This document shows positions 1-64,000 of a stretch of DNA of 64,000 nucleotides, one piece after another. The stretch lies in assembly GCA_963782525.1 (NCBI GenBank), contig CAWAKC010000001.1:544001-608000 (forward strand), written 5' to 3'. Every line of letters begins with the position of its first letter. Position 1 is the first letter of the stretch. Source of the DNA: Candidatus Bathyarchaeota archaeon. Lineage in GTDB: Archaea > Thermoproteota > Bathyarchaeia > Bathyarchaeales > Bathycorpusculaceae. The notes under the pieces are model-generated. The model was not told the origin of the DNA. It saw only the letters and a program-made list of their open reading frames with translations, and searched no databases. A program made the position numbers and the translations under genes.

Positions 1-483
1 GAGGTTCCCACCATCCCATTCAAGCGTTTAACCTACGACCAAGTACTCGAAGACCTAAAAGCGCAGGGCATAGTGATTCCATGGGGCGAAGATATTCCAA
101 CTGAGGCTTTCAGAGTATTGGGCAAACTTTACCCACTTTTCTATTTCATAACTGACTGGCCCACACACGCCAAAGCATTCTACATTAAGCCACGAACAGA
201 CAAACCAGAAATTTGTGAAGGCTTCGATTTGATGTGGCGCTACATCGAGTTGGTTTCAGGCGGCGAACGAATTGCCCAAAAAGACCAACTCGTTCAACGA
301 CTACAAGAAAAAGGTCTCAACCCTGAATCGTTCAAGTGCCATCTTCAAGCCTACGATTACGGTATGCCACCTCACGCGGGATGGGGTCTGGGACTTGAGC
401 GGTTAACCATGATTTTAACCGGAAACAAGAACATCAGAGAAGTAACCTTGTACCCAAGGGACAGGGTTAGATTAACACCCTAA
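1..483 (+). CDS. aspS: Aspartyl-tRNA synthetase, C-terminal part (gene begins before the window)
   Basis: Frame open from base 1 (EVPTIPFKRLTY...). Class IIb motif 3 GMPPHAGWGLGLERL and terminal YPRDRVRLTP. Confidence 0.9.
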   Translation, partial: EVPTIPFKRLTYDQVLEDLKAQGIVIPWGEDIPTEAFRVLGKLYPLFYFITDWPTHAKAFYIKPRTDKPEICEGFDLMWRYIELVSGGERIAQKDQLVQRLQEKGLNPESFKCHLQAYDYGMPPHAGWGLGLERLTMILTGNKNIREVTLYPRDRVRLTP

Positions 484-718
484 GACCTCTGCATAACCGC
501 AGCCACTTATTTTCCTTTATTTTCAACATGTTGTTGGCTTGAAAAATCGTAAGTACAATCTACTCCTCTTAGGAAGAGCCCCCTCTATCATTTCTGAATA
601 AAACAAGCAATTGGGACCGTAATAGTCTCGTAAAAACAGGGCCGCATTTTTTTAAAACCGCAACCGTTTAATAACAATACAATTAGAATTCTAACTACAC
701 AATTAAGAGGGCATTCTT

Positions 719-1762
719 GTGTCCATAAACGAAAACTTAGAAAAACTTTCAAACGCCTGCGGAGTCACAGGCAGAGAAAACGAAGTCAAAGACCTAATGA
801 TTCAACTCCTCAAACCGTACGCTGACGAAATCCAAGTAGATAAAATGGAAAATGTCATAGCCATCAAAAAAGGTAAAGCCAAAGCACCCAAAATCATGTT
901 GGCAGCACACATGGACGAGGTTGGCTTGATGGTAAAAACCATCACAAAAGACGGTTTTCTGCAATTCTCAAAGATGGGCGGCATAGACGATCGCATCCTC
1001 CCGGCACAAAAAGTAGCCGTATACACAAAAAAAGGCATTTACCCAGGCATAATCGGTTCTAAACCGCCGCACATACAAAAAGAGGAGGAACGCAAAAAAA
1101 TCTTAACATACGACGATCTCTTCATCGATGTCGGCGCAGAAAACAAAGAAGACGCTGCAGCCATGGGCGTAGCAATCGGCGACCCAGTAGCCTTCGACGT
1201 AAAATACGTTAAACTAGGCAAAGACGCCGTAATCGGGAAAGCCTTCGACAATCGAGCAGGATGCATAACGATGGTTGAATCTCTCAAACGCCTCAAAAAA
1301 ACCGAGTGCACCGTCTGTGCCGTCGGGACTGTACAAGAAGAAGTTGGGTTACGAGGAGCAGCTACTGCAGCGTTTGGTGTTGACCCAGACCTCGCCATAG
1401 CCTTAGATGTCACAATCGCAGGCGATGTTCCAGGCGTAAGAGAATTCGACACTACCGTAAAGATGGGTAAAGGACCAGCCTTAACGATTTCTGACTCAGG
1501 ATTGATTACTCATCCAAAAGTTTTACGTTGGCTAATAGAAACGGCGGAAGAAGAAAAAATTCCGTTCCAGATTGAATCTGGTTTACTGGGTAGCACAGAC
1601 GCAGCAAGAATTTCCATGACACGCCAAGGAATCCCAAGCGGAAATATTTCAATAGCCACACGCTACATCCATAGCCCAGTCGGCATGCTTAGTATTAAAG
1701 ACATCGAAAACGGAGCGAAACTAACAGCTGCAGCAATCCAGAAAGCTACAAAATACTTTTAG
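719..1762 (+). CDS. M42 family (TET-like) aminopeptidase
   Basis: AAHMDEVG, KAFDNRAG, VQEEVGLRGA, DVT and RYIHSP metal-ligand motifs. Confidence 0.92.
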   Translation: MSINENLEKLSNACGVTGRENEVKDLMIQLLKPYADEIQVDKMENVIAIKKGKAKAPKIMLAAHMDEVGLMVKTITKDGFLQFSKMGGIDDRILPAQKVAVYTKKGIYPGIIGSKPPHIQKEEERKKILTYDDLFIDVGAENKEDAAAMGVAIGDPVAFDVKYVKLGKDAVIGKAFDNRAGCITMVESLKRLKKTECTVCAVGTVQEEVGLRGAATAAFGVDPDLAIALDVTIAGDVPGVREFDTTVKMGKGPALTISDSGLITHPKVLRWLIETAEEEKIPFQIESGLLGSTDAARISMTRQGIPSGNISIATRYIHSPVGMLSIKDIENGAKLTAAAIQKATKYF

Positions 1763-1823
1763 TCCCAATTGTTTGCACAATTGTTTTAATTCTTCTCCCT
1801 TCTATCTTTAATGTTGATTTGGC

Positions 1824-2273
1824 ATGAGCAAACCTGACAAATTCGCTGGAAAATTTGATTTTTTGGAGCATACAGCAGACGTCTACGTTAGAGCACACGG
1901 GAAAACCATGGAGGAAGCCTACGAAAACGCCGCCCTGTCAATGTTTGAAACTATCACTGATACAGACAAAATTGCCCCTACTCAGGAAGATAGTCTTGAA
2001 GTTGAAGCCGAAGACCAATACGCTTTGCTCTATAATTGGTTAGAAGCGTTGCTTGTAAAATCTGAAACGTTGGACATGCTTTATTCAAAATTTCAAATAA
2101 TCGGCTGGAAAGAAACAGCAGAAAAATTTATGTTCAAAGCGAAAATTTGGGGAGAAAAATTTAACCCCCAAAAACACCCGCAGAAGGTCGCGGTTAAAGC
2201 AGTAACCTACCACCGAATGGTAATTATCCGTGAGATGGACCGGGTGATTTTGGAGTTTATTCTCGACATCTAA
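1824..2273 (+). CDS. Archease (RtcB cofactor)
   Basis: FLEHTADV N-terminus, VKAVTYH and terminal ILDI. rtcB lies nearby. Confidence 0.93.
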   Translation: MSKPDKFAGKFDFLEHTADVYVRAHGKTMEEAYENAALSMFETITDTDKIAPTQEDSLEVEAEDQYALLYNWLEALLVKSETLDMLYSKFQIIGWKETAEKFMFKAKIWGEKFNPQKHPQKVAVKAVTYHRMVIIREMDRVILEFILDI

Positions 2274-2935
2274 GCGAGCTTTAGCTTCTTTAGTTCGGAG
2301 AACAGTTTTTCAACCATGGGTTCTGGCGGTTGGTCGAGGGTTTTTGTTTCAAGCTCTATGAATGGAACTTTCTTTTCCTGGTAGAACGCTATCAGCGGAG
2401 TTGTTTGCTCTTCGTAGACTTTAAGTCTGTTCTTTACGGTTTCAGGGTTGTCATCTGAGCGCTGGTAGAGGGGGCCACCGCATTTGTCGCAGACACCTTC
2501 CACTTTGGGCTTTAGGAATTTCACGTTGTAGACCGTTCCGCAGTTTTTACAGATTCTGCGTGTGGATAAGCGTTCGATGATTATCCAGTCGGGAACGTCT
2601 AGCTGCATGATGACGTCGATTGGTGTTATGATATCGAGTTTCTTTGCTTGGTCAAGCGTGCGTGGGTAACCGTCGAGGATGAAGCCTTTTCCCTTAGAAA
2701 TCTTGGACAGATGCTGCTTTAACACTTCAACGACAACGTCGTCTGGGACTAACGCACCTTTTTCCATGTAACTCTTAACTTTCCGGGCAAGATCGGAGTT
2801 TTCCTTGATTAATTCACGGAAAATATCTCCCATAGAAATAACGTCAACGCCAAGTTTAGCCTGAAGCCGAGAGGCGTAAGTGCCTTTTCCTGCGCCTGGA
2901 GCCCCAAAGATAATCGCTTTCAACAAAGATTTCAC
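2270..2935 (-). CDS. adk: Adenylate kinase with zinc LID
   Basis: GAPGAGKGT P-loop, GFILDGYPRT, CKNC...CDKC LID and QRSDD. Confidence 0.93.
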   Translation of the reverse strand: MKSLLKAIIFGAPGAGKGTYASRLQAKLGVDVISMGDIFRELIKENSDLARKVKSYMEKGALVPDDVVVEVLKQHLSKISKGKGFILDGYPRTLDQAKKLDIITPIDVIMQLDVPDWIIIERLSTRRICKNCGTVYNVKFLKPKVEGVCDKCGGPLYQRSDDNPETVKNRLKVYEEQTTPLIAFYQEKKVPFIELETKTLDQPPEPMVEKLFSELKKLKLA

Positions 2936-2975
2936 CTGTGTCTCTTCTGATACAAGCGCAATCTATAATTAAATT

Positions 2976-3959
2976 TTGTGCCTGCCCGATTTTCAAGGAA
3001 ATATTTATGCTACAATCTTTAAACAAGAATGTGTAAAGGTGCAAGGTTTGAATACCAAAGAAATCGGGAAAAATCTTTTCATGGTTGATCTGGAAACGGG
3101 AGGTTTCAAAAACCTAATTTGTAGCTACATTATATTGGGTAAAAAACCCTTTTTGGTCGAGGCAGGTCCAACAAATTCAATCCCAAACCTGCTTACTGGA
3201 TTGAAGGAGCTTGACGTGAAATTTGAGGATGTAGAGTACGTTGCTGTGACGCACGTGCACTTAGACCACGGCGGTGGGGTGGGCACGTTGCTGAAGTCTT
3301 TGCCAAACGCAAAAGTCATAGTTCATCCTCGGGGCATGCCGCACCTCGTCGACCCCCAGCGCCTTTGGCTCTCTGCTCAGACAGTTTTGGGGTTTGTCAG
3401 CGAAATCTTCGGCAAACCAGAACCAGCCCCAAAAGACCGAGTAATCCCGATGACTGAAGGCTCTTTTGACTTAGGCTTTGGAGCAAAATTGTCGGTTACA
3501 GAAACGGTTGGGCACGCTTCACACAACCTGAGTTTCCAAGAAACCTTCAATGGCGGCGTTTTCCCTGGCGACGCTGCAGGCACTTATCTCCCAGAGTTCG
3601 ACGTAGTAGTTCCGACCACGCCTCCCCCGTTCTATCTGGATTCAGCCTTGGCGTCTCTGGATAAACTCGTCAGTCTAAACCCAACTGTGCTTTACTTTAG
3701 CCATTTTGGAAAAGCCACTTACGCAGTACAGAGGCTCAAGGACTATAAGATTCAACTTCAGCTTTGGGCAGACATAGCTGAGGATGGCGTTAAGAAGAAT
3801 CAGAGTTTAGAGGAAATTCGCGACCGCATAGTTGCCGAAGACAAAGTAATGAACCGAATTGTTGGTTTCGTAAAAGCGCATCGAATCTACTCTAAAACCA
3901 TGCTGGAAAATTGTGTCTTGGGCTTTATCGGATACGCCAAACAAAAGCAGATCTCATAA
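2976..3959 (+). CDS. Metallo-beta-lactamase fold hydrolase (start probably GTG at 3039)
   Basis: THVHLDHGGG, GHASH, GDAAG and FSHFG motifs. Confidence 0.88.
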   Translation: MCLPDFQGNIYATIFKQECVKVQGLNTKEIGKNLFMVDLETGGFKNLICSYIILGKKPFLVEAGPTNSIPNLLTGLKELDVKFEDVEYVAVTHVHLDHGGGVGTLLKSLPNAKVIVHPRGMPHLVDPQRLWLSAQTVLGFVSEIFGKPEPAPKDRVIPMTEGSFDLGFGAKLSVTETVGHASHNLSFQETFNGGVFPGDAAGTYLPEFDVVVPTTPPPFYLDSALASLDKLVSLNPTVLYFSHFGKATYAVQRLKDYKIQLQLWADIAEDGVKKNQSLEEIRDRIVAEDKVMNRIVGFVKAHRIYSKTMLENCVLGFIGYAKQKQIS

Positions 3960-3983
3960 ACGTTTTATAGTCTCATCCATCTT

Positions 3984-5477
3984 TTGTGTTCAACGGTGAA
4001 AGTTTTGGGTGAAAGTAGAGCGGCTTCCGAGCGAGTTCCGTTAGAGAAAGTTAACGATTACATGTGGCAGATTCCCAAGTACAAGCCTGAGATGCGTGTT
4101 CCAGGCATGGTTTTTGCTAACCAAGCTCTTCTTGAGAAAATGCAGACAGACCGCACGCTTTGGCAATGTTCAAACGTGGCTCAGTTGCCTGGCATCTACA
4201 AACATGCAATTACGCTTCCAGATGGACATGAAGGATATGGCTTTCCAATAGGCGGCGTTGCAGCAACAGACTATGAAAACGGAGTAATCAGCCCCGGCGG
4301 CGTCGGCTACGACATTAACTGTGGCGTTCGCCTGCTGTCAACAACTCTTACAGAAAAGGATGTTCGACCCAAACTCGCGCCCTTAGCCGAAACTATCTTC
4401 CGAAACGTCCCATCTGGACTGGGAAGCCATAGAAAAGACCTCACCATCTCCAGCCGCGACCTTGAGAAGCTGGCGACTGAGGGAGTGCAATGGCTCATTG
4501 ACCGGGGATTAGGATGGGCAGAAGACGCAAAGCACTGCGAAGAAAATGGGCATATGGCTAACGCTAATCCAGACAAGGTTTCAAACACCGCTAAAAGTCG
4601 AGGATTAACTCAAATCGGCACGTTGGGCTCAGGTAATCATTTTTTGGAAATCCAGAAAGTCGACAAAATCTTTAATGTGAAAACTGCTAAAGCCTTCGGG
4701 ATTACGCATGAGGGTCAAGTTACGATTATGATTCATTGCGGTTCAAGGGGGTATGGTCACCAAGTCTGCTCCGACTATCTCCGCGTTATGGAGCATGCGG
4801 TGCAAAAATACAAAATCTCCCTGCCCGACCGAGAATTAGCCTGCGCCCCCGGAAACAGCAGTGAAGCCAAAGATTACATTGAAGCGATGGCTTGCGCCGT
4901 CAACTACGCTTTTTGTAATCGGCAGGCGATTATGCATTGGGTTCGCCAGAGTTTCCAGCAGGTTTACGGTCAGGACCCAGAGAAATTCGGCTTGAACCTC
5001 GTCTACGATGTTGCCCACAACATCGCTAAAGTCGAAACCCACAACATCGATGGCGTCCAAAAGAAGGTTTGGGTTCACCGTAAAGGAGCCACACGTGCTT
5101 TCCCAGCGGGTCACCCCGACGTTCCCGACGATTACCGCAGCGAAGGACAACCGGTTCTAATTCCAGGCAGCATGGGCACGAGCTCTTGGGTATTGGTGGG
5201 TTCGCAGAAGGCGATGGATCTAACTTTCGGTTCCACAGCTCATGGTGCAGGCAGGATGATGAGTCGCTCAGCAGCTAAGCGGCAGTACTGGGGTAACGAC
5301 ATAAAGAATAGTCTGGAGAAGCGGGGCATTGTGGTTCGCGCCGCGAGTGCATCGGTATTAGCTGAGGAAGCTGACCCAGCCTACAAGAACGTGGACGTAG
5401 TTGCTGATGTCAGCGATAAAGTCGGGATTGCAACTAAAGTCGCTCGGTTAGTTCCGTTGGCGGTCGTGAAGGGCTAA
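3984..5477 (+). CDS. rtcB: RNA ligase RtcB (tRNA-splicing ligase; start probably TTG at 4005)
   Basis: LPDGHEGYGFPIGG, VGYDINCG, GSGNHF, HNIAK, HRKGAT and HGAGR. Confidence 0.96.
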   Translation: MCSTVKVLGESRAASERVPLEKVNDYMWQIPKYKPEMRVPGMVFANQALLEKMQTDRTLWQCSNVAQLPGIYKHAITLPDGHEGYGFPIGGVAATDYENGVISPGGVGYDINCGVRLLSTTLTEKDVRPKLAPLAETIFRNVPSGLGSHRKDLTISSRDLEKLATEGVQWLIDRGLGWAEDAKHCEENGHMANANPDKVSNTAKSRGLTQIGTLGSGNHFLEIQKVDKIFNVKTAKAFGITHEGQVTIMIHCGSRGYGHQVCSDYLRVMEHAVQKYKISLPDRELACAPGNSSEAKDYIEAMACAVNYAFCNRQAIMHWVRQSFQQVYGQDPEKFGLNLVYDVAHNIAKVETHNIDGVQKKVWVHRKGATRAFPAGHPDVPDDYRSEGQPVLIPGSMGTSSWVLVGSQKAMDLTFGSTAHGAGRMMSRSAAKRQYWGNDIKNSLEKRGIVVRAASASVLAEEADPAYKNVDVVADVSDKVGIATKVARLVPLAVVKG

Positions 5478-5594
5478 GCCCATTGTTTTGTTAATGGGAA
5501 TGATGTTTTGGGCTTTCTGCTCCTTTTTCTTGTTTTTGTTGGGTTTGATTTGGGTAATCGTATATTTACGGCAAATCAAAGTCAGTAGAAAACA

Positions 5595-7157
5595 GTGAAT
5601 TGCAAGCAGGAACGGCGTTTGGGAAAGAATCAAATTAGGCTAAGGTACAGCGGGTTCGTAGTTTTCACAACCCAGTTGCTAGGCGTCATTACTGGCCTAA
5701 TTTTTACGCTCCTCCTCACCCGTAGCATGACTGCCCAACAGTTTGGTATATGGACAAACATCTTCGATTACATCCCCTACTTCATACTATTCAGCGGCAT
5801 CCTACCATTTTGGGTCACAAGGTTTACTGCAAGAAAGAAAGCGGGAACCGTAAAAACCAGCGTTTTCGGCGAATTAACAATTGCCCTGGCATCCATGATA
5901 GTCTATCTGCCTGCGATTTTCTTGATTTCAAACGCCATCGGAACCACCGCCTACCTGCCCATCTATCTTATCGCAGGTCTCTCAATCTTGACCTCATATA
6001 TGGTTATTATATTTGAGTCAATTCTACAAGCCACCGAACCACAAGCAACTGGCTACGGTTTTATCATCCAAGAAATAGTCAAAGTCGCCGTAGCTTTAAT
6101 TGTAATCTTAGTTTTTAAGCAAATCTTTCTCGGCGCGATATTAGCGTTGGTCCTTGCTCCAGCCGTGCAAGTCCTTTATTATGGTTATCTCTTGTCTGAT
6201 TACTTGAAGGAAAAAGCAAATTGGGGCTACTTAAAAGAGTGGCTTAAGGGTTCACCAGCCATCCTCTACAACGCCATCGGCGGCCAGTTGCTGTCGTTTT
6301 TCCTTATCTTGCTCTTCTTGTATGGCGGGGCAGAAGCCCGAGCATACTACCAAGCTGCCTTGAGCTTTACCACCATAGTGGGGTATGCTTCATCACTAGC
6401 AGTCGCGGTTTATCCGAAACTTTTAGCTAACTCTTGCTCAGAAGAAGAGGTTGGCGTGTCCTTTAGGACAGTTTTGATGTTGGCAATCCCACTTGCTACC
6501 CTAACGATGATTATGGCTGCCTCGTTTTTGACTGTCCTAAACATATCCTATACCGTTGCTTGGCCTGTCTTGGTTGCTTTAACGGTTGATACATTAATCG
6601 TTTTAGTATACAATTTCCATTCTTCTTGTCTTATGGGTGTAGAAGCCTTCGACGCTGAAGGAAGAATTTCCCTACGTAAACTCGTCAAGAGCAAAATCTT
6701 CAAACTATTCAGCATTCCCTACATTCAAGCTGCAGTCGTGCTGCCCGTAACCTATTATGTTCTAACTCAATTTCCACTAGCTAATCCTGTGGAGGCAACA
6801 GTTGGAGTAGTGGCAATACTCATCGGTGTCCATCTTGGAACCTTCATCGGACTAAAAATCTTCATGCGAAACATAATACACATACCGATCGCTTGGAAAA
6901 GCATAACCAAATACGTTCTAGCTGCTTTACTGATGGCTATTGTTCTCTACCTTATTCCAGCCACAACAACACTGTTAACGACAATTTCTAAAACGGTCGT
7001 GGGCTTTGCGCTCTACGTGGGCCTATTGTTGCTAATCGATGCACAAGCTAGGGGTCTTTTACTGTTGATTTGGAAAGAAATTTCTGTCACCCTAAAACAG
7101 TTAATCCATCGGGCAGACGTCTTAGGCGAACCCAGTTTCGGAACAAGTGAAAATTAA
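5595..7157 (+). CDS. Multi-pass membrane protein, MOP/Wzx flippase-like
   Basis: About 14 hydrophobic segments. The LLLTRSMTAQQFGIW N-terminus is typical of polysaccharide exporters. Confidence 0.65.
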   Translation: MNCKQERRLGKNQIRLRYSGFVVFTTQLLGVITGLIFTLLLTRSMTAQQFGIWTNIFDYIPYFILFSGILPFWVTRFTARKKAGTVKTSVFGELTIALASMIVYLPAIFLISNAIGTTAYLPIYLIAGLSILTSYMVIIFESILQATEPQATGYGFIIQEIVKVAVALIVILVFKQIFLGAILALVLAPAVQVLYYGYLLSDYLKEKANWGYLKEWLKGSPAILYNAIGGQLLSFFLILLFLYGGAEARAYYQAALSFTTIVGYASSLAVAVYPKLLANSCSEEEVGVSFRTVLMLAIPLATLTMIMAASFLTVLNISYTVAWPVLVALTVDTLIVLVYNFHSSCLMGVEAFDAEGRISLRKLVKSKIFKLFSIPYIQAAVVLPVTYYVLTQFPLANPVEATVGVVAILIGVHLGTFIGLKIFMRNIIHIPIAWKSITKYVLAALLMAIVLYLIPATTTLLTTISKTVVGFALYVGLLLLIDAQARGLLLLIWKEISVTLKQLIHRADVLGEPSFGTSEN

Positions 7158-7207
7158 TATGTTTAAAAGTACACGCTTAGGTTAAGTGGTTTTAGGTTGA
7201 TTTAGCT

Positions 7208-7864
7208 TTGAAAGATGAATGTGGAATATGCGGGAGAGTTATGCGCACGACGTACATGCGGCAATGTCAACGCTGTAAGAAACTGTTCTGCCGGGACTGC
7301 ATGACACCCGACGTAGCTACAGGCGACCCAATGGCGATGCTTTGTCTACACTGCGCAAGACGAGTAGTTTCGCCCCAAACTGTCTTCAAGTACGCTGGAC
7401 TTGAAGGTCACTTAAAGTTTAGAGCCGCCTTCACAGATACCGTTAAGCTCACATTTGCACGCATTGATGGGTTAATCGGCGCCAACCTTCCGATGGCTGC
7501 TTACCGCGATATTGCCTGGTGGAGCAACACGTCTGCGAGTGCTCATGCGAAGGCTTGGCTGAATGCAGGCTGGGAAGTGCATGAGGTTAACTTCAAAGAA
7601 GGGTACGCAGTTTTTAAAAAAGTCAGGAAGGTAGCATTCAAGAAATCCAAGAAAAAACTCGAGATTACCCAGCCTTTTACCCCCGTGCCCGTGCATAAGC
7701 CAAGATCAAAGATTCCGTCGAATACAAAAGTTTCCAAACTCTATGCAAGAATCAAGAACCTCGAGCGGCAAAGAGCCATGCCCCGCCAGCCGTTGAGAGG
7801 TCTCAAATTCAAGTCTTCGCAGTATCAGAAACGGCTTTATAAAAACGATGAAAAACCACAATAG
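7208..7864 (+). CDS. Cys-rich zinc finger fused to an LTF..I..LIG..LP...WWSN...AWL.AGW domain, with basic tail
   Basis: Four CxxC pairs in the first ~50 aa, a Trp-rich middle domain and a K/R-rich C-terminus. Confidence 0.7.
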   Translation: MKDECGICGRVMRTTYMRQCQRCKKLFCRDCMTPDVATGDPMAMLCLHCARRVVSPQTVFKYAGLEGHLKFRAAFTDTVKLTFARIDGLIGANLPMAAYRDIAWWSNTSASAHAKAWLNAGWEVHEVNFKEGYAVFKKVRKVAFKKSKKKLEITQPFTPVPVHKPRSKIPSNTKVSKLYARIKNLERQRAMPRQPLRGLKFKSSQYQKRLYKNDEKPQ

Positions 7865-7896
7865 CATCCTTTTGCATATGGGTTTGCGGTGTCCTT

Positions 7897-8424
7897 TTGC
7901 TTGAGCGAGTGGTTAACTTAAAAATCGAAGAAGCTTATCCAAAATTTAAAGATGCTTTAACCGCTAAGGGGTGCAAAGTTATTTCTGAAGAGACACCGAA
8001 TCAAATTTATTTTAAACAGGGTTCACTTTGGGGGATATCTCCAAAAACAGCAAAAAAAACTATTAGTATACACTTAGAACAACATGGCGAGGAAACACGC
8101 ATAAAATTTTCGTCTAAACTGTCGTCTGACTGGAAAAATATTACCATAGTCGGCTGCGGGTTTGCCGCGGTTCTTGTGGGCTTATGCATTTGGATGGCTA
8201 CGGATTTAAGCGCGTTCATTGCAACTAATGTGGCTGGTTTTTGGGGGTGGCTTGTCATGGTTAATGGCAGCGTTGATTTGGCGGCAGCTCAAGCATTCGT
8301 CCGTTTGACGTGGGGGTTAGCTGGCTTTCTCACTTTTATAATTGTGTTGGAAGCCGCCATCGTGGTTTATGCGCAATCCAAAATTGACTCCTTCGGTGAA
8401 GAAGCACTCAAGGAAATTTGCTAG
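7897..8424 (+). CDS. Hypothetical membrane protein
   Basis: Soluble N-terminal domain followed by two to three hydrophobic segments. Confidence 0.65.
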   Translation: MLERVVNLKIEEAYPKFKDALTAKGCKVISEETPNQIYFKQGSLWGISPKTAKKTISIHLEQHGEETRIKFSSKLSSDWKNITIVGCGFAAVLVGLCIWMATDLSAFIATNVAGFWGWLVMVNGSVDLAAAQAFVRLTWGLAGFLTFIIVLEAAIVVYAQSKIDSFGEEALKEIC

Positions 8425-8428
8425 GTTG

Positions 8429-9598
8429 TTATCCTATTTGTTTGCCGCATTTCTCACAATACACAGCGTACACTTTGTTGTTTGAACCACAAAAGATGCA
8501 GAACTTGGTATCTTCAGAAGCGGCACTATCATTTTGCGGAGCGATCGTTTCAGGAGGAGAAGCTGGTTCATTATTTTGGGATAGCTTTGGTTTTCTTACT
8601 GACCAAACAGCGAGAATCACTGAAGCGACAATTGCAAACAGAATAATTACAAAAAATACGGGGTTTTCTGCGATTAGGTTAAATGATAAAGGTAGAACTG
8701 GTTGAACGCTTGGTCCAGAGACATCGGGAGAAGCAGATGTTGTGGGATTTGGGTCTAAAGGTGCCGAAGTTGGCGTCGGTCGCAACGTTGTTATGCTTTG
8801 GGGATTAGTTAAGGATGGCTCAGTAGTCGGTGTTACCTCGATATCAGGAATGTACTGTTTGCTTAGGTCTATACCATAAACGTAAGCGGTCTTACCTTGG
8901 AACTCATCAGGCAACTGCCCAATCGTGAAACCTACTCCTGTAGTTTCAGCGTAATAGTATGTTTGATTGTTGTAAGGCCAATATGTACCGTGAAGGCCAT
9001 CTCCAAGAACTCCAACTGCCAAATGATCCGTTGGATTAATGAAAACTGCACCGTCGCCCAGGCTGAGGATCAATGTAGCGTAAAGTATGGCTTTGCAATC
9101 GCAATCTCCAGTTTGATCCACCAAAGTTTCAATCGGGAATCGTGGATACTCTTCAAACCCAGTTGTGTTAAGATCAGAGTTGTAAGTGATACTTTGGACA
9201 AAAGCTAAAACAAAGTTTGCTTGCTCGTAGGAATTGTACCCGAGTTGTGTTGTAGTTTCATTTAGCCTTTCAGCCAAATTCTGGATATAGGGATCTCTGG
9301 TTGTGGTTATCATGTCATAGCCAGCAGGTCCATCGCGTGTTCGAGTGGAGTCTGGAACAGATTTGTAAACGTTGTAGAGTTCCTGAGGAATACTAAGGTT
9401 CCAGTCCCAATGTTTCCCGTAATAATCCCACGAGAATGACCTGTCATAGTACCCGTCTGTTTGTGCAGCTACTGTATGAGAAAGCACTATAGGAGCAGAT
9501 ATGATAAGCGCCAAAAATACAATAATTAATAGTCTGATTGGTTTCTGTTTCAGCGACAGTCGACTCATCGTTACCATTTCGATGATGGTAATGTTCAT
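8429..9598 (-). CDS. Membrane-anchored transglutaminase-like protein with C-terminal zinc ribbon
   Basis: Signal/TM segment, FPIETLVDQTGDCDCKAIL, H-LAVGV, YYYAETT, T/P-rich linker, TM, CIFCG...CEKCG. Confidence 0.8.
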   Translation of the reverse strand: MNITIIEMVTMSRLSLKQKPIRLLIIVFLALIISAPIVLSHTVAAQTDGYYDRSFSWDYYGKHWDWNLSIPQELYNVYKSVPDSTRTRDGPAGYDMITTTRDPYIQNLAERLNETTTQLGYNSYEQANFVLAFVQSITYNSDLNTTGFEEYPRFPIETLVDQTGDCDCKAILYATLILSLGDGAVFINPTDHLAVGVLGDGLHGTYWPYNNQTYYYAETTGVGFTIGQLPDEFQGKTAYVYGIDLSKQYIPDIEVTPTTEPSLTNPQSITTLRPTPTSAPLDPNPTTSASPDVSGPSVQPVLPLSFNLIAENPVFFVIILFAIVASVILAVWSVRKPKLSQNNEPASPPETIAPQNDSAASEDTKFCIFCGSNNKVYAVYCEKCGKQIG

Positions 9599-9704
9599 AA
9601 TCTACCGTTTAAAACTTGTCCCAAATCATTATCCAAAGGGATTTGATGAACACAAAGACAAAGGGTTATGTATATTGCCAGTTGGAAAATAATGTTGTAG
9701 AAGA

Positions 9705-9986
9705 CTATTTTTGTTTGATTATACCATAACTCTGCTTTTTCCAAGCGTCTCTAAACTTGTTGTAGTAGTCTATGGGTTGGAAAACAGGTGCATAAGTTAA
9801 TTGCCATTCAAGCCCGCATTTACATACTGCATAGACCTGCTTGTTTTTGGTGTCTTGGCAAATCTGCAACAGTTCTTTTCGGCATTTTGGGCAATAGTAC
9901 GGTCCATTCACCATTTGTTTAGCATCTTTGGTTAGGATTTTCATGCGGCTGCCCGGAATTTTATGCCTATCCTTTCCTGAACTCAT
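9705..9986 (-). CDS. Elf1-like transcription elongation factor zinc ribbon (divergent)
   Basis: Basic N-terminus, YYCPKC...VCKCGLE, then PVFQPIDYYNKFRD, matching the Elf1 pattern. ATG at 9986. Confidence 0.6.
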   Translation of the reverse strand: MSSGKDRHKIPGSRMKILTKDAKQMVNGPYYCPKCRKELLQICQDTKNKQVYAVCKCGLEWQLTYAPVFQPIDYYNKFRDAWKKQSYGIIKQK

Positions 9987-10308
9987 CGTTTTCAACCTAA
10001 CTATCAATTAAACATGAACCATCAGCAAGATATAGTATTCCATTAAAAAACAAGAATTTTATTGATTGGTGGGAAAGCTACTTGGAACTAAGAGAGAAAA
10101 AGTAATTTTTCCAATTAAGAAACTAGTGGCGGGCGGGGTTTAACCATTATAGAAAGAGGCTTAATGTTTTGTTTTTGGAGAATACAAAATAGACTCCGCC
10201 TAGACAAATTAGAAGAATTAGAGCATATAAGGACGGCTTAGCAATTATTACTTATTTTAGATTCATAAAACTCATATTCTTTTTACAGCAAAGAAAAGAC
10301 TGATACAT

Positions 10309-10455
10309 ATGGCTCATTGTCCTAGTTGTGGCAAAATAGTTGAGAAACCCTCAAGCACCCTGAAGAATCAATGCTTTACTATAGAAGCATACAATTGTGG
10401 AAGATGTCACCATAACTTCAAGGTCACAGTCAATAAATCAAGTTATATCATATAA
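10309..10455 (+). CDS. Small 48-aa zinc-ribbon protein (below the ORF-track cut-off)
   Basis: Hand translation: MAHCPSCGKIVEKPSSTLKNQCFTIEAYNCGRCHHNFKVTVNKSSYII*, with two CxxC pairs. Confidence 0.65.
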   Translation: MAHCPSCGKIVEKPSSTLKNQCFTIEAYNCGRCHHNFKVTVNKSSYII

Positions 10456-10548
10456 TTTCTATAGCCCCAAAAAAGTTCTTAATTGTCTTTATAGGCAGAA
10501 TTGAATAGTCTGGACTCAAAATTGAAGGATTGGTCAAATGAAAATTAA

Positions 10549-10950
10549 ATGTCTAAGTTAGAATGCCTATGCAAGAAGATGAGTTTAGCGCAGATACTTT
10601 TGACAGAGAAGGTAGCATCAGGTATGCTATTGGTTCGCCATTATTCTCTTGGTGACAAAGTCTCTCATAAGCCCCAGTTTACTTATTGCAAGATAGACGA
10701 CTTGGATTCTCTGAAAACTTTATTAAAAACTCAGGGTATCTCTCTGAATACTGAAAAGGCAATAAGTGGTCAAATAGGTCAAAGTGAAAGTAAAGAAATA
10801 CATGACCTAATAAAACCTGAAAGGAGCCTTAGTCAGCAAAATACATGCGGCCGTCGTCTAGTCTGGTTTAGGACTTTAGCCTTCCAAGCTAATGATCCCG
10901 GGTTCAAATCCCGGCGACCGCACCATCTCTTACTTTTAAATTTCGGCTAA
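10549..10950 (+). pseudogene. Decayed ORF reading through tRNA-Gly; candidate Int(N) fragment of a split tyrosine integrase
   Basis: The ORF stays open into and through the tRNA. It has a Cys pair and VRHY...KPQFTY, and sits in AT-rich context. Confidence 0.4.
10847..10925 (+). tRNA. tRNA-Gly(TCC), CCA encoded, C5:A68 acceptor mismatch
   Basis: GCGGCCG...TTAGC-CTTCCAA-GCTAA...CCGGG-TTCAAAT-CCCGG-CGACCGC-ACCA. Anticodon at 10883-10885. Confidence 0.93.
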
Positions 10951-11029
10951 GAGAAAATCATTGACTGATTAGTCGAATTGATAGGTAAATGTTATAAAAC
11001 AAACCTATCGCCATAATGTTGCAGGTGAC

Positions 11030-11494
11030 TTGGTGGCTATATCAATCCCCCATAAAGTAATCTATCTGGTCATAGGGTGGGTTTTAATGGTTAGCTACCA
11101 GATTTTTACTCGAACTGCCTTAACCACCGTTGCCTCTTCTTTTGGAAGTTTTGTTCCCTCGATGGCTTCATTTATAAATTCAAACGCAGACACAACAATT
11201 TTCATCTGTTCGTTTGCTTGGATGTTTGTCCTATCAGCCCTTATCTCAATCATCATGTTTGGTAGAGAAAGACGCCTTACCATCCAATTCACAGTAAGCT
11301 TAGCTCTAACCCTTACAGGCTCAGCTTTGCTTGGCCTGATACACATTGCTGGACTAGACTTATCAAACCCAACGGTGCTATCACGACCCTTCACTTTATT
11401 ATTCGACAACGTGTTTTTCGCATTTTTCTACCTATCGCTCCCATTCATCTTCATGGTGGCGGTGGATTTGGGGTTAATGAAAATAAAAAAATAG
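11030..11494 (+). CDS. Hypothetical 4-TM membrane protein
   Basis: Four hydrophobic segments. A TATA-like ttataaaa lies upstream. Confidence 0.7.
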   Translation: MVAISIPHKVIYLVIGWVLMVSYQIFTRTALTTVASSFGSFVPSMASFINSNADTTIFICSFAWMFVLSALISIIMFGRERRLTIQFTVSLALTLTGSALLGLIHIAGLDLSNPTVLSRPFTLLFDNVFFAFFYLSLPFIFMVAVDLGLMKIKK

Positions 11495-11576
11495 CCAAAA
11501 CCAAAAATAAGAGTATAAGATCAGCGAAAAGGTGAAAAGCAACGTACACTCAATTAGAAGTAAGATTAGGTGAACT

Positions 11577-11780
11577 TTGAAAATGAGCGATGTAAATATG
11601 GCAACCATACAGTTATGTGGCGATAAACAAAACTTTATCCTTGACAAAAAAGACTTCAAAACAGGCAGTAAAGGCTATTATGGAACAGGCAAGATGGTCG
11701 CTGGTGGAAAAAGATACCAGATAGGCATTCAAGTTGTCGAAATCGGTTCTAAACCTAAAGAGAAAGAAGAAAAGAAATAG
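11577..11780 (+). CDS. Small basic hypothetical protein
   Basis: KKDFKTGSKGYYGTGK...GKRYQ...VEIGSK. An SD-like aggtga lies upstream. Confidence 0.7.
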   Translation: MKMSDVNMATIQLCGDKQNFILDKKDFKTGSKGYYGTGKMVAGGKRYQIGIQVVEIGSKPKEKEEKK

Positions 11781-11811
11781 GATTAATCTAATTTTTTATC
11801 CGTTTTTTTGT

Positions 11812-12297
11812 TTACGGGACAATTGACGCACTGATTATGGTTACGCTTGTACGTGGTTTGTCATTTGAGCCGGTTGGAACTTTGGCGATTTTGTCTACGA
11901 CATCCATTCCCGAGATGACTTTGCCGAACGCTGGGTGCTTGCTGTCCAAGAAGTTGTTGTTGACTTGGTTGATGAAGAATTGACTGCTTCCCGTGTTTGG
12001 ACCTGCATTCGCCATTGATATTGTGCCTCGGTCGTTGCGGTTAGTTCTTGTGAATTCGTCCTTAATCTCGGGAATTGAAGGGTCGCCGTATCCTGTTCCA
12101 GTTGGGTCACCGCCCTGAATCATAAAGCCAGGGATGACACGGTGAAAGATGGTGCCGTTGAAGGTTCCCTTTTGGACGAGGTTTTTGAAGTTGCCGGTCG
12201 TGATTGGCATGTCATTTCTTAGAGCGATGATGATGTCGCCCATGCTTGTGTGTAGTAGAACTTTAGTTTCAGGTTGATTTGTTGATTGTCCTGACAT
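11812..12297 (-). CDS. Cyclophilin-type peptidyl-prolyl isomerase (cytoplasmic)
   Basis: FHRVIPGFMIQGGDP, SMANAGPNTGSSQFFIN and HPAFGKV. Confidence 0.95.
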   Translation of the reverse strand: MSGQSTNQPETKVLLHTSMGDIIIALRNDMPITTGNFKNLVQKGTFNGTIFHRVIPGFMIQGGDPTGTGYGDPSIPEIKDEFTRTNRNDRGTISMANAGPNTGSSQFFINQVNNNFLDSKHPAFGKVISGMDVVDKIAKVPTGSNDKPRTSVTIISASIVP

Positions 12298-12482
12298 AAT
12301 GTAATCTCAGAAATAGATTTGTATGAAACCTAATATGCCTATTGCACATCGCAGTCGGATTGCGATTTGTACTTAGTTTTATTTTTGTTCTCAAAAAGTA
12401 GCCAAATCAGCTGCTGAGAAAAAAAGGTCACCCGAAGTTTTAATTTAACAAAAAATTTTAAAGAAAAATAAGAGAATTATAG

Positions 12483-13214
12483 TTAAGGTATGATAGTTGC
12501 TTTTAGCACTGTTACTGGATTTATCGGTGTGCTGTTTGCTTCATAGGCATTCGAGGTCACTGGTGCGTTAGCTATTGCGTCAACTACGCTCTGTCCCGCG
12601 ATTACTTTTCCAAAGACTGCATAGGTTGAATCGAAAGTAGGGCCACTATTCACTCCGTTATTTGCGACGTTTATGAAGAATTGGCTTGTTGCCGAGTTTG
12701 GATCACTGGTTTTAGCCATAGCTATAGTGTAGGGTAAGTTGTGGTTGTTGTTTCCTATTTCGTCGGGAATCGTTGCAACGTTGGCGCTACTGTTTTGTCC
12801 GCCTTGAATCATAAAGCCTGCAATGACACGGTGGAATATTGTGCCATCATATATTCCCTTATTCACGAGGTTAACGAAGTTGGTTGTAGTGATTGGTTTA
12901 TCATTCCGCATTTCAAGGGTTATGTTTCCAACACTGGTTTGTAACAAAACTTTTGTTCCGCCCACGTACAATGGATCTGTTTCAGATGTTGGTGGCGATG
13001 TAACAGAACTCGTTGGCGCAGGTGTTGTTGTACCCGTGAAAGTTGTAGGCGCTGGCGTAGATGAAGGCGATACTTTTGCGGGTTGACCAGATTGCCCTAA
13101 CGCGATGTATGCCCCGACACCGATGAGGATGATAGCGATTATCCCGATTGCAAAGAACAGAGATTTGTTGGATTTGCGTTTTGATTTGTTATTTTTATTG
13201 GGAGCCATGTCCAT
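12483..13214 (-). CDS. Membrane-anchored cyclophilin-type PPIase
   Basis: Basic N-terminus plus TM, S/T/P linker, FHRVIAGFMIQGG, SQFFIN and YAVFGKV. Confidence 0.9.
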   Translation of the reverse strand: MDMAPNKNNKSKRKSNKSLFFAIGIIAIILIGVGAYIALGQSGQPAKVSPSSTPAPTTFTGTTTPAPTSSVTSPPTSETDPLYVGGTKVLLQTSVGNITLEMRNDKPITTTNFVNLVNKGIYDGTIFHRVIAGFMIQGGQNSSANVATIPDEIGNNNHNLPYTIAMAKTSDPNSATSQFFINVANNGVNSGPTFDSTYAVFGKVIAGQSVVDAIANAPVTSNAYEANSTPINPVTVLKATIIP

Positions 13215-13392
13215 GTAGTCAACGGCTTTTCATATAAGATTTTTCCCAATTTCACAAAAACAGGTGTTTTGTTGGCTTGAGCAGTTCTTAGTTGAATTCA
13301 GTTTTTGCCTCACCGAATCAGACCTGATTTTTTAACATAAATTAGAAATAATCGTATTGTCTGATATGGTTTAGTTTAGAGGCTAATGTGAC

Positions 13393-14940
13393 ATGACTGA
13401 TGTTGTGTTTGTCTTTGAGGTTCACCAGCCGCACAGGTTAAGGCGTAACCTGTTTTGGGAAGGCAAAGTTTTCAGGCGTTTATCAAAAAATGAGTTGTTT
13501 GACTATTACTTCGATACCGAGGTTGATAGAGAAATCTTCAAGCGTGCAGCCCGCAAATGCTATTTTCCCTCAAACCAAATCATCCTTGACGTAATAGACA
13601 GACACAAACACGACCACAAACAAGCCAAATTCTCATTCAGCGTTTCAGGAGTTTTTCTTGAACAATGTGAGATGTTTGACAAGGACCTGCTTGAAAGTTT
13701 TAGGCAACTCGCAGCAACCGGATGCGTGGAGTTGCTTGACCAAACCTACTATCACTCAATCGCCAGCCTCTACCCCGAAAAAGAAGAATTCATAGCGCAA
13801 GTTGCAATGCACAAACAAATCATCAAAGATTTGCTTGGTTACACGCCCCGTATTTTTGAGAACACCGAGTTGCTCTATAACAACACCATCGCCAAAACAG
13901 TCGAGGAAATGGGTTACAAGGGCATCTACACAGAAGGCGTAGAGAAGATTCTTGGAGAAAAATCACCCAACTACATTTACACTCCAAAAGGCGCGAAGAA
14001 AATCCGTGTTCTGCTCCGCAACTACAAGTTAACCGATGACATAGGTTTTAGGTTTTCAGCAAGGTGGTGGCCCGAGTGGCCCCTAACAGCCGACAAGTAT
14101 GCACGATGGCTAGCTGAAACCCAGGGCGAATGCATCAACATTTTCCCTGACTACGAAACCTTCGGCGAGCATCATTGGCCCGAAACCGGCATACACAGTT
14201 TCCTACAGCACATGCCAGATGAGATTTTGAAATATGACCAACTTAAGATGGCCACGCCTACTGAAGTGGTTGATAAGCATGCTTCGGCGGGAGAAGTTGA
14301 CGTTCCTGAAGCCGAGGGCACGGTTTCTTGGGCAGACATAAAACGCGACCAGTCTGGGTGGCTTGGCAACGTTATGCAATGGGCATACTACACGACCCTG
14401 CGCAAGCTGGAACCGTTCATCAAAGAAGCCGACGACGGCACGTTTCTTAAGTTGTGGCGGGACTTCCAAACAAGTGACCACCTATACTATATGTTCACAG
14501 CGGGCGGGGGACCAGGAGAAGTTCACTCATACTTTAGCCCCTACGAATCGCCAATGGATGCATTCGTCGCTGCACAAACGCTGCTCAACGATTTTGAAGC
14601 CCGATTGAGAATGTTTATCTTAACCGCCAACGAGCCCTTCCTATTTTACACGGGTATCGGAAAAGAGTTTTACACGGGGGAGATGGCTTGGGGTCTGAAA
14701 GGCTTTGTGAAAGCGCTCCAAGAAGTAAATGTAAAAGCCATCGAGTTCCATGTGGGCAATGGAGACTTTGAAAGCTGGGCAAAAAGTTCGCTTAAAGACC
14801 AGAAACTTGCGGCAAAACTAAAGGAAATCGCTGTTTCTGAACAAAAAGGTGAAAAATTGAGAAAAGCCCTAGTTGACATAGCAAAAAAGCGGTATATTGC
14901 CCAAAGCAAGGAGTTAAAGGATGCAACCCAGCTCTTCTAA
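13393..14940 (+). CDS. GH57 alpha-amylase family protein with C-terminal DUF5752-like domain
   Basis: FEVHQP, QTYYHS, ENTELLY, DYETFGEH, SWAD and TSDHLYYM. C-terminal PFLFYTG...IEFHVGNGDFESW. Confidence 0.9.
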   Translation: MTDVVFVFEVHQPHRLRRNLFWEGKVFRRLSKNELFDYYFDTEVDREIFKRAARKCYFPSNQIILDVIDRHKHDHKQAKFSFSVSGVFLEQCEMFDKDLLESFRQLAATGCVELLDQTYYHSIASLYPEKEEFIAQVAMHKQIIKDLLGYTPRIFENTELLYNNTIAKTVEEMGYKGIYTEGVEKILGEKSPNYIYTPKGAKKIRVLLRNYKLTDDIGFRFSARWWPEWPLTADKYARWLAETQGECINIFPDYETFGEHHWPETGIHSFLQHMPDEILKYDQLKMATPTEVVDKHASAGEVDVPEAEGTVSWADIKRDQSGWLGNVMQWAYYTTLRKLEPFIKEADDGTFLKLWRDFQTSDHLYYMFTAGGGPGEVHSYFSPYESPMDAFVAAQTLLNDFEARLRMFILTANEPFLFYTGIGKEFYTGEMAWGLKGFVKALQEVNVKAIEFHVGNGDFESWAKSSLKDQKLAAKLKEIAVSEQKGEKLRKALVDIAKKRYIAQSKELKDATQLF

Positions 14941-15007
14941 GAAAACCTGTCTCGTATGCGTTTATAAGATAAGTCGCTGTACAATTGTTTAGCAGGGTGC
15001 AATTAAA

Positions 15008-15259
15008 ATGAGAGAAGAGCTTCCGTTTCCCGATAAAGTCTTGCAGACACTGCATAATCTGTGCGCAACCGCTGCCGATTTAGCTAGGCGAGGCGAAGAA
15101 GTCGCACGACTTTTGCAGAAAGACCCGAGCGAAATCGAGGGCATTTTAGACAAATACAAATCTGAGGGTTTCGCTGAAAGCTTCTACGATAACGAGGGTA
15201 AGAAAAGGTACTATCTAAATGGACGAGGAATAATTAAGGTCTGTTCGCTCTTCACATAG
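15008..15259 (+). CDS. Small winged-helix protein
   Basis: HTH-like EEVARLLQKDPSEIEGIL followed by a wing KKRYYLNGRG. Confidence 0.65.
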   Translation: MREELPFPDKVLQTLHNLCATAADLARRGEEVARLLQKDPSEIEGILDKYKSEGFAESFYDNEGKKRYYLNGRGIIKVCSLFT

Positions 15260-15900
15260 TGGAAACATCTATGCGTGTCATCATTTTTTCTTGGGAGTAT
15301 CCGCCTAGAGTAGTAGGTCAACTCTCAGGTTACGTTAGCGCCCTGTCAACTCAGCTTGCCAAAGACAAAGTTGACGTTAACGTTGTAACTTACGATGATT
15401 CTGCAACAGGGCGAACACTTGAGCCCAGCGGCGTAAAAGCGTATAGGGTAGCTAATCCCGTGCGCAATCACATCGGCGTTTTAACATGGGTCTTAACGCT
15501 CAACCAAGAAGTTGAACGAGTCGCCGCAGACATCTACTACGAATCAAATAAACAGGTGGACCTCATAGACGTCCATGATTGGCATTTTATTCCAGCTGCC
15601 GTAACTCTCAAGAACGGTCTGGGCATTCCTTTTGTTTACTCAGTTGAAAGCCTCGAAGACCATCGTTCTCCAAACGCTAACGCTTCCTACAACATGGCGA
15701 TTAAAAGTATAGAGTGGCTGGGTTTCTTTGAAGCTGCAGCAGTAGTCGTGAAGTCTGAATGGATGAAGGATGAAGTTGAGCGAATTTACAAGGTTCCAAA
15801 AGAAAAAATCACAGTTGTTCCAATAGACCTCAATTCTTTAGTGACAGATGTTCTAATATTGTTCGGCAAAGTGGCGGAGGCAAAAAAGAATGAAAGATAA
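15259..15900 (+). CDS. GT4 glycosyltransferase N-terminal domain only
   Basis: SWEYPPRVVG and DVHDW, paralogous to the next gene, but it stops before the C-terminal EPFG..E domain. Confidence 0.75.
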   Translation: METSMRVIIFSWEYPPRVVGQLSGYVSALSTQLAKDKVDVNVVTYDDSATGRTLEPSGVKAYRVANPVRNHIGVLTWVLTLNQEVERVAADIYYESNKQVDLIDVHDWHFIPAAVTLKNGLGIPFVYSVESLEDHRSPNANASYNMAIKSIEWLGFFEAAAVVVKSEWMKDEVERIYKVPKEKITVVPIDLNSLVTDVLILFGKVAEAKKNER

Positions 15901-17107
15901 ATTAACCGTCATGATGCTAAGCTGGGAGTATCCTCCAAGAGTCATTGGAGGCATATCCCCACACATCTACTTCTTATCGAAATACTTGGCTAAACAAAAC
16001 GTAAAAGTCTATGTGGTAACCTGCGATTTTCCAGGTGCCCCCGCCCACGAAGTAATCGACGACGTGGAAGTCTACCGGATAGACTCGTATAAGAACCCCT
16101 CACCCGACTTTGCCACTTGGGTTTACTTGATGAACATGAACATGCAGAAAGAAACCGCTTCCCTAACAAAAAAAATCGCGGATAAAATCGATGTTTTCCA
16201 CGCGCATGATTGGCTTGTGGCAAATGCAGGCATCGGCTTGAAGCATGTTTTCAGAAAACCCCTGTTAGTAACCATGCACTCAACTGAGATGGGCAGAAGA
16301 GATGGGTTACATACCACAGCCGAAAAAATGATCCATGAAACCGAAGCATGGCTCACCTACGAAGCATGGAAAGTAATTTGCTGCAGCGACTATATGATTT
16401 CCCACGTAAAATACACTTTTGGTTTGCCAAGCGACAAATTAGTGATGGTTCCAAACGGCGTAAACATTCAGAACTACGTTGGCGATGAAGACTTAAGCCA
16501 ATTCCGAAGCAAATTTGCCCTGCCCGAAGAAAAAATCGTTCTCTTCGTCGGACGCTTAGTTTACGAAAAAGGCATCCACGTCCTAATCAACGCTGTACCC
16601 AAGGTCCTCAGCAAAACAAACGCTAAATTCATAATCGTGGGCAGCGGCTACATGAAAGAGCAACTTCTAAACATCGTGCGCAGCATGGGTTTAGAGCATA
16701 AAGTGCTCTTTGAAGGCTTCCTAGATGAACCAACATTGCTTAAACTACAGAGGGTGGCTGATGTGTCTGTTGTGCCGTCACTTTTTGAACCCTTCGGCAT
16801 CGTTGCGTTGGAAGCTATGGCTGCAAGAAGCCCTGTTGTGGTATCTGACACCGGCGGCTTATCAGAAATTGTTGAACACGATGTCACGGGCGTTAAGGTT
16901 TACCCAAACAACCCTGATTCGTTAGCTTGGGGGATATCCAAAATTCTGCTTGACCCAAACTTCGCCAAATACGTCCGAGATAATGCGTATCGGCGGGTTC
17001 AGGAAAAGTACGACTGGGAAAAAATCGCCCAGCAAACCAAACATATCTACGAGGGCGTTTTAGGCGAATACTCCAAAAGTTTCTGGGCAAATAGCCTGAA
17101 ACCTTGA
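15890..17107 (+). CDS. GT4 glycosyltransferase (glycogen synthase-like)
   Basis: SWEYPPRVIGG, HAHDW, VGRLVYEKG and PSLFEPFGIVALEAMA. Confidence 0.92.
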   Translation: MKDKLTVMMLSWEYPPRVIGGISPHIYFLSKYLAKQNVKVYVVTCDFPGAPAHEVIDDVEVYRIDSYKNPSPDFATWVYLMNMNMQKETASLTKKIADKIDVFHAHDWLVANAGIGLKHVFRKPLLVTMHSTEMGRRDGLHTTAEKMIHETEAWLTYEAWKVICCSDYMISHVKYTFGLPSDKLVMVPNGVNIQNYVGDEDLSQFRSKFALPEEKIVLFVGRLVYEKGIHVLINAVPKVLSKTNAKFIIVGSGYMKEQLLNIVRSMGLEHKVLFEGFLDEPTLLKLQRVADVSVVPSLFEPFGIVALEAMAARSPVVVSDTGGLSEIVEHDVTGVKVYPNNPDSLAWGISKILLDPNFAKYVRDNAYRRVQEKYDWEKIAQQTKHIYEGVLGEYSKSFWANSLKP

Positions 17108-17108
17108 G

Positions 17109-18467
17109 TTATTGCCCAATTACCCTAACGTTTTCCACTTGAATCCAAGGCGAAATCAACTGTCCAATTTGCCGTTCGTTGCCGCCGATTACGCTGATGT
17201 TTTTGAGCAGTTCAAACACGTTGCCGGCAAGCATCACGCCACGGGAGCAATGGGTGATTTTTCCATCTTTGATTTTCCAGGCTGGCGTCGCTACAACGGA
17301 GAATTCGCCGCTGACGGGGTTGCTGCTGTGGGCGCCCTGTAGGTAGTAAACGATTAAGCCGTCTTCCACTTCGCTTATCATTTCCTCAGAGGTTTTGGTT
17401 CCTGGCAGGATATGGAAGTTTGTGGTGTCGATACCCGGCGTTGAGAGGTATCCTGCTCTTGAAGCGTTGCCGGTGCTTTCTTTGCCTTCCCTTCGGGCTG
17501 TATAGTTATCGTAGAGGAAGTTGCGCAGGATTCCTTTTTCTATAACTGGTGTTTTCTGATGCGGCGAGCCTTCTGCATCGAAGCTTCCCGTGTGTAATCC
17601 ACCTGCAAATAAGCCATCGTCGAAGATTGAGAGGCTTTCTGAGGCGACTTTTTCTCCGATTTTGCCCTTAAACGGCGATTGCCCCCTTTGAACGCTGTCG
17701 GCTCTTATGGCGTTGATTAGGGTGTAAGATAGAAGGTCTTGTAGTGCAAATTGTGTGAGGATTACTTTTCCCAATTTGGTTTCCACGGATTTGGTTTTTA
17801 GGGCTGAAAGCGCCATTTTGGCAGCTTCTTTTCCCACCCATGCAGGGTCAAGTTTGTAGTTCCTTGCAGCATTAAACTCAAAGCATACTGGTGTAACGGT
17901 GTTGCCTTCTTTTGCCAGCGTTGCTACACTGCATTCAATCACGGTTCCTTTGTCGAAGGCTGTTATGCCGTTTGAGTTGGCAATGGCGTTAGAAAGATAA
18001 GCGCTGCCTACGCCGCCTTCGATGGGGAAAACTCGTTTATCTACTTGACTTGCGGCGTCCAGCATGGTTACGGCGATTTGTACGAGGTCTTCTGATGTGA
18101 GGTCGACGATTTTTTGGTCAAACGTCTTTTCGGTTGTAGAGTATGGTTTCTTCTCTGGCAGTCCTTTCCAGTCTGGGTCGGGTTTACTTGCTCTAGCTGC
18201 ACTCAAGGCGCTAACTACAGCGCTCTCAACTGCTTTGGAGTCCTCTACGATGTTTGTGTAGGCAAACCCTATGGCTTTGTTGGCAGCTACTCTTATGCCG
18301 AGGCCGCGGTCGATTATGCGGTTGGTCTTGCTGATTTGTCCCAGTTCAATGCCGATGTTGGAGGCTTGCCCCTCGTAAACGTAGGCTTCTGCATCTTGGG
18401 CACCTTTGTTGAGAGCGGCTTTTACGGCGTTCTCAGCTAAACTAATCATTAGGTTTTTTTCAAGCAC
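17109..18467 (-). CDS. tldE: TldE/PmbA family protein
   Basis: FDAEG, STGNASR and SGEFS, with no HExxxH. GTG start overlaps the tldD stop. Confidence 0.88.
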
Positions 18468-19845
18468 TGCCACCGACAACCACCTCACTTAATCTAATGT
18501 GCGGTCCACCATCACTAATAAAAGCTGTCTGACCCTTCCCGCATCGCCCAGGATCCAACATGAAATCTTTTCCCACACCATTCACTTTGTGCAGTGTTTC
18601 TAGAGTGTTGCCGCTAATCGATGCGTTGCGGACTGCGCCGCTTAATTCGCCGTTCACGATTTCGTAGCCTTCCTGGATGCCAACTTGGAAAGTACCATCA
18701 AGGTTTGCTTGTCCACCCCTAAAACTCTTAAAATAATAACCCGACTTAACACCCTCAATTAATTCTTCGACGGTTTGGTCTCTTGGTGCCATGTATGTGC
18801 ATCGCATTCGGATGATTGGTTCTACGCGGAAGTCTTCTGCCCTAGCGTTCCCGGTGGGTTCGGCATTGAATTTTTGTGCGGTCTCCCGGTTATGCATCAG
18901 ACCCTTTACAACGCCATCTTCAATTAGCAATGTTTTGTGGCTTGCAACTCCTTCGTCGTCGTACTTGAATGCGCCAAACGCTTCGGGGATGGTGCCGTCA
19001 TCGTAGAACGTTACCAAGTTTGACCCTATCTTCTTTCCTAAATTGTCCGCTAGCACACCTCCTGAGAGCGCCAAATCTGCCTCTGCCAGGTGCCCAAACG
19101 CCTCATGTACAAACACACCAACTACGTTAGGACCCAAAACTACAGGGAACTTGCCGCCTTTTGGAGATTTAGCGGTTAACTGTTCAACCGCGAGTTTCGC
19201 AACTTTCTCACCTAAGGTCTCGGGCGCCTGTTCGTCGAAGAGCTCGTAGCCTGCTGTAGAGCCTATTTCTTCGCGGCTAAACGTGAACACACCTTTATCC
19301 TGCGCCGAAGCAGTTGTCCGAGCCCAAACGTACAGCTTATCCTGCTCTATGCTGGTGCCGTCGCTGTTCACAAAAAAACTCGAACCCGTTAAATCAAAGT
19401 AGTCGATAGTGCAGCTTTTGATTTTCTTGTTAAATTCTAAACTTACCTTATTCACTGCCAAAGCCGTTTTGATTTTATCTTCCATTTGGATGTCGGCTGG
19501 GTTCTTTTTTGGTTTAGAAAGCACATGGTCTTCTACGACTTTTACGTCGGCAAGTTTAATGGGCGTTTTCAGCCGTTCACTCGCCAACTTCGCCATACGA
19601 CAAGCATCCGAAACCGCGTCTTCCAAAATCGCACCATCAAAGGAACCTACTGAAGCAAAACCCCATGCACCATTCACCAGCACACGGATGGCTACGCCGT
19701 TTTCGATGCCCTGTTTGGCAGCTTCTACACGTTCCTCTTTTAGGGTCAAGGCTGTTTTGTAGAGTTTTTGACCTCTGGCTTCTGCGTATTGGGCACCGAA
19801 CTTTTGGGTGGCGGTGTTGTTAATTTTTGTTAGAAGGTCTTTCAA
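18460..19845 (-). CDS. tldD: TldD metalloprotease
   Basis: [22 protein letters not shown] and CGKGQ...GGPH. Confidence 0.93.
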
Positions 19846-19905
19846 GAGTAAACGTCCTTTCCAAAACTAGATTTGTTTGTAGGAATTAAACGATTTGTTT
19901 TGGTT

Positions 19906-21204
19906 TTACCAGAAATCAGTCATGCTCTTCTGCTTAACGATTGGCTGGATTAGTTTGGGCTTAAGTTTAACCTGCGGTGGCACATCGACACCTAAAACCA
20001 ACTGTCCATAGACGCCGTCGTATCCAGGCGTAACCTTAGCGTTGCCATCCCGGACCTTAACGATGGCTTGAGCCATGGAAGCATCTACCACCTGTGCCAA
20101 CGCATCTAATGGCGCATCAATCAAAACCGAATATTCATCACCAAATTTTTCAATCAACAAATTATAATTTTTCCAGACCGCCTGAGTCGAAGGCGAATCA
20201 GTCCCAAGCACTGTTGCAATGATTTCTGAGAGTGGAAGCAGACGCATAAACCCCGGTGCTCCCGGACGTCTGAAATCTGTTGGTCTATCGGCGAGTTCCT
20301 CAACACGTTGTTCAACTCCTTTGGTGAGTGGTCGGCGACAAACTGGGCACATGTTGCCGAATTTTATGGCTTCCGCAGGTGAGAGAGAAATTTTGCAGTT
20401 TCGGTGCCCTGTCCAATGGTATTTGCCATAGGCAGGGTCAGTTTCGATAGTAAACTTGAAGTGCGAGGAATCGTTGGCGATGATTGCATCGGTGGCTTCT
20501 TTGTAGCTGAATTTTTCGAGTTCAAAAACGTTGGCTTCTCTGCCGATGCGCCATGGCCAGAAACTGTGGCAGTCACTGTTCGAAACGAGCGCGTACCGGT
20601 CGAGTTTGCTGAGTCGCCAGTTCATGGGTGGGTCAGACGACAACCCCGTTTCTAATGCGTGGATGTGTTTGGTCATGTCCTGGTAGCAGGCTTCTACGGT
20701 GTCAAAGCCACTGAAGGCGCCGAAGATGCTGAACCATGGAGTCCAAGCGTGCGCTGGAAAAACCATGTTGTCGCCACAGATCTCCATTACCTGCTCAACC
20801 AACTGGGATGCTGAAACGTTGAGGATGGGTCTGCCGTCTGAGCTTAAACTGCCGAAGCTTTGAAGTCGCTCATTGATTTGCTCGGCGGTTTCAAGCCAGG
20901 GAGTAAGTATGACATGGTGAACTTTCTTTGATTCGCCCTTATGCTCGAAGATTGTGCAAACTTCTGTTTGCAACATGAAACGCATAGGTGAGTCTGCGTT
21001 GGTTAATTTGAAGAGGCCCGAGTCACCGTCAGGGGCAAGTGTTTCGTTGATTTCTTTTAGCCACAGGGGATGGGTAAAATCGCCCGTGCCAACCAAGTTA
21101 AGTCCCTTGATTTTTGCGTACTTTGCGATTTCTGGAATGCTCATTTGCTCGCTTGTGGCTCGGCTGTATTTGCCATGGATGTGCAGGTCAGCTATGACTC
21201 TCAT
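19906..21204 (-). CDS. endoQ: Endonuclease Q (PHP domain + Zn finger) with C-terminal PIP box
   Basis: ADLHIHGKYSRATS, GTGDFTHP, SNSDCHS, GKYHWTGHRNC, CPVC, GYDGVYG and QKSMTDFW. Start refined to ATG 21204. Confidence 0.9.
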   Translation of the reverse strand: MRVIADLHIHGKYSRATSEQMSIPEIAKYAKIKGLNLVGTGDFTHPLWLKEINETLAPDGDSGLFKLTNADSPMRFMLQTEVCTIFEHKGESKKVHHVILTPWLETAEQINERLQSFGSLSSDGRPILNVSASQLVEQVMEICGDNMVFPAHAWTPWFSIFGAFSGFDTVEACYQDMTKHIHALETGLSSDPPMNWRLSKLDRYALVSNSDCHSFWPWRIGREANVFELEKFSYKEATDAIIANDSSHFKFTIETDPAYGKYHWTGHRNCKISLSPAEAIKFGNMCPVCRRPLTKGVEQRVEELADRPTDFRRPGAPGFMRLLPLSEIIATVLGTDSPSTQAVWKNYNLLIEKFGDEYSVLIDAPLDALAQVVDASMAQAIVKVRDGNAKVTPGYDGVYGQLVLGVDVPPQVKLKPKLIQPIVKQKSMTDFW

Positions 21205-21287
21205 GTATGGTGGCCAATTCCTAGCATGGTTGCTGAGCGCTTTAAGGCTTTCCTGTATCAAAACTGAAACTGTGCGAAGCGTTACTG

Positions 21288-21857
21288 TTACGTTTGTTTT
21301 AGCTTTATGATCCACACGGCGAGGGCTTCAAGCAGTTGGTGGATAAGTTGGCGTGTTTGCTCGTTAGTGACGTTTCCGTTGACGTCCACGTTGTGCATTG
21401 CATCTGATAGCATGACTTCAGGTCGGTTAACCGGCTGCATGTTAAGGAAAATGAATGCTTGCCGCAGGTGATATTGTGCTCGGGCGCCGCCGAACCTGCC
21501 TGTGGATGCACTCATGATGGCGACTGGTTTACCTTCCAGCGGCGTGTCGGCTCTGGGTCTCGAAGCACAGTCGATGGCGTTTTTGAGGACACCAGAAAAT
21601 GAGTAATTATACTCTGGAGTTGCAATTAGAAGTGCATCAGCGCTTCTGATTGCATCCTTAAATTCCTTAACCCTCTGAGGTGGATTAGCCTCGAATTCCT
21701 GGTTGAACGGTGGTATACCTTCTAAATCAAAAACTTCGATTTCAATGTTTTCGGGCACCACTTCAACGGCTGCGCGGATTAGAGCTTTGTTGAATGAGCC
21801 TTTCCTTAAGCTTCCCGCAAAGGCGAGAACTTTAAGTTTTTCGGACATGAGAGCCAC
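21288..21857 (-). CDS. NADPH-dependent FMN reductase (ChrR-like)
   Basis: GSLRKGSFN, TPEYNYSFSGVLKNAID and GGARAQYHLRQ. Confidence 0.92.
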   Translation of the reverse strand: MALMSEKLKVLAFAGSLRKGSFNKALIRAAVEVVPENIEIEVFDLEGIPPFNQEFEANPPQRVKEFKDAIRSADALLIATPEYNYSFSGVLKNAIDCASRPRADTPLEGKPVAIMSASTGRFGGARAQYHLRQAFIFLNMQPVNRPEVMLSDAMHNVDVNGNVTNEQTRQLIHQLLEALAVWIIKLKQT

Positions 21858-21963
21858 CAGAACAAATAAAATGAATCAACCAAGCAGATTTAAACTTGCT
21901 TACAACGTATTCCCATGTCTGCGTAATTTTAAAAAATTTAAAAAACAAAAAGAAAGGTGGTGG

Positions 21964-23091
21964 TTAGTCTTCTCGCCATTTGAACAGTCTAACTGCCAAG
22001 ATGAAGATTACAGCCGTGATAGCTAACACTACTGCCATATCGATAAGGGCTCCACCGATGTTACCGTACACCATAACGTTGTTTAATCCCTCGATAATGT
22101 AGAACAGCGGCAGGACATGTGCAAATGTTTGCAGGTAGGTAGGCATGATGCTAATTGGGAAGAATGTGCCTGACAGGAACATCATTGGAAATGTCACTAT
22201 GTTGCCTATGACTCCAGCAGTTTCTGGGTTCTTGGTCACAGTGCCGACTAGCATGCCGAGCGCTGCAAATAGCATTGGACCCAAAATGAGGAAGGGTATA
22301 AGCCAAGGTGACAGGGTGACATGTGCGCCGTAAGCTGCGATTCCCACCGTAACCATCAACAGAAAACCAGCAACCGTCAAAACAATGTACCAGATAACTT
22401 TCGAGGTTAGCCACTCCATCTTTGTAAGCGGGGTTAAGGAGAGCTGTTTGAAGAGTTTTGTTTTCTTGTATTCGGAGGAAATGTTGACTAGCGAGAACAT
22501 TGGGCTGGTTAAGATGGCAAAGCCGATTAATCCTGGGATGAGGAAGTCTATGGTTTTTGTTTGTTGGGTGTTCACTGTCGCGGAGGTTATGCCTATGATT
22601 GCGGGGGTTGTGTCGTTGTATTTTCGCTGAAAGTAGTTGAGGTTGTAATAATTTGCGTATCCGTTAACTGTTCCGCCCACGATGCCACTTGTGCTTGCTG
22701 TAGGATTACCGTAAACTGTAATGTTTACTTGATGACCTGAGGCATAGTTCGCTGAGAAATCTGCAGGTATAATTATGCCGTCAGATGAAGAGTGGTCAGC
22801 TAGGTACTGTGAAAAATTCGCTGAAGGATCAACAGTAAAGACCTTAATGGTACCAGATTCATTTAACGACGTAAGAAAGGTTGCGCCTATGTTTGTTCCG
22901 CCTGGGAGACCGGTATCTTTGTTTTGAGCATAAACACTAATTGTTCCTAAACCGTTTCCAGAGAAAATCGCTCCGAAAATCAAAATCAAGATAACTGGGA
23001 AGATTAAGCCGAAGAACAAACCGAACTTGTTTCTTAAGTATCCTCGGCTGAAGACTTTGAAGTCTGAATAGATTCTTTTTCCATTGACCAT
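21964..23091 (-). CDS. ABC-2 type exporter permease
   Basis: N-terminal TM, extracellular domain, FLIPGLIG and FLSGTFFP. Confidence 0.9.
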   Translation of the reverse strand: MVNGKRIYSDFKVFSRGYLRNKFGLFFGLIFPVILILIFGAIFSGNGLGTISVYAQNKDTGLPGGTNIGATFLTSLNESGTIKVFTVDPSANFSQYLADHSSSDGIIIPADFSANYASGHQVNITVYGNPTASTSGIVGGTVNGYANYYNLNYFQRKYNDTTPAIIGITSATVNTQQTKTIDFLIPGLIGFAILTSPMFSLVNISSEYKKTKLFKQLSLTPLTKMEWLTSKVIWYIVLTVAGFLLMVTVGIAAYGAHVTLSPWLIPFLILGPMLFAALGMLVGTVTKNPETAGVIGNIVTFPMMFLSGTFFPISIMPTYLQTFAHVLPLFYIIEGLNNVMVYGNIGGALIDMAVVLAITAVIFILAVRLFKWRED

Positions 23092-23093
23092 TT

Positions 23094-24050
23094 TTAGCGC
23101 CTCCGCTTTTTACTAGTTTTGTCATCTGAAGTAGGTTCTACTTCGCTGATAGGTTCGTTAACGAGCTTAACAAACACGTCGTCTAAACTGTCTTGACGCG
23201 TTTGGATATCGCCCCATTCCAAACCTGACTGCTCAGCAGCCGCCAAAGCCGCGAGGGCATCAATCTTCTTTTTCAGTGGAATAGTAACTACTTCTTTGAC
23301 GGTGTCGTAGTCAACTTGCAATTCGGTGTTTGCCTTGATATAGTCGGCGAGTTTTTGGGTTCCTTGAATCTCTAAGCGTTCACCCGAACCATGCTGCTGG
23401 ATGATTTCTTCGGTAGTTCCCATGGCTACGATGTGTCCGTGGTCCATGATGGCTACTCTGTCAGAGAGTTGCTGTGCCTCGTCGAGGTAATGGGTTGTTA
23501 GGATGATGGTTTTTCCTTTAGCCTTTAATCCGCGGATGACTTCCCAGATTGCTCGCCTCGCGTTGGGATCCAAACCCGTGGTTGGCTCATCTAAAAAGAG
23601 CAGTTCAGGCGAGTTAACTAGTGAAAGCGCAAGTCCTGTTTTCTGTTTCTGCCCGCCTGAGAGACTGTCAAAATTTACTTTAGCGGATTCCTGCAACAGA
23701 ACCTCTTTTAAAATTTCATCTGGGTTAACTTTGATGCCGAAAAGGTCAGCGTAGTAAATTATGGCTTCTCTTGGAGTGGTTTTTTCAAAGAACGTAAATT
23801 CCTGTGGAATAACGCCGATTTTCTTGTGAAGTTCGTAACCGTTTTTCCATGGGTCGAGTCCGAGTACTTTTACGTCTCCTCCGTCTCGTTCACGCAAACC
23901 CTCCATGATTTCAATGGTAGTGGTTTTGCCTGCGCCGTTTGGACCCAAAAGTCCGAAGACCTCGCCTTCTTTAACTGTGAAGGAGATGCCGTCAACGGCT
24001 TTTAGGTCGCCGTAGTGTTTTTTTAGGGATGAAACTTCAATTGGTAACAT
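23094..24050 (-). CDS. ABC exporter ATP-binding subunit
   Basis: GPNGAGKTT, LSGGQ, LDEPTTGLD and TTHY. Confidence 0.95.
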   Translation of the reverse strand: MLPIEVSSLKKHYGDLKAVDGISFTVKEGEVFGLLGPNGAGKTTTIEIMEGLRERDGGDVKVLGLDPWKNGYELHKKIGVIPQEFTFFEKTTPREAIIYYADLFGIKVNPDEILKEVLLQESAKVNFDSLSGGQKQKTGLALSLVNSPELLFLDEPTTGLDPNARRAIWEVIRGLKAKGKTIILTTHYLDEAQQLSDRVAIMDHGHIVAMGTTEEIIQQHGSGERLEIQGTQKLADYIKANTELQVDYDTVKEVVTIPLKKKIDALAALAAAEQSGLEWGDIQTRQDSLDDVFVKLVNEPISEVEPTSDDKTSKKRRR

Positions 24051-24162
24051 ACTTTATTAGCTCCTTGAAATCGTAAACTGCTGTCTTTTCTTAGGTGCAT
24101 GCTCGGATAGAAATATAATTTTCGGCTATAGAAAACGGATAAATAGCATCTTCAGGCGGTAA

Positions 24163-24678
24163 CTAAGTTGGTGCTTTCTTGAGAATTTTTTTGTTTTTAG
24201 TTGATGTCTCATTTACTTTTGCAAAAATAAACATCGTTAAATCTTCAGGCGAAATGTACCTGGGACCACGTTCATGGTGAACCTGAACTTCCATCGTATC
24301 CTTGCTGAAGATGCTTCGTAACATGTAATAATCAAACTTTAAAGCAGTCCGACTTTCGCCCGCTCCTTTGTAGTATCGTATTGAACAGAAAAAATCCATC
24401 GAATCCAACTGTTTCTTCACCAGAAAACTCAATGTTTTCTTAACTTCTTCATCGTCAATATAGTTGAAGTCTCCTGATTCAGCCAGTCCGAACTCAAAAA
24501 TCACCCTGCCCCCGGGTATGGTGGGGTTGGCTACTTCTTCAAAACTGTATTCGCTGCAGTTAATGAATTTTAAAACTTTGATTAATTTTTGTTGGAGCTG
24601 CTTGCTTGAAAGAGTTGAATTGAACCTGTCGACGCGATGAATGTTCATCGGAAAATTTTCGTAGAAACCCAGAGTCAA
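24163..24678 (-). CDS. Hypothetical protein
   Basis: 171-aa ORF co-oriented 11 bp downstream of the UPF0148-like gene. Confidence 0.7.
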   Translation of the reverse strand: MTLGFYENFPMNIHRVDRFNSTLSSKQLQQKLIKVLKFINCSEYSFEEVANPTIPGGRVIFEFGLAESGDFNYIDDEEVKKTLSFLVKKQLDSMDFFCSIRYYKGAGESRTALKFDYYMLRSIFSKDTMEVQVHHERGPRYISPEDLTMFIFAKVNETSTKNKKILKKAPT

Positions 24679-24689
24679 ATTGGTCGTGC

Positions 24690-25067
24690 TCAGGCTTTCA
24701 TTTTTTTGATTTTTTCAAGCGTATTTAGTAGTTCCGAGAGTGCACTGGTGAGTTTTTGTAGTTCATCCATGTCCTGAGTTTTTTCAATTTTACCCTCTAT
24801 TTCCGTTATCTTCGTCATCAATGTTGTTTCAAGCTTATCGTAGTTTGTACTGGGCGCTGGCGCTTGTTTGGGTGCTTCTTCGCCTTCCTTGACGACTACC
24901 ACTTTTTTCTCGTCTTTTGCGCACCAAAGTGTGCCGTCTTTAAGCCTAAAGAGGGGGGATGAACAGGCTGGGCAGGATAGGTCAGTCAATGCAGCGCCTT
25001 GGAGCAGAAGATTTGCGCCTCGTTTGACAACTGTGTTTTCTGGTCTAGGTTTCATGGTGAACCCCAA
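24690..25067 (-). CDS. UPF0148 / autoantigen p27-like zinc-ribbon protein
   Basis: LLLQGAALTDLSCPACSSPLF...LWC followed by a coiled coil. Confidence 0.8.
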   Translation of the reverse strand: MGFTMKPRPENTVVKRGANLLLQGAALTDLSCPACSSPLFRLKDGTLWCAKDEKKVVVVKEGEEAPKQAPAPSTNYDKLETTLMTKITEIEGKIEKTQDMDELQKLTSALSELLNTLEKIKKMKA

Positions 25068-25130
25068 AGTAAATACGTCTCAATGCTTATATAACTTGGT
25101 CACTGCCAAAGTGCATCAGAGGGAATATTT

Positions 25131-25409
25131 ATGGTGCGGAAGAAAAAATCGGATGAGTATGAAGCAAAGATTCAGCAAGCACTAGTTGTTCTGACCGAGG
25201 TTTCTGAAGATAGTACAACGCCACGTAACATCCGTCGCTCCGCAAAAGACGCCATGAGCTCTCTGCAAAGCGCCGAATACACTCCTGCAGTACGTGCTTC
25301 AAACGCAGTGTCGATGCTGGATGAGATTCTGCAAGATCCCAACATGCCACCGTACACTCGGGTTAAACTCTGGAACGTTATGAGCTTCATCGAAGCCATA
25401 AAAGACTAA
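25131..25409 (+). CDS. UPF0147 family protein
   Basis: DSTTPRNIRR and LDEILQDPNMPPYTRVKLW. Confidence 0.9.
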   Translation: MVRKKKSDEYEAKIQQALVVLTEVSEDSTTPRNIRRSAKDAMSSLQSAEYTPAVRASNAVSMLDEILQDPNMPPYTRVKLWNVMSFIEAIKD

Positions 25410-25435
25410 TTTTATTTGATTTTAGCATTTGATTG

Positions 25436-25906
25436 CTATTTTGCTTGTTTAATCGATTTTTTGCATTCGTTGTATGAGGCAGCGCAATGCATGCAGCAGA
25501 ACGCTATTTCTTTGCCATCGATGACTTCTCGGTAGCCGCCCGCGTAGACTTTGCAGCCGCAGTGAGCACAAACATAGATGCTTGGTTCAATGGCGATTGC
25601 AACCAAGGTGGCGAAGCGTTTGAAAAGCCCCGTACATAATCCCCTTCCTTCTTCTGTGAGTTCAAAGACTTTTTTTATCTTGTCGCCAGTTGGCTTTAGA
25701 GAATGCTTTACTAAACCCTTGTCCTCGAGTTGCTGCAAGAATGGATAGACTAGACTGGGGCTGATTTCTTTTTTGACGCGTTTTTTGAATTGGTTGATTA
25801 TGCTGTAGCCGTGGGCTGGTCCCTCGTAGAGGATGGTGAGTATGTAGAAGCGTGAGAAGTCGCTGATTAAGTCGTCGATGTTTGAATGCTGCGGGTCACT
25901 TACCAT
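25436..25906 (-). CDS. PadR-family regulator with C-terminal TRASH-like metal-binding domain
   Basis: GPAHGYSI...SPSLVYPFLQQLE, then CAHCGC...FCCMHCA. Confidence 0.85.
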   Translation of the reverse strand: MVSDPQHSNIDDLISDFSRFYILTILYEGPAHGYSIINQFKKRVKKEISPSLVYPFLQQLEDKGLVKHSLKPTGDKIKKVFELTEEGRGLCTGLFKRFATLVAIAIEPSIYVCAHCGCKVYAGGYREVIDGKEIAFCCMHCAASYNECKKSIKQAK

Positions 25907-25948
25907 GTTGGTCTTTATTGGTTTGGTTTGCTGTTATAAATGTTATTC

Positions 25949-25958
25949 AGATATATCT
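25949..25958. promoter_or_regulatory. Perfect palindrome AGATATATCT between the divergent padR and cupin promoters (candidate operator)
   Basis: 10-bp palindrome between TATA-like elements of the divergent genes. Confidence 0.3.
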
Positions 25959-26003
25959 AAAAAATACTCATGCCAAATTAATTAAACCCGAATCAACATA
26001 TCT

Positions 26004-26354
26004 TTGATAATCATGAAAGTCTTCAACTACAAAACCGTCCAAACAGAAAAAGCAGACTGCTGCCCAGAAAAAACCCAGATACGATGGCTAATCACCAAAG
26101 AGATGGGTGCACCAAACTTTGCCATGCGCCTCTTTGAGATGGCACCAGGCGGATTCAGCCCCCTACATAATCATGCATGGGAACACGAAGTATTCGTGTT
26201 AGAAGGACAAGGCGGAATTTTTGACGGAGAAAAAACAACACCTCTACAAGGAGGGGACGTAGTTTTTGTACCTCCAAACGAACTACACCAATTCAGAAAC
26301 AGCGGCGAAGCGCAACTAAAGTTCCTCTGCTTAATCCCCCATACGGAAAAGTAA
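26004..26354 (+). CDS. Cupin-2 domain protein
   Basis: HNHAWEHEVFVLEG...PPNELHQFRN. Confidence 0.9.
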   Translation: MIIMKVFNYKTVQTEKADCCPEKTQIRWLITKEMGAPNFAMRLFEMAPGGFSPLHNHAWEHEVFVLEGQGGIFDGEKTTPLQGGDVVFVPPNELHQFRNSGEAQLKFLCLIPHTEK

Positions 26355-26438
26355 CTTTCCACTTAGTTGGGTACGTTGTAGCTAAAAATATATGCTAGTT
26401 GTTACATCTAAGTTTGGGTTCCAAGAGGGCAAAATTCC

Positions 26439-27821
26439 TTGAAATATGATGTGATAATTGTAGGAGCAGGTCCAGCAGGCATTTTCTCAGCACTTGAGCT
26501 AACGGAGAAAACAAACCTCAACGTCATCGTTATCGACAGAGGCGCTGACATCGACAAACGCAAATGCCCCTCTAAACGAGGCTTTGAATGTGTCCACTGT
26601 GAACCGTGCTCCGTTCTTAGCGGTTGGGGCGGCGCAGGCGCTTACAGTGACGGCAAACTCACCCTATCAACCGAAGTTGGCGGTTGGCTAAACCAGTATG
26701 TTTCAACCAAGGAACTTGCTGAACTGGTAAAATATTGCGACGGCATCTACCTCAAGTTCGGCGCAAGCGAACAAGTCTACGGCGGCGAAAACAAGGAGAT
26801 AGATGAAATCGAACGCCAAGCCTCCCTTGCTGGTCTTAAACTTATCAAGCAAGAAGTTCGCCACATGGGCACTGATAAATGTCTTGAAACCCTTCAGCGG
26901 ATGCGGAAATATCTCAATGACAAAATAACTTTTCTGCCTAAAACAGAAGTGAAAGGGCTCATCGCTGAAAACCACACCATTCAAGGAGTCGAAACCGTCG
27001 ATGGCGCGAAAATCATGGGTAAATACGTCATCATCGCCCCGGGCAGAGGTGGTGCAGAGTGGCTTCAAACTGAAGCTCAAATCCGTGGCTTGAAGACCGT
27101 TAACAACCCAGTTGATATCGGTGTGCGTGTGGAGCTTTTGGCCTCTATAATGGAGAAGCTTACCAAAGTTCTCTATGAACCTAAACTTCTCTATTTTTCA
27201 CGTTCTTTTGATGACCAAGTGCGCACTTTCTGTGTGTCCCCCTATGGTGAAGTTACCACTGAATCCTACGACGGCGTCTTAACTGTCAACGGCGGTAGTC
27301 AAGCAGAGACTAAAACAGCCAACACCAACTTCGCTATACTTGTCAGTACATCATTTACGGAGCCATTTAAGGAACCAATTGCCTACGGCAAATACATCGC
27401 TAGACTCTCAAATCTACTCAGCGGCGGCGTCATGGTGCAGCGGCTCGGCGACCTCAACCATGGCAGACGTAGCACCCCCGAGCGACTTGCACATAGCGTT
27501 TTGACACCCACCCTCAAAAACGCCACGCCGGGAGATCTAAGCTTTGTTTTGCCTTATCGCTACCTCACTGACATTCGTGAAATGCTTGAAGCTCTCGACA
27601 AAATTGCTCCAGGCGTTGCCTCACCCGAAACATTACTCTACGGCGTCGAAGTCAAATTCTATTCCTCGCACCTTCTACTCAACAATGCATTGGAAAGCAA
27701 AATCCAAAACATGTTTACTATTGGCGATGGCGCAGGCGTCACCCGCGGCTTAATCCAAGCGTCCGCTTCAGGAATCATCGTTGCAAGAGAAATTCTCAAA
27801 CGAGAAAAACTGAAGGCTTAA
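26439..27821 (+). CDS. FAD-dependent oxidoreductase (COG2509-like)
   Basis: IVGAGPAG, GGAGAYSDGKL, YGVEVKFYS and GDGAGVTRG. Confidence 0.88.
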   Translation: MKYDVIIVGAGPAGIFSALELTEKTNLNVIVIDRGADIDKRKCPSKRGFECVHCEPCSVLSGWGGAGAYSDGKLTLSTEVGGWLNQYVSTKELAELVKYCDGIYLKFGASEQVYGGENKEIDEIERQASLAGLKLIKQEVRHMGTDKCLETLQRMRKYLNDKITFLPKTEVKGLIAENHTIQGVETVDGAKIMGKYVIIAPGRGGAEWLQTEAQIRGLKTVNNPVDIGVRVELLASIMEKLTKVLYEPKLLYFSRSFDDQVRTFCVSPYGEVTTESYDGVLTVNGGSQAETKTANTNFAILVSTSFTEPFKEPIAYGKYIARLSNLLSGGVMVQRLGDLNHGRRSTPERLAHSVLTPTLKNATPGDLSFVLPYRYLTDIREMLEALDKIAPGVASPETLLYGVEVKFYSSHLLLNNALESKIQNMFTIGDGAGVTRGLIQASASGIIVAREILKREKLKA

Positions 27822-27825
27822 CCCT

Positions 27826-28572
27826 ATGGCTGCTGTGGCTCAGGAAATCAGGTGCTCACATTGCGGTGCCCCAGTCGAGTTCAAGCCAGGCGAACTATTC
27901 GCCACCTGCAAGTACTGCGGCTTCACAACCGTAATCGAAACAGGACAAGCCTTCACTTTTGACCATTCACTCCTCCTAAACAACTACTCTGAAGCACAAA
28001 TCGAAGATTTAGCGCGTGATTGGATGCGCTCCGGCTTCATGAAGCCGGGCGATTTAGCAAAAAAAGCGAAGCTATCCGAGAAAAACCTCGTTTATTTGCC
28101 GTTTTGGATTGTTTCAGCTAATGCTACAACCAAGTACAAAGGGATCTTCGAACGCATCTCCCCAGCGATTGTTAAGGAAGGACAAATCCAAAAAGAATAC
28201 AACTGGCTCGTTTTAGCAAGAGAAGCCTCAGGCTTTCCAACCCGTGAATACGGTGTTCCTTTAACGGGCAAGATTCCCTACGATTTCAGAAAAATTGAGG
28301 GTTTTGCCAAATTACTCAACAGCGAAATGACTCGTGAAGAAGCTTTAGAGATTGCTAAGCAACAGATAGAAGCACTGCACCGTTTTCTGCTTAAGCAGGA
28401 CATAGATAAAATCGTTGAAGCTACCACAACAATCAACCTAAAACAGATGGTTTACTTGCATGCACCTGCATGGTTCATAAAATACGAGTACAAGAACGCC
28501 AACTACCAAATGATTGTGGATGGAGCAACGGGTATGATTTTGAAGGGCGATATACCCTCTTCCAAGTTCTAA
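27826..28572 (+). CDS. YdjG-like zinc-ribbon protein
   Basis: CSHCGA...CKYCG, LVYLPFW and PAWFIKYEY...VDGATG. Confidence 0.75.
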   Translation: MAAVAQEIRCSHCGAPVEFKPGELFATCKYCGFTTVIETGQAFTFDHSLLLNNYSEAQIEDLARDWMRSGFMKPGDLAKKAKLSEKNLVYLPFWIVSANATTKYKGIFERISPAIVKEGQIQKEYNWLVLAREASGFPTREYGVPLTGKIPYDFRKIEGFAKLLNSEMTREEALEIAKQQIEALHRFLLKQDIDKIVEATTTINLKQMVYLHAPAWFIKYEYKNANYQMIVDGATGMILKGDIPSSKF

Positions 28573-28641
28573 ACTGCTTTAATAAACTTTAAAAGCAACC
28601 CCTTTTTTATAACGAGATGCAAATATTGGAGGATTTAGTAA

Positions 28642-29181
28642 ATGAGCGAAAATAACGATGTATATGCCCAAGCAAAAAGTCAGATGCGGCTTTCAGAACG
28701 CATAGCTGCGGCACTTCCAGGGTTCCGAGGATATAAAGAGAAGGAACTTCGCCGCGAATCAGACAAACTGATTAGGAATAACTTAACTCTTAAACTCTCC
28801 AAAGATAAGGATAACGTCCGAAGCATCGCCCAGCGAATAGCTGATAAACGTTATCTGGATGTTTTACCAGACATTGATAGGTTAACTGCAAAGATGGATC
28901 GCATAACTGAAAAAGTTAATCATGCATCGTACGGTTACGCTGGCTTCTATGATCTTGTCAAAATCAAGGAAGAAAACCTTGACAAAATGATAACCTTCGA
29001 CAACCAACTCCTCGATGAAGTTGACGCCTTAACCGCCAGCATCGAAGACCTAAAAACACAGCTGCTAAGCGGAAACTATTCAAACCTTAAAGACAAAATC
29101 CAGACTATCGCAGACAAGTTTGAGTTGCTCGAAGATACGTTCGATAAACGTGAACAAGTAATTTTAGGAGTGACAGCTTAA
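28642..29181 (+). CDS. All-helical hypothetical protein
   Basis: PGFRGYKEKELRRESDK and ASYGYAGFYD. SD GGAGGA upstream; stop overlaps the next start (TAATG). Confidence 0.8.
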   Translation: MSENNDVYAQAKSQMRLSERIAAALPGFRGYKEKELRRESDKLIRNNLTLKLSKDKDNVRSIAQRIADKRYLDVLPDIDRLTAKMDRITEKVNHASYGYAGFYDLVKIKEENLDKMITFDNQLLDEVDALTASIEDLKTQLLSGNYSNLKDKIQTIADKFELLEDTFDKREQVILGVTA

Positions 29182-30161
29182 TGCCGCAAGTAATTGAATG
29201 GACAAACGCGGGTGCAGACGCCATTGTTTGGCGTTATCCAAGCGAAGACATCACTTGGGGAGCCCAATTAATCGTACACGAATATGAAATGGCAGTGTTT
29301 TTCCGAGATGGCAAAGCATACGACGTCTTTGGACCCGGCAGGCACACCTTAACCACCCTAAACCTACCCATCCTGACAAGCCTTCTCACTCGGATAGCTG
29401 GTTTCGGCGGCAACAAACCTTTCAAAGCAACCGTCCTATACATCAGCACCAAAATCTTTGCTGGTAAATGGGGCACCAAAGCACAAACGACCGAACTTGC
29501 ACCATTGCAGACTTACGGGCAATTCTGGTTCAAAGTCGGCGATGCCTCACTCTTCGTCAATGAAGTCGTCGGTGGACAAAACGCTTATGACACAAACGCC
29601 GTCAACGATTTCTTGCGGGGCTTCTTAAACGAGAAAATAATCGATGAACTCAGCCACTACGACCTCATTACCGTGTTCACACGCTTAGACGAAACCTCCG
29701 TCATAGTCAAAAACTCCCTAATCGACTACTTCAAACGCGTCGGTATCGAACTAACCGACCTCAGATTCGAAGGCATCGACACCACACCCGAATACCGAGA
29801 GCGACTATTCTGGCTCAAAACCGGCCAAACCGCACCTGGAGACGTACTACGCATGGAAACCGTAAAGAGCGCAGCAGCAAGCCTTGGTCAAGGAGGTGGC
29901 TCAGGAGCCCTCGGCGCAGGCATGGTACTTATCCCACAAATCATGAGCCAACAAGGAACCCCACAGGCAGCACCCGCAGCGGCACTCGTTATCTGTCCCA
30001 AATGCGGAGAAAAAGTTCCAGCGACAAGCAAATTCTGCCCAAACTGCGGAACCAACCTAACTCCACCCTCAGAAAACGCGATGAAGTGCCCTAACTGCGG
30101 CAAATCCATACCTGCCAACAGCAAATTCTGTCCAGAGTGCGGATTCAAAATCGGCAGTTAA
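29181..30161 (+). CDS. SPFH (band 7, YdjI-like) protein with tandem C-terminal zinc ribbons
   Basis: QLIVHEYEMAVFFRDG...FGPGRHTLTT.NLP and KWGT. CPKC/CPNC/CPNC/CPEC tail. Confidence 0.88.
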   Translation: MPQVIEWTNAGADAIVWRYPSEDITWGAQLIVHEYEMAVFFRDGKAYDVFGPGRHTLTTLNLPILTSLLTRIAGFGGNKPFKATVLYISTKIFAGKWGTKAQTTELAPLQTYGQFWFKVGDASLFVNEVVGGQNAYDTNAVNDFLRGFLNEKIIDELSHYDLITVFTRLDETSVIVKNSLIDYFKRVGIELTDLRFEGIDTTPEYRERLFWLKTGQTAPGDVLRMETVKSAAASLGQGGGSGALGAGMVLIPQIMSQQGTPQAAPAAALVICPKCGEKVPATSKFCPNCGTNLTPPSENAMKCPNCGKSIPANSKFCPECGFKIGS

Positions 30162-30173
30162 GAGGAACCAGAA

Positions 30174-30512
30174 ATGAGTAGTAGCGACCGTCAACTGTTA
30201 AGCTTCGGCGTATTCCTCATCATTATAGTGGTAGGAATACTGCTGGCTGTTGCAGGAGTTATCGGCTGGGGCTTGTTTGTACCCATAGTCGCGGTGCTTT
30301 CAGGCTGCTGGATAATAGCTTTAGCTGGAATGCAAGCAGGTAAACAGCAGAAGTATGGGCGTGGAACATTCAGCACAATGGCATCTGGCGCCGGACTCAT
30401 CGCCCTCGGCGTGGCATGGTACCTGTTCAGCATTAACTGGATCTACTCGCTCATTATAATCCTGCTGGCAATTGCCGCTTTAGCGATTGCAACCGCACTA
30501 AGACGCAAATAA
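30174..30512 (+). CDS. Small 4-TM membrane protein
   Basis: Four hydrophobic helices, 12 bp after the SPFH gene, with SD gagg. Confidence 0.75.
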   Translation: MSSSDRQLLSFGVFLIIIVVGILLAVAGVIGWGLFVPIVAVLSGCWIIALAGMQAGKQQKYGRGTFSTMASGAGLIALGVAWYLFSINWIYSLIIILLAIAALAIATALRRK

Positions 30513-30585
30513 ACCGTTGAGCCTTTTTTGGCTCTAAACATTTTTCTATACCCTCGCACAGTCATGATGCAGAAGGCACGCTGGC

Positions 30586-32199
30586 ATGAGTGAAGAAACT
30601 ATCGGTCACGGCACATGGTACGACATGATGGCTAAGAAAGTCATCGAAAGAGAACAATCCCTAAACCGAGACATGAGCAGAGTCCGTACAGAGATGGGTC
30701 TTGGCGCCTCAGGTTTTCCGCACATAGGCAGTTTAGGCGACGCATCCCGCAGCTACGCCGTAACTTTAGCGCTCAAGAACCTGAACTGCAATTCTGAACT
30801 CGTTGCCTTCTGCGACGACAAAGACGGCTTACGCAAAGTTCCAGCAGGACTACCAGCAGACATGTCACAAAGCTTGGAGAAATACCTTGGGTACTCCGTC
30901 TCAAGCATCCCTGACCCGTTCGGCTGCCATGAAAGCTACGGCAAACACATGAGCTCACTACTGCTGGATGCTCTCGACAAATGTGGCATCGAATACAAGT
31001 ACTATTCAGCCCAGCAAGTCTACAAACAAGGCTTACTCCTCGATGAGATACGCACCATTCTAACCAACGCCAAAATAGTCGGCGAAATCGTCAAAGAAGA
31101 AGTAGGACAAGAAACCTACACCGAAGTTCTGCCGTTCTTCGCGGTCTGTGAAAAGTGTGGTCACCTCTACACAACCCGAGCCTACAAGTTTGACCCAAAA
31201 ACCGACAAGGTCTCCTACAAATGTGAAGGGCTTGAAATCCGAGGAAAATTAATCGCAGGTTGCGGCCACGAAGGCGAAGTGAACATAAAGAGCGGCGAAG
31301 GCAAACTTACTTGGAAGAGCGAATTTGCCGCCCGATGGAAGGCGTTGGACATTCGCTTTGAAGCTTACGGCAAAGACATTGCCGACTCCGTGCGCATAAA
31401 CGATCGCATCTGCCGCGAAGTCCTCTGCTTCGAGCCACCTTCCCATGCCAAATACGAGATGTTTCTGGATAAGGGTGGAAAGAAAATCTCCAAGTCAGCC
31501 GGCAACGTGTTCACGCCACAAGTTTGGTTCAATTATGGGTCGCCTCAATCGATGCTTTTGCTTATGCTCAAGCGGTTTGTGGGCACACGAACTTTAGATG
31601 TCTCTGATATTCCAGCATACATGAACGAAATCGACAACCTCGAAGATGTGTACTTCGGCAAAAAACAAGTCAACGAAAAAGAAGCTGCCAAACTCAAAGG
31701 CTTATACCTGTACTGCTTCGTCATGAAGCCGCCAGCTAAACCCAGCATACACGTTCCATACAACCTCATGGCATTCCTAGTCAAGATGGCACCCAAAGAA
31801 TGCATAAACGACTACGTCGCAGAGAAACTGCAGAGCTACGGTTACCTCCAGAAAAACCAAGCCCTCGACGCTGGTTTGCTAATGCGCATGGAATACGCTT
31901 TGAATTGGACACGGGATTTTGAAGAAATCAAAGAAACTGAAGTTGACCTAACTGCTGAAGAAAAGAAAGCCCTCACTGAACTCGTCACCAAACTTCAAAC
32001 AGAAGATGACCCAGACAAAATCCAAAACGCCATCTTCAACAGCGCCAAAGACAACGGCCTAAAACCAGGCGCCTTCTTCAAAGTGCTCTACCAGATATTG
32101 ATGGGAGCACCGCAGGGTCCACGCCTAGGCCCATACGTGCTTGCCATGGGCAAACAAAACGTCATCTCAGCGTTGCAGAGAGTGCTGAGCAAAAGCTAA
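30586..32199 (+). CDS. lysS: Lysyl-tRNA synthetase, class I
   Basis: SGFPHIGS (HIGH), KISKSAGN (KMSKS), FEAYGKD and QGPRLG. Confidence 0.95.
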   Translation: MSEETIGHGTWYDMMAKKVIEREQSLNRDMSRVRTEMGLGASGFPHIGSLGDASRSYAVTLALKNLNCNSELVAFCDDKDGLRKVPAGLPADMSQSLEKYLGYSVSSIPDPFGCHESYGKHMSSLLLDALDKCGIEYKYYSAQQVYKQGLLLDEIRTILTNAKIVGEIVKEEVGQETYTEVLPFFAVCEKCGHLYTTRAYKFDPKTDKVSYKCEGLEIRGKLIAGCGHEGEVNIKSGEGKLTWKSEFAARWKALDIRFEAYGKDIADSVRINDRICREVLCFEPPSHAKYEMFLDKGGKKISKSAGNVFTPQVWFNYGSPQSMLLLMLKRFVGTRTLDVSDIPAYMNEIDNLEDVYFGKKQVNEKEAAKLKGLYLYCFVMKPPAKPSIHVPYNLMAFLVKMAPKECINDYVAEKLQSYGYLQKNQALDAGLLMRMEYALNWTRDFEEIKETEVDLTAEEKKALTELVTKLQTEDDPDKIQNAIFNSAKDNGLKPGAFFKVLYQILMGAPQGPRLGPYVLAMGKQNVISALQRVLSKS

Positions 32200-32230
32200 C
32201 TTTATTAATTTTTTTTTAACATTCTTTTTT
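32200..32230 (+). terminator. Oligo-T terminator after lysS
   Basis: T-runs (ttttttttt, ttttttt) directly after the stop codon. Confidence 0.45.
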
Positions 32231-32407
32231 GATTAGCCATCGTTAAGCGATTGGCAAAGGCGCAGGCGGCACGATATCGTTTAAGACCAAAGTTGACAAA
32301 GGAACACAATTCAAACTAATTTTTCCAAAATAACAAACCACTATTTTTAAGTTTAAGCAAGGTATTTACTATTCTGCCCTTTCAATTTCTTGGGACAAAC
32401 AATAGTT

Positions 32408-32486
32408 GGGCTCGTCGTCTAGTACGGATTAGGGCACCGGCCTGCGGAGCCGGACGTCAGGGGTTCAAATCCCCTCGGGCCCGCCA
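32408..32486 (+). tRNA. tRNA-Arg(GCG), CCA encoded
   Basis: GGGCTCG...CCGGC-CTGCGGA-GCCGG...AGGGG-TTCAAAT-CCCCT-CGGGCCC-GCCA. Anticodon at 32444-32446. Confidence 0.95.
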
Positions 32487-32640
32487 CGCTCCAAACGAGT
32501 TTATCCTGCAAAACAACAACTCCTTTATTTTTTGTTTTTTATTCGAAGCAAGGCTGAAATAGTCAGCTGAAAAATGCGCTCTTGCACAAATATGTTATTC
32601 TTCTTTCGAAGACTGTTTACTTTGCAGCTTTCTAACTAAG

Positions 32641-32815
32641 AGAAGAAGACAGCAATGGTGCACAGCATTGTCTTCTTCTTTCAACTTAACTGTAGACTTA
32701 AGAGAAGAACAACAACACAGCACTGCCATCGTGTTGTTGTTCTATCGATAAAAGAAAGCAACCTCAACCTGTAAACTGAAAGAAGAAGAAGCGCAAATTT
32801 TCCAATCTTCTTCTT
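32641..32815. repeat. Three inverted repeats with related AGAAGAAGA/AGAACAACA arms and unrelated loops
   Basis: 32641-51/32669-79 (11 bp), 32706-18/32731-43 (13 bp) and 32780-89/32806-15 (10 bp). Confidence 0.75.
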
Positions 32816-32854
32816 ATTTTAAGTTGAGTCTGGACAATTTCCTATGCGATTCCT

Positions 32855-32880
32855 GGGTTCAAGTCCCATCGGACCAGCCA
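32855..32880 (+). repeat. Degenerate direct repeat of the tRNA-Arg 3' end (att-like scar)
   Basis: gggttcaagtcccatcggaccagcca versus gggttcaaatcccctcgggcccgcca (32461-32486): 22/26 identical. Confidence 0.7.
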
Positions 32881-33229
32881 TTGCTTTAACACTTAGACCT
32901 TGATTCGCGGTTGGACTGTTGCTACTAATAAAGTCGCTAACATGTTTGCACACTCACATCCACACTACTCTGCATACGTTCCATGTTGAACTGTGTGGAA
33001 CAATCCGTCTCCCCACACTCAAAATACAACAGGAAAACAACCTAAACTAAGAAAACAAACGTTTCCAAAGCCACAAGTGTGGTGTGGAATTTTAGGGCAC
33101 CACACCCACACAAAGAGAAAAAAGAACAATGGGCTAAAAAATAAACGCTCCAATGGCGTTAAGTAGGTGCCCCTAAGACTGACCGTAGACCAGCCGCTAA
33201 CAATAGAGGCAATAGCCAAAGTGCAATTA

Positions 33230-35632
33230 TTAGCTCAGCTTTGGTTGGTCTTTTGGTTTCTGTTGGCTTTGGATTTTGTTGGCTACCCAGTAGAGAAGGT
33301 TGCTTATTGCTATGGCGAATGCTGGAAGCGCTGGTAGGATGTACCAGTAGAGTTTGGTTTGGGCAAAAGTGAATACTCCAAGCACCACGGCTATCCAGAC
33401 GAGGATTAATGTGTCTGTTTTATGGCGTTTAATGACAGAATTGAAGGCACAAAGCCCAACCGCAAAGGGGAGCAGCAGCACCCAAAGCAGGTTTTCATTG
33501 GTCGCTAAATAGTTGAAGTAGAAGAGGTATCCTCCGGCGTGCCCTTCAAGAGGAGTAACGGTTCGCTGGAAACTAGAGTAAACGAAATAACAGTTCCAGA
33601 AGTCGCGGTAGGTAAAATTCATGTATACAACGTAGGGGGCAAACAAGAGCAGTGCAACACCCAAAAAAAGAGCAAGCTTCTTCGTGAACAGAAATCTGAA
33701 ACTTTTCTTTGACAGAACCAAGTAAGCTATAACGATTAGTGGAATCAGTAGCGCTTCAACTTGCTTAGTTAACAGCGCCAACCCAAAGAATAATCCACTC
33801 AAAATTGCGTTTCTATTCTTATTTTTTGTTTCATCACTCAAAAGCAAAAAGAAAACACTAGCTAATATGAAAAAGAGCATTGGACCATCAGTCATAGCGT
33901 GTGTTGCAAACGCAAAAAAAGTAACAAATGTACCCAAAACGACAACGGACAAAAACCCGACAGAAGCGTTATAGAGTTTCTTACCTAAATAGAAAACAGT
34001 CACCAAAGACAGAACACCGAACAAAACACTCCAAATCCGCGAAGCAAAATTGTTCACACCAAAGGCTTGGTAAGCAAGTGACATAAGCCACATGAGTAAA
34101 GGTGGCTTTCCAGCCCAAATCGCTGGCTCACCATACGAATAAGGAGTAAGGTAGTCTCCGCTTTTAGTCATGTGATAAGCCATTTGAGAATAAGTTTTTT
34201 CATCCGCAGCCCACAAAGGACCCGATCCCAAACTAACAAAGAACGCAACCGTAAAAGCCAAGATCGCTAAAGTGCACAGCAGGTTGATATGGGTTAAGAA
34301 CCATGGCTGTTTCTTGCTGGAAATGCCGATATCTTGGGGTTGCTCTTTGTTGCGCATTTTTGAGTAAGTGAACCGACCAACAATGAGGATAATTGCGATG
34401 CCTATGACACATGCCATGTCATCGAAAAGAAAGGTATGCCATGATGTAACCGTGAGGCTCGTAGATGGTATGTTAGTTAACGATTCATCAGTTGAATTGT
34501 ACAAGGTCAAAGCATACAGGTGATAGTCATGGGAACCAACGTATAGAGTATCATTAACGATAGTTGGGGATGAATCCACCATATTGCGAGTTGGATAAGC
34601 CCCTTTGATTTCTCCATTAAAAGCATTTAGACAATAAAGGTTGTAGTCCTCTGAACCCACGTACAAATTGCCGTTTGCAACGGCAGGAGACGACATAACC
34701 CAGTACCCGGTTGGCGTCTGCCAAAGTTTCTCACCGCTTGAAGCATTAAAGCAGTAGATGCTGTTATCTTCCGAGCCAATGTAAATGCACCCGTAAGCGG
34801 CGGCTGCCGAAGAAACTATGGAATTCTGTGTTTGATATTTCCAAATCTCCTGACCCGTGGAAGCGTTCAATGCAATTACGTATCCATCGTATGAACCAAT
34901 GTAGATGCAACCGTTGTAGATACAAGGCGAGCTTAGGTCACTTCCTGTATGATGACTCCAAATTTCCTGACCCGTTGACATGTTTAGGGCATAAACTAAG
35001 AAGTCATCGCAGGCAAAGTAAACCACTCCGTCTGCGATGGCGGGCGAAGATTCTACTCCCTGCTGAGTTGGAAATGTCCAAATTGAATCGCCGTTCGAGG
35101 CATTCAGGCAGAAAAGGTCATGGTCTCTTGAACCAATGTATACTCGCCCGTCCACAATGGCAGGGCATGAACGTACCACACCGCCTATTTGTGATATCCA
35201 AGCGGGTTTGCCAGTGGAAATGTTTATTGCATAAACGGAGCCATCATCGCATCCTACAATGGCAACGCCGTTATCGATGGCTGGCGAAGAATCAACTTCG
35301 TTTCCAACGGGATATTTCCAAACCAAGCTTCCGGTTGAGGCGTTTAGGCAGTAGATGTTGCAGTCTTTGCAGCCCACTACAACTAGGCCGTCTGCTACTG
35401 CTGGAGAAGACCAAACAGCAGCGTTCGTACTGTAATTCCACAACTGCTTAACCGCATTTGTTGAATCACCACCTGTCGTGTAACCGTTTCGGCTCGGGTC
35501 ATTGCGAAAAGTTGTCCATTCACCAGTGTTTCCGCCCATGACTGCTGAAAAAGAGCTGGACAAAGCCAAGATGATGGAAATGAGGATGATAAGCAGCCAT
35601 TTTTGTTTTTTCATATCCACCCTTACAAGCAT
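33230..35632 (-). CDS. PQQ-like beta-propeller fused to an ArnT/PMT-type (GT-C) glycosyltransferase
   Basis: Signal peptide, about 8 SSPA..G.VY.GS.D..Y.LNA.TG...W repeats, then DEKTY...KPPL and many TMs. Confidence 0.85.
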   Translation of the reverse strand: MLVRVDMKKQKWLLIILISIILALSSSFSAVMGGNTGEWTTFRNDPSRNGYTTGGDSTNAVKQLWNYSTNAAVWSSPAVADGLVVVGCKDCNIYCLNASTGSLVWKYPVGNEVDSSPAIDNGVAIVGCDDGSVYAINISTGKPAWISQIGGVVRSCPAIVDGRVYIGSRDHDLFCLNASNGDSIWTFPTQQGVESSPAIADGVVYFACDDFLVYALNMSTGQEIWSHHTGSDLSSPCIYNGCIYIGSYDGYVIALNASTGQEIWKYQTQNSIVSSAAAAYGCIYIGSEDNSIYCFNASSGEKLWQTPTGYWVMSSPAVANGNLYVGSEDYNLYCLNAFNGEIKGAYPTRNMVDSSPTIVNDTLYVGSHDYHLYALTLYNSTDESLTNIPSTSLTVTSWHTFLFDDMACVIGIAIILIVGRFTYSKMRNKEQPQDIGISSKKQPWFLTHINLLCTLAILAFTVAFFVSLGSGPLWAADEKTYSQMAYHMTKSGDYLTPYSYGEPAIWAGKPPLLMWLMSLAYQAFGVNNFASRIWSVLFGVLSLVTVFYLGKKLYNASVGFLSVVVLGTFVTFFAFATHAMTDGPMLFFILASVFFLLLSDETKNKNRNAILSGLFFGLALLTKQVEALLIPLIVIAYLVLSKKSFRFLFTKKLALFLGVALLLFAPYVVYMNFTYRDFWNCYFVYSSFQRTVTPLEGHAGGYLFYFNYLATNENLLWVLLLPFAVGLCAFNSVIKRHKTDTLILVWIAVVLGVFTFAQTKLYWYILPALPAFAIAISNLLYWVANKIQSQQKPKDQPKLS

Positions 35633-35713
35633 TGACCTGTAAAGATATGATATATTAAACTATTGAAAAGCGATGTGAAAAATAGAAATAGGAAAATTTT
35701 GGTGGGTCGCTTG

Positions 35714-36382
35714 TTAATCTCGGCTTGATAGCACAATGATGTAGTCTGCTGTGTCGGCGCACATGTCAGCTGCTTGCTCGATGAACTCGATTAAATCGTC
35801 GAAGATAACCATGGCTCCACAGTTTATGCTTGCACCGTACTTTACGAAGAGACTCTTGGCTTTGAGATACTCAACGTCTATTGCATGTTCGATGTCGCCT
35901 ACTTGTTTAGCTTCTTTAATGGCTTCTTGGGGGTTAGAAGAGATTTTCTCAATGGCGCTTCTAAGTGTTTGAGCCGTTTCCACCAACTTAGAAGTCATAA
36001 AAACCGTCTTCTGCGAAAGTTCCTGCGGAATCTCGACTTCACCCAGCATTTCAAGACACCTAGCCGCATCTTTAGTGTGGTCTGCCAGGGTATCTAGCCG
36101 TTTAACAAGATGTAAGAGGTCTTCGCGGTAATCAGAAACCAATGCTGCACCCTTGGATAGCTCCATGAAAGTGTCTGTTCTAAGCTGATCAACTTCTTCT
36201 TCAGCTTTGTAGAGGTTCTCGACGTATTTTTTGGTGTCTTTAAAGTTCTTCTCTGAAAAGCTCCTGGTGGCTTTTTGCAGCCAGTTAACTGTATCAAAAG
36301 CCTTCGTTATCTGTTCGTGAGCTAGTTCTAAACCTCTGGTTCTTCGGCGTTGCTCAAACCAATCGTAACTTTTTTTCTCCAT
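35714..36382 (-). CDS. DUF47 / PhoU-like phosphate transport regulator
   Basis: EEEVDQLR, REDLLHLVKRLDTLAD and IEQAADMCADTAD. Confidence 0.88.
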   Translation of the reverse strand: MEKKSYDWFEQRRRTRGLELAHEQITKAFDTVNWLQKATRSFSEKNFKDTKKYVENLYKAEEEVDQLRTDTFMELSKGAALVSDYREDLLHLVKRLDTLADHTKDAARCLEMLGEVEIPQELSQKTVFMTSKLVETAQTLRSAIEKISSNPQEAIKEAKQVGDIEHAIDVEYLKAKSLFVKYGASINCGAMVIFDDLIEFIEQAADMCADTADYIIVLSSRD

Positions 36383-36775
36383 CTACAACCGCTCCCTTTA
36401 ATAATCCACTAATTCTTTGTTGCAAATATAACCCTTCGCTTAATATGGCTTTCACTGTCCACTTTGGAATCCGTGCTTTCCTTGGCGCTCTTACTTTTTA
36501 GGTTAAGCAGGAATCAATAGCTAAAAGTCAATCTACAAGATCAGCGTTTTTAGCATTCGCATACTTTTTACCATCTATCTTTTGTTTCAACATCTTCCCC
36601 TCAAACTGCCTTGACCTTAGATGTGAATGAAGTACCATGATGGTTCAGGTTTTGGCCGTTGCTTCTTTAATTTTCGACTTTGCATGGTACAGCACGCTTG
36701 AAGATACTTGCCCTATTTTCCTATTTAGAATACTCGAAATAATCTATAGAGAGCCATTTAGTCTAAATAGACATT

Positions 36776-37693
36776 TTAGTCATCTAGAACAACTTTTGCC
36801 AACGCAACCTTGTCTTCCAAACTCTTCATAACCGTGTTAGTTACCTTCACGTTGACGCCAAGCTTTTCAATCGCAGCCTTTTTTTCAACATCCTTCGTGT
36901 CGATAACGAATTCGTCGAGAAAATCAGTGTAAAACTTCGCAACTCCAAAAGCAGAAACTTCCAAACCCAAACTTCGCAACATCTTGTCTGCAGGCCCCTT
37001 AATAGGCAAACCCGCAACAATGGGACTAACACCCACCACCCTCGCACTTGTCCGCCTCAACGCATCCCGCACACCGCTAACTGAGAGAATGGTGCCAATG
37101 CTAACAACGGGATTACTTGGACAAACAACTACCGTGTTTGCATCCAAAATAGCATCCAAAACTCCCGGCGAAGGCTTGGCAACCGCGGCACCAACAAACT
37201 CTATCCCTAAAACATCATCTTTTGCTTGTTCCCTAACAAAATACTCCTCAAAATGCATTGAGCCCTCGCGTGTCGTTACCCTGGTTTCAAACATGTCATT
37301 GGTCATTGGTAAAATCTTTACTTTGAGCCCTAAAACGTCGCAAACTTCATCGGTTATCTGTGTAAGAGTGAAGCCCTGCTTTAAACGGTGAGTTCTGTAA
37401 AGGTGGGTTGCTAAATCACGATCACCCAAACCAAACCAGGCATCTAAGCCATGTTTTTTGAGCATGTCGAGACATCGAAAAGTGTCACCCCTAATTCCCC
37501 AGCCCTTCGCTTCATCAACAATGCCTGCCAACGTGTAGGTGACTATGTCAACGTCGGGTGAAATATGTAAGCCATAAAGTTCGATGTCGTCGCCAGTGTT
37601 TACGATAACTGAGAGATCTTCTTCTTTAACCAATTTAGTTAAGCCAGTTAAGAACCTAGCTGCGCCAACTCCACCCGCTAAAGCAGCAATCAA
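36776..37693 (-). CDS. cofD: 2-phospho-L-lactate transferase (F420 biosynthesis)
   Basis: LAGGVGAARF, VNTGDD, SPDVD, GDRDLATH, HFEEYFV, PSNPVVSI and KGPA. Confidence 0.95.
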   Translation of the reverse strand: MIAALAGGVGAARFLTGLTKLVKEEDLSVIVNTGDDIELYGLHISPDVDIVTYTLAGIVDEAKGWGIRGDTFRCLDMLKKHGLDAWFGLGDRDLATHLYRTHRLKQGFTLTQITDEVCDVLGLKVKILPMTNDMFETRVTTREGSMHFEEYFVREQAKDDVLGIEFVGAAVAKPSPGVLDAILDANTVVVCPSNPVVSIGTILSVSGVRDALRRTSARVVGVSPIVAGLPIKGPADKMLRSLGLEVSAFGVAKFYTDFLDEFVIDTKDVEKKAAIEKLGVNVKVTNTVMKSLEDKVALAKVVLDD

Positions 37694-37706
37694 ACATTCT
37701 ACACCA

Positions 37707-38162
37707 TTAATGACTGTGCTTTTCTGAAACCCAATACTCCGTGGCGGAACCTTGCTTGCTGGTTATATGCTCTTTTTTAAAAACTGGAACTTCACTTTTA
37801 TACCTTTCAACCGCTTCCCGAAGCACCGGAAAAACATCTGTCCGATGAGAGCCCGCAACCGCCACATAAACCAAGTCGTCGCCCACGTTGAACTCCCCCA
37901 GTAAATGATGAATCTGTACGTTAACTATGCCATGTTTTTGGGATAAGTCATCACTTATTTTTGTGAGCGTTTCCTGAGCTTTTTCTTCGTAAGCTTCAAT
38001 TGTAAGTTTTTCAACTTTTTCATTTTCAAAAGTTTCTCCGCGAACAACACCTATGAAAAGAGCAATTGCACCGGCTTTTGAGTAGTTGGGGTCTTTTTTG
38101 ATATTGTCTATGACATCTTGAACGGTGAAAGTTCCTTTTTCATGCACACCAGCATTGGACAA
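37707..38162 (-). CDS. moaE: Molybdopterin synthase catalytic subunit
   Basis: GAIALFIGVVR, EAYEE, HRTDVF and VPVFKKE. Confidence 0.92.
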   Translation of the reverse strand: MSNAGVHEKGTFTVQDVIDNIKKDPNYSKAGAIALFIGVVRGETFENEKVEKLTIEAYEEKAQETLTKISDDLSQKHGIVNVQIHHLLGEFNVGDDLVYVAVAGSHRTDVFPVLREAVERYKSEVPVFKKEHITSKQGSATEYWVSEKHSH

Positions 38163-38255
38163 AACTTACGTTCTCCTGTTAGAAAATACTAAAGGTTCGT
38201 GTCTAAAACTGTTTACGGTTAAAAGAATAGAAATAAGAAAATAAAGAAATTATGT

Positions 38256-38894
38256 TTATGCTTCGATTGCGACTGGGGCAGGTGCCGCTTCAACTGGTGC
38301 TTCCGGTTGTTTTGCTGGAGCAGAGATGAGCTTGGATTTTCTAATGCCGACGTGACGTAATGGAGCAACAAGCTTGGCTTGATTATAGATGTCTGAGGCG
38401 ATTTTTCCAAGGACCATTTCTTGAACGAATTGGTCAAGCGTTAATGCAGCGGCTTTTTCTTTGATTGTTTTCTCCATCATGGTGCGGATGATTTTTTCCT
38501 GCGATGTCTTTATTCTTGAAAGCGTCAGAGCTGAAACTGCAATTCTAAGCTTGTAGCCGTCTTTTGTGGTTAAGTTGAATAATCCGTCAACTTTGGTTGT
38601 TCTTCTTCTAACCAAGCTGCGAAGGTAATCTCGGGAGTATTCATGACCCTTGAAGAGTGTTTTGGCGGATTTTCCCTCAATCGCATTTATCTGGAAGAAC
38701 ATTTTCAAGTAATGATGAGAAAAGTCACCTGTAATGTCATATAAGGTTGCTTCGACAACTCTGCCGATCATTTGTTGTTCTTCTTGTGCAGGTATCGAAC
38801 CTAACTCTATGTTACCAAAGAACGATGGCGCAACTACCATGTACCAGGATTTGCCTCGCCACTTATCGCGAATGTGTTTAGTTTTGGAAGACAA
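38256..38894 (-). CDS. rps3ae: 30S ribosomal protein S3Ae
   Basis: DKWRGKSWY, GRVVEATLYDITGD and DYLRSLVRRRT. Confidence 0.96.
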   Translation of the reverse strand: MSSKTKHIRDKWRGKSWYMVVAPSFFGNIELGSIPAQEEQQMIGRVVEATLYDITGDFSHHYLKMFFQINAIEGKSAKTLFKGHEYSRDYLRSLVRRRTTKVDGLFNLTTKDGYKLRIAVSALTLSRIKTSQEKIIRTMMEKTIKEKAAALTLDQFVQEMVLGKIASDIYNQAKLVAPLRHVGIRKSKLISAPAKQPEAPVEAAPAPVAIEA

Positions 38895-38944
38895 ATTTAT
38901 TTCTCCAAACGTGCCACAACATTCTCATAGAAATATTAAAAGGT

Positions 38945-40234
38945 TTAGCGTTTTCTACCTATTTTTTCTCTGTTACCCATGTATTTCCGTAACGCCTCAG
39001 GTATATTTATCGTTCCGTCTTCTTGCTGATTGTTCTCTAGTATTGCAACAATGGTTCTGCCTGTAGCTATCGCTGTCGAATTCAAAGTGTGAACCATGCC
39101 TTTGGGTGCTGCACCTTCTTTTTCCCTATACTTGATTCCTAATCGTCTACCTTGATAATCAGTGCAGTTGCTACATGAAACCACTTCTCGGTAACCGTTC
39201 TGCGCAGGCATCCAAGCCTCAATATCATATTTTTTAGCTGCAACAGTGCCGATATCACCGGTGCAAACGTTAACAACTCGATAAGCTAAACCGATTTTCT
39301 GCAGGAGTTCCTCAGCATTTTGGAGAAGTTCTTCGTGGAGTTTTGCTGAGTCTTCAGGTTTGCAGAAAATGAATTGTTCGATTTTGTTGAATTGGTGAGT
39401 TCGGAAGATGCCACGTGTGTCTTTTCCGTGTGCTCCAGCTTCTTTGCGGAAACAGGTGCTTATGCCTGCAAGTTTGACTGGCATATCCTGTTCTTTGAGG
39501 GTTTCGTTCATGAGCATAGCCGCCATAGGATGCTCGGAAGTAGCGATTAAGTAGAGGTCTTCGTTTTCAACTTTGTAGAGGACCTCTTCAAAGTCGCCTA
39601 AAGCGGTCACTCCTTCATAGGCTTCCCGCTTCATCAGCAAAGGCGGAATTACAGGTGTATAGCCTTTCTGTGAAAGCTCCTCGATTGCGAAACTCATCAA
39701 GGCCATATCTAGCATCGCAACTTCGTTTTTTAAATAGAAGAATCTTGCACCAGAGACTTTTCCAGCACGTTCCATGTCGATTTGGTCAAGATCCAACGCA
39801 AGGTCAATGTGGTTTTTTATTTGAAAAGTGAATTGAGGGATTGTCCCCCAAGTTTTCACTTGCACGTTATCGGTTGAGTCTTTTCCGAGTGGGACAGTCG
39901 CATCCAAAAGGTTGGGCAGGTTCAAAAGGTAACCGTGAGTTTTCTGTTCCTGCTCAGCCACTTGTTTTTCCACGATTTTTATTTGCACATCGATGTCCTC
40001 TGCTTTTGTGAATTCGTTTGTGGCTTCTTTGCCTGCTTTTTTGAGTTTAGCAATTTCTATGGTGACTAGTTTTCGGTCGTGGCGCAACTCGTTTAGTTTG
40101 GTAAGGTTCAAACGCCACTCTTTATCAACAGCGATCAGTTCTTCGAGCATCTTTAATGCATCTGGGTTTCCACGCTTCGCCAAATTAGTTTTTACAAGTT
40201 CGGGGTTCTCGCGGATTAACTTGATATCTAACAT
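38945..40234 (-). CDS. serS: Seryl-tRNA synthetase
   Basis: MLDIKLIRENP, LIATSEH, FRKEAG, EVVSCSNCTDYQ and HTLNST. Confidence 0.97.
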   Translation of the reverse strand: MLDIKLIRENPELVKTNLAKRGNPDALKMLEELIAVDKEWRLNLTKLNELRHDRKLVTIEIAKLKKAGKEATNEFTKAEDIDVQIKIVEKQVAEQEQKTHGYLLNLPNLLDATVPLGKDSTDNVQVKTWGTIPQFTFQIKNHIDLALDLDQIDMERAGKVSGARFFYLKNEVAMLDMALMSFAIEELSQKGYTPVIPPLLMKREAYEGVTALGDFEEVLYKVENEDLYLIATSEHPMAAMLMNETLKEQDMPVKLAGISTCFRKEAGAHGKDTRGIFRTHQFNKIEQFIFCKPEDSAKLHEELLQNAEELLQKIGLAYRVVNVCTGDIGTVAAKKYDIEAWMPAQNGYREVVSCSNCTDYQGRRLGIKYREKEGAAPKGMVHTLNSTAIATGRTIVAILENNQQEDGTINIPEALRKYMGNREKIGRKR

Positions 40235-40401
40235 GTTCTCACAGATTAATTCTCTACTAACAAAATCAGCTATTTAACTTTACGATACAAACAAAGTTGG
40301 CTAAACCAAGCAGAGAATTACTTTTTTGAAACCGATAAAATAATCAGCTGGATGAAACTAAAAAATGGAAGAAATAGAAATTTTATTTTTATTGTCCAGT
40401 C

Positions 40402-40689
40402 TTACTTTTTGGTAAGAGTTATCTCCATTGTGGAAACCATTCTGGACTTGCTCTCGCCCTCACGAGGTGGCATCTCAACTGTTCCGATAGCAATCTTGGA
40501 TACTTTAAGGTCCTTAATGAACCGATTCCTTGTGATCTCAGCTACGTCAACGGCGGTCGTTATGGCTTGGCCTCTTGCTTTCAAAGTTATTTCTCTTAGG
40601 TTTCCTGCGGAGAGGCTTGTGATGATTGCCAGAACATAACTCATTGGGGGTTTGTTTCCTACGAAGATAACATCTGCATTTTCAGTCAT
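40402..40689 (-). CDS. albA: DNA/RNA-binding protein Alba
   Basis: IFVGNKPPMSYV, KARGQAITTAVDVAE and VSTMEI. Confidence 0.95.
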   Translation of the reverse strand: MTENADVIFVGNKPPMSYVLAIITSLSAGNLREITLKARGQAITTAVDVAEITRNRFIKDLKVSKIAIGTVEMPPREGESKSRMVSTMEITLTKK

Positions 40690-40896
40690 TTGTTTTAACT
40701 CCTTTTTGTTTGCTTTGTGTAACGTTACTGTTTTGCGCTATGCTGCGCTCAGAACGTCATTGCCAAAATATACAGTTCTTCCCTATAAATCCATTGAAAC
40801 TTCATCCCGAATAGACAAACGTTCAACAAAAAAGTAAGAAAGGCTTTTCTACACCAAACCCGTATGAGCAATTACACCGTCAAGTTGAGAGTTAAC

Positions 40897-41529
40897 TTGC
40901 TAACCAAACTTAAGAAACAAATCCAGCAAATGCTCACATCTCAAGCAACAGCAGCTTACAAAATAGGCTTAACCCCCAACAAAATCAGTACAATCGGCTT
41001 TATACTTGCACTGGCGTCAGCAGTTTCATACGGCCTAACTACAACCCAGAACTCGTGGCTACTTATTTTGGCAGTAGTTTTCCTCTTAGCTTCAGGATTC
41101 TGCGACACCCTAGACGGCATTGTAGCAAGAACATTTGGGCAAACCACCGTGTTCGGAGGATTCTACGATTCGGTCCTCGACAGATATGCAGATGCTGCAG
41201 TCTACGCAGCCATTATCGTCGCTGGATTATCTAATCCTGCTTGGGGTTCTCTTGGGGGTTCAGTTTGGGGCTTGGCAGCTCTTTCGGGTTCATTGTTAGT
41301 GAGTTATACCCGTGCAAGAGCCGAAGCTGTCGGCATAAAAATGGAGTCCGTTGGACTTGCTGAACGAGCCGAACGTATGCTCATCTTAGCCGGTGTCAGC
41401 ATAATTGCGTATTTCTGGTTGCCCGCCATGGGTTACGGTATAGCAGTTTTAGCGGTGCTAGCAAACTTTACGGTATTACAAAGGATCCACTACGTTTACA
41501 AAACATTAAAGAAAAAAGCAGCAGATTAG
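40897..41529 (+). CDS. CDP-alcohol phosphatidyltransferase (archaetidylinositol phosphate synthase-like)
   Basis: TPNKIS, DTLDGIVAR...GGFYDSVLDRYAD, SYTRARAE and ERAER. Confidence 0.9.
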   Translation: MLTKLKKQIQQMLTSQATAAYKIGLTPNKISTIGFILALASAVSYGLTTTQNSWLLILAVVFLLASGFCDTLDGIVARTFGQTTVFGGFYDSVLDRYADAAVYAAIIVAGLSNPAWGSLGGSVWGLAALSGSLLVSYTRARAEAVGIKMESVGLAERAERMLILAGVSIIAYFWLPAMGYGIAVLAVLANFTVLQRIHYVYKTLKKKAAD

Positions 41530-41533
41530 CCGC

Positions 41534-41827
41534 TTAGTATCTTCTTTTATAGCCTTTAGAATGGCGTTCGTTTTCTGCGCGGACCTTAACGATTCCGCGG
41601 TGAACAGCACAAGAGATACAGTAGTATTTAGTGTCTACCCAAGAGGCTAAGTACGTGCCGCTTTGCCTAAGCTCTTTAGCCAATTGTGGTTCAACAAAAG
41701 AAACTCTGCGTGTCGACCTCTTCGCTTTGTCACGTGGCACCGAAGCCCCGCAATTTGCGCATTGAACAAGAGTGCTGCTTCCTTTGTTTCCTTTTGATCT
41801 TCCTCGGCTTTTTCGTTTAACGGGCAT
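41534..41827 (-). CDS. rps26e: 30S ribosomal protein S26e
   Basis: MPVKRKSRGR, VQCANCG..VPRDKA and YCISCAVH. Start refined to ATG 41827. Confidence 0.95.
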   Translation of the reverse strand: MPVKRKSRGRSKGNKGSSTLVQCANCGASVPRDKAKRSTRRVSFVEPQLAKELRQSGTYLASWVDTKYYCISCAVHRGIVKVRAENERHSKGYKRRY

Positions 41828-41876
41828 TAATTTTATCCTCTTTTCGTCTGATGTTCCATTTATTGATTTAACTATC

Positions 41877-42764
41877 TTATATATCTGACCGTATTTTAAG
41901 AAGAGAAGCGATGTTTGCATTCTGGCTTAGCTTTGGAATAATCTTGCCATCAGACGAAGTCATCAATGTTGTTACTCCTGGACCGTGACCTGCCGTAACA
42001 CAGTTTGAATGAACTACCACACCCACAGATACAGAGCCTTGGCGGTAAATCCTGCCGAACGAGTGATCTGCATCGATAATGGCGACTAAATCACCCAACC
42101 GCAAACTCTCCAAGCCATACTGAGCCACGACGGCTTCGTCGAAGAGTTGAATGTCATAGTCGCCCGAGTTAACTTGGTTAGCGCCTAAACCTGAACCCAT
42201 AATCGCTGCGGGCACTATATGGGTTACAGGCACCTCTAATTTGTCCCTATTGGGCTCCGGATTCCACACCTCAAGCAGATGTGGATCCATGTTGAGAACT
42301 TTTATGTCGGGAAAATCCAAGAGCTTTAAACCTATGCCGTAAGCCTTTACGAGTATCCTGTCACCAAGTAACAGGTTATCTAAAACCTTCGTTGGAAAAT
42401 CAACCAGCACGTGCTCAATGCCACCGTGCTTACCTGTAACAACCCCTTTAGCGCCCTTCGCTTCGCCTGTGGCTACCGTTGCCTGGTTTCCTATGCATGA
42501 CAAAACATTGAAGGCAGTGTTGGCAGCTTGTCCCGAACGGGCATCGTTTTCCTTGTTTTCCACACTAACGCCTGGTTCCACATGGTCTGCTTCCCAACCG
42601 CTCGCTAGGTCACCGACTCTAAGGTTGTAAGTTATGCCGCCTACTCCTGGAAGCACTAAAGGTTTGCCTGTAGCAGAAACATTGTATACGTTGCGAATTG
42701 TTGGGCTTGCGATTTCGCCCATAACTGAGATTTTGATGAGTTTTTTCTGGTTCGTCTTGAGCAT
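41877..42764 (-). CDS. DUF4438 (TM1086-like) protein
   Basis: LPGVGGITYN, DHVEPGVS, GKHGGIEHV, GDYDI and GHGPG. Confidence 0.85.
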   Translation of the reverse strand: MLKTNQKKLIKISVMGEIASPTIRNVYNVSATGKPLVLPGVGGITYNLRVGDLASGWEADHVEPGVSVENKENDARSGQAANTAFNVLSCIGNQATVATGEAKGAKGVVTGKHGGIEHVLVDFPTKVLDNLLLGDRILVKAYGIGLKLLDFPDIKVLNMDPHLLEVWNPEPNRDKLEVPVTHIVPAAIMGSGLGANQVNSGDYDIQLFDEAVVAQYGLESLRLGDLVAIIDADHSFGRIYRQGSVSVGVVVHSNCVTAGHGPGVTTLMTSSDGKIIPKLSQNANIASLLKIRSDI

Positions 42765-42905
42765 AAAATTGTTTCCCTTCTGACTGTGAGGTCACTGTTT
42801 TGGGGTTAATAAAACTTCACAGCGTTTTTAGGTCCTAAAGCAACTCTTAAATTATGCGTCTCTTTATTGTTGGAGTAGACTTAGCCCGCCTAAAAATTGT
42901 AGGAA

Positions 42906-43496
42906 GTGAATTATTCAATGTCTGAAATTGGATTAAGAACAAAAATGCTCGTCAGGGACATCATGAGTAGCCCAGTTGTAACGATGGACGAGGACGAAAC
43001 CTCCAACAAAGCCGCAGCCAACATGGATATACATGATTTAGGCGCCGTTATAGTCACAAACAAAGCTGGAAAATCAATAGGTATCATAACCGAACGCGAC
43101 TTAGTCGTTAGAGTATTGGCGAAAAACCAGAAGCCGGATACAGTAAAGGCTAAAGAAATCATGACAACCCCCTTGGTCACGATTGAGCCTGAAGCCACCA
43201 TAAGCGACGCCGCCAGAAGAATGAATAGACTCGACATTAGAAGGCTAGGCGTAATCTACAAGGGCAACCTGCTCGGTATAATCTCAAGCAAAGATATCCT
43301 TGGCGTAATGCCCGAGCTAATCGAGATAATGCAGGAGCGCTCACGCATCGAAGGCGCCGCTCAAATCGAAGAAACTGAAGAAGTCCCGCTCTCAGGATAC
43401 TGCGACCGCTGTAACATCTACTCTGAGAGCCTCAAAGAACGCAACGGACAAAACATCTGCGACGAATGCCGCGTGGAACTCGAAGAAGAAAAATAA
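42906..43496 (+). CDS. CBS-pair protein with C-terminal zinc ribbon
   Basis: VRDIMSSPV, GIITERD, and GYCDRC...CDEC. Confidence 0.9.
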   Translation: MNYSMSEIGLRTKMLVRDIMSSPVVTMDEDETSNKAAANMDIHDLGAVIVTNKAGKSIGIITERDLVVRVLAKNQKPDTVKAKEIMTTPLVTIEPEATISDAARRMNRLDIRRLGVIYKGNLLGIISSKDILGVMPELIEIMQERSRIEGAAQIEETEEVPLSGYCDRCNIYSESLKERNGQNICDECRVELEEEK

Positions 43497-43566
43497 CAAT
43501 TTTTTTTACCACAACTTTTATTCAAATAAACTTTAATTAACCAAATCACCCGCTAATTCCTAGAAC

Positions 43567-44928
43567 GTGACCCCTTTGATTGTTGATTCCATCCTCACAA
43601 ACGCAAAAGCTTACATAGCTGGGCAAATCGTCGACTGCAACATAGCCATCGAAGAAGGCAAAATCTATAAAATCGGCAAAGAAACCCAAATGCCACAGGC
43701 TGATGAGAAAACTGACCTCCACAACTTGCTGGTTTTGCCTGGTTTGATTGATGAACACGTTCACTTGCGCGATGAGGGCAAGGCATACAAGGAAGATTTC
43801 TCTTCAGGAACAGCCGCTGCGGCTGCTGGTGGATTCACAACAGTTCTGGATATGCCAAATAATGACCCAGTTACCATGAGCGTTGGGACTCTACGCAACC
43901 GCATGGAAATTGCCCAAACAAAAATCCTCACTAACGTGGGGGTCTACTCCGAATTCCCGAAAAACCTCACCGAAACAGCAGCAATAGTTGCTGAAGGGGC
44001 AATTGGGTTCAAGCTGTTTATGGGTTCTCAAGTGGGCGGCTTAAACATTGACGACAATCAAGCTTTACAGGATGCGTTTGAAGCGGTTGCCGAACTGGAG
44101 GTGCCTTTCGCGATACATGCTGAAGACAGGGCAATGCTTGCGGCAAACGAGGCGAAACTGAAGCAAGCCCAAAAAATTGGCACTACCGACTTTTTGCGGG
44201 CACACACCGAAGCAGTTGAGCTCACAGCTATCCAGCGTTTCTTAAAGTTAAGCCAACAGTCGAAAGTGCACTTGCATTTTTGCCATGTCACGAGCCAGGA
44301 AGGTTTAAACGCCATTGTTGAGGCAAAAAAATCAGACAGAAAAGGAAAGGTAACTTGTGAGGTTACGCCAAACCATCTGCTACTTACCAGTGAAGATATG
44401 AAACGAATTGGGCAAATGGCGATTATGGCTCCGCCACTCCGAGATAAAATCCACCTTGAAGCCCTTTGGAAGGGGTTAGAGGATGGCGCAGTAGATACTA
44501 TTGGTTCAGACCATGCGCCTCATACTAAAGAAGAAAAGGCAGCCAGCAGCGTCTGGGACGTAAAAGTCGGTGTGCCTGGACTAGAAACCACTCTGGCACT
44601 TATCATGACGTTTGTTAAGAAGAACCGGTTAACCATCGTGCAAGCTGTCCATTTGCTCGCCGAAAAACCCGCTGAAATCTTCGGATTAAACGACCGCGGA
44701 ACCCTCGAACAGGGCAAAAACGCCGACTTAACCGTGGTAGATTTTAACCGCCAATTCAAAATCGATGCCTCCAAATTCAAGTCCAAAGCCAAGTTCTCGC
44801 CCTACGAAGGCTGGGACGTCCAGGGCAAAGTAGTAAAAACCATAGTGAACGGGCAAGTAGTCTTCGACGAGGGCGAAATTGTAGCTAAAGCGGGAAGCGT
44901 CTTGATGGCTCGGAGAGGCAGCGTGTGA
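43567..44928 (+). CDS. pyrC: Dihydroorotase
   Basis: PGLIDEHVHLR, DMPNN, CEVTPNHL and GSDHAPH. Confidence 0.88.
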   Translation: MTPLIVDSILTNAKAYIAGQIVDCNIAIEEGKIYKIGKETQMPQADEKTDLHNLLVLPGLIDEHVHLRDEGKAYKEDFSSGTAAAAAGGFTTVLDMPNNDPVTMSVGTLRNRMEIAQTKILTNVGVYSEFPKNLTETAAIVAEGAIGFKLFMGSQVGGLNIDDNQALQDAFEAVAELEVPFAIHAEDRAMLAANEAKLKQAQKIGTTDFLRAHTEAVELTAIQRFLKLSQQSKVHLHFCHVTSQEGLNAIVEAKKSDRKGKVTCEVTPNHLLLTSEDMKRIGQMAIMAPPLRDKIHLEALWKGLEDGAVDTIGSDHAPHTKEEKAASSVWDVKVGVPGLETTLALIMTFVKKNRLTIVQAVHLLAEKPAEIFGLNDRGTLEQGKNADLTVVDFNRQFKIDASKFKSKAKFSPYEGWDVQGKVVKTIVNGQVVFDEGEIVAKAGSVLMARRGSV

Positions 44929-45419
44929 AGTTCCTTGCGGATGCAATGCTCGGGAAGTTAACGCGTTGGTTGCGCATGCTTGGACAGGATGTAATGTACT
45001 CTGTTGAGTTTGATGATTCTGAGCTTTTAGCTTTGGCGAAAGAGGAGGAGCGTATTTTGTTGACGAAGGATTTTGAGCTTTACAAACGCGCCGTCGACGG
45101 AGGGTTGGACGCTTACTATGTTGAGGGAAAAACTGAGGCAGAGCTACTGGCAGAAGTCGCCAAACGCTACAACATGCCACTAACGGTCGATATGGACAAG
45201 TCGCATTGCCCAATTTGCAACACCAAACTTGTTGTCGCGCCAAAAGAGCAACTTAAGGAAGAATTGGAAAAAAACACCTACATCTACTACGACAATTTCT
45301 GGAAGTGCCCCAACTGCGGACAAATCTACTGGCAAGGAGCTCACTGGAACCAAATTAACAACAGACTAAGCCAAGCTAAAGCTAAACTTGAAAAGTTAAA
45401 AGAAAATAATGGCGCTTAA
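44925..45419 (+). CDS. Mut7-C / DUF82 PIN-like RNase with zinc ribbon
   Basis: [23 protein letters not shown] and CPICN...[13 protein letters not shown]. Confidence 0.9.
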
Positions 45420-45658
45420 GACAACCATTTTAATGGAATATCTTGGAAAGTGCCGTCTGGCAATGTTCTGCGGATTGTGATTGGCAAAATACCCGCGTCA
45501 AGCTCACTTAACGCGATGTCGATTGGGTTTGTGTTTTCAGCTGCATCTACCAAGATTGGTGCTCCCATCGAGATCTGAAGCGCACGTGCACCCACGATTC
45601 TAGCTTTCTCGAAGCGAGTAATTTTTGGGGGTCCTACAACAATTTTTTGTATTGACAT
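45416..45658 (-). CDS. rpoK: RNA polymerase subunit Rpo6/K
   Basis: [21 protein letters not shown] and LPITIRR. Confidence 0.96.
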
Positions 45659-45659
45659 T

Positions 45660-47336
45660 TTACATCATTCCGCCGGGCATTCCACCCATTCCGCCCATAC
45701 CCATACCGCCTGGCATTCCTCCTCCAGGTGGCATTGGAGGGGTCTTCATTTTCGCGGTGGATATTATGTCGTCGATTTTAAGAATCATTGATGAGGCTTC
45801 GTTTGCTGATTTAATTATTTGTTTTTTGACGGCGAGGGGTTCGTAGATATTCATTTTTGTCATGTCTTCGACTTTGCCTGCGAGAACATCTATGCCTGCC
45901 CAAGTTTCTCCTTTTTCATGTCTTGTTCGTAACTGTGAAAGTATGTCAATTGGATCTAAACCCGCGTTTTCGGCAAGTGTTGTCGCTATTATTTCGAGGG
46001 ATTCTGCGAAAACGATGATTGCAAGTTGCTCTCTTCCCCGCACTGTTTGAGCATATTTCTTAAGAACACTTGACATCTCCATTTCTGGAGCGCTTCCCCC
46101 AGCAACTACCTTGGGTTCTTCGATGAGATCTTTTACTACAGAGAGTGCATCATGTATCGAGCGTTCTGCTTCTGCAGTCATCCGTTGTGTTCCACCTCTG
46201 ATTAGGAGGGTGACTGACTTGGGGTTCTTGCATCCTTCGATGTAAGTCATCTTATCGTCACCAGTTCTGCGTTCTTCAACCAACGCTGCAAAACCAAGAT
46301 CTTCGGATGTGAGCGCGTCGATGTTGCTTATGATTTTTGCGCCCGTGGCTCTCGCGAGTTTTTCTATGTCTGATTTCTTGGCACGTCTAATGGCTACTGC
46401 ACCTTTTCGTGCTAGAAAATGCTGAGCCATATCGTCGATGCCTTTCTGAACAACAACTACGTTGGCGCCTGAAGCTAACACTTTTTCAACCATACCCTTA
46501 AGCATAGCTTCTTCTTCCTTGAGGAACGCTTCAATCTGCTCTGGGCTTTCAATGCTGATTTTTGCGTCCATCTCCGGCTTCTCATTCTCCAAGGATGCGT
46601 CGAGTAAGGCTATTTTCGCGTTTTCAACTCGTTTTGGCATGCCTGAATGAACGATTTCTTTGTCTAAGACAACACCGTAGATTAGGCGGGTGTCCTTGAG
46701 AGATTCGCCTGTTTTCTTCTCAACCTTTACATCATCAACGTCAGCTCTAAAGGTGCCGTCTGACTGTTTTTCTGCGACCGCCAACATTGCTTTAACAGCT
46801 AAATCTGCTAAGTAATCTTTGTATTCAGCAACGATTTTGCTGCCCATTGACGTTGCCGCAGCCTTCTTGAGGTAATCGGTCGATTTTAAGTCGATGGGGA
46901 TGGCGATTTTCTCTAAAGTTTCCAGAGCTTTATCTGCTGCTTTTCTGTAACCATCAATTATAACTGTTGGATGAATGTTTTTGTCGATTAATTCTTCAGC
47001 TCGGCTTAAAAGTTCGCCTGCAATGATTACTGCAGATGTTGTTCCATCGCCAGTTTCCTTATCTTGAGTTTTAGCGACTTCCACCATCATCTTTGCCGCT
47101 GGATGCTGAACATCCATCTCATCAAGAATCGTTCTTCCATCGCTTGTTATTGTAACGTCACCGAAGCTATCGACAAGCATTTTATCCATGCCTTTCGGGC
47201 CAAGTGCGCTTCGGACACTTTCAGCAACAACTTTAGCCGCCATAATATTAGCGTGCTGAGCTTCTCGTCCCCGAGACCTCTTGGAACCTTCTTTCATAAC
47301 GAGAACAGGTACACCGCCAGCTTGTAAATTTGACAA
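45660..47336 (-). CDS. Thermosome (group II chaperonin) subunit
   Basis: [16 protein letters not shown] and a GGM-rich tail. Confidence 0.97.
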
Positions 47337-47489
47337 ATCAAGTAACCTCCAAATAATGCGAACAACAACAAAACGTTACTAACCATATAAGTTTTTCCTA
47401 AGAAAGCCATGTTGAACAACCACTATGCAACCGTTTTTTGCATCGTTAAGTCGTTTTCTGGGTAATTTGGCGTTTCATTTTTGCCAGAG

Positions 47490-47993
47490 CTAATAAACTG
47501 AAACTTTGGCTACACCTGAAATCTTTAGCAGTTCGGGGATGAGTTCTCCCGGAATTTTCTTTTCCACGATCAATGTGAGTTTCGGTTCTGGCGAGAGTTC
47601 GGGGTCATCCACTATTGCTTGCCGTATGCTTAAGCCTGCCTTGTTGAGGAGCATGGCTGCGTTGGAGAGAATCCCCGGGGACTTTGCGTTTACTGGTGTG
47701 ATTTCTAAGACTCCGAGGTTGAGGTGTTTGGCGATTTCTTTTAGGGAGTGCCCTGCGGGGCGGATTTCTTCGAAAATCATTCTTAACTCGGGGATGGCTT
47801 TGATGGTGCAGAGGGTTTCGTTGACGGTTCTTCGGTCGACGCCTGCGACTCTGGCTATGCGGACAGGGGGGATTTCGATTTGGTTGAGGTATATTTTGTC
47901 GCCTTGGGCGCTTAGGCCGTTTTCTATGAGGACGCGTGCTACTTTGAGGCGTTCGGGGTATTCTTGGAGTTGGGTTTTGATTTGGGTCCACAT
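47490..47993 (-). CDS. HTH-ACT regulator of amino acid metabolism (COG2150-like)
   Basis: IARVAGVDRRTV and ACT GLSIRQAIVDDPEL. Divergent from trpB2. Confidence 0.85.
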   Translation of the reverse strand: MWTQIKTQLQEYPERLKVARVLIENGLSAQGDKIYLNQIEIPPVRIARVAGVDRRTVNETLCTIKAIPELRMIFEEIRPAGHSLKEIAKHLNLGVLEITPVNAKSPGILSNAAMLLNKAGLSIRQAIVDDPELSPEPKLTLIVEKKIPGELIPELLKISGVAKVSVY

Positions 47994-48124
47994 TTCAGGT
48001 CGCTTGTGTATATTTCTGTTCGTTTAGGTATAAATATGTTGTTTAAATACGTACACAAATGTACACAAAAGCCTTAAATAAAACTTTCAAGTACGGTTTA
48101 AAGCCCAGACAAGAAGGCGAAAAA

Positions 48125-49546
48125 ATGCCCGAAAAAAAAATCCTACTAACCGAAAACGACATACCAAAACAATGGTACAACATAGTCCCCGACTTGCCAC
48201 ACCCGCTACCGCCATTCATAGAAGCGGAAACAGGCAAACCAGGCGTCGGTATAGTCCCAAAAATTTTCCCCAAAGAAATCATCGGACAAGAAATCAGCCA
48301 AGAACGCTGGATAAACATCCCCGATGAAGTACGCGAGATCTACAAGATCTGGAGACCAAGCCCGCTTTTCCGAGCGTTCGGCTTAGAAAAAGCCTTGAAA
48401 ACTCCAGCTAAAATCTACTACAAGTACGAAGGCGTCAGCCCCGCAGGCAGCCACAAAACAAACAGTGCCGTCCCACAAGCCTACTACAACATGAAAGAAG
48501 GCATAACACGCGTCACCACCGAAACCGGCGCAGGCCAATGGGGCAGTGCGCTGTCGTTTGCAGCCGGCATGTTCGGGTTGCAAGCAACTGTGTACATGGT
48601 CCGTGCAAGCTTCGACCAGAAGCCCTACCGCAAAGCCATGATGAACGCTTTCGGCGCAGAATGCGTCGCCAGCCCCAGCAACAAGACAGAGGCGGGAAGA
48701 AAAATCCTCGCTGAAGACCCAGAAAACAAGGGCAGCCTTGGCATAGCCATTAGCGAAGCTATCGAGGACAGTTTGGAGAGTGAGAAAACAGGCAAAAAAG
48801 CCAACTACACCATCGGCAGCGTCTTCAACCACGTCTGCATGCACCAAACCGTAGCTGGGCTGGAAGCCCAAAAGCAATTCGCAATGGTTGACGACTACCC
48901 TGATGTGGTTTACGGCTGCATAGGCGGAGGAAGCAGCTTCAGCGGTTTGTTCTGGCCTTTCTACTACGACAAAGTTTCCAAGAAAGCACCCAAAGAAACA
49001 AAGTTTGTCGCGGTTGAACCCACCGCATGCCCAAAAGTCACACGAGGATACTACACCTACGACCACGGCGATACCGCTAAACTCACACCGCTAGTCCCCA
49101 TGCACACGTTGGGACATGACTTCATGCCAGCTCCGATCCATGCAGGCGGACTACGCTACCATGGCATCGCACCAACCATCAGCGTGCTCGCAAAAGAAAA
49201 GAAAATCAGCACGTTGGCAGTTAACCAAGTGGACGCGTTTGATGCTGCAAAGATTTTCATCCGCAGCGAAGGCATAATTCCAGCTCCAGAAGCAGCACAT
49301 GCAATCAAAGCCGTCGTCGACGACGCAAGAGCATGCATAAAAACCAACGAACCCAAAACGATTCTGTTTGCGTTAACAGGACACGGATTCTTTGACATGT
49401 CAGCCTACGATGAATACTTCAACGGCAGATTGCAGCCATATGAGTACCCAACAGAGAAAGTCGCCGAATCCATGGCGAAACTGCGCAAACTCTACCCGTG
49501 GCTAAACGAAGTTAGCAAGCAATACATCGGCTGCGAAACGTACTAG
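48125..49546 (+). CDS. trpB2: TrpB2 (tryptophan synthase beta, type 2)
   Basis: IPKQWYNI, SPAGSHK.N, TETGAGQWG, GGGS and HAGGLRYHG. Confidence 0.95.
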   Translation: MPEKKILLTENDIPKQWYNIVPDLPHPLPPFIEAETGKPGVGIVPKIFPKEIIGQEISQERWINIPDEVREIYKIWRPSPLFRAFGLEKALKTPAKIYYKYEGVSPAGSHKTNSAVPQAYYNMKEGITRVTTETGAGQWGSALSFAAGMFGLQATVYMVRASFDQKPYRKAMMNAFGAECVASPSNKTEAGRKILAEDPENKGSLGIAISEAIEDSLESEKTGKKANYTIGSVFNHVCMHQTVAGLEAQKQFAMVDDYPDVVYGCIGGGSSFSGLFWPFYYDKVSKKAPKETKFVAVEPTACPKVTRGYYTYDHGDTAKLTPLVPMHTLGHDFMPAPIHAGGLRYHGIAPTISVLAKEKKISTLAVNQVDAFDAAKIFIRSEGIIPAPEAAHAIKAVVDDARACIKTNEPKTILFALTGHGFFDMSAYDEYFNGRLQPYEYPTEKVAESMAKLRKLYPWLNEVSKQYIGCETY

Positions 49547-49619
49547 TTTCGCAAATTAACTTTTTTCTTCTTTTTTGTTTTTATTTATCGGCAACTTATA
49601 CTAGGCATGGCTATCTAAG

Positions 49620-50750
49620 TTGACTGAAAACTCTTTGCCTGCAAAGACTGTCGGATTAATCATCAACCCCATCGCAGGCATGGGTGGCGCTGTCGGATTG
49701 AAGGGAACAGACGGGAAAGCTATCCTAAACCAAGCCTTAGCCTTAGGCGCCAAACCCATCGCCACACAAAGAGCAGAAACCTTCCTCGCCGCACTAAGTC
49801 CAGCCAAGAAAAGCCTCAACCTTATCGTCGGGGCAAGTGATATGGGGCAGAATCAAGCGGAAAAATGCGGTTTTAATTTCAAGGTTGTCGGAGAAGCAAA
49901 AGGGGAAACGACATCTGAGGACACGCAAACAATTGCTAAAGCCATTGTAGATGTCGGGGTTGATTTGCTTGTTTACTGTGGCGGCGACGGAACAACCCGG
50001 GACATAATGAAAAGTATCGGACTAAATGTTCCTGTACTGGGTGTTCCGACAGGAGTTAAAATGCACAGTGCCGTTTTTGCCGTGAGCCCGCGAGCAGCCG
50101 CCAGAGTTTCCGTCACTTATTTGTGGGGTAATTTGCCGCTGCATGAAGCCGAGGTCATGGATGTCGACGAAGCAGAGTTTAGGCAGGGGCATTTGTCGGC
50201 TAGGCTCTACGGGTACGTGCTTAGTCCCTTTGAACCCCACTTGATTCAGGGCAACAAGATGGCAAGCCCCATGACCGAGAACGAAGTAGAAAATCAAGCT
50301 GCCATAGCCATCTACATAATCGAAGAAATGAAACCCAGCCTCCTCTACATTGTTGGTCCAGGAACCACCACCCGAACCGTCGGCGACCTCTTAGACCAGA
50401 AAAAAACTCTCTTGGGCGTGGACCTCTTTCAGGACAAGATAATAATAGCCAAGGACGTGAATGAAAAACAAATTCTGCAGGCAATAAATGGAAAACCTAC
50501 CAGGATTATTGTGACGCCTATTGGGGGCCAAGGCTTCATTTTCGGCAGAGGGAACCAACAGATAAGCTCCAAAGTCATCCGTCAAGTAGGCTTAGACAAC
50601 ATTATTGTCATTTCGACCAAGAGCAAGCTGGATCGGTTAGAGAGTTTACGGGTTGATACCGGGGACAACGAGTTGGATGAACAGTTTAGGTCAAATGGAA
50701 TTAGAGTCGTTGTTGACTATAAAACAACAAGAGAAATGAAAATCGAATAA
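49620..50750 (+). CDS. ATP-NAD kinase family protein (COG3199)
   Basis: INPIAGMGG..GLKGTDG, GGDGT, GVKMHS and GRGNQQ. Confidence 0.9.
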   Translation: MTENSLPAKTVGLIINPIAGMGGAVGLKGTDGKAILNQALALGAKPIATQRAETFLAALSPAKKSLNLIVGASDMGQNQAEKCGFNFKVVGEAKGETTSEDTQTIAKAIVDVGVDLLVYCGGDGTTRDIMKSIGLNVPVLGVPTGVKMHSAVFAVSPRAAARVSVTYLWGNLPLHEAEVMDVDEAEFRQGHLSARLYGYVLSPFEPHLIQGNKMASPMTENEVENQAAIAIYIIEEMKPSLLYIVGPGTTTRTVGDLLDQKKTLLGVDLFQDKIIIAKDVNEKQILQAINGKPTRIIVTPIGGQGFIFGRGNQQISSKVIRQVGLDNIIVISTKSKLDRLESLRVDTGDNELDEQFRSNGIRVVVDYKTTREMKIE

Positions 50751-50857
50751 TTCTTTTCCAAACTGGAAGTCTATACATCGGAGAATATGGGCATGGTTTT
50801 TGGTAACAGAAATATACCCGTAATCAACCCTATTGTAACGAACTGAGGCTGAAAGCG

Positions 50858-51961
50858 TTGATTTACATTAACCTACCAAAAATCGGCGAAGAAGAAGTCC
50901 AAGCAGTAGTCAAAGTCCTAAGAAGTGGCATGCTGACAAGCGGTCTTGGAGCAGGCCCCGAAGTGTTAGCGTTTGAGAAGAGTTTCGCGGATTTTGCCTG
51001 TGCTAAACATGCTGTTGCAGTTAACACTGGGACCGCCGCGCTGCACTCTGCTGTCTTAGCCGTCGGGGTTAAGCAGGGTGATGAAGTTATTTTGCCCAGC
51101 TTCACTTTCGTCGCAACCGCAGAAGCAGTTGTTTTAGCAGGTGCAAAACCAGTTTTCGCAGATATCGATCCCAAAACCTACAACCTATCACCCTCAGCGG
51201 TTGAAAAAGCTTTAACCAAAAAAACCAAGGCAATATTGCCAGTTGACCTGTACGGTTTTTCAGCTGACATGAAACCCCTCAGAGAAATAGCCTCAAAACA
51301 CGGCTTGGCAGTGGTTGAGGATGCTGCTCAAGCCCATGGAACGACCTATAAGGGGAAGCCTTCAGGGGCATTTGCTGATGCTGCTTGTTGGAGCTTTTAT
51401 GCAAGCAAGAACATGACTACGGGTGAAGGCGGAGTTGTAACTACAAATGACAACCAAATCGCTGAAACCCTCCGAATGGTTCGTACTCACGGGGAAAAAG
51501 CTAAGTATGCTTCTCTGATGCTTGGAACAAACTACCGCATGTCCGAAATGCAAGCCGCCATCGGCAACGTGCAAATGCAAAAGTTACCTAACTTTATCGC
51601 TAAACGCCGCCAAAACGCTCAGCAACTAACCAAACGGCTCGAGAAAAACAGCAAACTCGATTTGCCCTATGAAACAAAAGACAGATTGCATAGCTGGTAC
51701 CTCTATACCGCAAGGCTGAAAGACGGCACAGAAGAAGAACGCAATAGTCTTGTGGACAGCCTTAAGAAAAAAGGCATCGGCGCCGAAGTTTACTACATAA
51801 ATCCTGTACACCAAATGCCATTCTACCGAGAAAACTTTGGAAGCACCAAACTGCCTCAAACCGAAAAAGCCTCAAAACAAGTGTTCTCGTTGCCGATACA
51901 TCCGGGAGTTACCGATGAGCAGGTAAAGTTCATCGGCGAAACTGTTCTAAATCTCCTGTAA
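50858..51961 (+). CDS. DegT/DnrJ/EryC1/StrS sugar aminotransferase
   Basis: NTGTAALH, FTFVAT, EDAAQAHG and SFYASKNMTTGEGG. Confidence 0.93.
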   Translation: MIYINLPKIGEEEVQAVVKVLRSGMLTSGLGAGPEVLAFEKSFADFACAKHAVAVNTGTAALHSAVLAVGVKQGDEVILPSFTFVATAEAVVLAGAKPVFADIDPKTYNLSPSAVEKALTKKTKAILPVDLYGFSADMKPLREIASKHGLAVVEDAAQAHGTTYKGKPSGAFADAACWSFYASKNMTTGEGGVVTTNDNQIAETLRMVRTHGEKAKYASLMLGTNYRMSEMQAAIGNVQMQKLPNFIAKRRQNAQQLTKRLEKNSKLDLPYETKDRLHSWYLYTARLKDGTEEERNSLVDSLKKKGIGAEVYYINPVHQMPFYRENFGSTKLPQTEKASKQVFSLPIHPGVTDEQVKFIGETVLNLL

Positions 51962-52066
51962 CTCTTTCTCATTACGCTTTTGAGTGAAGAGTTAAATTAC
52001 ACATCACGCACTATATAGCCACCCGTTTGCAGGGATTATCGGGTTTTATATGAGGAGTATGAACCT

Positions 52067-52447
52067 TTGAGCACTGAAGAAGGCGTTTCCCGCATAAAAG
52101 TAAAGTTTCTCATCGAAGGCTTAGGTGAAGCAGAAGGAGAACTCGTCAGGTTCCTTGCACCAAGAACCATCGACTACATTGTCCGCAAACTTCCATTGGA
52201 AGGGAGAGCAGCTCTTTGGAAAGAAGAGGTTTACTTTGAAATTCCCCTTAAGATGGGAGAAGAAAAAGCCAAGCCAACCGTGGAGCAGGGCACGATTGCT
52301 TTCTGGCCGATGGGCAGCGCATTATGCGTGTTCTATGGCAAATCACAGCCCTACAGCCCAGTAAGCATTCTGGGAAAAATAACAAGTAACCTGGAACTTT
52401 TCAAAGAAGTTAAAAGTGGCTTAACAATAAAAATCCAGTTAGCTTAA
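52067..52447 (+). CDS. Cyclophilin-like fold protein (TM1367/DUF369-like)
   Basis: WKEEVYF, GTIAFWPMGSALCVFYG and SPVSILG. Confidence 0.85.
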   Translation: MSTEEGVSRIKVKFLIEGLGEAEGELVRFLAPRTIDYIVRKLPLEGRAALWKEEVYFEIPLKMGEEKAKPTVEQGTIAFWPMGSALCVFYGKSQPYSPVSILGKITSNLELFKEVKSGLTIKIQLA

Positions 52448-52938
52448 AAAGCAAGCGAGCTGTCTTTCCACATTTCAAGCAGCCGCACACATTCTGCTTC
52501 AACATCTTTGTCGCTGGTTTTATCTTTTAGTGTTTGCAAAAACTCGATGCGTTTTGCAACAGAACGTTTTTCGGCACTGCCCCCATAGTAGAGTTCACCA
52601 TCCAAATACTCTTTCATAGCGAAGGCTTTCTGGATAAATAAGCTGGCAGCGTCCACAGGGTTTTCCACAGCGAATTTGTTTGCCCAGATAGCTACTTCAG
52701 TCTCCCGAAGCTGGGTTATACCATCGATCTCCATTACCATCCGTATGTAGGAAAGCAAAAAGTCATAGTACCCTGCAGTTTTGATTAGCTCTAGAACTTG
52801 GTTTACTTGCTTTCGGAACTCAGGCGTACCCTCAACTATTAGATTGTGTTTGTAGCCTTGGTCAACTAGCGCCTTAGCATCTTTCACCTCTTCAGATGTG
52901 TAAACTCTCTCTGGGAAACTCACAAAGATAAACTCCAA
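52444..52938 (-). CDS. Hypothetical protein (possible inactive zincin-like fold)
   Basis: 164-aa ORF co-oriented downstream of rps25e. Confidence 0.65.
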   Translation of the reverse strand: MEFIFVSFPERVYTSEEVKDAKALVDQGYKHNLIVEGTPEFRKQVNQVLELIKTAGYYDFLLSYIRMVMEIDGITQLRETEVAIWANKFAVENPVDAASLFIQKAFAMKEYLDGELYYGGSAEKRSVAKRIEFLQTLKDKTSDKDVEAECVRLLEMWKDSSLAF

Positions 52939-52978
52939 ATTAAGAAAATACCTATAAAATAAAAGTTAAGTTTGCAGT

Positions 52979-53311
52979 TTAAGCTGCAGGCTTGTAGATT
53001 TTGATGTTATGACTACCAGAAACGAGTTGAACTGCCCCGTTTGCTTCCAGTTGTTCGAGATAGTCTTTGGCGGCACTTATGCGTATGCCAAAGCGAGTTG
53101 CAACTGCATATGGAGTTAAGACACCCATCTTTTTGATTTCGCTGACGTTTTTAGGGTCTTTTGCGTCTGGAACCATAATCCCAATAGTTGTTTTTCTCTG
53201 TGGCGGTCCAGCTTTTTCTTTCTTCTTGGCATCTTTCGCTGCCTTATCGTCATCAGTCTTAACTTGCTGCTTTTCCATCTGCTTTATGCCGAGCTTCTTT
53301 TTTCCACCCAT
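52979..53311 (-). CDS. rps25e: 30S ribosomal protein S25e
   Basis: MGGKKK and LTPYAVATRFGIRISAAKDYLEQL winged helix. Confidence 0.92.
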   Translation of the reverse strand: MGGKKKLGIKQMEKQQVKTDDDKAAKDAKKKEKAGPPQRKTTIGIMVPDAKDPKNVSEIKKMGVLTPYAVATRFGIRISAAKDYLEQLEANGAVQLVSGSHNIKIYKPAA

Positions 53312-53344
53312 TATTTTTCACTTTAGTTCTTTTTGTCTGCATTT

Positions 53345-54835
53345 TTATTGTGGTTGGCTTATTTCAACCTTATGTTGCGCTTTCCAGTCTTTGAGTGGAA
53401 TGCCAAGTTTCTTTTCTACTTCAGCGCGATGAATAGAGTTCATGGTACAGAATGGTATTATACGTCCGTCTGGCACGGCATAGTGGATGACGCAGCGTTG
53501 GACTCGTTCGAGGTCAAAGTTGTATGGATCCATAAAGTGCATTGAGGAAACCATTAACGCACTTCTTGCGAAGTCGCCCAGCGAACTGTAGTCGCCGTCC
53601 ATGAGAACTTTAAGAACATATTTGCGTAGGAAATTGAATTTTATGTGTCGTGCGGAGCCCATGAGGCGAAGTTTTGCTTTGCTCTTTTTGCCTTTCTGTG
53701 CATCAAGGTATACTTGGTTGAGTGTGCCGACGAATTTTTCGATGTTGCCGTAGCGGGTAATTGGGGTCATTTTACCGTTCTCGATGAAAACGAAGGTTGC
53801 CATACCGCAGTGTTGATGTGCAGTGAATTCAACGTATCTTTTGTCTTTTATTTCGCCGACTGCTTTGGAGACTGGAACAACTACTGGAACGGGGTAGAAG
53901 TCGGAAACTTTGATGTCGCCATCGGTTTGTTTCTCGACCAGACTCATGAAGTCGGGGATGGTTATGCGCATTTTTTCTCTTTCTTGCTGTGGAAGTCTGC
54001 CGCAAAGAGAGACTGGCTGAACGTTGACACATCGGATGAGGTCAAAGTTTTTGGCTGCAAACTTTATGATATCGCCTAATTGCTGGTCGTTCACGCCTTT
54101 AACCAAGGTAACAACTAGGACGATGCTGTCGTATCCTGCTTTGCGCAGATTTTCGAGAGCTTTCATCTTAGTTTCAAGCAGGTCTAAGCCGCGAATAAAC
54201 TTGTAAACATCAGGAGTTAAACCATCAAACTGCAGGTAAATTGTGCTGACGCCTGCTTCCTTCAATTTTTTTGCATATTCAGGGTCGGATGCTATTCGAA
54301 CACCGTTAGTGTTGACTTCTACGTGTTTGAAACCGATTTCCTTCGCCTTTCGAATGAAATCAAACAGTTCGTTCCTAATTGTTGGTTCGCCACCGGAAAA
54401 CTGCAGTGCCGTTGCAGGAACGGGTTTGTTGTTGTGCAAGTTCTCAAGCATACCTGTAATCTGTTCGGCTGTTGGCTCGTAAACGTATCCTGCTGCTGAC
54501 GCGTTAGCGAAGCAGACGGGGCATTTTAGGTTACAACGATTAGTAACGTCAATTATTGCTAGGGCAGTATGTGACTTGTGTTCGGGGCAAATACCGCAGT
54601 CGTAGGGGCAACCGTGTTTTTTCTCAGTGCGGGGGTTCTCCATGCCGTCGCCAACGTAACCGAATTTGTCTGCACGCAGATATTGGTCGTAATCTGACCA
54701 GTAAAGTTCTTGGAATGGCCCGTGTTCAGGGCAGGTTTTTTTGATGAAAACTTTTCCATTGTCTTCGTAGATTGTGGCGTCTATTGCCTTTAGGCATTCG
54801 GGACAGATGCTTCTTGTTGGTTTGATGTCTTTCAT
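53345..54835 (-). CDS. tes: Tetraether lipid synthase (Tes/GDGT-MAS, MJ0619-like radical SAM)
   Basis: SICPEC...KTCPEHG, CPYDCGIC..H, CNLKCPVC and MHFMDPYNFDLERVQRCVIHY...IPFC. Start refined to ATG 54835. Confidence 0.9.
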   Translation of the reverse strand: MKDIKPTRSICPECLKAIDATIYEDNGKVFIKKTCPEHGPFQELYWSDYDQYLRADKFGYVGDGMENPRTEKKHGCPYDCGICPEHKSHTALAIIDVTNRCNLKCPVCFANASAAGYVYEPTAEQITGMLENLHNNKPVPATALQFSGGEPTIRNELFDFIRKAKEIGFKHVEVNTNGVRIASDPEYAKKLKEAGVSTIYLQFDGLTPDVYKFIRGLDLLETKMKALENLRKAGYDSIVLVVTLVKGVNDQQLGDIIKFAAKNFDLIRCVNVQPVSLCGRLPQQEREKMRITIPDFMSLVEKQTDGDIKVSDFYPVPVVVPVSKAVGEIKDKRYVEFTAHQHCGMATFVFIENGKMTPITRYGNIEKFVGTLNQVYLDAQKGKKSKAKLRLMGSARHIKFNFLRKYVLKVLMDGDYSSLGDFARSALMVSSMHFMDPYNFDLERVQRCVIHYAVPDGRIIPFCTMNSIHRAEVEKKLGIPLKDWKAQHKVEISQPQ

Positions 54836-54942
54836 GTCGTTTTTAGCCTTCTTGCATGTAAGCGTTAATTTCGAAGTGCTTAAGTGCAGAAGTAATGATA
54901 ATAAGGTTTCCAGACGTTTCCTAAGGTGATTGAGGGGAAAAC

Positions 54943-55695
54943 ATGTCAATAAACGAGAACACACGGGATGCCTTGCGCGAAATGGGCTTAAACGCCTACG
55001 AAATCGACGCTTACATAGTGCTGCTGGAAGGAGGGCAAATGACGGCGATGGAGATCAGCCAACAAGCAACAGTGCCTTACAGCAAAATGTACGAAGTCCT
55101 AAACTCCCTCAAAGAAAAAGGCTGGATCAAAAGCAGCGAAACCCGACCCTTCAAGTACTATCCGGTCCCACCCTTGGAAGCGACAAGGTTCACTAAACTG
55201 CGGCTAGAAGACAAGTACCTGAACTGGGAAAACACCGTCGCAGAAAACCTCCAACCCCTCTACGAAAAACGCGAACTCGTCGAACGCACAGATATGCTGA
55301 TTCTGCGAGGTCAACAAGCGGTTCTATCTAAGCTCGAAGAGGTTCTCAAAAAAGCCTCCTTGGAAATCGTGATAGCTGCACCAGAATTTGCAAAACCCGT
55401 GATTGCCCTAGCTGAACCCTTGCTTGGTAGCGGTTTGAAAAAAACGGTTAGTGTGAAGTTGATGGCGGCAGGTAAAAAACAAGATTGGCTTTTCCTAAGA
55501 AAATTCCCAGGCTTAAGCGAGCTACGCACCCGTGATCACATGTTCGGTGGAGGCGTTATCGCTGATGGCAAAGAAGCCATGCTTTTTTTGGGCGAAGACA
55601 AACCAACCCTCGTCATCTGGAGCAACCATGTCGGTTTAGTGGGGTTTGCACGAGAATACTTCCAGTTTTTGTGGGATTCATCAGCAACGGCCTAA
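54943..55695 (+). CDS. TrmB-family transcriptional regulator
   Basis: GLNAYEIDAY..L, VPYSKMYEVLNSL..KGW and an effector domain with IADGKE. Confidence 0.9.
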   Translation: MSINENTRDALREMGLNAYEIDAYIVLLEGGQMTAMEISQQATVPYSKMYEVLNSLKEKGWIKSSETRPFKYYPVPPLEATRFTKLRLEDKYLNWENTVAENLQPLYEKRELVERTDMLILRGQQAVLSKLEEVLKKASLEIVIAAPEFAKPVIALAEPLLGSGLKKTVSVKLMAAGKKQDWLFLRKFPGLSELRTRDHMFGGGVIADGKEAMLFLGEDKPTLVIWSNHVGLVGFAREYFQFLWDSSATA

Positions 55696-55802
55696 CTCCT
55701 AAGGGAAGCGGTCGAATCGGTAATTATAATGTCAATAGTATGGCAAAAACTAGTTTTTAAACAAAAAAGAAGAAAGGGAGAAAGGTTAAGTTATGAGCTT
55801 AC

Positions 55803-56024
55803 TTATTTTCCCATGATTTTTCTAGCGGCGATTTCTATGTCTTCCGCTTTGATGGTTTTTCTTCCAGCATGCATCGCAAAATCGAGTGCTTCTTTGGCGA
55901 TTTTTACGCCGATATCTTCTAGTGCCTTTGCGAGTTCTTTTGCTGCTGCTTCAGATACTCTGTCAGCGCCTGCTTTTTTGCATAATCTGTGCATGGGAGC
56001 TACTGCTATTTCTAATTCAGTCAT
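55803..56024 (-). CDS. Archaeal histone (HMf-like)
   Basis: APMHRLCKKAGADRVS...HAGRKTIKAEDIE. Confidence 0.95.
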   Translation of the reverse strand: MTELEIAVAPMHRLCKKAGADRVSEAAAKELAKALEDIGVKIAKEALDFAMHAGRKTIKAEDIEIAARKIMGK

Positions 56025-56174
56025 ATCGACATCTCTGCAGCTTCTTTTTCTCTTTAAGGCAATATTTAACCTTTGTTATCCATTTTTTTCTCTAAATAGC
56101 TCTTAACCATAAAGTAGCCCTTTGTGGAAAGAAAAATTATAAAACCATCAAGCATGAATATAGCGCAGAGAAAA

Positions 56175-56949
56175 ATGAAGCTAATAGACGCCCATGTTCA
56201 CCTCTCAGATACCGAATACACCGGCCACATTGAAGAACTAATAGCGGACGCAAAAAACTCAGGCGTAATCGCCTTAGTCACAAATTCAATGGATCTCAAA
56301 ACCTGTCAAAACGACATAAAACTGGCCGAGCAATACCCAAATCTTGTCTACCCCGCTTTAGGAATCCACCCATGGAACGTAAACGTTATTGAAGAAAAGG
56401 AACTTCAAGAAACCATAGATTTCATACAAAAACAGAAAGGTGTCGTTAAAGCCATCGGCGAAATCGGATTAGACTGCAAGTACGAAACAGTTTGGGAAAA
56501 GCAAACTATGGTTTTTGATAAGATGCTCCGGTTAGCTGAAGAGCTTAGAGCTACCAGTAATCATTCATTCCCGTGGAACCACAGACGTAGTTGTGGAAAC
56601 TCTCCCCTCATACAACCTTAAACGTGTGCTTCTACACTGGTTTAGCCACCCCATGAGTGCCCTATCCAAAGCACTCGACAACGGCTACTTCATCACAGAA
56701 GGCCCACCCGCAACATACTCCAACGGAATCCGAGAAGTCATCGACAAAACCCCGATAACCAACTTATTAACTGAAACCGATGGACCAGTCACCTACTGGA
56801 AACAACCCTTCAATGGACAATTAACTAAACCCTCATACATACACAATGTCGTTGGAGCAGTGGCTGAAATCAAAAAAATGCAGCAAGAAGAAGTTGCTGA
56901 GCAGATAATCAGAAACTTTGAATCATTCTTCAACATAAAAGTAAACTGA
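56175..56949 (+). pseudogene. tatD: TatD DNase split by a +1 frameshift near 56541-56545
   Basis: DAHVHL, GIHPW and IGEIGLD in frame 1; LELPVIIHSRG, LLHWF and LTETDGP in the +1 frame. Confidence 0.85.
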
Positions 56950-57096
56950 ACGCAACATTTTTTTCTACCCCGTTCACCTCATAGCCTATCGGTCACTTAA
57001 TTCACAGCTCTAAGGCGTAAACTTAAATTAAGCCCCTCATCTATTGAGAGTTGCTCCAGCGCTTTTATAGCTCGGAGAAAACTATAATCGGTAAAT

Positions 57097-57351
57097 TTGG
57101 AGGAATACCAACTGGGAAAAGTAAAGACTGATCAAGTTAAAAAACTGGGCAAAGAACTGATGAAGCAGTTTCCAAGCAAATTCAACACAAGCTTTGACGA
57201 AAACAAACACGCAGTAGTTGAGTTAACAAAAGGAACGACAACGCGCATAAGAAACCAAACTGCAGGTTACATAACACGCACTCTCGCGCTCGCTCAAGCT
57301 AGCTCAGCAGCTGAATCGGATATGGATCAAGAAGAAGAAATAACAGAGTAA
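57097..57351 (+). CDS. rps17e: 30S ribosomal protein S17e (start may be CTG at 57112)
   Basis: GKVKT..VK, F...FDENK and RIRNQTAGYIT. Confidence 0.93.
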   Translation: MEEYQLGKVKTDQVKKLGKELMKQFPSKFNTSFDENKHAVVELTKGTTTRIRNQTAGYITRTLALAQASSAAESDMDQEEEITE

Positions 57352-57369
57352 ATCTGGATAGAAACCTGA

Positions 57370-57750
57370 ATGATGGATGAGTACAGGAAAGGTTGGGCAC
57401 TTCGGTACCTTCGTGAAGCCAAAGCTGAATTAGAAGCAGCACGAAAAATCCCGTACATGGCTCCAGGCTTAGTTGTTGAAGCTATACGGAAAGCCCGAAA
57501 CGCTATTTACTACAGCCTTGGCGAGCCCGCCTTCATCGAAATACTCATCCGCGAGGAAGTAACCAAAAATCCTGCCACAAACGATTCTGTTCTGCGTTTT
57601 CTAATTGAAATCGAAACTATCGTTCAGCAGTTATCGCAGCTAGAAGAAGTGAATGGTGACGCCATGATGAAACAGGCAGATTCTATCGTGGACATCGCAA
57701 CCGACATCGTGGAAACTTTAACGCAGGAAAAGTTTGAAAGTTTCAGCTAA
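57370..57750 (+). CDS. Helical hypothetical protein (HEPN-like start)
   Basis: WALRYLREAKAELEAAR resembles HEPN helix 1. No Rx4-6H motif. Confidence 0.6.
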   Translation: MMDEYRKGWALRYLREAKAELEAARKIPYMAPGLVVEAIRKARNAIYYSLGEPAFIEILIREEVTKNPATNDSVLRFLIEIETIVQQLSQLEEVNGDAMMKQADSIVDIATDIVETLTQEKFESFS

Positions 57751-57794
57751 ATTTTTAACAACAACTTCAATCTATATTTTAAGTGTGAAGATTA

Positions 57795-58079
57795 GTGCCT
57801 TTAACTGTAAAATTCATCGGTGCGCTGCGCCATCTTTCAGGAAAAACACAGTTAACAATCAATTTCCAGGAAGACATCTCAGTAAAGGGGGTGCTTGAAA
57901 AAATCAGCCAAGAAATCCCAGAGTTAAAGCATACGTTTAGCGACCAGGAACTTAACGATTCAAGGTCAAACTCACTAATACTTGTTAACGGCAGAGAAAT
58001 CAGCGTTTTAAGCGGGTATGAAACTAAATTGAGCGACGGGGATGAAATCGTTTTTGTTCCAGTTGTCCACGGCGGCTAA
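57795..58079 (+). CDS. MoaD/SAMP ubiquitin-like sulfur carrier
   Basis: ILVNGREI, L.DGDEI and C-terminal VHGG. Confidence 0.92.
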   Translation: MPLTVKFIGALRHLSGKTQLTINFQEDISVKGVLEKISQEIPELKHTFSDQELNDSRSNSLILVNGREISVLSGYETKLSDGDEIVFVPVVHGG

Positions 58080-58085
58080 TAATCA

Positions 58086-58859
58086 ATGATAACGTTAACC
58101 AGCGATTTTGGGTTAAAAGACCCATATGTGGCAGAGATGAAAGGTGCCATATTAACCATAAACCCAAAGGCAACAATAATCGACGTAACGCATGATGTTC
58201 AAAAATTCAACATTCGGATGGGCGCTTTCATGCTGGCTTCAGCGGCACCTTACTTTCCCAGAGGCACCGTACATTTGGCAGTTGTAGATCCTAGTGTGGG
58301 CACAGATAGAGACGCTATTTTAGTGCAGACTAAGCAGTGTTTTTTGGTTGGACCAGACAACGGCGTTTTGATGTTAGCGGCACAAAACATGGAAATTGAG
58401 CACACTTACGAACTTACTAATCCAAAGTTTATGCGGATAGAAGTTTCAAGCACATTTCACGGCAGGGATATTTTTGCGCCTGCGACAGCTTATCTGGATA
58501 TGGGCGTGAAGCCTGAGGAGTTTGGACCAGAAATAACCAACATAGTTATGCCTGGGTTTGCCCGCTTAAAATCAAGTAATGGGACATTAACCGGCGAAGT
58601 ATTGTACGTAGATAGCTTTGGTAACATAATCACAAACATTAGCCACAAAGAAATTGCTCAAGCAAAAACAGTCAACGTAAAACTTCCAAAGTTTTCTCTA
58701 AAGTTGTCCTTTGGCAAAACTTATGCACAAACTAAACCTCAAGAAGCCATAGCTCTGATAGGTAGCCATGGTTTTCTGGAAATAGCGCTAAACCAAGGTA
58801 GCGCAGCGGAAAAGTTTCACATTGCAACTGAAGACAATATTGAGGTCACGCCTGCTTAG
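58086..58859 (+). CDS. SAM hydroxide adenosyltransferase (DUF62)
   Basis: ITLTSDFG, VVDP.VG, GPDNG, STFHGRDIFAP and DSFGN. Confidence 0.92.
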   Translation: MITLTSDFGLKDPYVAEMKGAILTINPKATIIDVTHDVQKFNIRMGAFMLASAAPYFPRGTVHLAVVDPSVGTDRDAILVQTKQCFLVGPDNGVLMLAAQNMEIEHTYELTNPKFMRIEVSSTFHGRDIFAPATAYLDMGVKPEEFGPEITNIVMPGFARLKSSNGTLTGEVLYVDSFGNIITNISHKEIAQAKTVNVKLPKFSLKLSFGKTYAQTKPQEAIALIGSHGFLEIALNQGSAAEKFHIATEDNIEVTPA

Positions 58860-59838
58860 TTTTTATGTTTTCAACGACTTTCTCGATAACATCAACAGGG
58901 TTTTCTAATTCTGCTAGTTTTTCTTTTACGTTAAATCGTTTGCCCAAATTCTTCTCGGCGTATGCAAGAACTCGCTGTTCGGTTGTTATTAACAAGGGGA
59001 AGCCCTTCTTTTCCAAATAGGTGTTCACGTAAGTTCTTGCCATGTCGGAGATTGCTATGCTTGGAACCCCTAGCAACGCAGCTTCCCTGGCGATGGTTCC
59101 CCCGTAACTTACCACTAAATCAGAGTTCGCAACCAAACTCACCGAATCTTCAAAGTCAGCCTTCACCCCAAAAGCATTGCTTTCTTCATTGTACCGCTCG
59201 ATTAAACGCACGTTTCCCAGTGACGCAAGATTATCTGCCAAAGTTTTTGCGTTGTCTTGCTTTCCACCTGCGTAAGCTGCTTTAGTTTCTATCTGCCTAA
59301 CCACTATCAGGGGCTTCTTCAAACCTGCCATTTTTGCGGGCTTAAAATCTTTAATCCATGCAACTTCATCAACGCCTTTGAAGGAAACGACATTTTTTTT
59401 TGCGCAGTAGGTCCGGGTGAAGCTTTTAGGCAAAGCTTCCGAAACCACCACTGTATGAGCAAACGGTATCGTTAGCCTGTTGGTGGCTAAAGCGTGGGGT
59501 GTATCGGCGGTTAGAATTATGGGGATTCCTAAGCCAAAGGCTGTGCGACAGAGCTCAACTGATTGGTGTGCAATAGCGATGTCTGGTCGGTTGTCTTTGA
59601 AGAGTTTTGCGAACTGAATTATGCGTTCAGCGCTCTCTTCAAGCCTCGAGATAAGTGTTGATGGGTTGTATTTGCCTACGACGATAGGTTCTTCTCCAAG
59701 AATTTTGGCAAGCGCAACTGTGTCTGGGTGTTCTCGGGTTGTGAAAATAAATTCATGCCCCGATTTCCTAAGACGCTTACCAATTGCAACACCATATCTT
59801 GTATGCTTGCCTGTGCAGGCGTCATACCAAATTTTCAT
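58846..59838 (-). CDS. DUF354 protein (GT-B / UDP-sugar epimerase-like)
   Basis: KIWYD....H, GVDEVAW and GGTIAREAALLGVPSI. Confidence 0.85.
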   Translation of the reverse strand: MKIWYDACTGKHTRYGVAIGKRLRKSGHEFIFTTREHPDTVALAKILGEEPIVVGKYNPSTLISRLEESAERIIQFAKLFKDNRPDIAIAHQSVELCRTAFGLGIPIILTADTPHALATNRLTIPFAHTVVVSEALPKSFTRTYCAKKNVVSFKGVDEVAWIKDFKPAKMAGLKKPLIVVRQIETKAAYAGGKQDNAKTLADNLASLGNVRLIERYNEESNAFGVKADFEDSVSLVANSDLVVSYGGTIAREAALLGVPSIAISDMARTYVNTYLEKKGFPLLITTEQRVLAYAEKNLGKRFNVKEKLAELENPVDVIEKVVENIKTKQA

Positions 59839-60386
59839 TATTGCACCTTTCTCTGTTCCTTTAGGAAGGCTTCGCGCTTGGTTTCGTATGCCTCCAAAGA
59901 CATGACCTTTTTGGCGGGTGTGCCAGCCACAACGGTTTTAGGCGGCACATCTTTAGCTACAACGCTTCCTCCGCCAACAACGGCTTTTTCACCTACAGTA
60001 ACGTTTGGAAGGATTGTGACTCCTCCGCCAATTGCAGCGCCTTCTTTAATGATTGGCGGAGTCAGGTAGCTGCTTTTTGGGTACTTGTCGTTTAGCAGAC
60101 TGCTGTTTGGCGCGATGAATACGTTGTCGCCTAAGACACAGCCATTAGAGATGGTTACGTGTGCCTGTATGTTGCAGTTTTTGCCTAAAACTACGTTCTT
60201 GCCGATGTCAACAAAGCTCCCAATCATGGTGCCGTCGCCGATTTTGGTGCCGTCTCCGATCACAACATAGTTCCAGATGGATACATCTTTGCCTATCTCT
60301 ACATTTGCGCCTGTTATGATGCCGGTGCCTTTCTTTGGATTCTGCATGCTTGTCCTTTCGAGCTCCAGATTTAAATAGTTTAACAT
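59838..60386 (-). CDS. Hexapeptide-repeat N-acetyltransferase (WbpD-like)
   Basis: IG hexapeptide repeats, NDKYP and VVAGTPAK. Confidence 0.9.
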   Translation of the reverse strand: MLNYLNLELERTSMQNPKKGTGIITGANVEIGKDVSIWNYVVIGDGTKIGDGTMIGSFVDIGKNVVLGKNCNIQAHVTISNGCVLGDNVFIAPNSSLLNDKYPKSSYLTPPIIKEGAAIGGGVTILPNVTVGEKAVVGGGSVVAKDVPPKTVVAGTPAKKVMSLEAYETKREAFLKEQRKVQ

Positions 60387-60418
60387 TAACTTGAGTTCTC
60401 CAATGATGGTGGCATGCT

Positions 60419-61312
60419 TTGGCTAAAGAAACCGTTTTGATTATTGGATTAGGTGAGATAGGCCACACCCTCTTCACATTATATGGTGAAGCTAAAGGAA
60501 AATTCTCGGTTTATGGTTTAGATTTAGACATGGAAAAAATGAAAGCACTGGACCAAATCAAAGAAAACATTCCAGCCAAAGTGGACACCCTGCAAGTTTG
60601 CCTTCCATGCGGTAGCCCAGAAAAATTCACTGAAATAATCAAAGGCTACGTTGATCAGTATAAGCCCAAACTCGTAATCATTAACAGCACTGTTCCACCC
60701 GGAACCACACTCAAAGTCGCTGCATCCTGCAAATGCCTTGTCGCCAATTCGCCCGCCCGCGGCGTTCACATAAACGTTGAGCATATGGTTTGGGAAATGA
60801 AGCGTTGGACCAAATATGTTGGCGGCGCTGACGCAGCTGCATCAAAAGCTGCTAAAGTCCATTTCGAGAAGCTAGGACTCAGAGTCAAGGTCCTCAAAAG
60901 CTGCCGCGAAACCGAATTGGCAAAACTATTCGAAACCACCTACCGTGCTTGGATGATTGCATGCTTCCAAGAAATGCACCGAATCTCAAGGGCTGTCGAC
61001 GCCGAATTCGATGAAACAGTGGATTTCCTCGAAGACACTCATAAAGAGCGTTTTGATAGGCCAGTCATGTTCCCGGGAGTAATCCGCGGGCACTGCCTTA
61101 TCCCTAACACCGAACTTTTGCTTAAAAGTTACGACTCAGAGTTCCTTAGGCTAATCTTGAAGTCAAACGAGAAACGCAAAGAAGAAATCAAAGACGCAAC
61201 GGTTAAGGCTGAAGCTGATAAGGTTGCAGCGAGGGCAATTGCTCTGGAAAAGAAGCTTGCAGGACCAAAAAACGTGGTTTTAGACGAGAAAAACTCATCA
61301 GGATGCACTTAG
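60419..61312 (+). CDS. Short UDP-glucose/GDP-mannose dehydrogenase family protein
   Basis: GLGEIG, NSTVPPGTT, ELAKLFETTYR and GHCL. Lacks the usual C-terminal domain. Confidence 0.8.
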   Translation: MAKETVLIIGLGEIGHTLFTLYGEAKGKFSVYGLDLDMEKMKALDQIKENIPAKVDTLQVCLPCGSPEKFTEIIKGYVDQYKPKLVIINSTVPPGTTLKVAASCKCLVANSPARGVHINVEHMVWEMKRWTKYVGGADAAASKAAKVHFEKLGLRVKVLKSCRETELAKLFETTYRAWMIACFQEMHRISRAVDAEFDETVDFLEDTHKERFDRPVMFPGVIRGHCLIPNTELLLKSYDSEFLRLILKSNEKRKEEIKDATVKAEADKVAARAIALEKKLAGPKNVVLDEKNSSGCT

Positions 61313-61454
61313 AATCTCTGAAAAGATCCTTTCAATCAAAGTTAATTTTCCTCCTTTACCTAACATCTATGAGTTTCTGAAAAGAGCGACCAATAGGATT
61401 CAAATGGGTTGGCTACAATATTCTTTTATTCTTGCTTAAAGCCTAAGTTAATTT

Positions 61455-61853
61455 ATGCATGAATGGGCGCTCGCTGAAGCAATCCTCGCATCCGCCAAGC
61501 AAGTTGCGGAACAGGAAAAATTAAAGGAAGTTACAGAAGTCACCATCAAAGTCGGCGAGCTCCAACAGATTGAACCACCCATCCTACGATTTGCCCTCAC
61601 CCAATTGAAACCAGAGCTCTTTAAGAACACCAAATTCCACATTCTCAAAGCCAAGTCAACGCTAAAATGCAGAGTCTGCGCCACCACTTGGCAATTCAAC
61701 CTAAAAAAACTCGACAAAGCCACCGCCGAAGCCATCCATTTTGTTCCTGAAGCCGCACACAGTTTTATCAAGTGCCCAAAATGCGGCAGCCCCGACTTTG
61801 AGATAGTAACCGGACGCGGTGTTTGGCTTGAGGACATAAAAGGAGCCAAATAA
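61455..61853 (+). CDS. hypA: Hydrogenase nickel metallochaperone HypA
   Basis: MHE N-terminus and CRVC...CPKCGS. Confidence 0.95.
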   Translation: MHEWALAEAILASAKQVAEQEKLKEVTEVTIKVGELQQIEPPILRFALTQLKPELFKNTKFHILKAKSTLKCRVCATTWQFNLKKLDKATAEAIHFVPEAAHSFIKCPKCGSPDFEIVTGRGVWLEDIKGAK

Positions 61854-61854
61854 G

Positions 61855-62592
61855 ATGATTGACCCGCGGTCAAGCGTAATTAACCAACGTTTAAGCAAAA
61901 TAAACCGAGTTATTGCCATTTCCAGCGGCAAAGGTGGCGTAGGCAAGAGTATGGTTGCAAGTGCTTTAGCGTTGTCGCTTGCTAAAGAAGGATGCAGGGT
62001 TGGCTTATTTGATTTAGACTTCACGGGTCCATCGACGCACATAATTCTTGGCGTTTCGGCAAATGTGCAGCCTAAAGAAGAAAAAGGCCTGGTCCCACCA
62101 ATCGTTGACGGCTTTGCGTACATGTCGCTTGTTTATTTTGTTGGGGATAACCCTGCTCCGTTGCGTGGTGCGGACGTTTCAAACGCATTGATCGAACTCT
62201 TATCTGTTACCCAATGGGGAAGTCTTGATTTTCTGATTATCGACATGCCGCCTGGAATCGGCGATGCAGTTTTGGATTTAGTACGACTGGTTGAACATTT
62301 AGAATTCTTGATTATCACTACGTCGTCGCTTTTGGCATTTGAAGTCGTCAAAAAACAGGTTGCTTTGCTATGTGAGCTAAAGATGCCTGTAATCGGGATA
62401 GTTGAGAACATGAAGATGGACAACGCAAAAGCAGTTGAAGTGGCAACCGAGAAGTTGGGGCTAAGGTACCTTGGCGCAATCCCCTATGACCCGAAAGTTG
62501 AAGCAGCAATCGGCAACCCAGAAAAACTGTTGGAAACCGCCGTGGGCAAAATGATGGCGCAAATCAAAAAAGCAGCAAAATCCCAAAAGTGA
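61855..62592 (+). CDS. Mrp/NBP35 family P-loop ATPase
   Basis: SGKGGVGKS, DLDFTGPS, IDMPPG and VENM. Adjacent to hypA. Confidence 0.9.
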   Translation: MIDPRSSVINQRLSKINRVIAISSGKGGVGKSMVASALALSLAKEGCRVGLFDLDFTGPSTHIILGVSANVQPKEEKGLVPPIVDGFAYMSLVYFVGDNPAPLRGADVSNALIELLSVTQWGSLDFLIIDMPPGIGDAVLDLVRLVEHLEFLIITTSSLLAFEVVKKQVALLCELKMPVIGIVENMKMDNAKAVEVATEKLGLRYLGAIPYDPKVEAAIGNPEKLLETAVGKMMAQIKKAAKSQK

Positions 62593-62598
62593 ATTTAA

Positions 62599-63333
62599 AT
62601 GGTCTGTAGAGCAGTCATTTTTGATTATATCGGCACCTTGGTTAATTGCAGAAACTATACGATGGAAGCATCAAAACTGAACCTTCATCGGACGCTGGTG
62701 ACTGAGGGTTTCGATGTAGCCAAGGATAGGTTTTTAGACGCTTATGATTTGGCACATGAGAAATACCGCAAAGTACGCTACGGACAACTGCGGGAAGTGA
62801 CTAACTCAGTCTGGGTGGCAGAAGCTTTGGGAAATTTAGGCTTTGAAGTGTCAACTGAAGACTGTCACATTAAGGCTGCTTTGAACGTTTTTTTTCAAGA
62901 TTTTATAGAAACTCTTGAGCTTAGGGAAGGCACAAAAAAGCTGCTCCGCGAAACCAAAGCACAGGGCAAAGTAGGTTTAATCTCCAACTTCACCTACGCG
63001 CCAGTCATCTACAAGAGCCTAAGAAAAATGGGAATCAGCGAATTTTTTAATACTGTTGTTGTTTCGGAAGAGGTAGGCTGGCGAAAACCCAGCGAACACA
63101 TATTCCAAGAAGCCCTAAATAGGCTCCAAATCCAAGCATGCGAAGCCGTTTACATCGGAGACAGCCCAAACGAAGACATCAAAGGCGCCAAACAGGCAGG
63201 ACTAAAAACCGTCTTTGTTCCTTCACAATTCAACAAACTAAAAGACCTCAGGGAAAGCAAACAGAAACCAGACAACATCGCCAAAGACCTAAAAGCTATC
63301 TACCAGAGTCTGAGCCAAATTCTTTCCCTCTAA
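62599..63333 (+). CDS. HAD-superfamily hydrolase
   Basis: FDYIGTL, ISN, RKP and IGDS..EDI.GA. Confidence 0.88.
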   Translation: MVCRAVIFDYIGTLVNCRNYTMEASKLNLHRTLVTEGFDVAKDRFLDAYDLAHEKYRKVRYGQLREVTNSVWVAEALGNLGFEVSTEDCHIKAALNVFFQDFIETLELREGTKKLLRETKAQGKVGLISNFTYAPVIYKSLRKMGISEFFNTVVVSEEVGWRKPSEHIFQEALNRLQIQACEAVYIGDSPNEDIKGAKQAGLKTVFVPSQFNKLKDLRESKQKPDNIAKDLKAIYQSLSQILSL

Positions 63334-63498
63334 AAGGGTAACTTTAAGAGTATAAATAAAAGGGGCTTGTAGGAAAAAATCGCTTCCATCGCTCCAGTAA
63401 TCAAAATTATCCCGTCATCAAATTCAAGGCGACTTGGCGCGAACAAATGTTTTATACACCCTCAACCAAACAATGGAGATTAAAAAAGAGGAAGAAAA

Positions 63499-63999
63499 AT
63501 GTATCAACAGAATCAAGTTCAAAACCAACCAACCGCAGCCTATTGGCTATCGATGATAGGTGGAATACTAGGCGTTTTAGGTGCCTTAGTCTTAATCGGG
63601 TTTGGTGCACTTGTTGGCGCTGTCACTTTCGGATTCGGCTTCGCAGTCATTGGCGGATTAGGAATCTGGATTCTCATATGCTCCATAGTTGTCATCGTTG
63701 CAGCTCAAAGACTAAAAGCCAATCCCCTTGAACACTCCAAATGGGGAGCCCTCATCTTGGTGTTCTCGATCATCGGGGGATGGTCAATTCTCGACTTCAT
63801 CGGCGGCATCTTGGCACTTGTTTACAAACCAATACGTGCAGGAGCACCTCAGCAGCAATATGGTCCACCACCCCAGCAACCATACTATGGACCACCACAA
63901 CAAGCACCTTATGCACCTACAAGAGTCTGCCCACAATGCGGAAAAGTAGTGCAAGATAACGTCAAGTTCTGCCCTAACTGCGGCAAACAACTAAACTAA
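63499..63999 (+). CDS. Membrane protein with Q/P/Y-rich linker and C-terminal zinc ribbon
   Basis: Three to four TMs, QQQYGPPPQQPYYGPPQQ and CPQCG...CPNCG. Confidence 0.8.
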   Translation: MYQQNQVQNQPTAAYWLSMIGGILGVLGALVLIGFGALVGAVTFGFGFAVIGGLGIWILICSIVVIVAAQRLKANPLEHSKWGALILVFSIIGGWSILDFIGGILALVYKPIRAGAPQQQYGPPPQQPYYGPPQQAPYAPTRVCPQCGKVVQDNVKFCPNCGKQLN

Positions 64000-64000
64000 A

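Follow-up and report, generated by a model that had tools for sequence, protein, structure and literature searches.

Within the 64,000-nucleotide stretch of bathyarchaeal DNA analysed here (the window), a mechanically called open reading frame of 133 amino acids (10549..10950, forward strand) runs through a tRNA-Gly(UCC) gene with encoded CCA (10847..10925, forward strand, predicted by ARAGORN), the acceptor stem of which contains a non-standard pair. What is this reading frame, how did it come to overlap a tRNA, and did the same event leave the mismatch? A preliminary description had noted that the frame runs through the tRNA and holds a TATA-like element, both of which are present in the sequence, and had proposed that a split integrase of an incoming element joined its own tRNA 5' strand to the 3' strand of a host tRNA.

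The last ~35 codons of the reading frame are the translated tRNA gene and 25 nt beyond it. The ORF itself matches no Pfam family, and some frames of the tRNA gene and its leader contain fewer stop codons, as might suit a chance ORF in an A/T-rich spacer with no history of mobile elements. To this reading we attach practically no weight, since the same ORF precedes the same tRNA in many species and the part upstream of the tRNA is homologous to the N-domains of full-length integrases. With the tRNA-coded tail excluded, it matches the integrase N-terminal half, Int(N), of the related genome G021 with 47% identity over 98 aa (tblastn E 1.2e-20 in a search of the whole 2.87-Mb genome), and the full-length integrase P0002 with 48% identity over 97 aa (E 7e-17).

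Comparison with these relatives places the true start of Int(N) in the window at ATG 10538 (MKIKCLS), upstream of the mechanical ORF, and the pseudogene at 10538..10846 on the forward strand. After seven codons it meets an in-frame TAG (10559-10561), and at least two frame changes follow, the path leading from the frame of 10549 to that of 10563 and back to the frame of 10549 at ~10632. The segment FDREGSIRYAI (10599-10631), which lies in the other frame (ORF 10563..10655), aligns with FLNKEGNIKYARIRHY of the intact relatives. Where those have the pattern CxxC...HxxH, the window has CLC for CxxC and HYSL for HYSH. The preliminary description had already called the ORF decayed, pointing to this alternative frame and to CxC in place of CxxC; the frame is real, as is the stop, but the CxC, which is one codon shorter, is also found in G010 and G020 and is thus not private decay of the window copy. 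Int(N) is intact in G003 and G021 and is broken at different places in the window genome (G000) and in G010 and G023, its closest relatives.

The ORF, or its Int(N) part, might instead be a working gene, for example a domesticated Zn-finger protein that binds the att site. Open Int(N) frames with no Int(C), the catalytic half, nearby do occur in G094, G114, G118 and G022, and in the first three, where there is none within ~15 kb, Int(N) alone could have a use. For the window we find this highly improbable, given the stop seven codons after the start, the two further frame changes, the lost Cys/His pattern, a C-terminal 35 residues that merely translate the tRNA, and the disruption of the G010 and G023 copies at other sites. 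It is very likely, from its sequence and that of its relatives, that 10538-10846 is instead the dead Int(N) of an SSV-type ("suicidal") tyrosine integrase and marks an old mobile-element insertion. G+C content is 0.35 at 9501-11000, compared to about 0.42-0.50 around it.

The nature of the integrase is seen best in G021 (locus L038), where an intact 143-aa Int(N) ORF (9715..10146) starts MKIKCYSGVECKVCH...VRHYSHLD and reads into a full tRNA-Gly(UCC). Four kb upstream of this tRNA is a copy of tRNA positions 1-44 (attL), followed by a 230-aa ORF, Int(C), which scores 33.7 bits against Pfam PF16795 "Archaeal phage integrase" (cutoff 27) and also matches PHROG 5127 integrase and, weakly (E ~0.1), PDB chains of SSV1 integrase. 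The reading frame that leads from the tRNA copy into Int(C) is broken, indicating that the G021 element is also decaying. Upstream of this newer element a Zn-ribbon gene, an older truncated Int(N) and tRNA positions 1-44 stand in a row, which suggests that G021 resembled the window before its latest insertion.

Used as a query, the G021 Int(N) retrieved 39 candidates, of which three are longer proteins (P0001-P0003, 396-415 aa), each combining this N-domain with a PF16795 domain (31.6-35.3 bits against the cutoff of 27), and the G021 Int(C) aligns with the C-terminal 225 residues of the full-length proteins at 44% identity. Residues R253, K298, R349, R364 and Y374, invariant in all three, fit the order R..K..AxxR..Y and are candidates for the catalytic set; the same motif is given for Int-pTN3 (PMC5495485). 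A profile built from the three sequences found no PDB chain at E<=0.01.

The four full-length integrase genes located in genomes (L089-L092) all hold 40-41 nt of the 5' part of tRNA-Arg(CCT), 97.6-100% identical to positions 1-41 of that tRNA (4-43 in one). Two of their frames are open, one has a single stop and one has many. At a further locus (L093) an Int(N) reads into a real tRNA-Arg(CCT) gene. Together, the tRNA 5' copies inside the integrase genes and the split loci indicate an attP that lies within the gene in sense orientation, such that integration splits the gene. The corresponding stretch in the window would be tRNA positions 1-44 (10847..10890, forward strand), the equivalent of the att site carried inside genes of this family and, on the mechanism proposed below, the part that the element would supply at attR.

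The family is large: 1181 representatives pass E<=1e-3, and 199 pass E<=1e-30. The best 150 comprise one full-length protein, 7 with Int(N) only, Int(C) with either a short (56) or a long (24) lead, and 62 fragments, and within these 150 the tails of the 7 Int(N)-only representatives read as translated tRNA genes, one of them identical to the tRNA-Gly(UCC) tail. A scan of the genome collection returned 11 loci, all from genomes titled Bathyarchaeia, Bathyarchaeota or MCG-6. The family profile had no match in IMG/VR, and tblastn with P0002 found nothing at E<=1e-3 in 72,556 plasmid or 50,697 phage records, a set in which pTN3 may not be included. The preliminary description had read the ORF as the Int(N) of a split tyrosine integrase directed at the 5' half of a tRNA, and had predicted a bathyarchaeal family with a Zn-finger/VRHY N-domain and homologs that adjoin tRNAs. 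This reading is borne out: Int(N) and Int(C) make up a full-length PF16795 integrase, the attP in all four full-length genes located is a tRNA 5' part, the 11 loci returned by the scan are all bathyarchaeal, and homologs abut tRNAs both at L093 and in the translated tails.

A partner for the window Int(N) was sought in the same genome, where the preliminary description had anticipated an orphan tRNA-Gly 5' half followed by Int(C). None was found: BLAST with the tRNA gave other tRNAs only, and tblastn revealed no Int(C) for tRNA-Gly. The insertion in this genome is therefore inferred from the remnant and from the relatives. Int(C)-like DNA at C11:57285-58317 was considered as the partner and rejected, as an antisense T-arm-like piece in front of it points to a different target. 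The second tblastn match to Int(C) in the genome is a 39-aa fragment on C7. Elsewhere in the genus, no Int(C) or attL was present within the 4.7-15 kb examined upstream of the open Int(N) of G094, G114, G118, G093, G086 and G070, and a pattern search for further attL copies in 120 genomes of the genus gave three matches, these being the attL of G021 and two intron-bearing tRNAs.

Across the genus the tRNA locus has a conserved left flank, an Elf1-like Zn-ribbon gene (9705..10007, reverse strand), and a conserved right flank (11577..12297) consisting of a 67-aa ORF on the forward strand and a cyclophilin-type gene on the reverse strand (11812-12297). In unoccupied relatives only 75-190 nt separate the Elf1-like gene from the tRNA. 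In the window the islet between the promoter region of the Elf1-like gene and the tRNA (10054..10846, forward strand) is 793 nt long, and contains a 48-aa Zn-ribbon gene (10309..10455, forward strand) and the dead Int(N). The Zn-ribbon protein is 94-98% identical in G010, G023 and G094. Among the loci fetched, its homologs occur upstream of the tRNA solely beside integrase-derived DNA (G021, G055, G058, G070 and G094), and for this reason it was probably cargo of the old element, the last such gene to remain.

The tRNA is immediately preceded in 26 of 67 classified congeners by the motif ..agataaacttaaatta..atatggac.., the putative native promoter, of which there is no trace in the window upstream of the tRNA. 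On the strength of this conserved motif, the putative native tRNA promoter is lost from the window. The candidate for the present promoter is the TATA-like ctaataaaa (10807..10815, forward strand), which lies within the Int(N) remnant at a distance of 32-40 nt from the tRNA. Most type-A remnants, the class of Int(N) defined below, are likewise A/T-rich at this point. An integrase half lies upstream of tRNA-Gly(UCC) in ~60% of the classified species (40/67), and in these the tRNA is presumably driven from Int(N).

We propose the following course of events. The intact gene (~400 aa) encodes a Zn-finger N-domain, a linker and a catalytic domain, the linker DNA repeating, in the orientation of the gene, the initial ~41-44 nt of a tRNA gene (attP). 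Recombination of attP with the 5' half of the chromosomal tRNA would split the gene, leaving at attL an Int(C) behind a defunct copy of the tRNA 5' half, beside the old tRNA promoter, and at attR an Int(N) directly upstream of a rebuilt, functional tRNA. At tRNA-Gly(UCC) an element of this kind was probably taken up by an ancestor that the window genome shares with its two closest relatives. Later losses would have removed the attL side, Int(C), most of the cargo and the native tRNA promoter. Int(N) and the Zn-ribbon gene stayed and Int(N) decayed, its remnant perhaps being kept because the promoter lies in it. By analogy, with the crossover point adopted from work on SSV1 and pTN3 and not on this family, the first ~30-40 nt of the tRNA as well as its present promoter would be derived from the element.

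Several of these features recall the pTN3-like integrases of Thermococcales. Cossu et al. (2017, PMC5495485) report that attP and attB have 41 bp in common, that the minimal site is tRNA-Leu 2-44, and that integration disrupts the integrase gene and leaves a tRNA "separated from its original promoter". The bathyarchaeal family shares with pTN3 the attP within the integrase ORF, the splitting of the gene on integration, the use of the tRNA 5' half (40-41 nt for tRNA-Arg(CCT), positions 1-44 for tRNA-Gly(UCC)) and a rebuilt tRNA cut off from its own promoter, the native motif seen in 26/67 congeners being absent from the window. It differs in belonging to another phylum, pTN3 being from hyperthermophiles, in its distinct N-domain (C..CxxC..HxxH) and in its several tRNA targets, which include Gly-UCC, Arg-CCT and others recognised from the translated tails. 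Int-pTN3, for its part, has a homologous-recombination-like activity and extra subdomains. We describe the family as one that works like pTN3, rather than as a member of the pTN3-like group.

With the fusellovirus integrases of SSV1 and SSV2 (PDB 3VCF, 4DKS, 3UXU) the family has in common the PF16795 catalytic domain, an attP in the gene and the division into Int(N) and Int(C), although in the window only Int(N) survives and there is no catalytic half. Sequence identity is too low for phmmer or BLAST, and the bathyarchaeal family uses the tRNA 5' part in sense orientation, which means that the element must bring a promoter. A 2021 review places the SSV1 overlap region at the anticodon loop (PMC8371274). 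The pT26-2-type integrases, borne by thermophiles, form a cluster of their own in a similarity network, apart from both the pTN3-like and the SSV-like (Badel et al. 2020, PMC7253208). They resemble the present family in their pervasive split copies, many tRNA targets per family and an att site translated in the protein (PMC7253208). They differ in using the tRNA 3' part, as according to the review archaeal integrases that are not pTN3-like do (PMC8371274).

The review presents pTN3-like integrases as unique in archaea in their use of the 5' half, others using mostly the 3' part, and on this account the 5'-half suicidal integrases known so far in archaea are those of hyperthermophilic Thermococcales (PMC8371274). 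We found no description of suicidal integrases in Bathyarchaeia in the literature. The present family appears to be a second lineage with the pTN3 design, unrelated to it in sequence, which would combine an SSV-type catalytic domain with a new N-domain in Bathyarchaeia. The tRNA-Gly locus of the genus displays a series that runs from empty sites through recent insertions and stacked remnants to dead halves, and this series may be used to study how a host grows dependent on a promoter within a defunct gene of a mobile element, and the tolerance of a tRNA for an acceptor-stem mismatch over dozens of species. For annotation, ORFs that run through tRNA genes in these genomes are to be taken as Int(N) halves and not as hypothetical proteins.

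There remains the mismatch. The tRNA scores 61.7 bits against the Rfam tRNA model (gathering score 29), and the Rfam alignment contains exactly one non-standard pair. The D, anticodon and T arms all pair, and the acceptor strands, GCGGCCG (10847-10853) and CGACCGC (10915-10921), leave C5 (10851) and A68 (10917) unpaired, so that the stem departs from the fully paired canonical form at C5:A68. A check of the seven acceptor base pairs flagged three of the 37 tRNAs predicted by ARAGORN in the 2.87-Mb assembly; one of the other two is a truncated tRNA prediction. This is the sole tRNA-Gly(UCC) gene among the 37. In G023 and G094 a T-stem pair has undergone a compensated change while 5:68 is still mismatched, which suggests that the gene is under selection and the mismatch is tolerated. 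Taken with its distribution, tRNA-Gly(UCC) is, to judge from these comparisons, a conserved, single-copy functional gene under selection.

A base-call error at the mismatch can be rejected, as 36 of the 120 species genomes in the genus contain a gene with C5 and A68 (75-nt body), the body being identical in 33 of the 36; two more C5:A68 genomes have a 23-nt intron, bringing the number to 38/120. In a comparison of the window with Logan contigs of relatives, drawn from runs with at most 0.24 of the sampled words, positions 10851 and 10917 are not among the 40 differences listed (of 76). Fifty-three genomes have T5 alleles (GCGGTCG, n=20; GCGGTTG, n=33). All the alleles at positions 5-6 (CC, TC and TT) carry A68, whereas outside the genus the pair is C5-G68.

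The preliminary description had supposed the mismatch to be an integration scar. At 67 loci the upstream DNA was classed with tblastn and from its final 62 nt, the calls being made by eye only for 6 of 26 loci with the native promoter, 8 of 27 with type-A Int(N) and 7 of 13 with a divergent type-B Int(N); 3 CC, 6 TC and 15 TT genomes were left out, and G002, which has an aberrant anticodon arm, was kept apart. Among 35 classified CC loci, 16 have the native promoter, 14 type-A and 5 type-B Int(N), with none of any other kind. The 14 TC loci divide into 8 native, 1 type-A, 4 type-B and 1 other, and the 18 TT loci into 2 native, 12 type-A, 4 type-B and no other. TT thus stands mostly behind integrase-derived DNA (16/18), although related species are not independent observations. 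The preliminary description's own check, the tRNA in relatives lacking the islet, goes against the hybrid model, as the C5:A68 mismatch is found there too, in 16 species with the native promoter and no integrase remnant.

The scar would require an element attP bearing GCGGCCG to have been joined to a host 3' strand adapted to T5. This is mechanistically possible, as at attR the tRNA 5' of the crossover should come from the element if SSV1 and pTN3 are a guide, and integrations that altered a tRNA have been published for SSVK1 and TspEXT12c_IV1. T5 alleles of both forms exist in the genus, and C5 looks derived on LysRS trees, where the basal lineages are T5 and those of C5 and TT interleave; these trees are poorly resolved (inner branches open 13/26 for protein and 10/21 for DNA), too much so to count allele changes, and were built without G020 and G026, which had no LysRS match, the outgroups being omitted from the DNA tree. 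Moreover CC and TT are set apart by two neighbouring bases, and the 89 exact genes include no TC allele with T26, an absence of intermediates that resembles block replacement.

Besides the native-promoter loci, the manner in which alleles and remnants are combined argues against a scar. The CxC sub-lineage of Int(N) adjoins CC alleles in G000 and G010 but a TT allele in G020, and intact type-A Int(N) precedes TC (G003), TT (G021) and CC (G094, G114 and G118). The allele instead follows that of the nearest relatives with a native promoter, G003 going with G019 and the clade of G000 with G005 and G014, and G014 (CC) and G015 (TT), both with the native promoter, are sisters on the LysRS trees. 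Clean excision restores attB, so C5 cannot be left behind by that route. Finally, the C5-G68 tRNA-Gly(UCC) from outside the genus has another anticodon stem, and a foreign attP would consequently add mismatches, none of which are seen. The one attL/attR pair available, that of G021, is TT on both sides and offers no direct case for which side supplies positions 5-6. On balance a direct scar seems to us quite unlikely. The allele counts indicate instead that C5:A68 is one of three alleles segregating in the genus regardless of the upstream DNA, and that it is inherited and not caused by the insertion.

Elements might still have contributed alleles indirectly, if repeated insertions of elements, each with its own copy of the initial ~40 nt of the tRNA, and gene conversion between attL and attR, followed by excision or deletion, shuffled CC, TC and TT and spread C5:A68 onto loci with the native promoter. 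We regard this as unlikely; if true, the tRNA-Gly(UCC) locus would be a long-running battleground in a genus of 120 species.

The Logan contigs of relatives end at the tRNA boundaries. One contig from an RNA library spans 10745-10936 in a relative; it may be DNA, and is thus not taken as evidence of transcription. The runs compared, from peat, permafrost and wetland metagenomes, contained close relatives rather than the strain itself.

Across the 120-species genus, the tRNA-Gly(UCC) genes were compared at positions 5, 6 and 26. All 20 exact TC genes carry A26. Exact genes with CC or TT number 69, and T26 is present in 67 of them (the exceptions being those of genomes G098 and G084). None of these 89 genes combines TC with T26. 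Integrase-derived DNA lies upstream of 16 of the 18 TT genes for which the upstream DNA was classified.

An intact integrase gene of this family, encoding 403 amino acids and carrying attP within it, is found at positions 2155-3366 of locus L090. Its neighbours are ordinary-looking metabolic genes, with no obvious virus or plasmid genes among them, and a search of IMG/VR with the family profile returned no relative.

The tRNA-Gly(UCC) gene is targeted at its 3' half as well, in two genomes. On contig C6 of G008 (loci L040/L041), tRNA positions 29-79 and 35-79 are duplicated 5 and 25 kb downstream, and the farther of these copies adjoins an integrase homolog (28% identity) on the opposite strand; in G003 (L042) a copy of the 3' half lies 6.6 kb downstream. 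Genome G020 has a second, decayed copy of the gene (L039, 7106-7204) comprising positions 6-79 with several changes, 740 nt downstream of the intact gene. Between the two is an opposite-strand ORF, which we take to resemble an AbrB/SpoVT-type antitoxin.

Two further integrase-like stretches were identified outside the window in the same genome, G000. The first is a second Int(N)-like stretch (contig C1, 315898-316176; 34-49% identity to N-domains), which lies on the strand opposite tRNA-Thr(GGT) and terminates inside the 3' end of that gene. The second is an Int(C)-like pseudogene (contig C11, 57285-58317) with 54% identity to the full-length relative P0002 and one frame break, preceded by an antisense T-arm-like piece. 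Because of this overlap with tRNA-Thr(GGT) and the antisense piece on C11, it may be that some relatives of the split-integrase family target the 3' part of a tRNA gene, read in antisense, as well.

At the syntenic site in G002 (L026/L053) the native promoter is present and the tRNA has an altered anticodon arm, with anticodon CTA according to ARAGORN. The gene may be broken or wrongly assembled, or it may be a suppressor-like variant. Insertions in tRNA-Gly(UCC) were seen in three genomes: the gene in G016 (L054, 5632-5750) has 28 extra nucleotides past approximately position 30, within the att region, and in G054 and G133 (L138/L139) an intron of 23 nt follows position 44 and so coincides precisely with the att boundary. 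A passage of the review PMC8371274 cites a proposal that introns were brought into tRNAs by attP copies.

The window also contains a 48-aa Zn-ribbon ORF (10309-10455) that looks like a real small gene. Its top Pfam match fell under the cutoff, giving no known family; its protein is 94-98% conserved in G010, G023 and G094, and G000 encodes four weaker paralogs (two on contig C2 and one each on C3 and C6).
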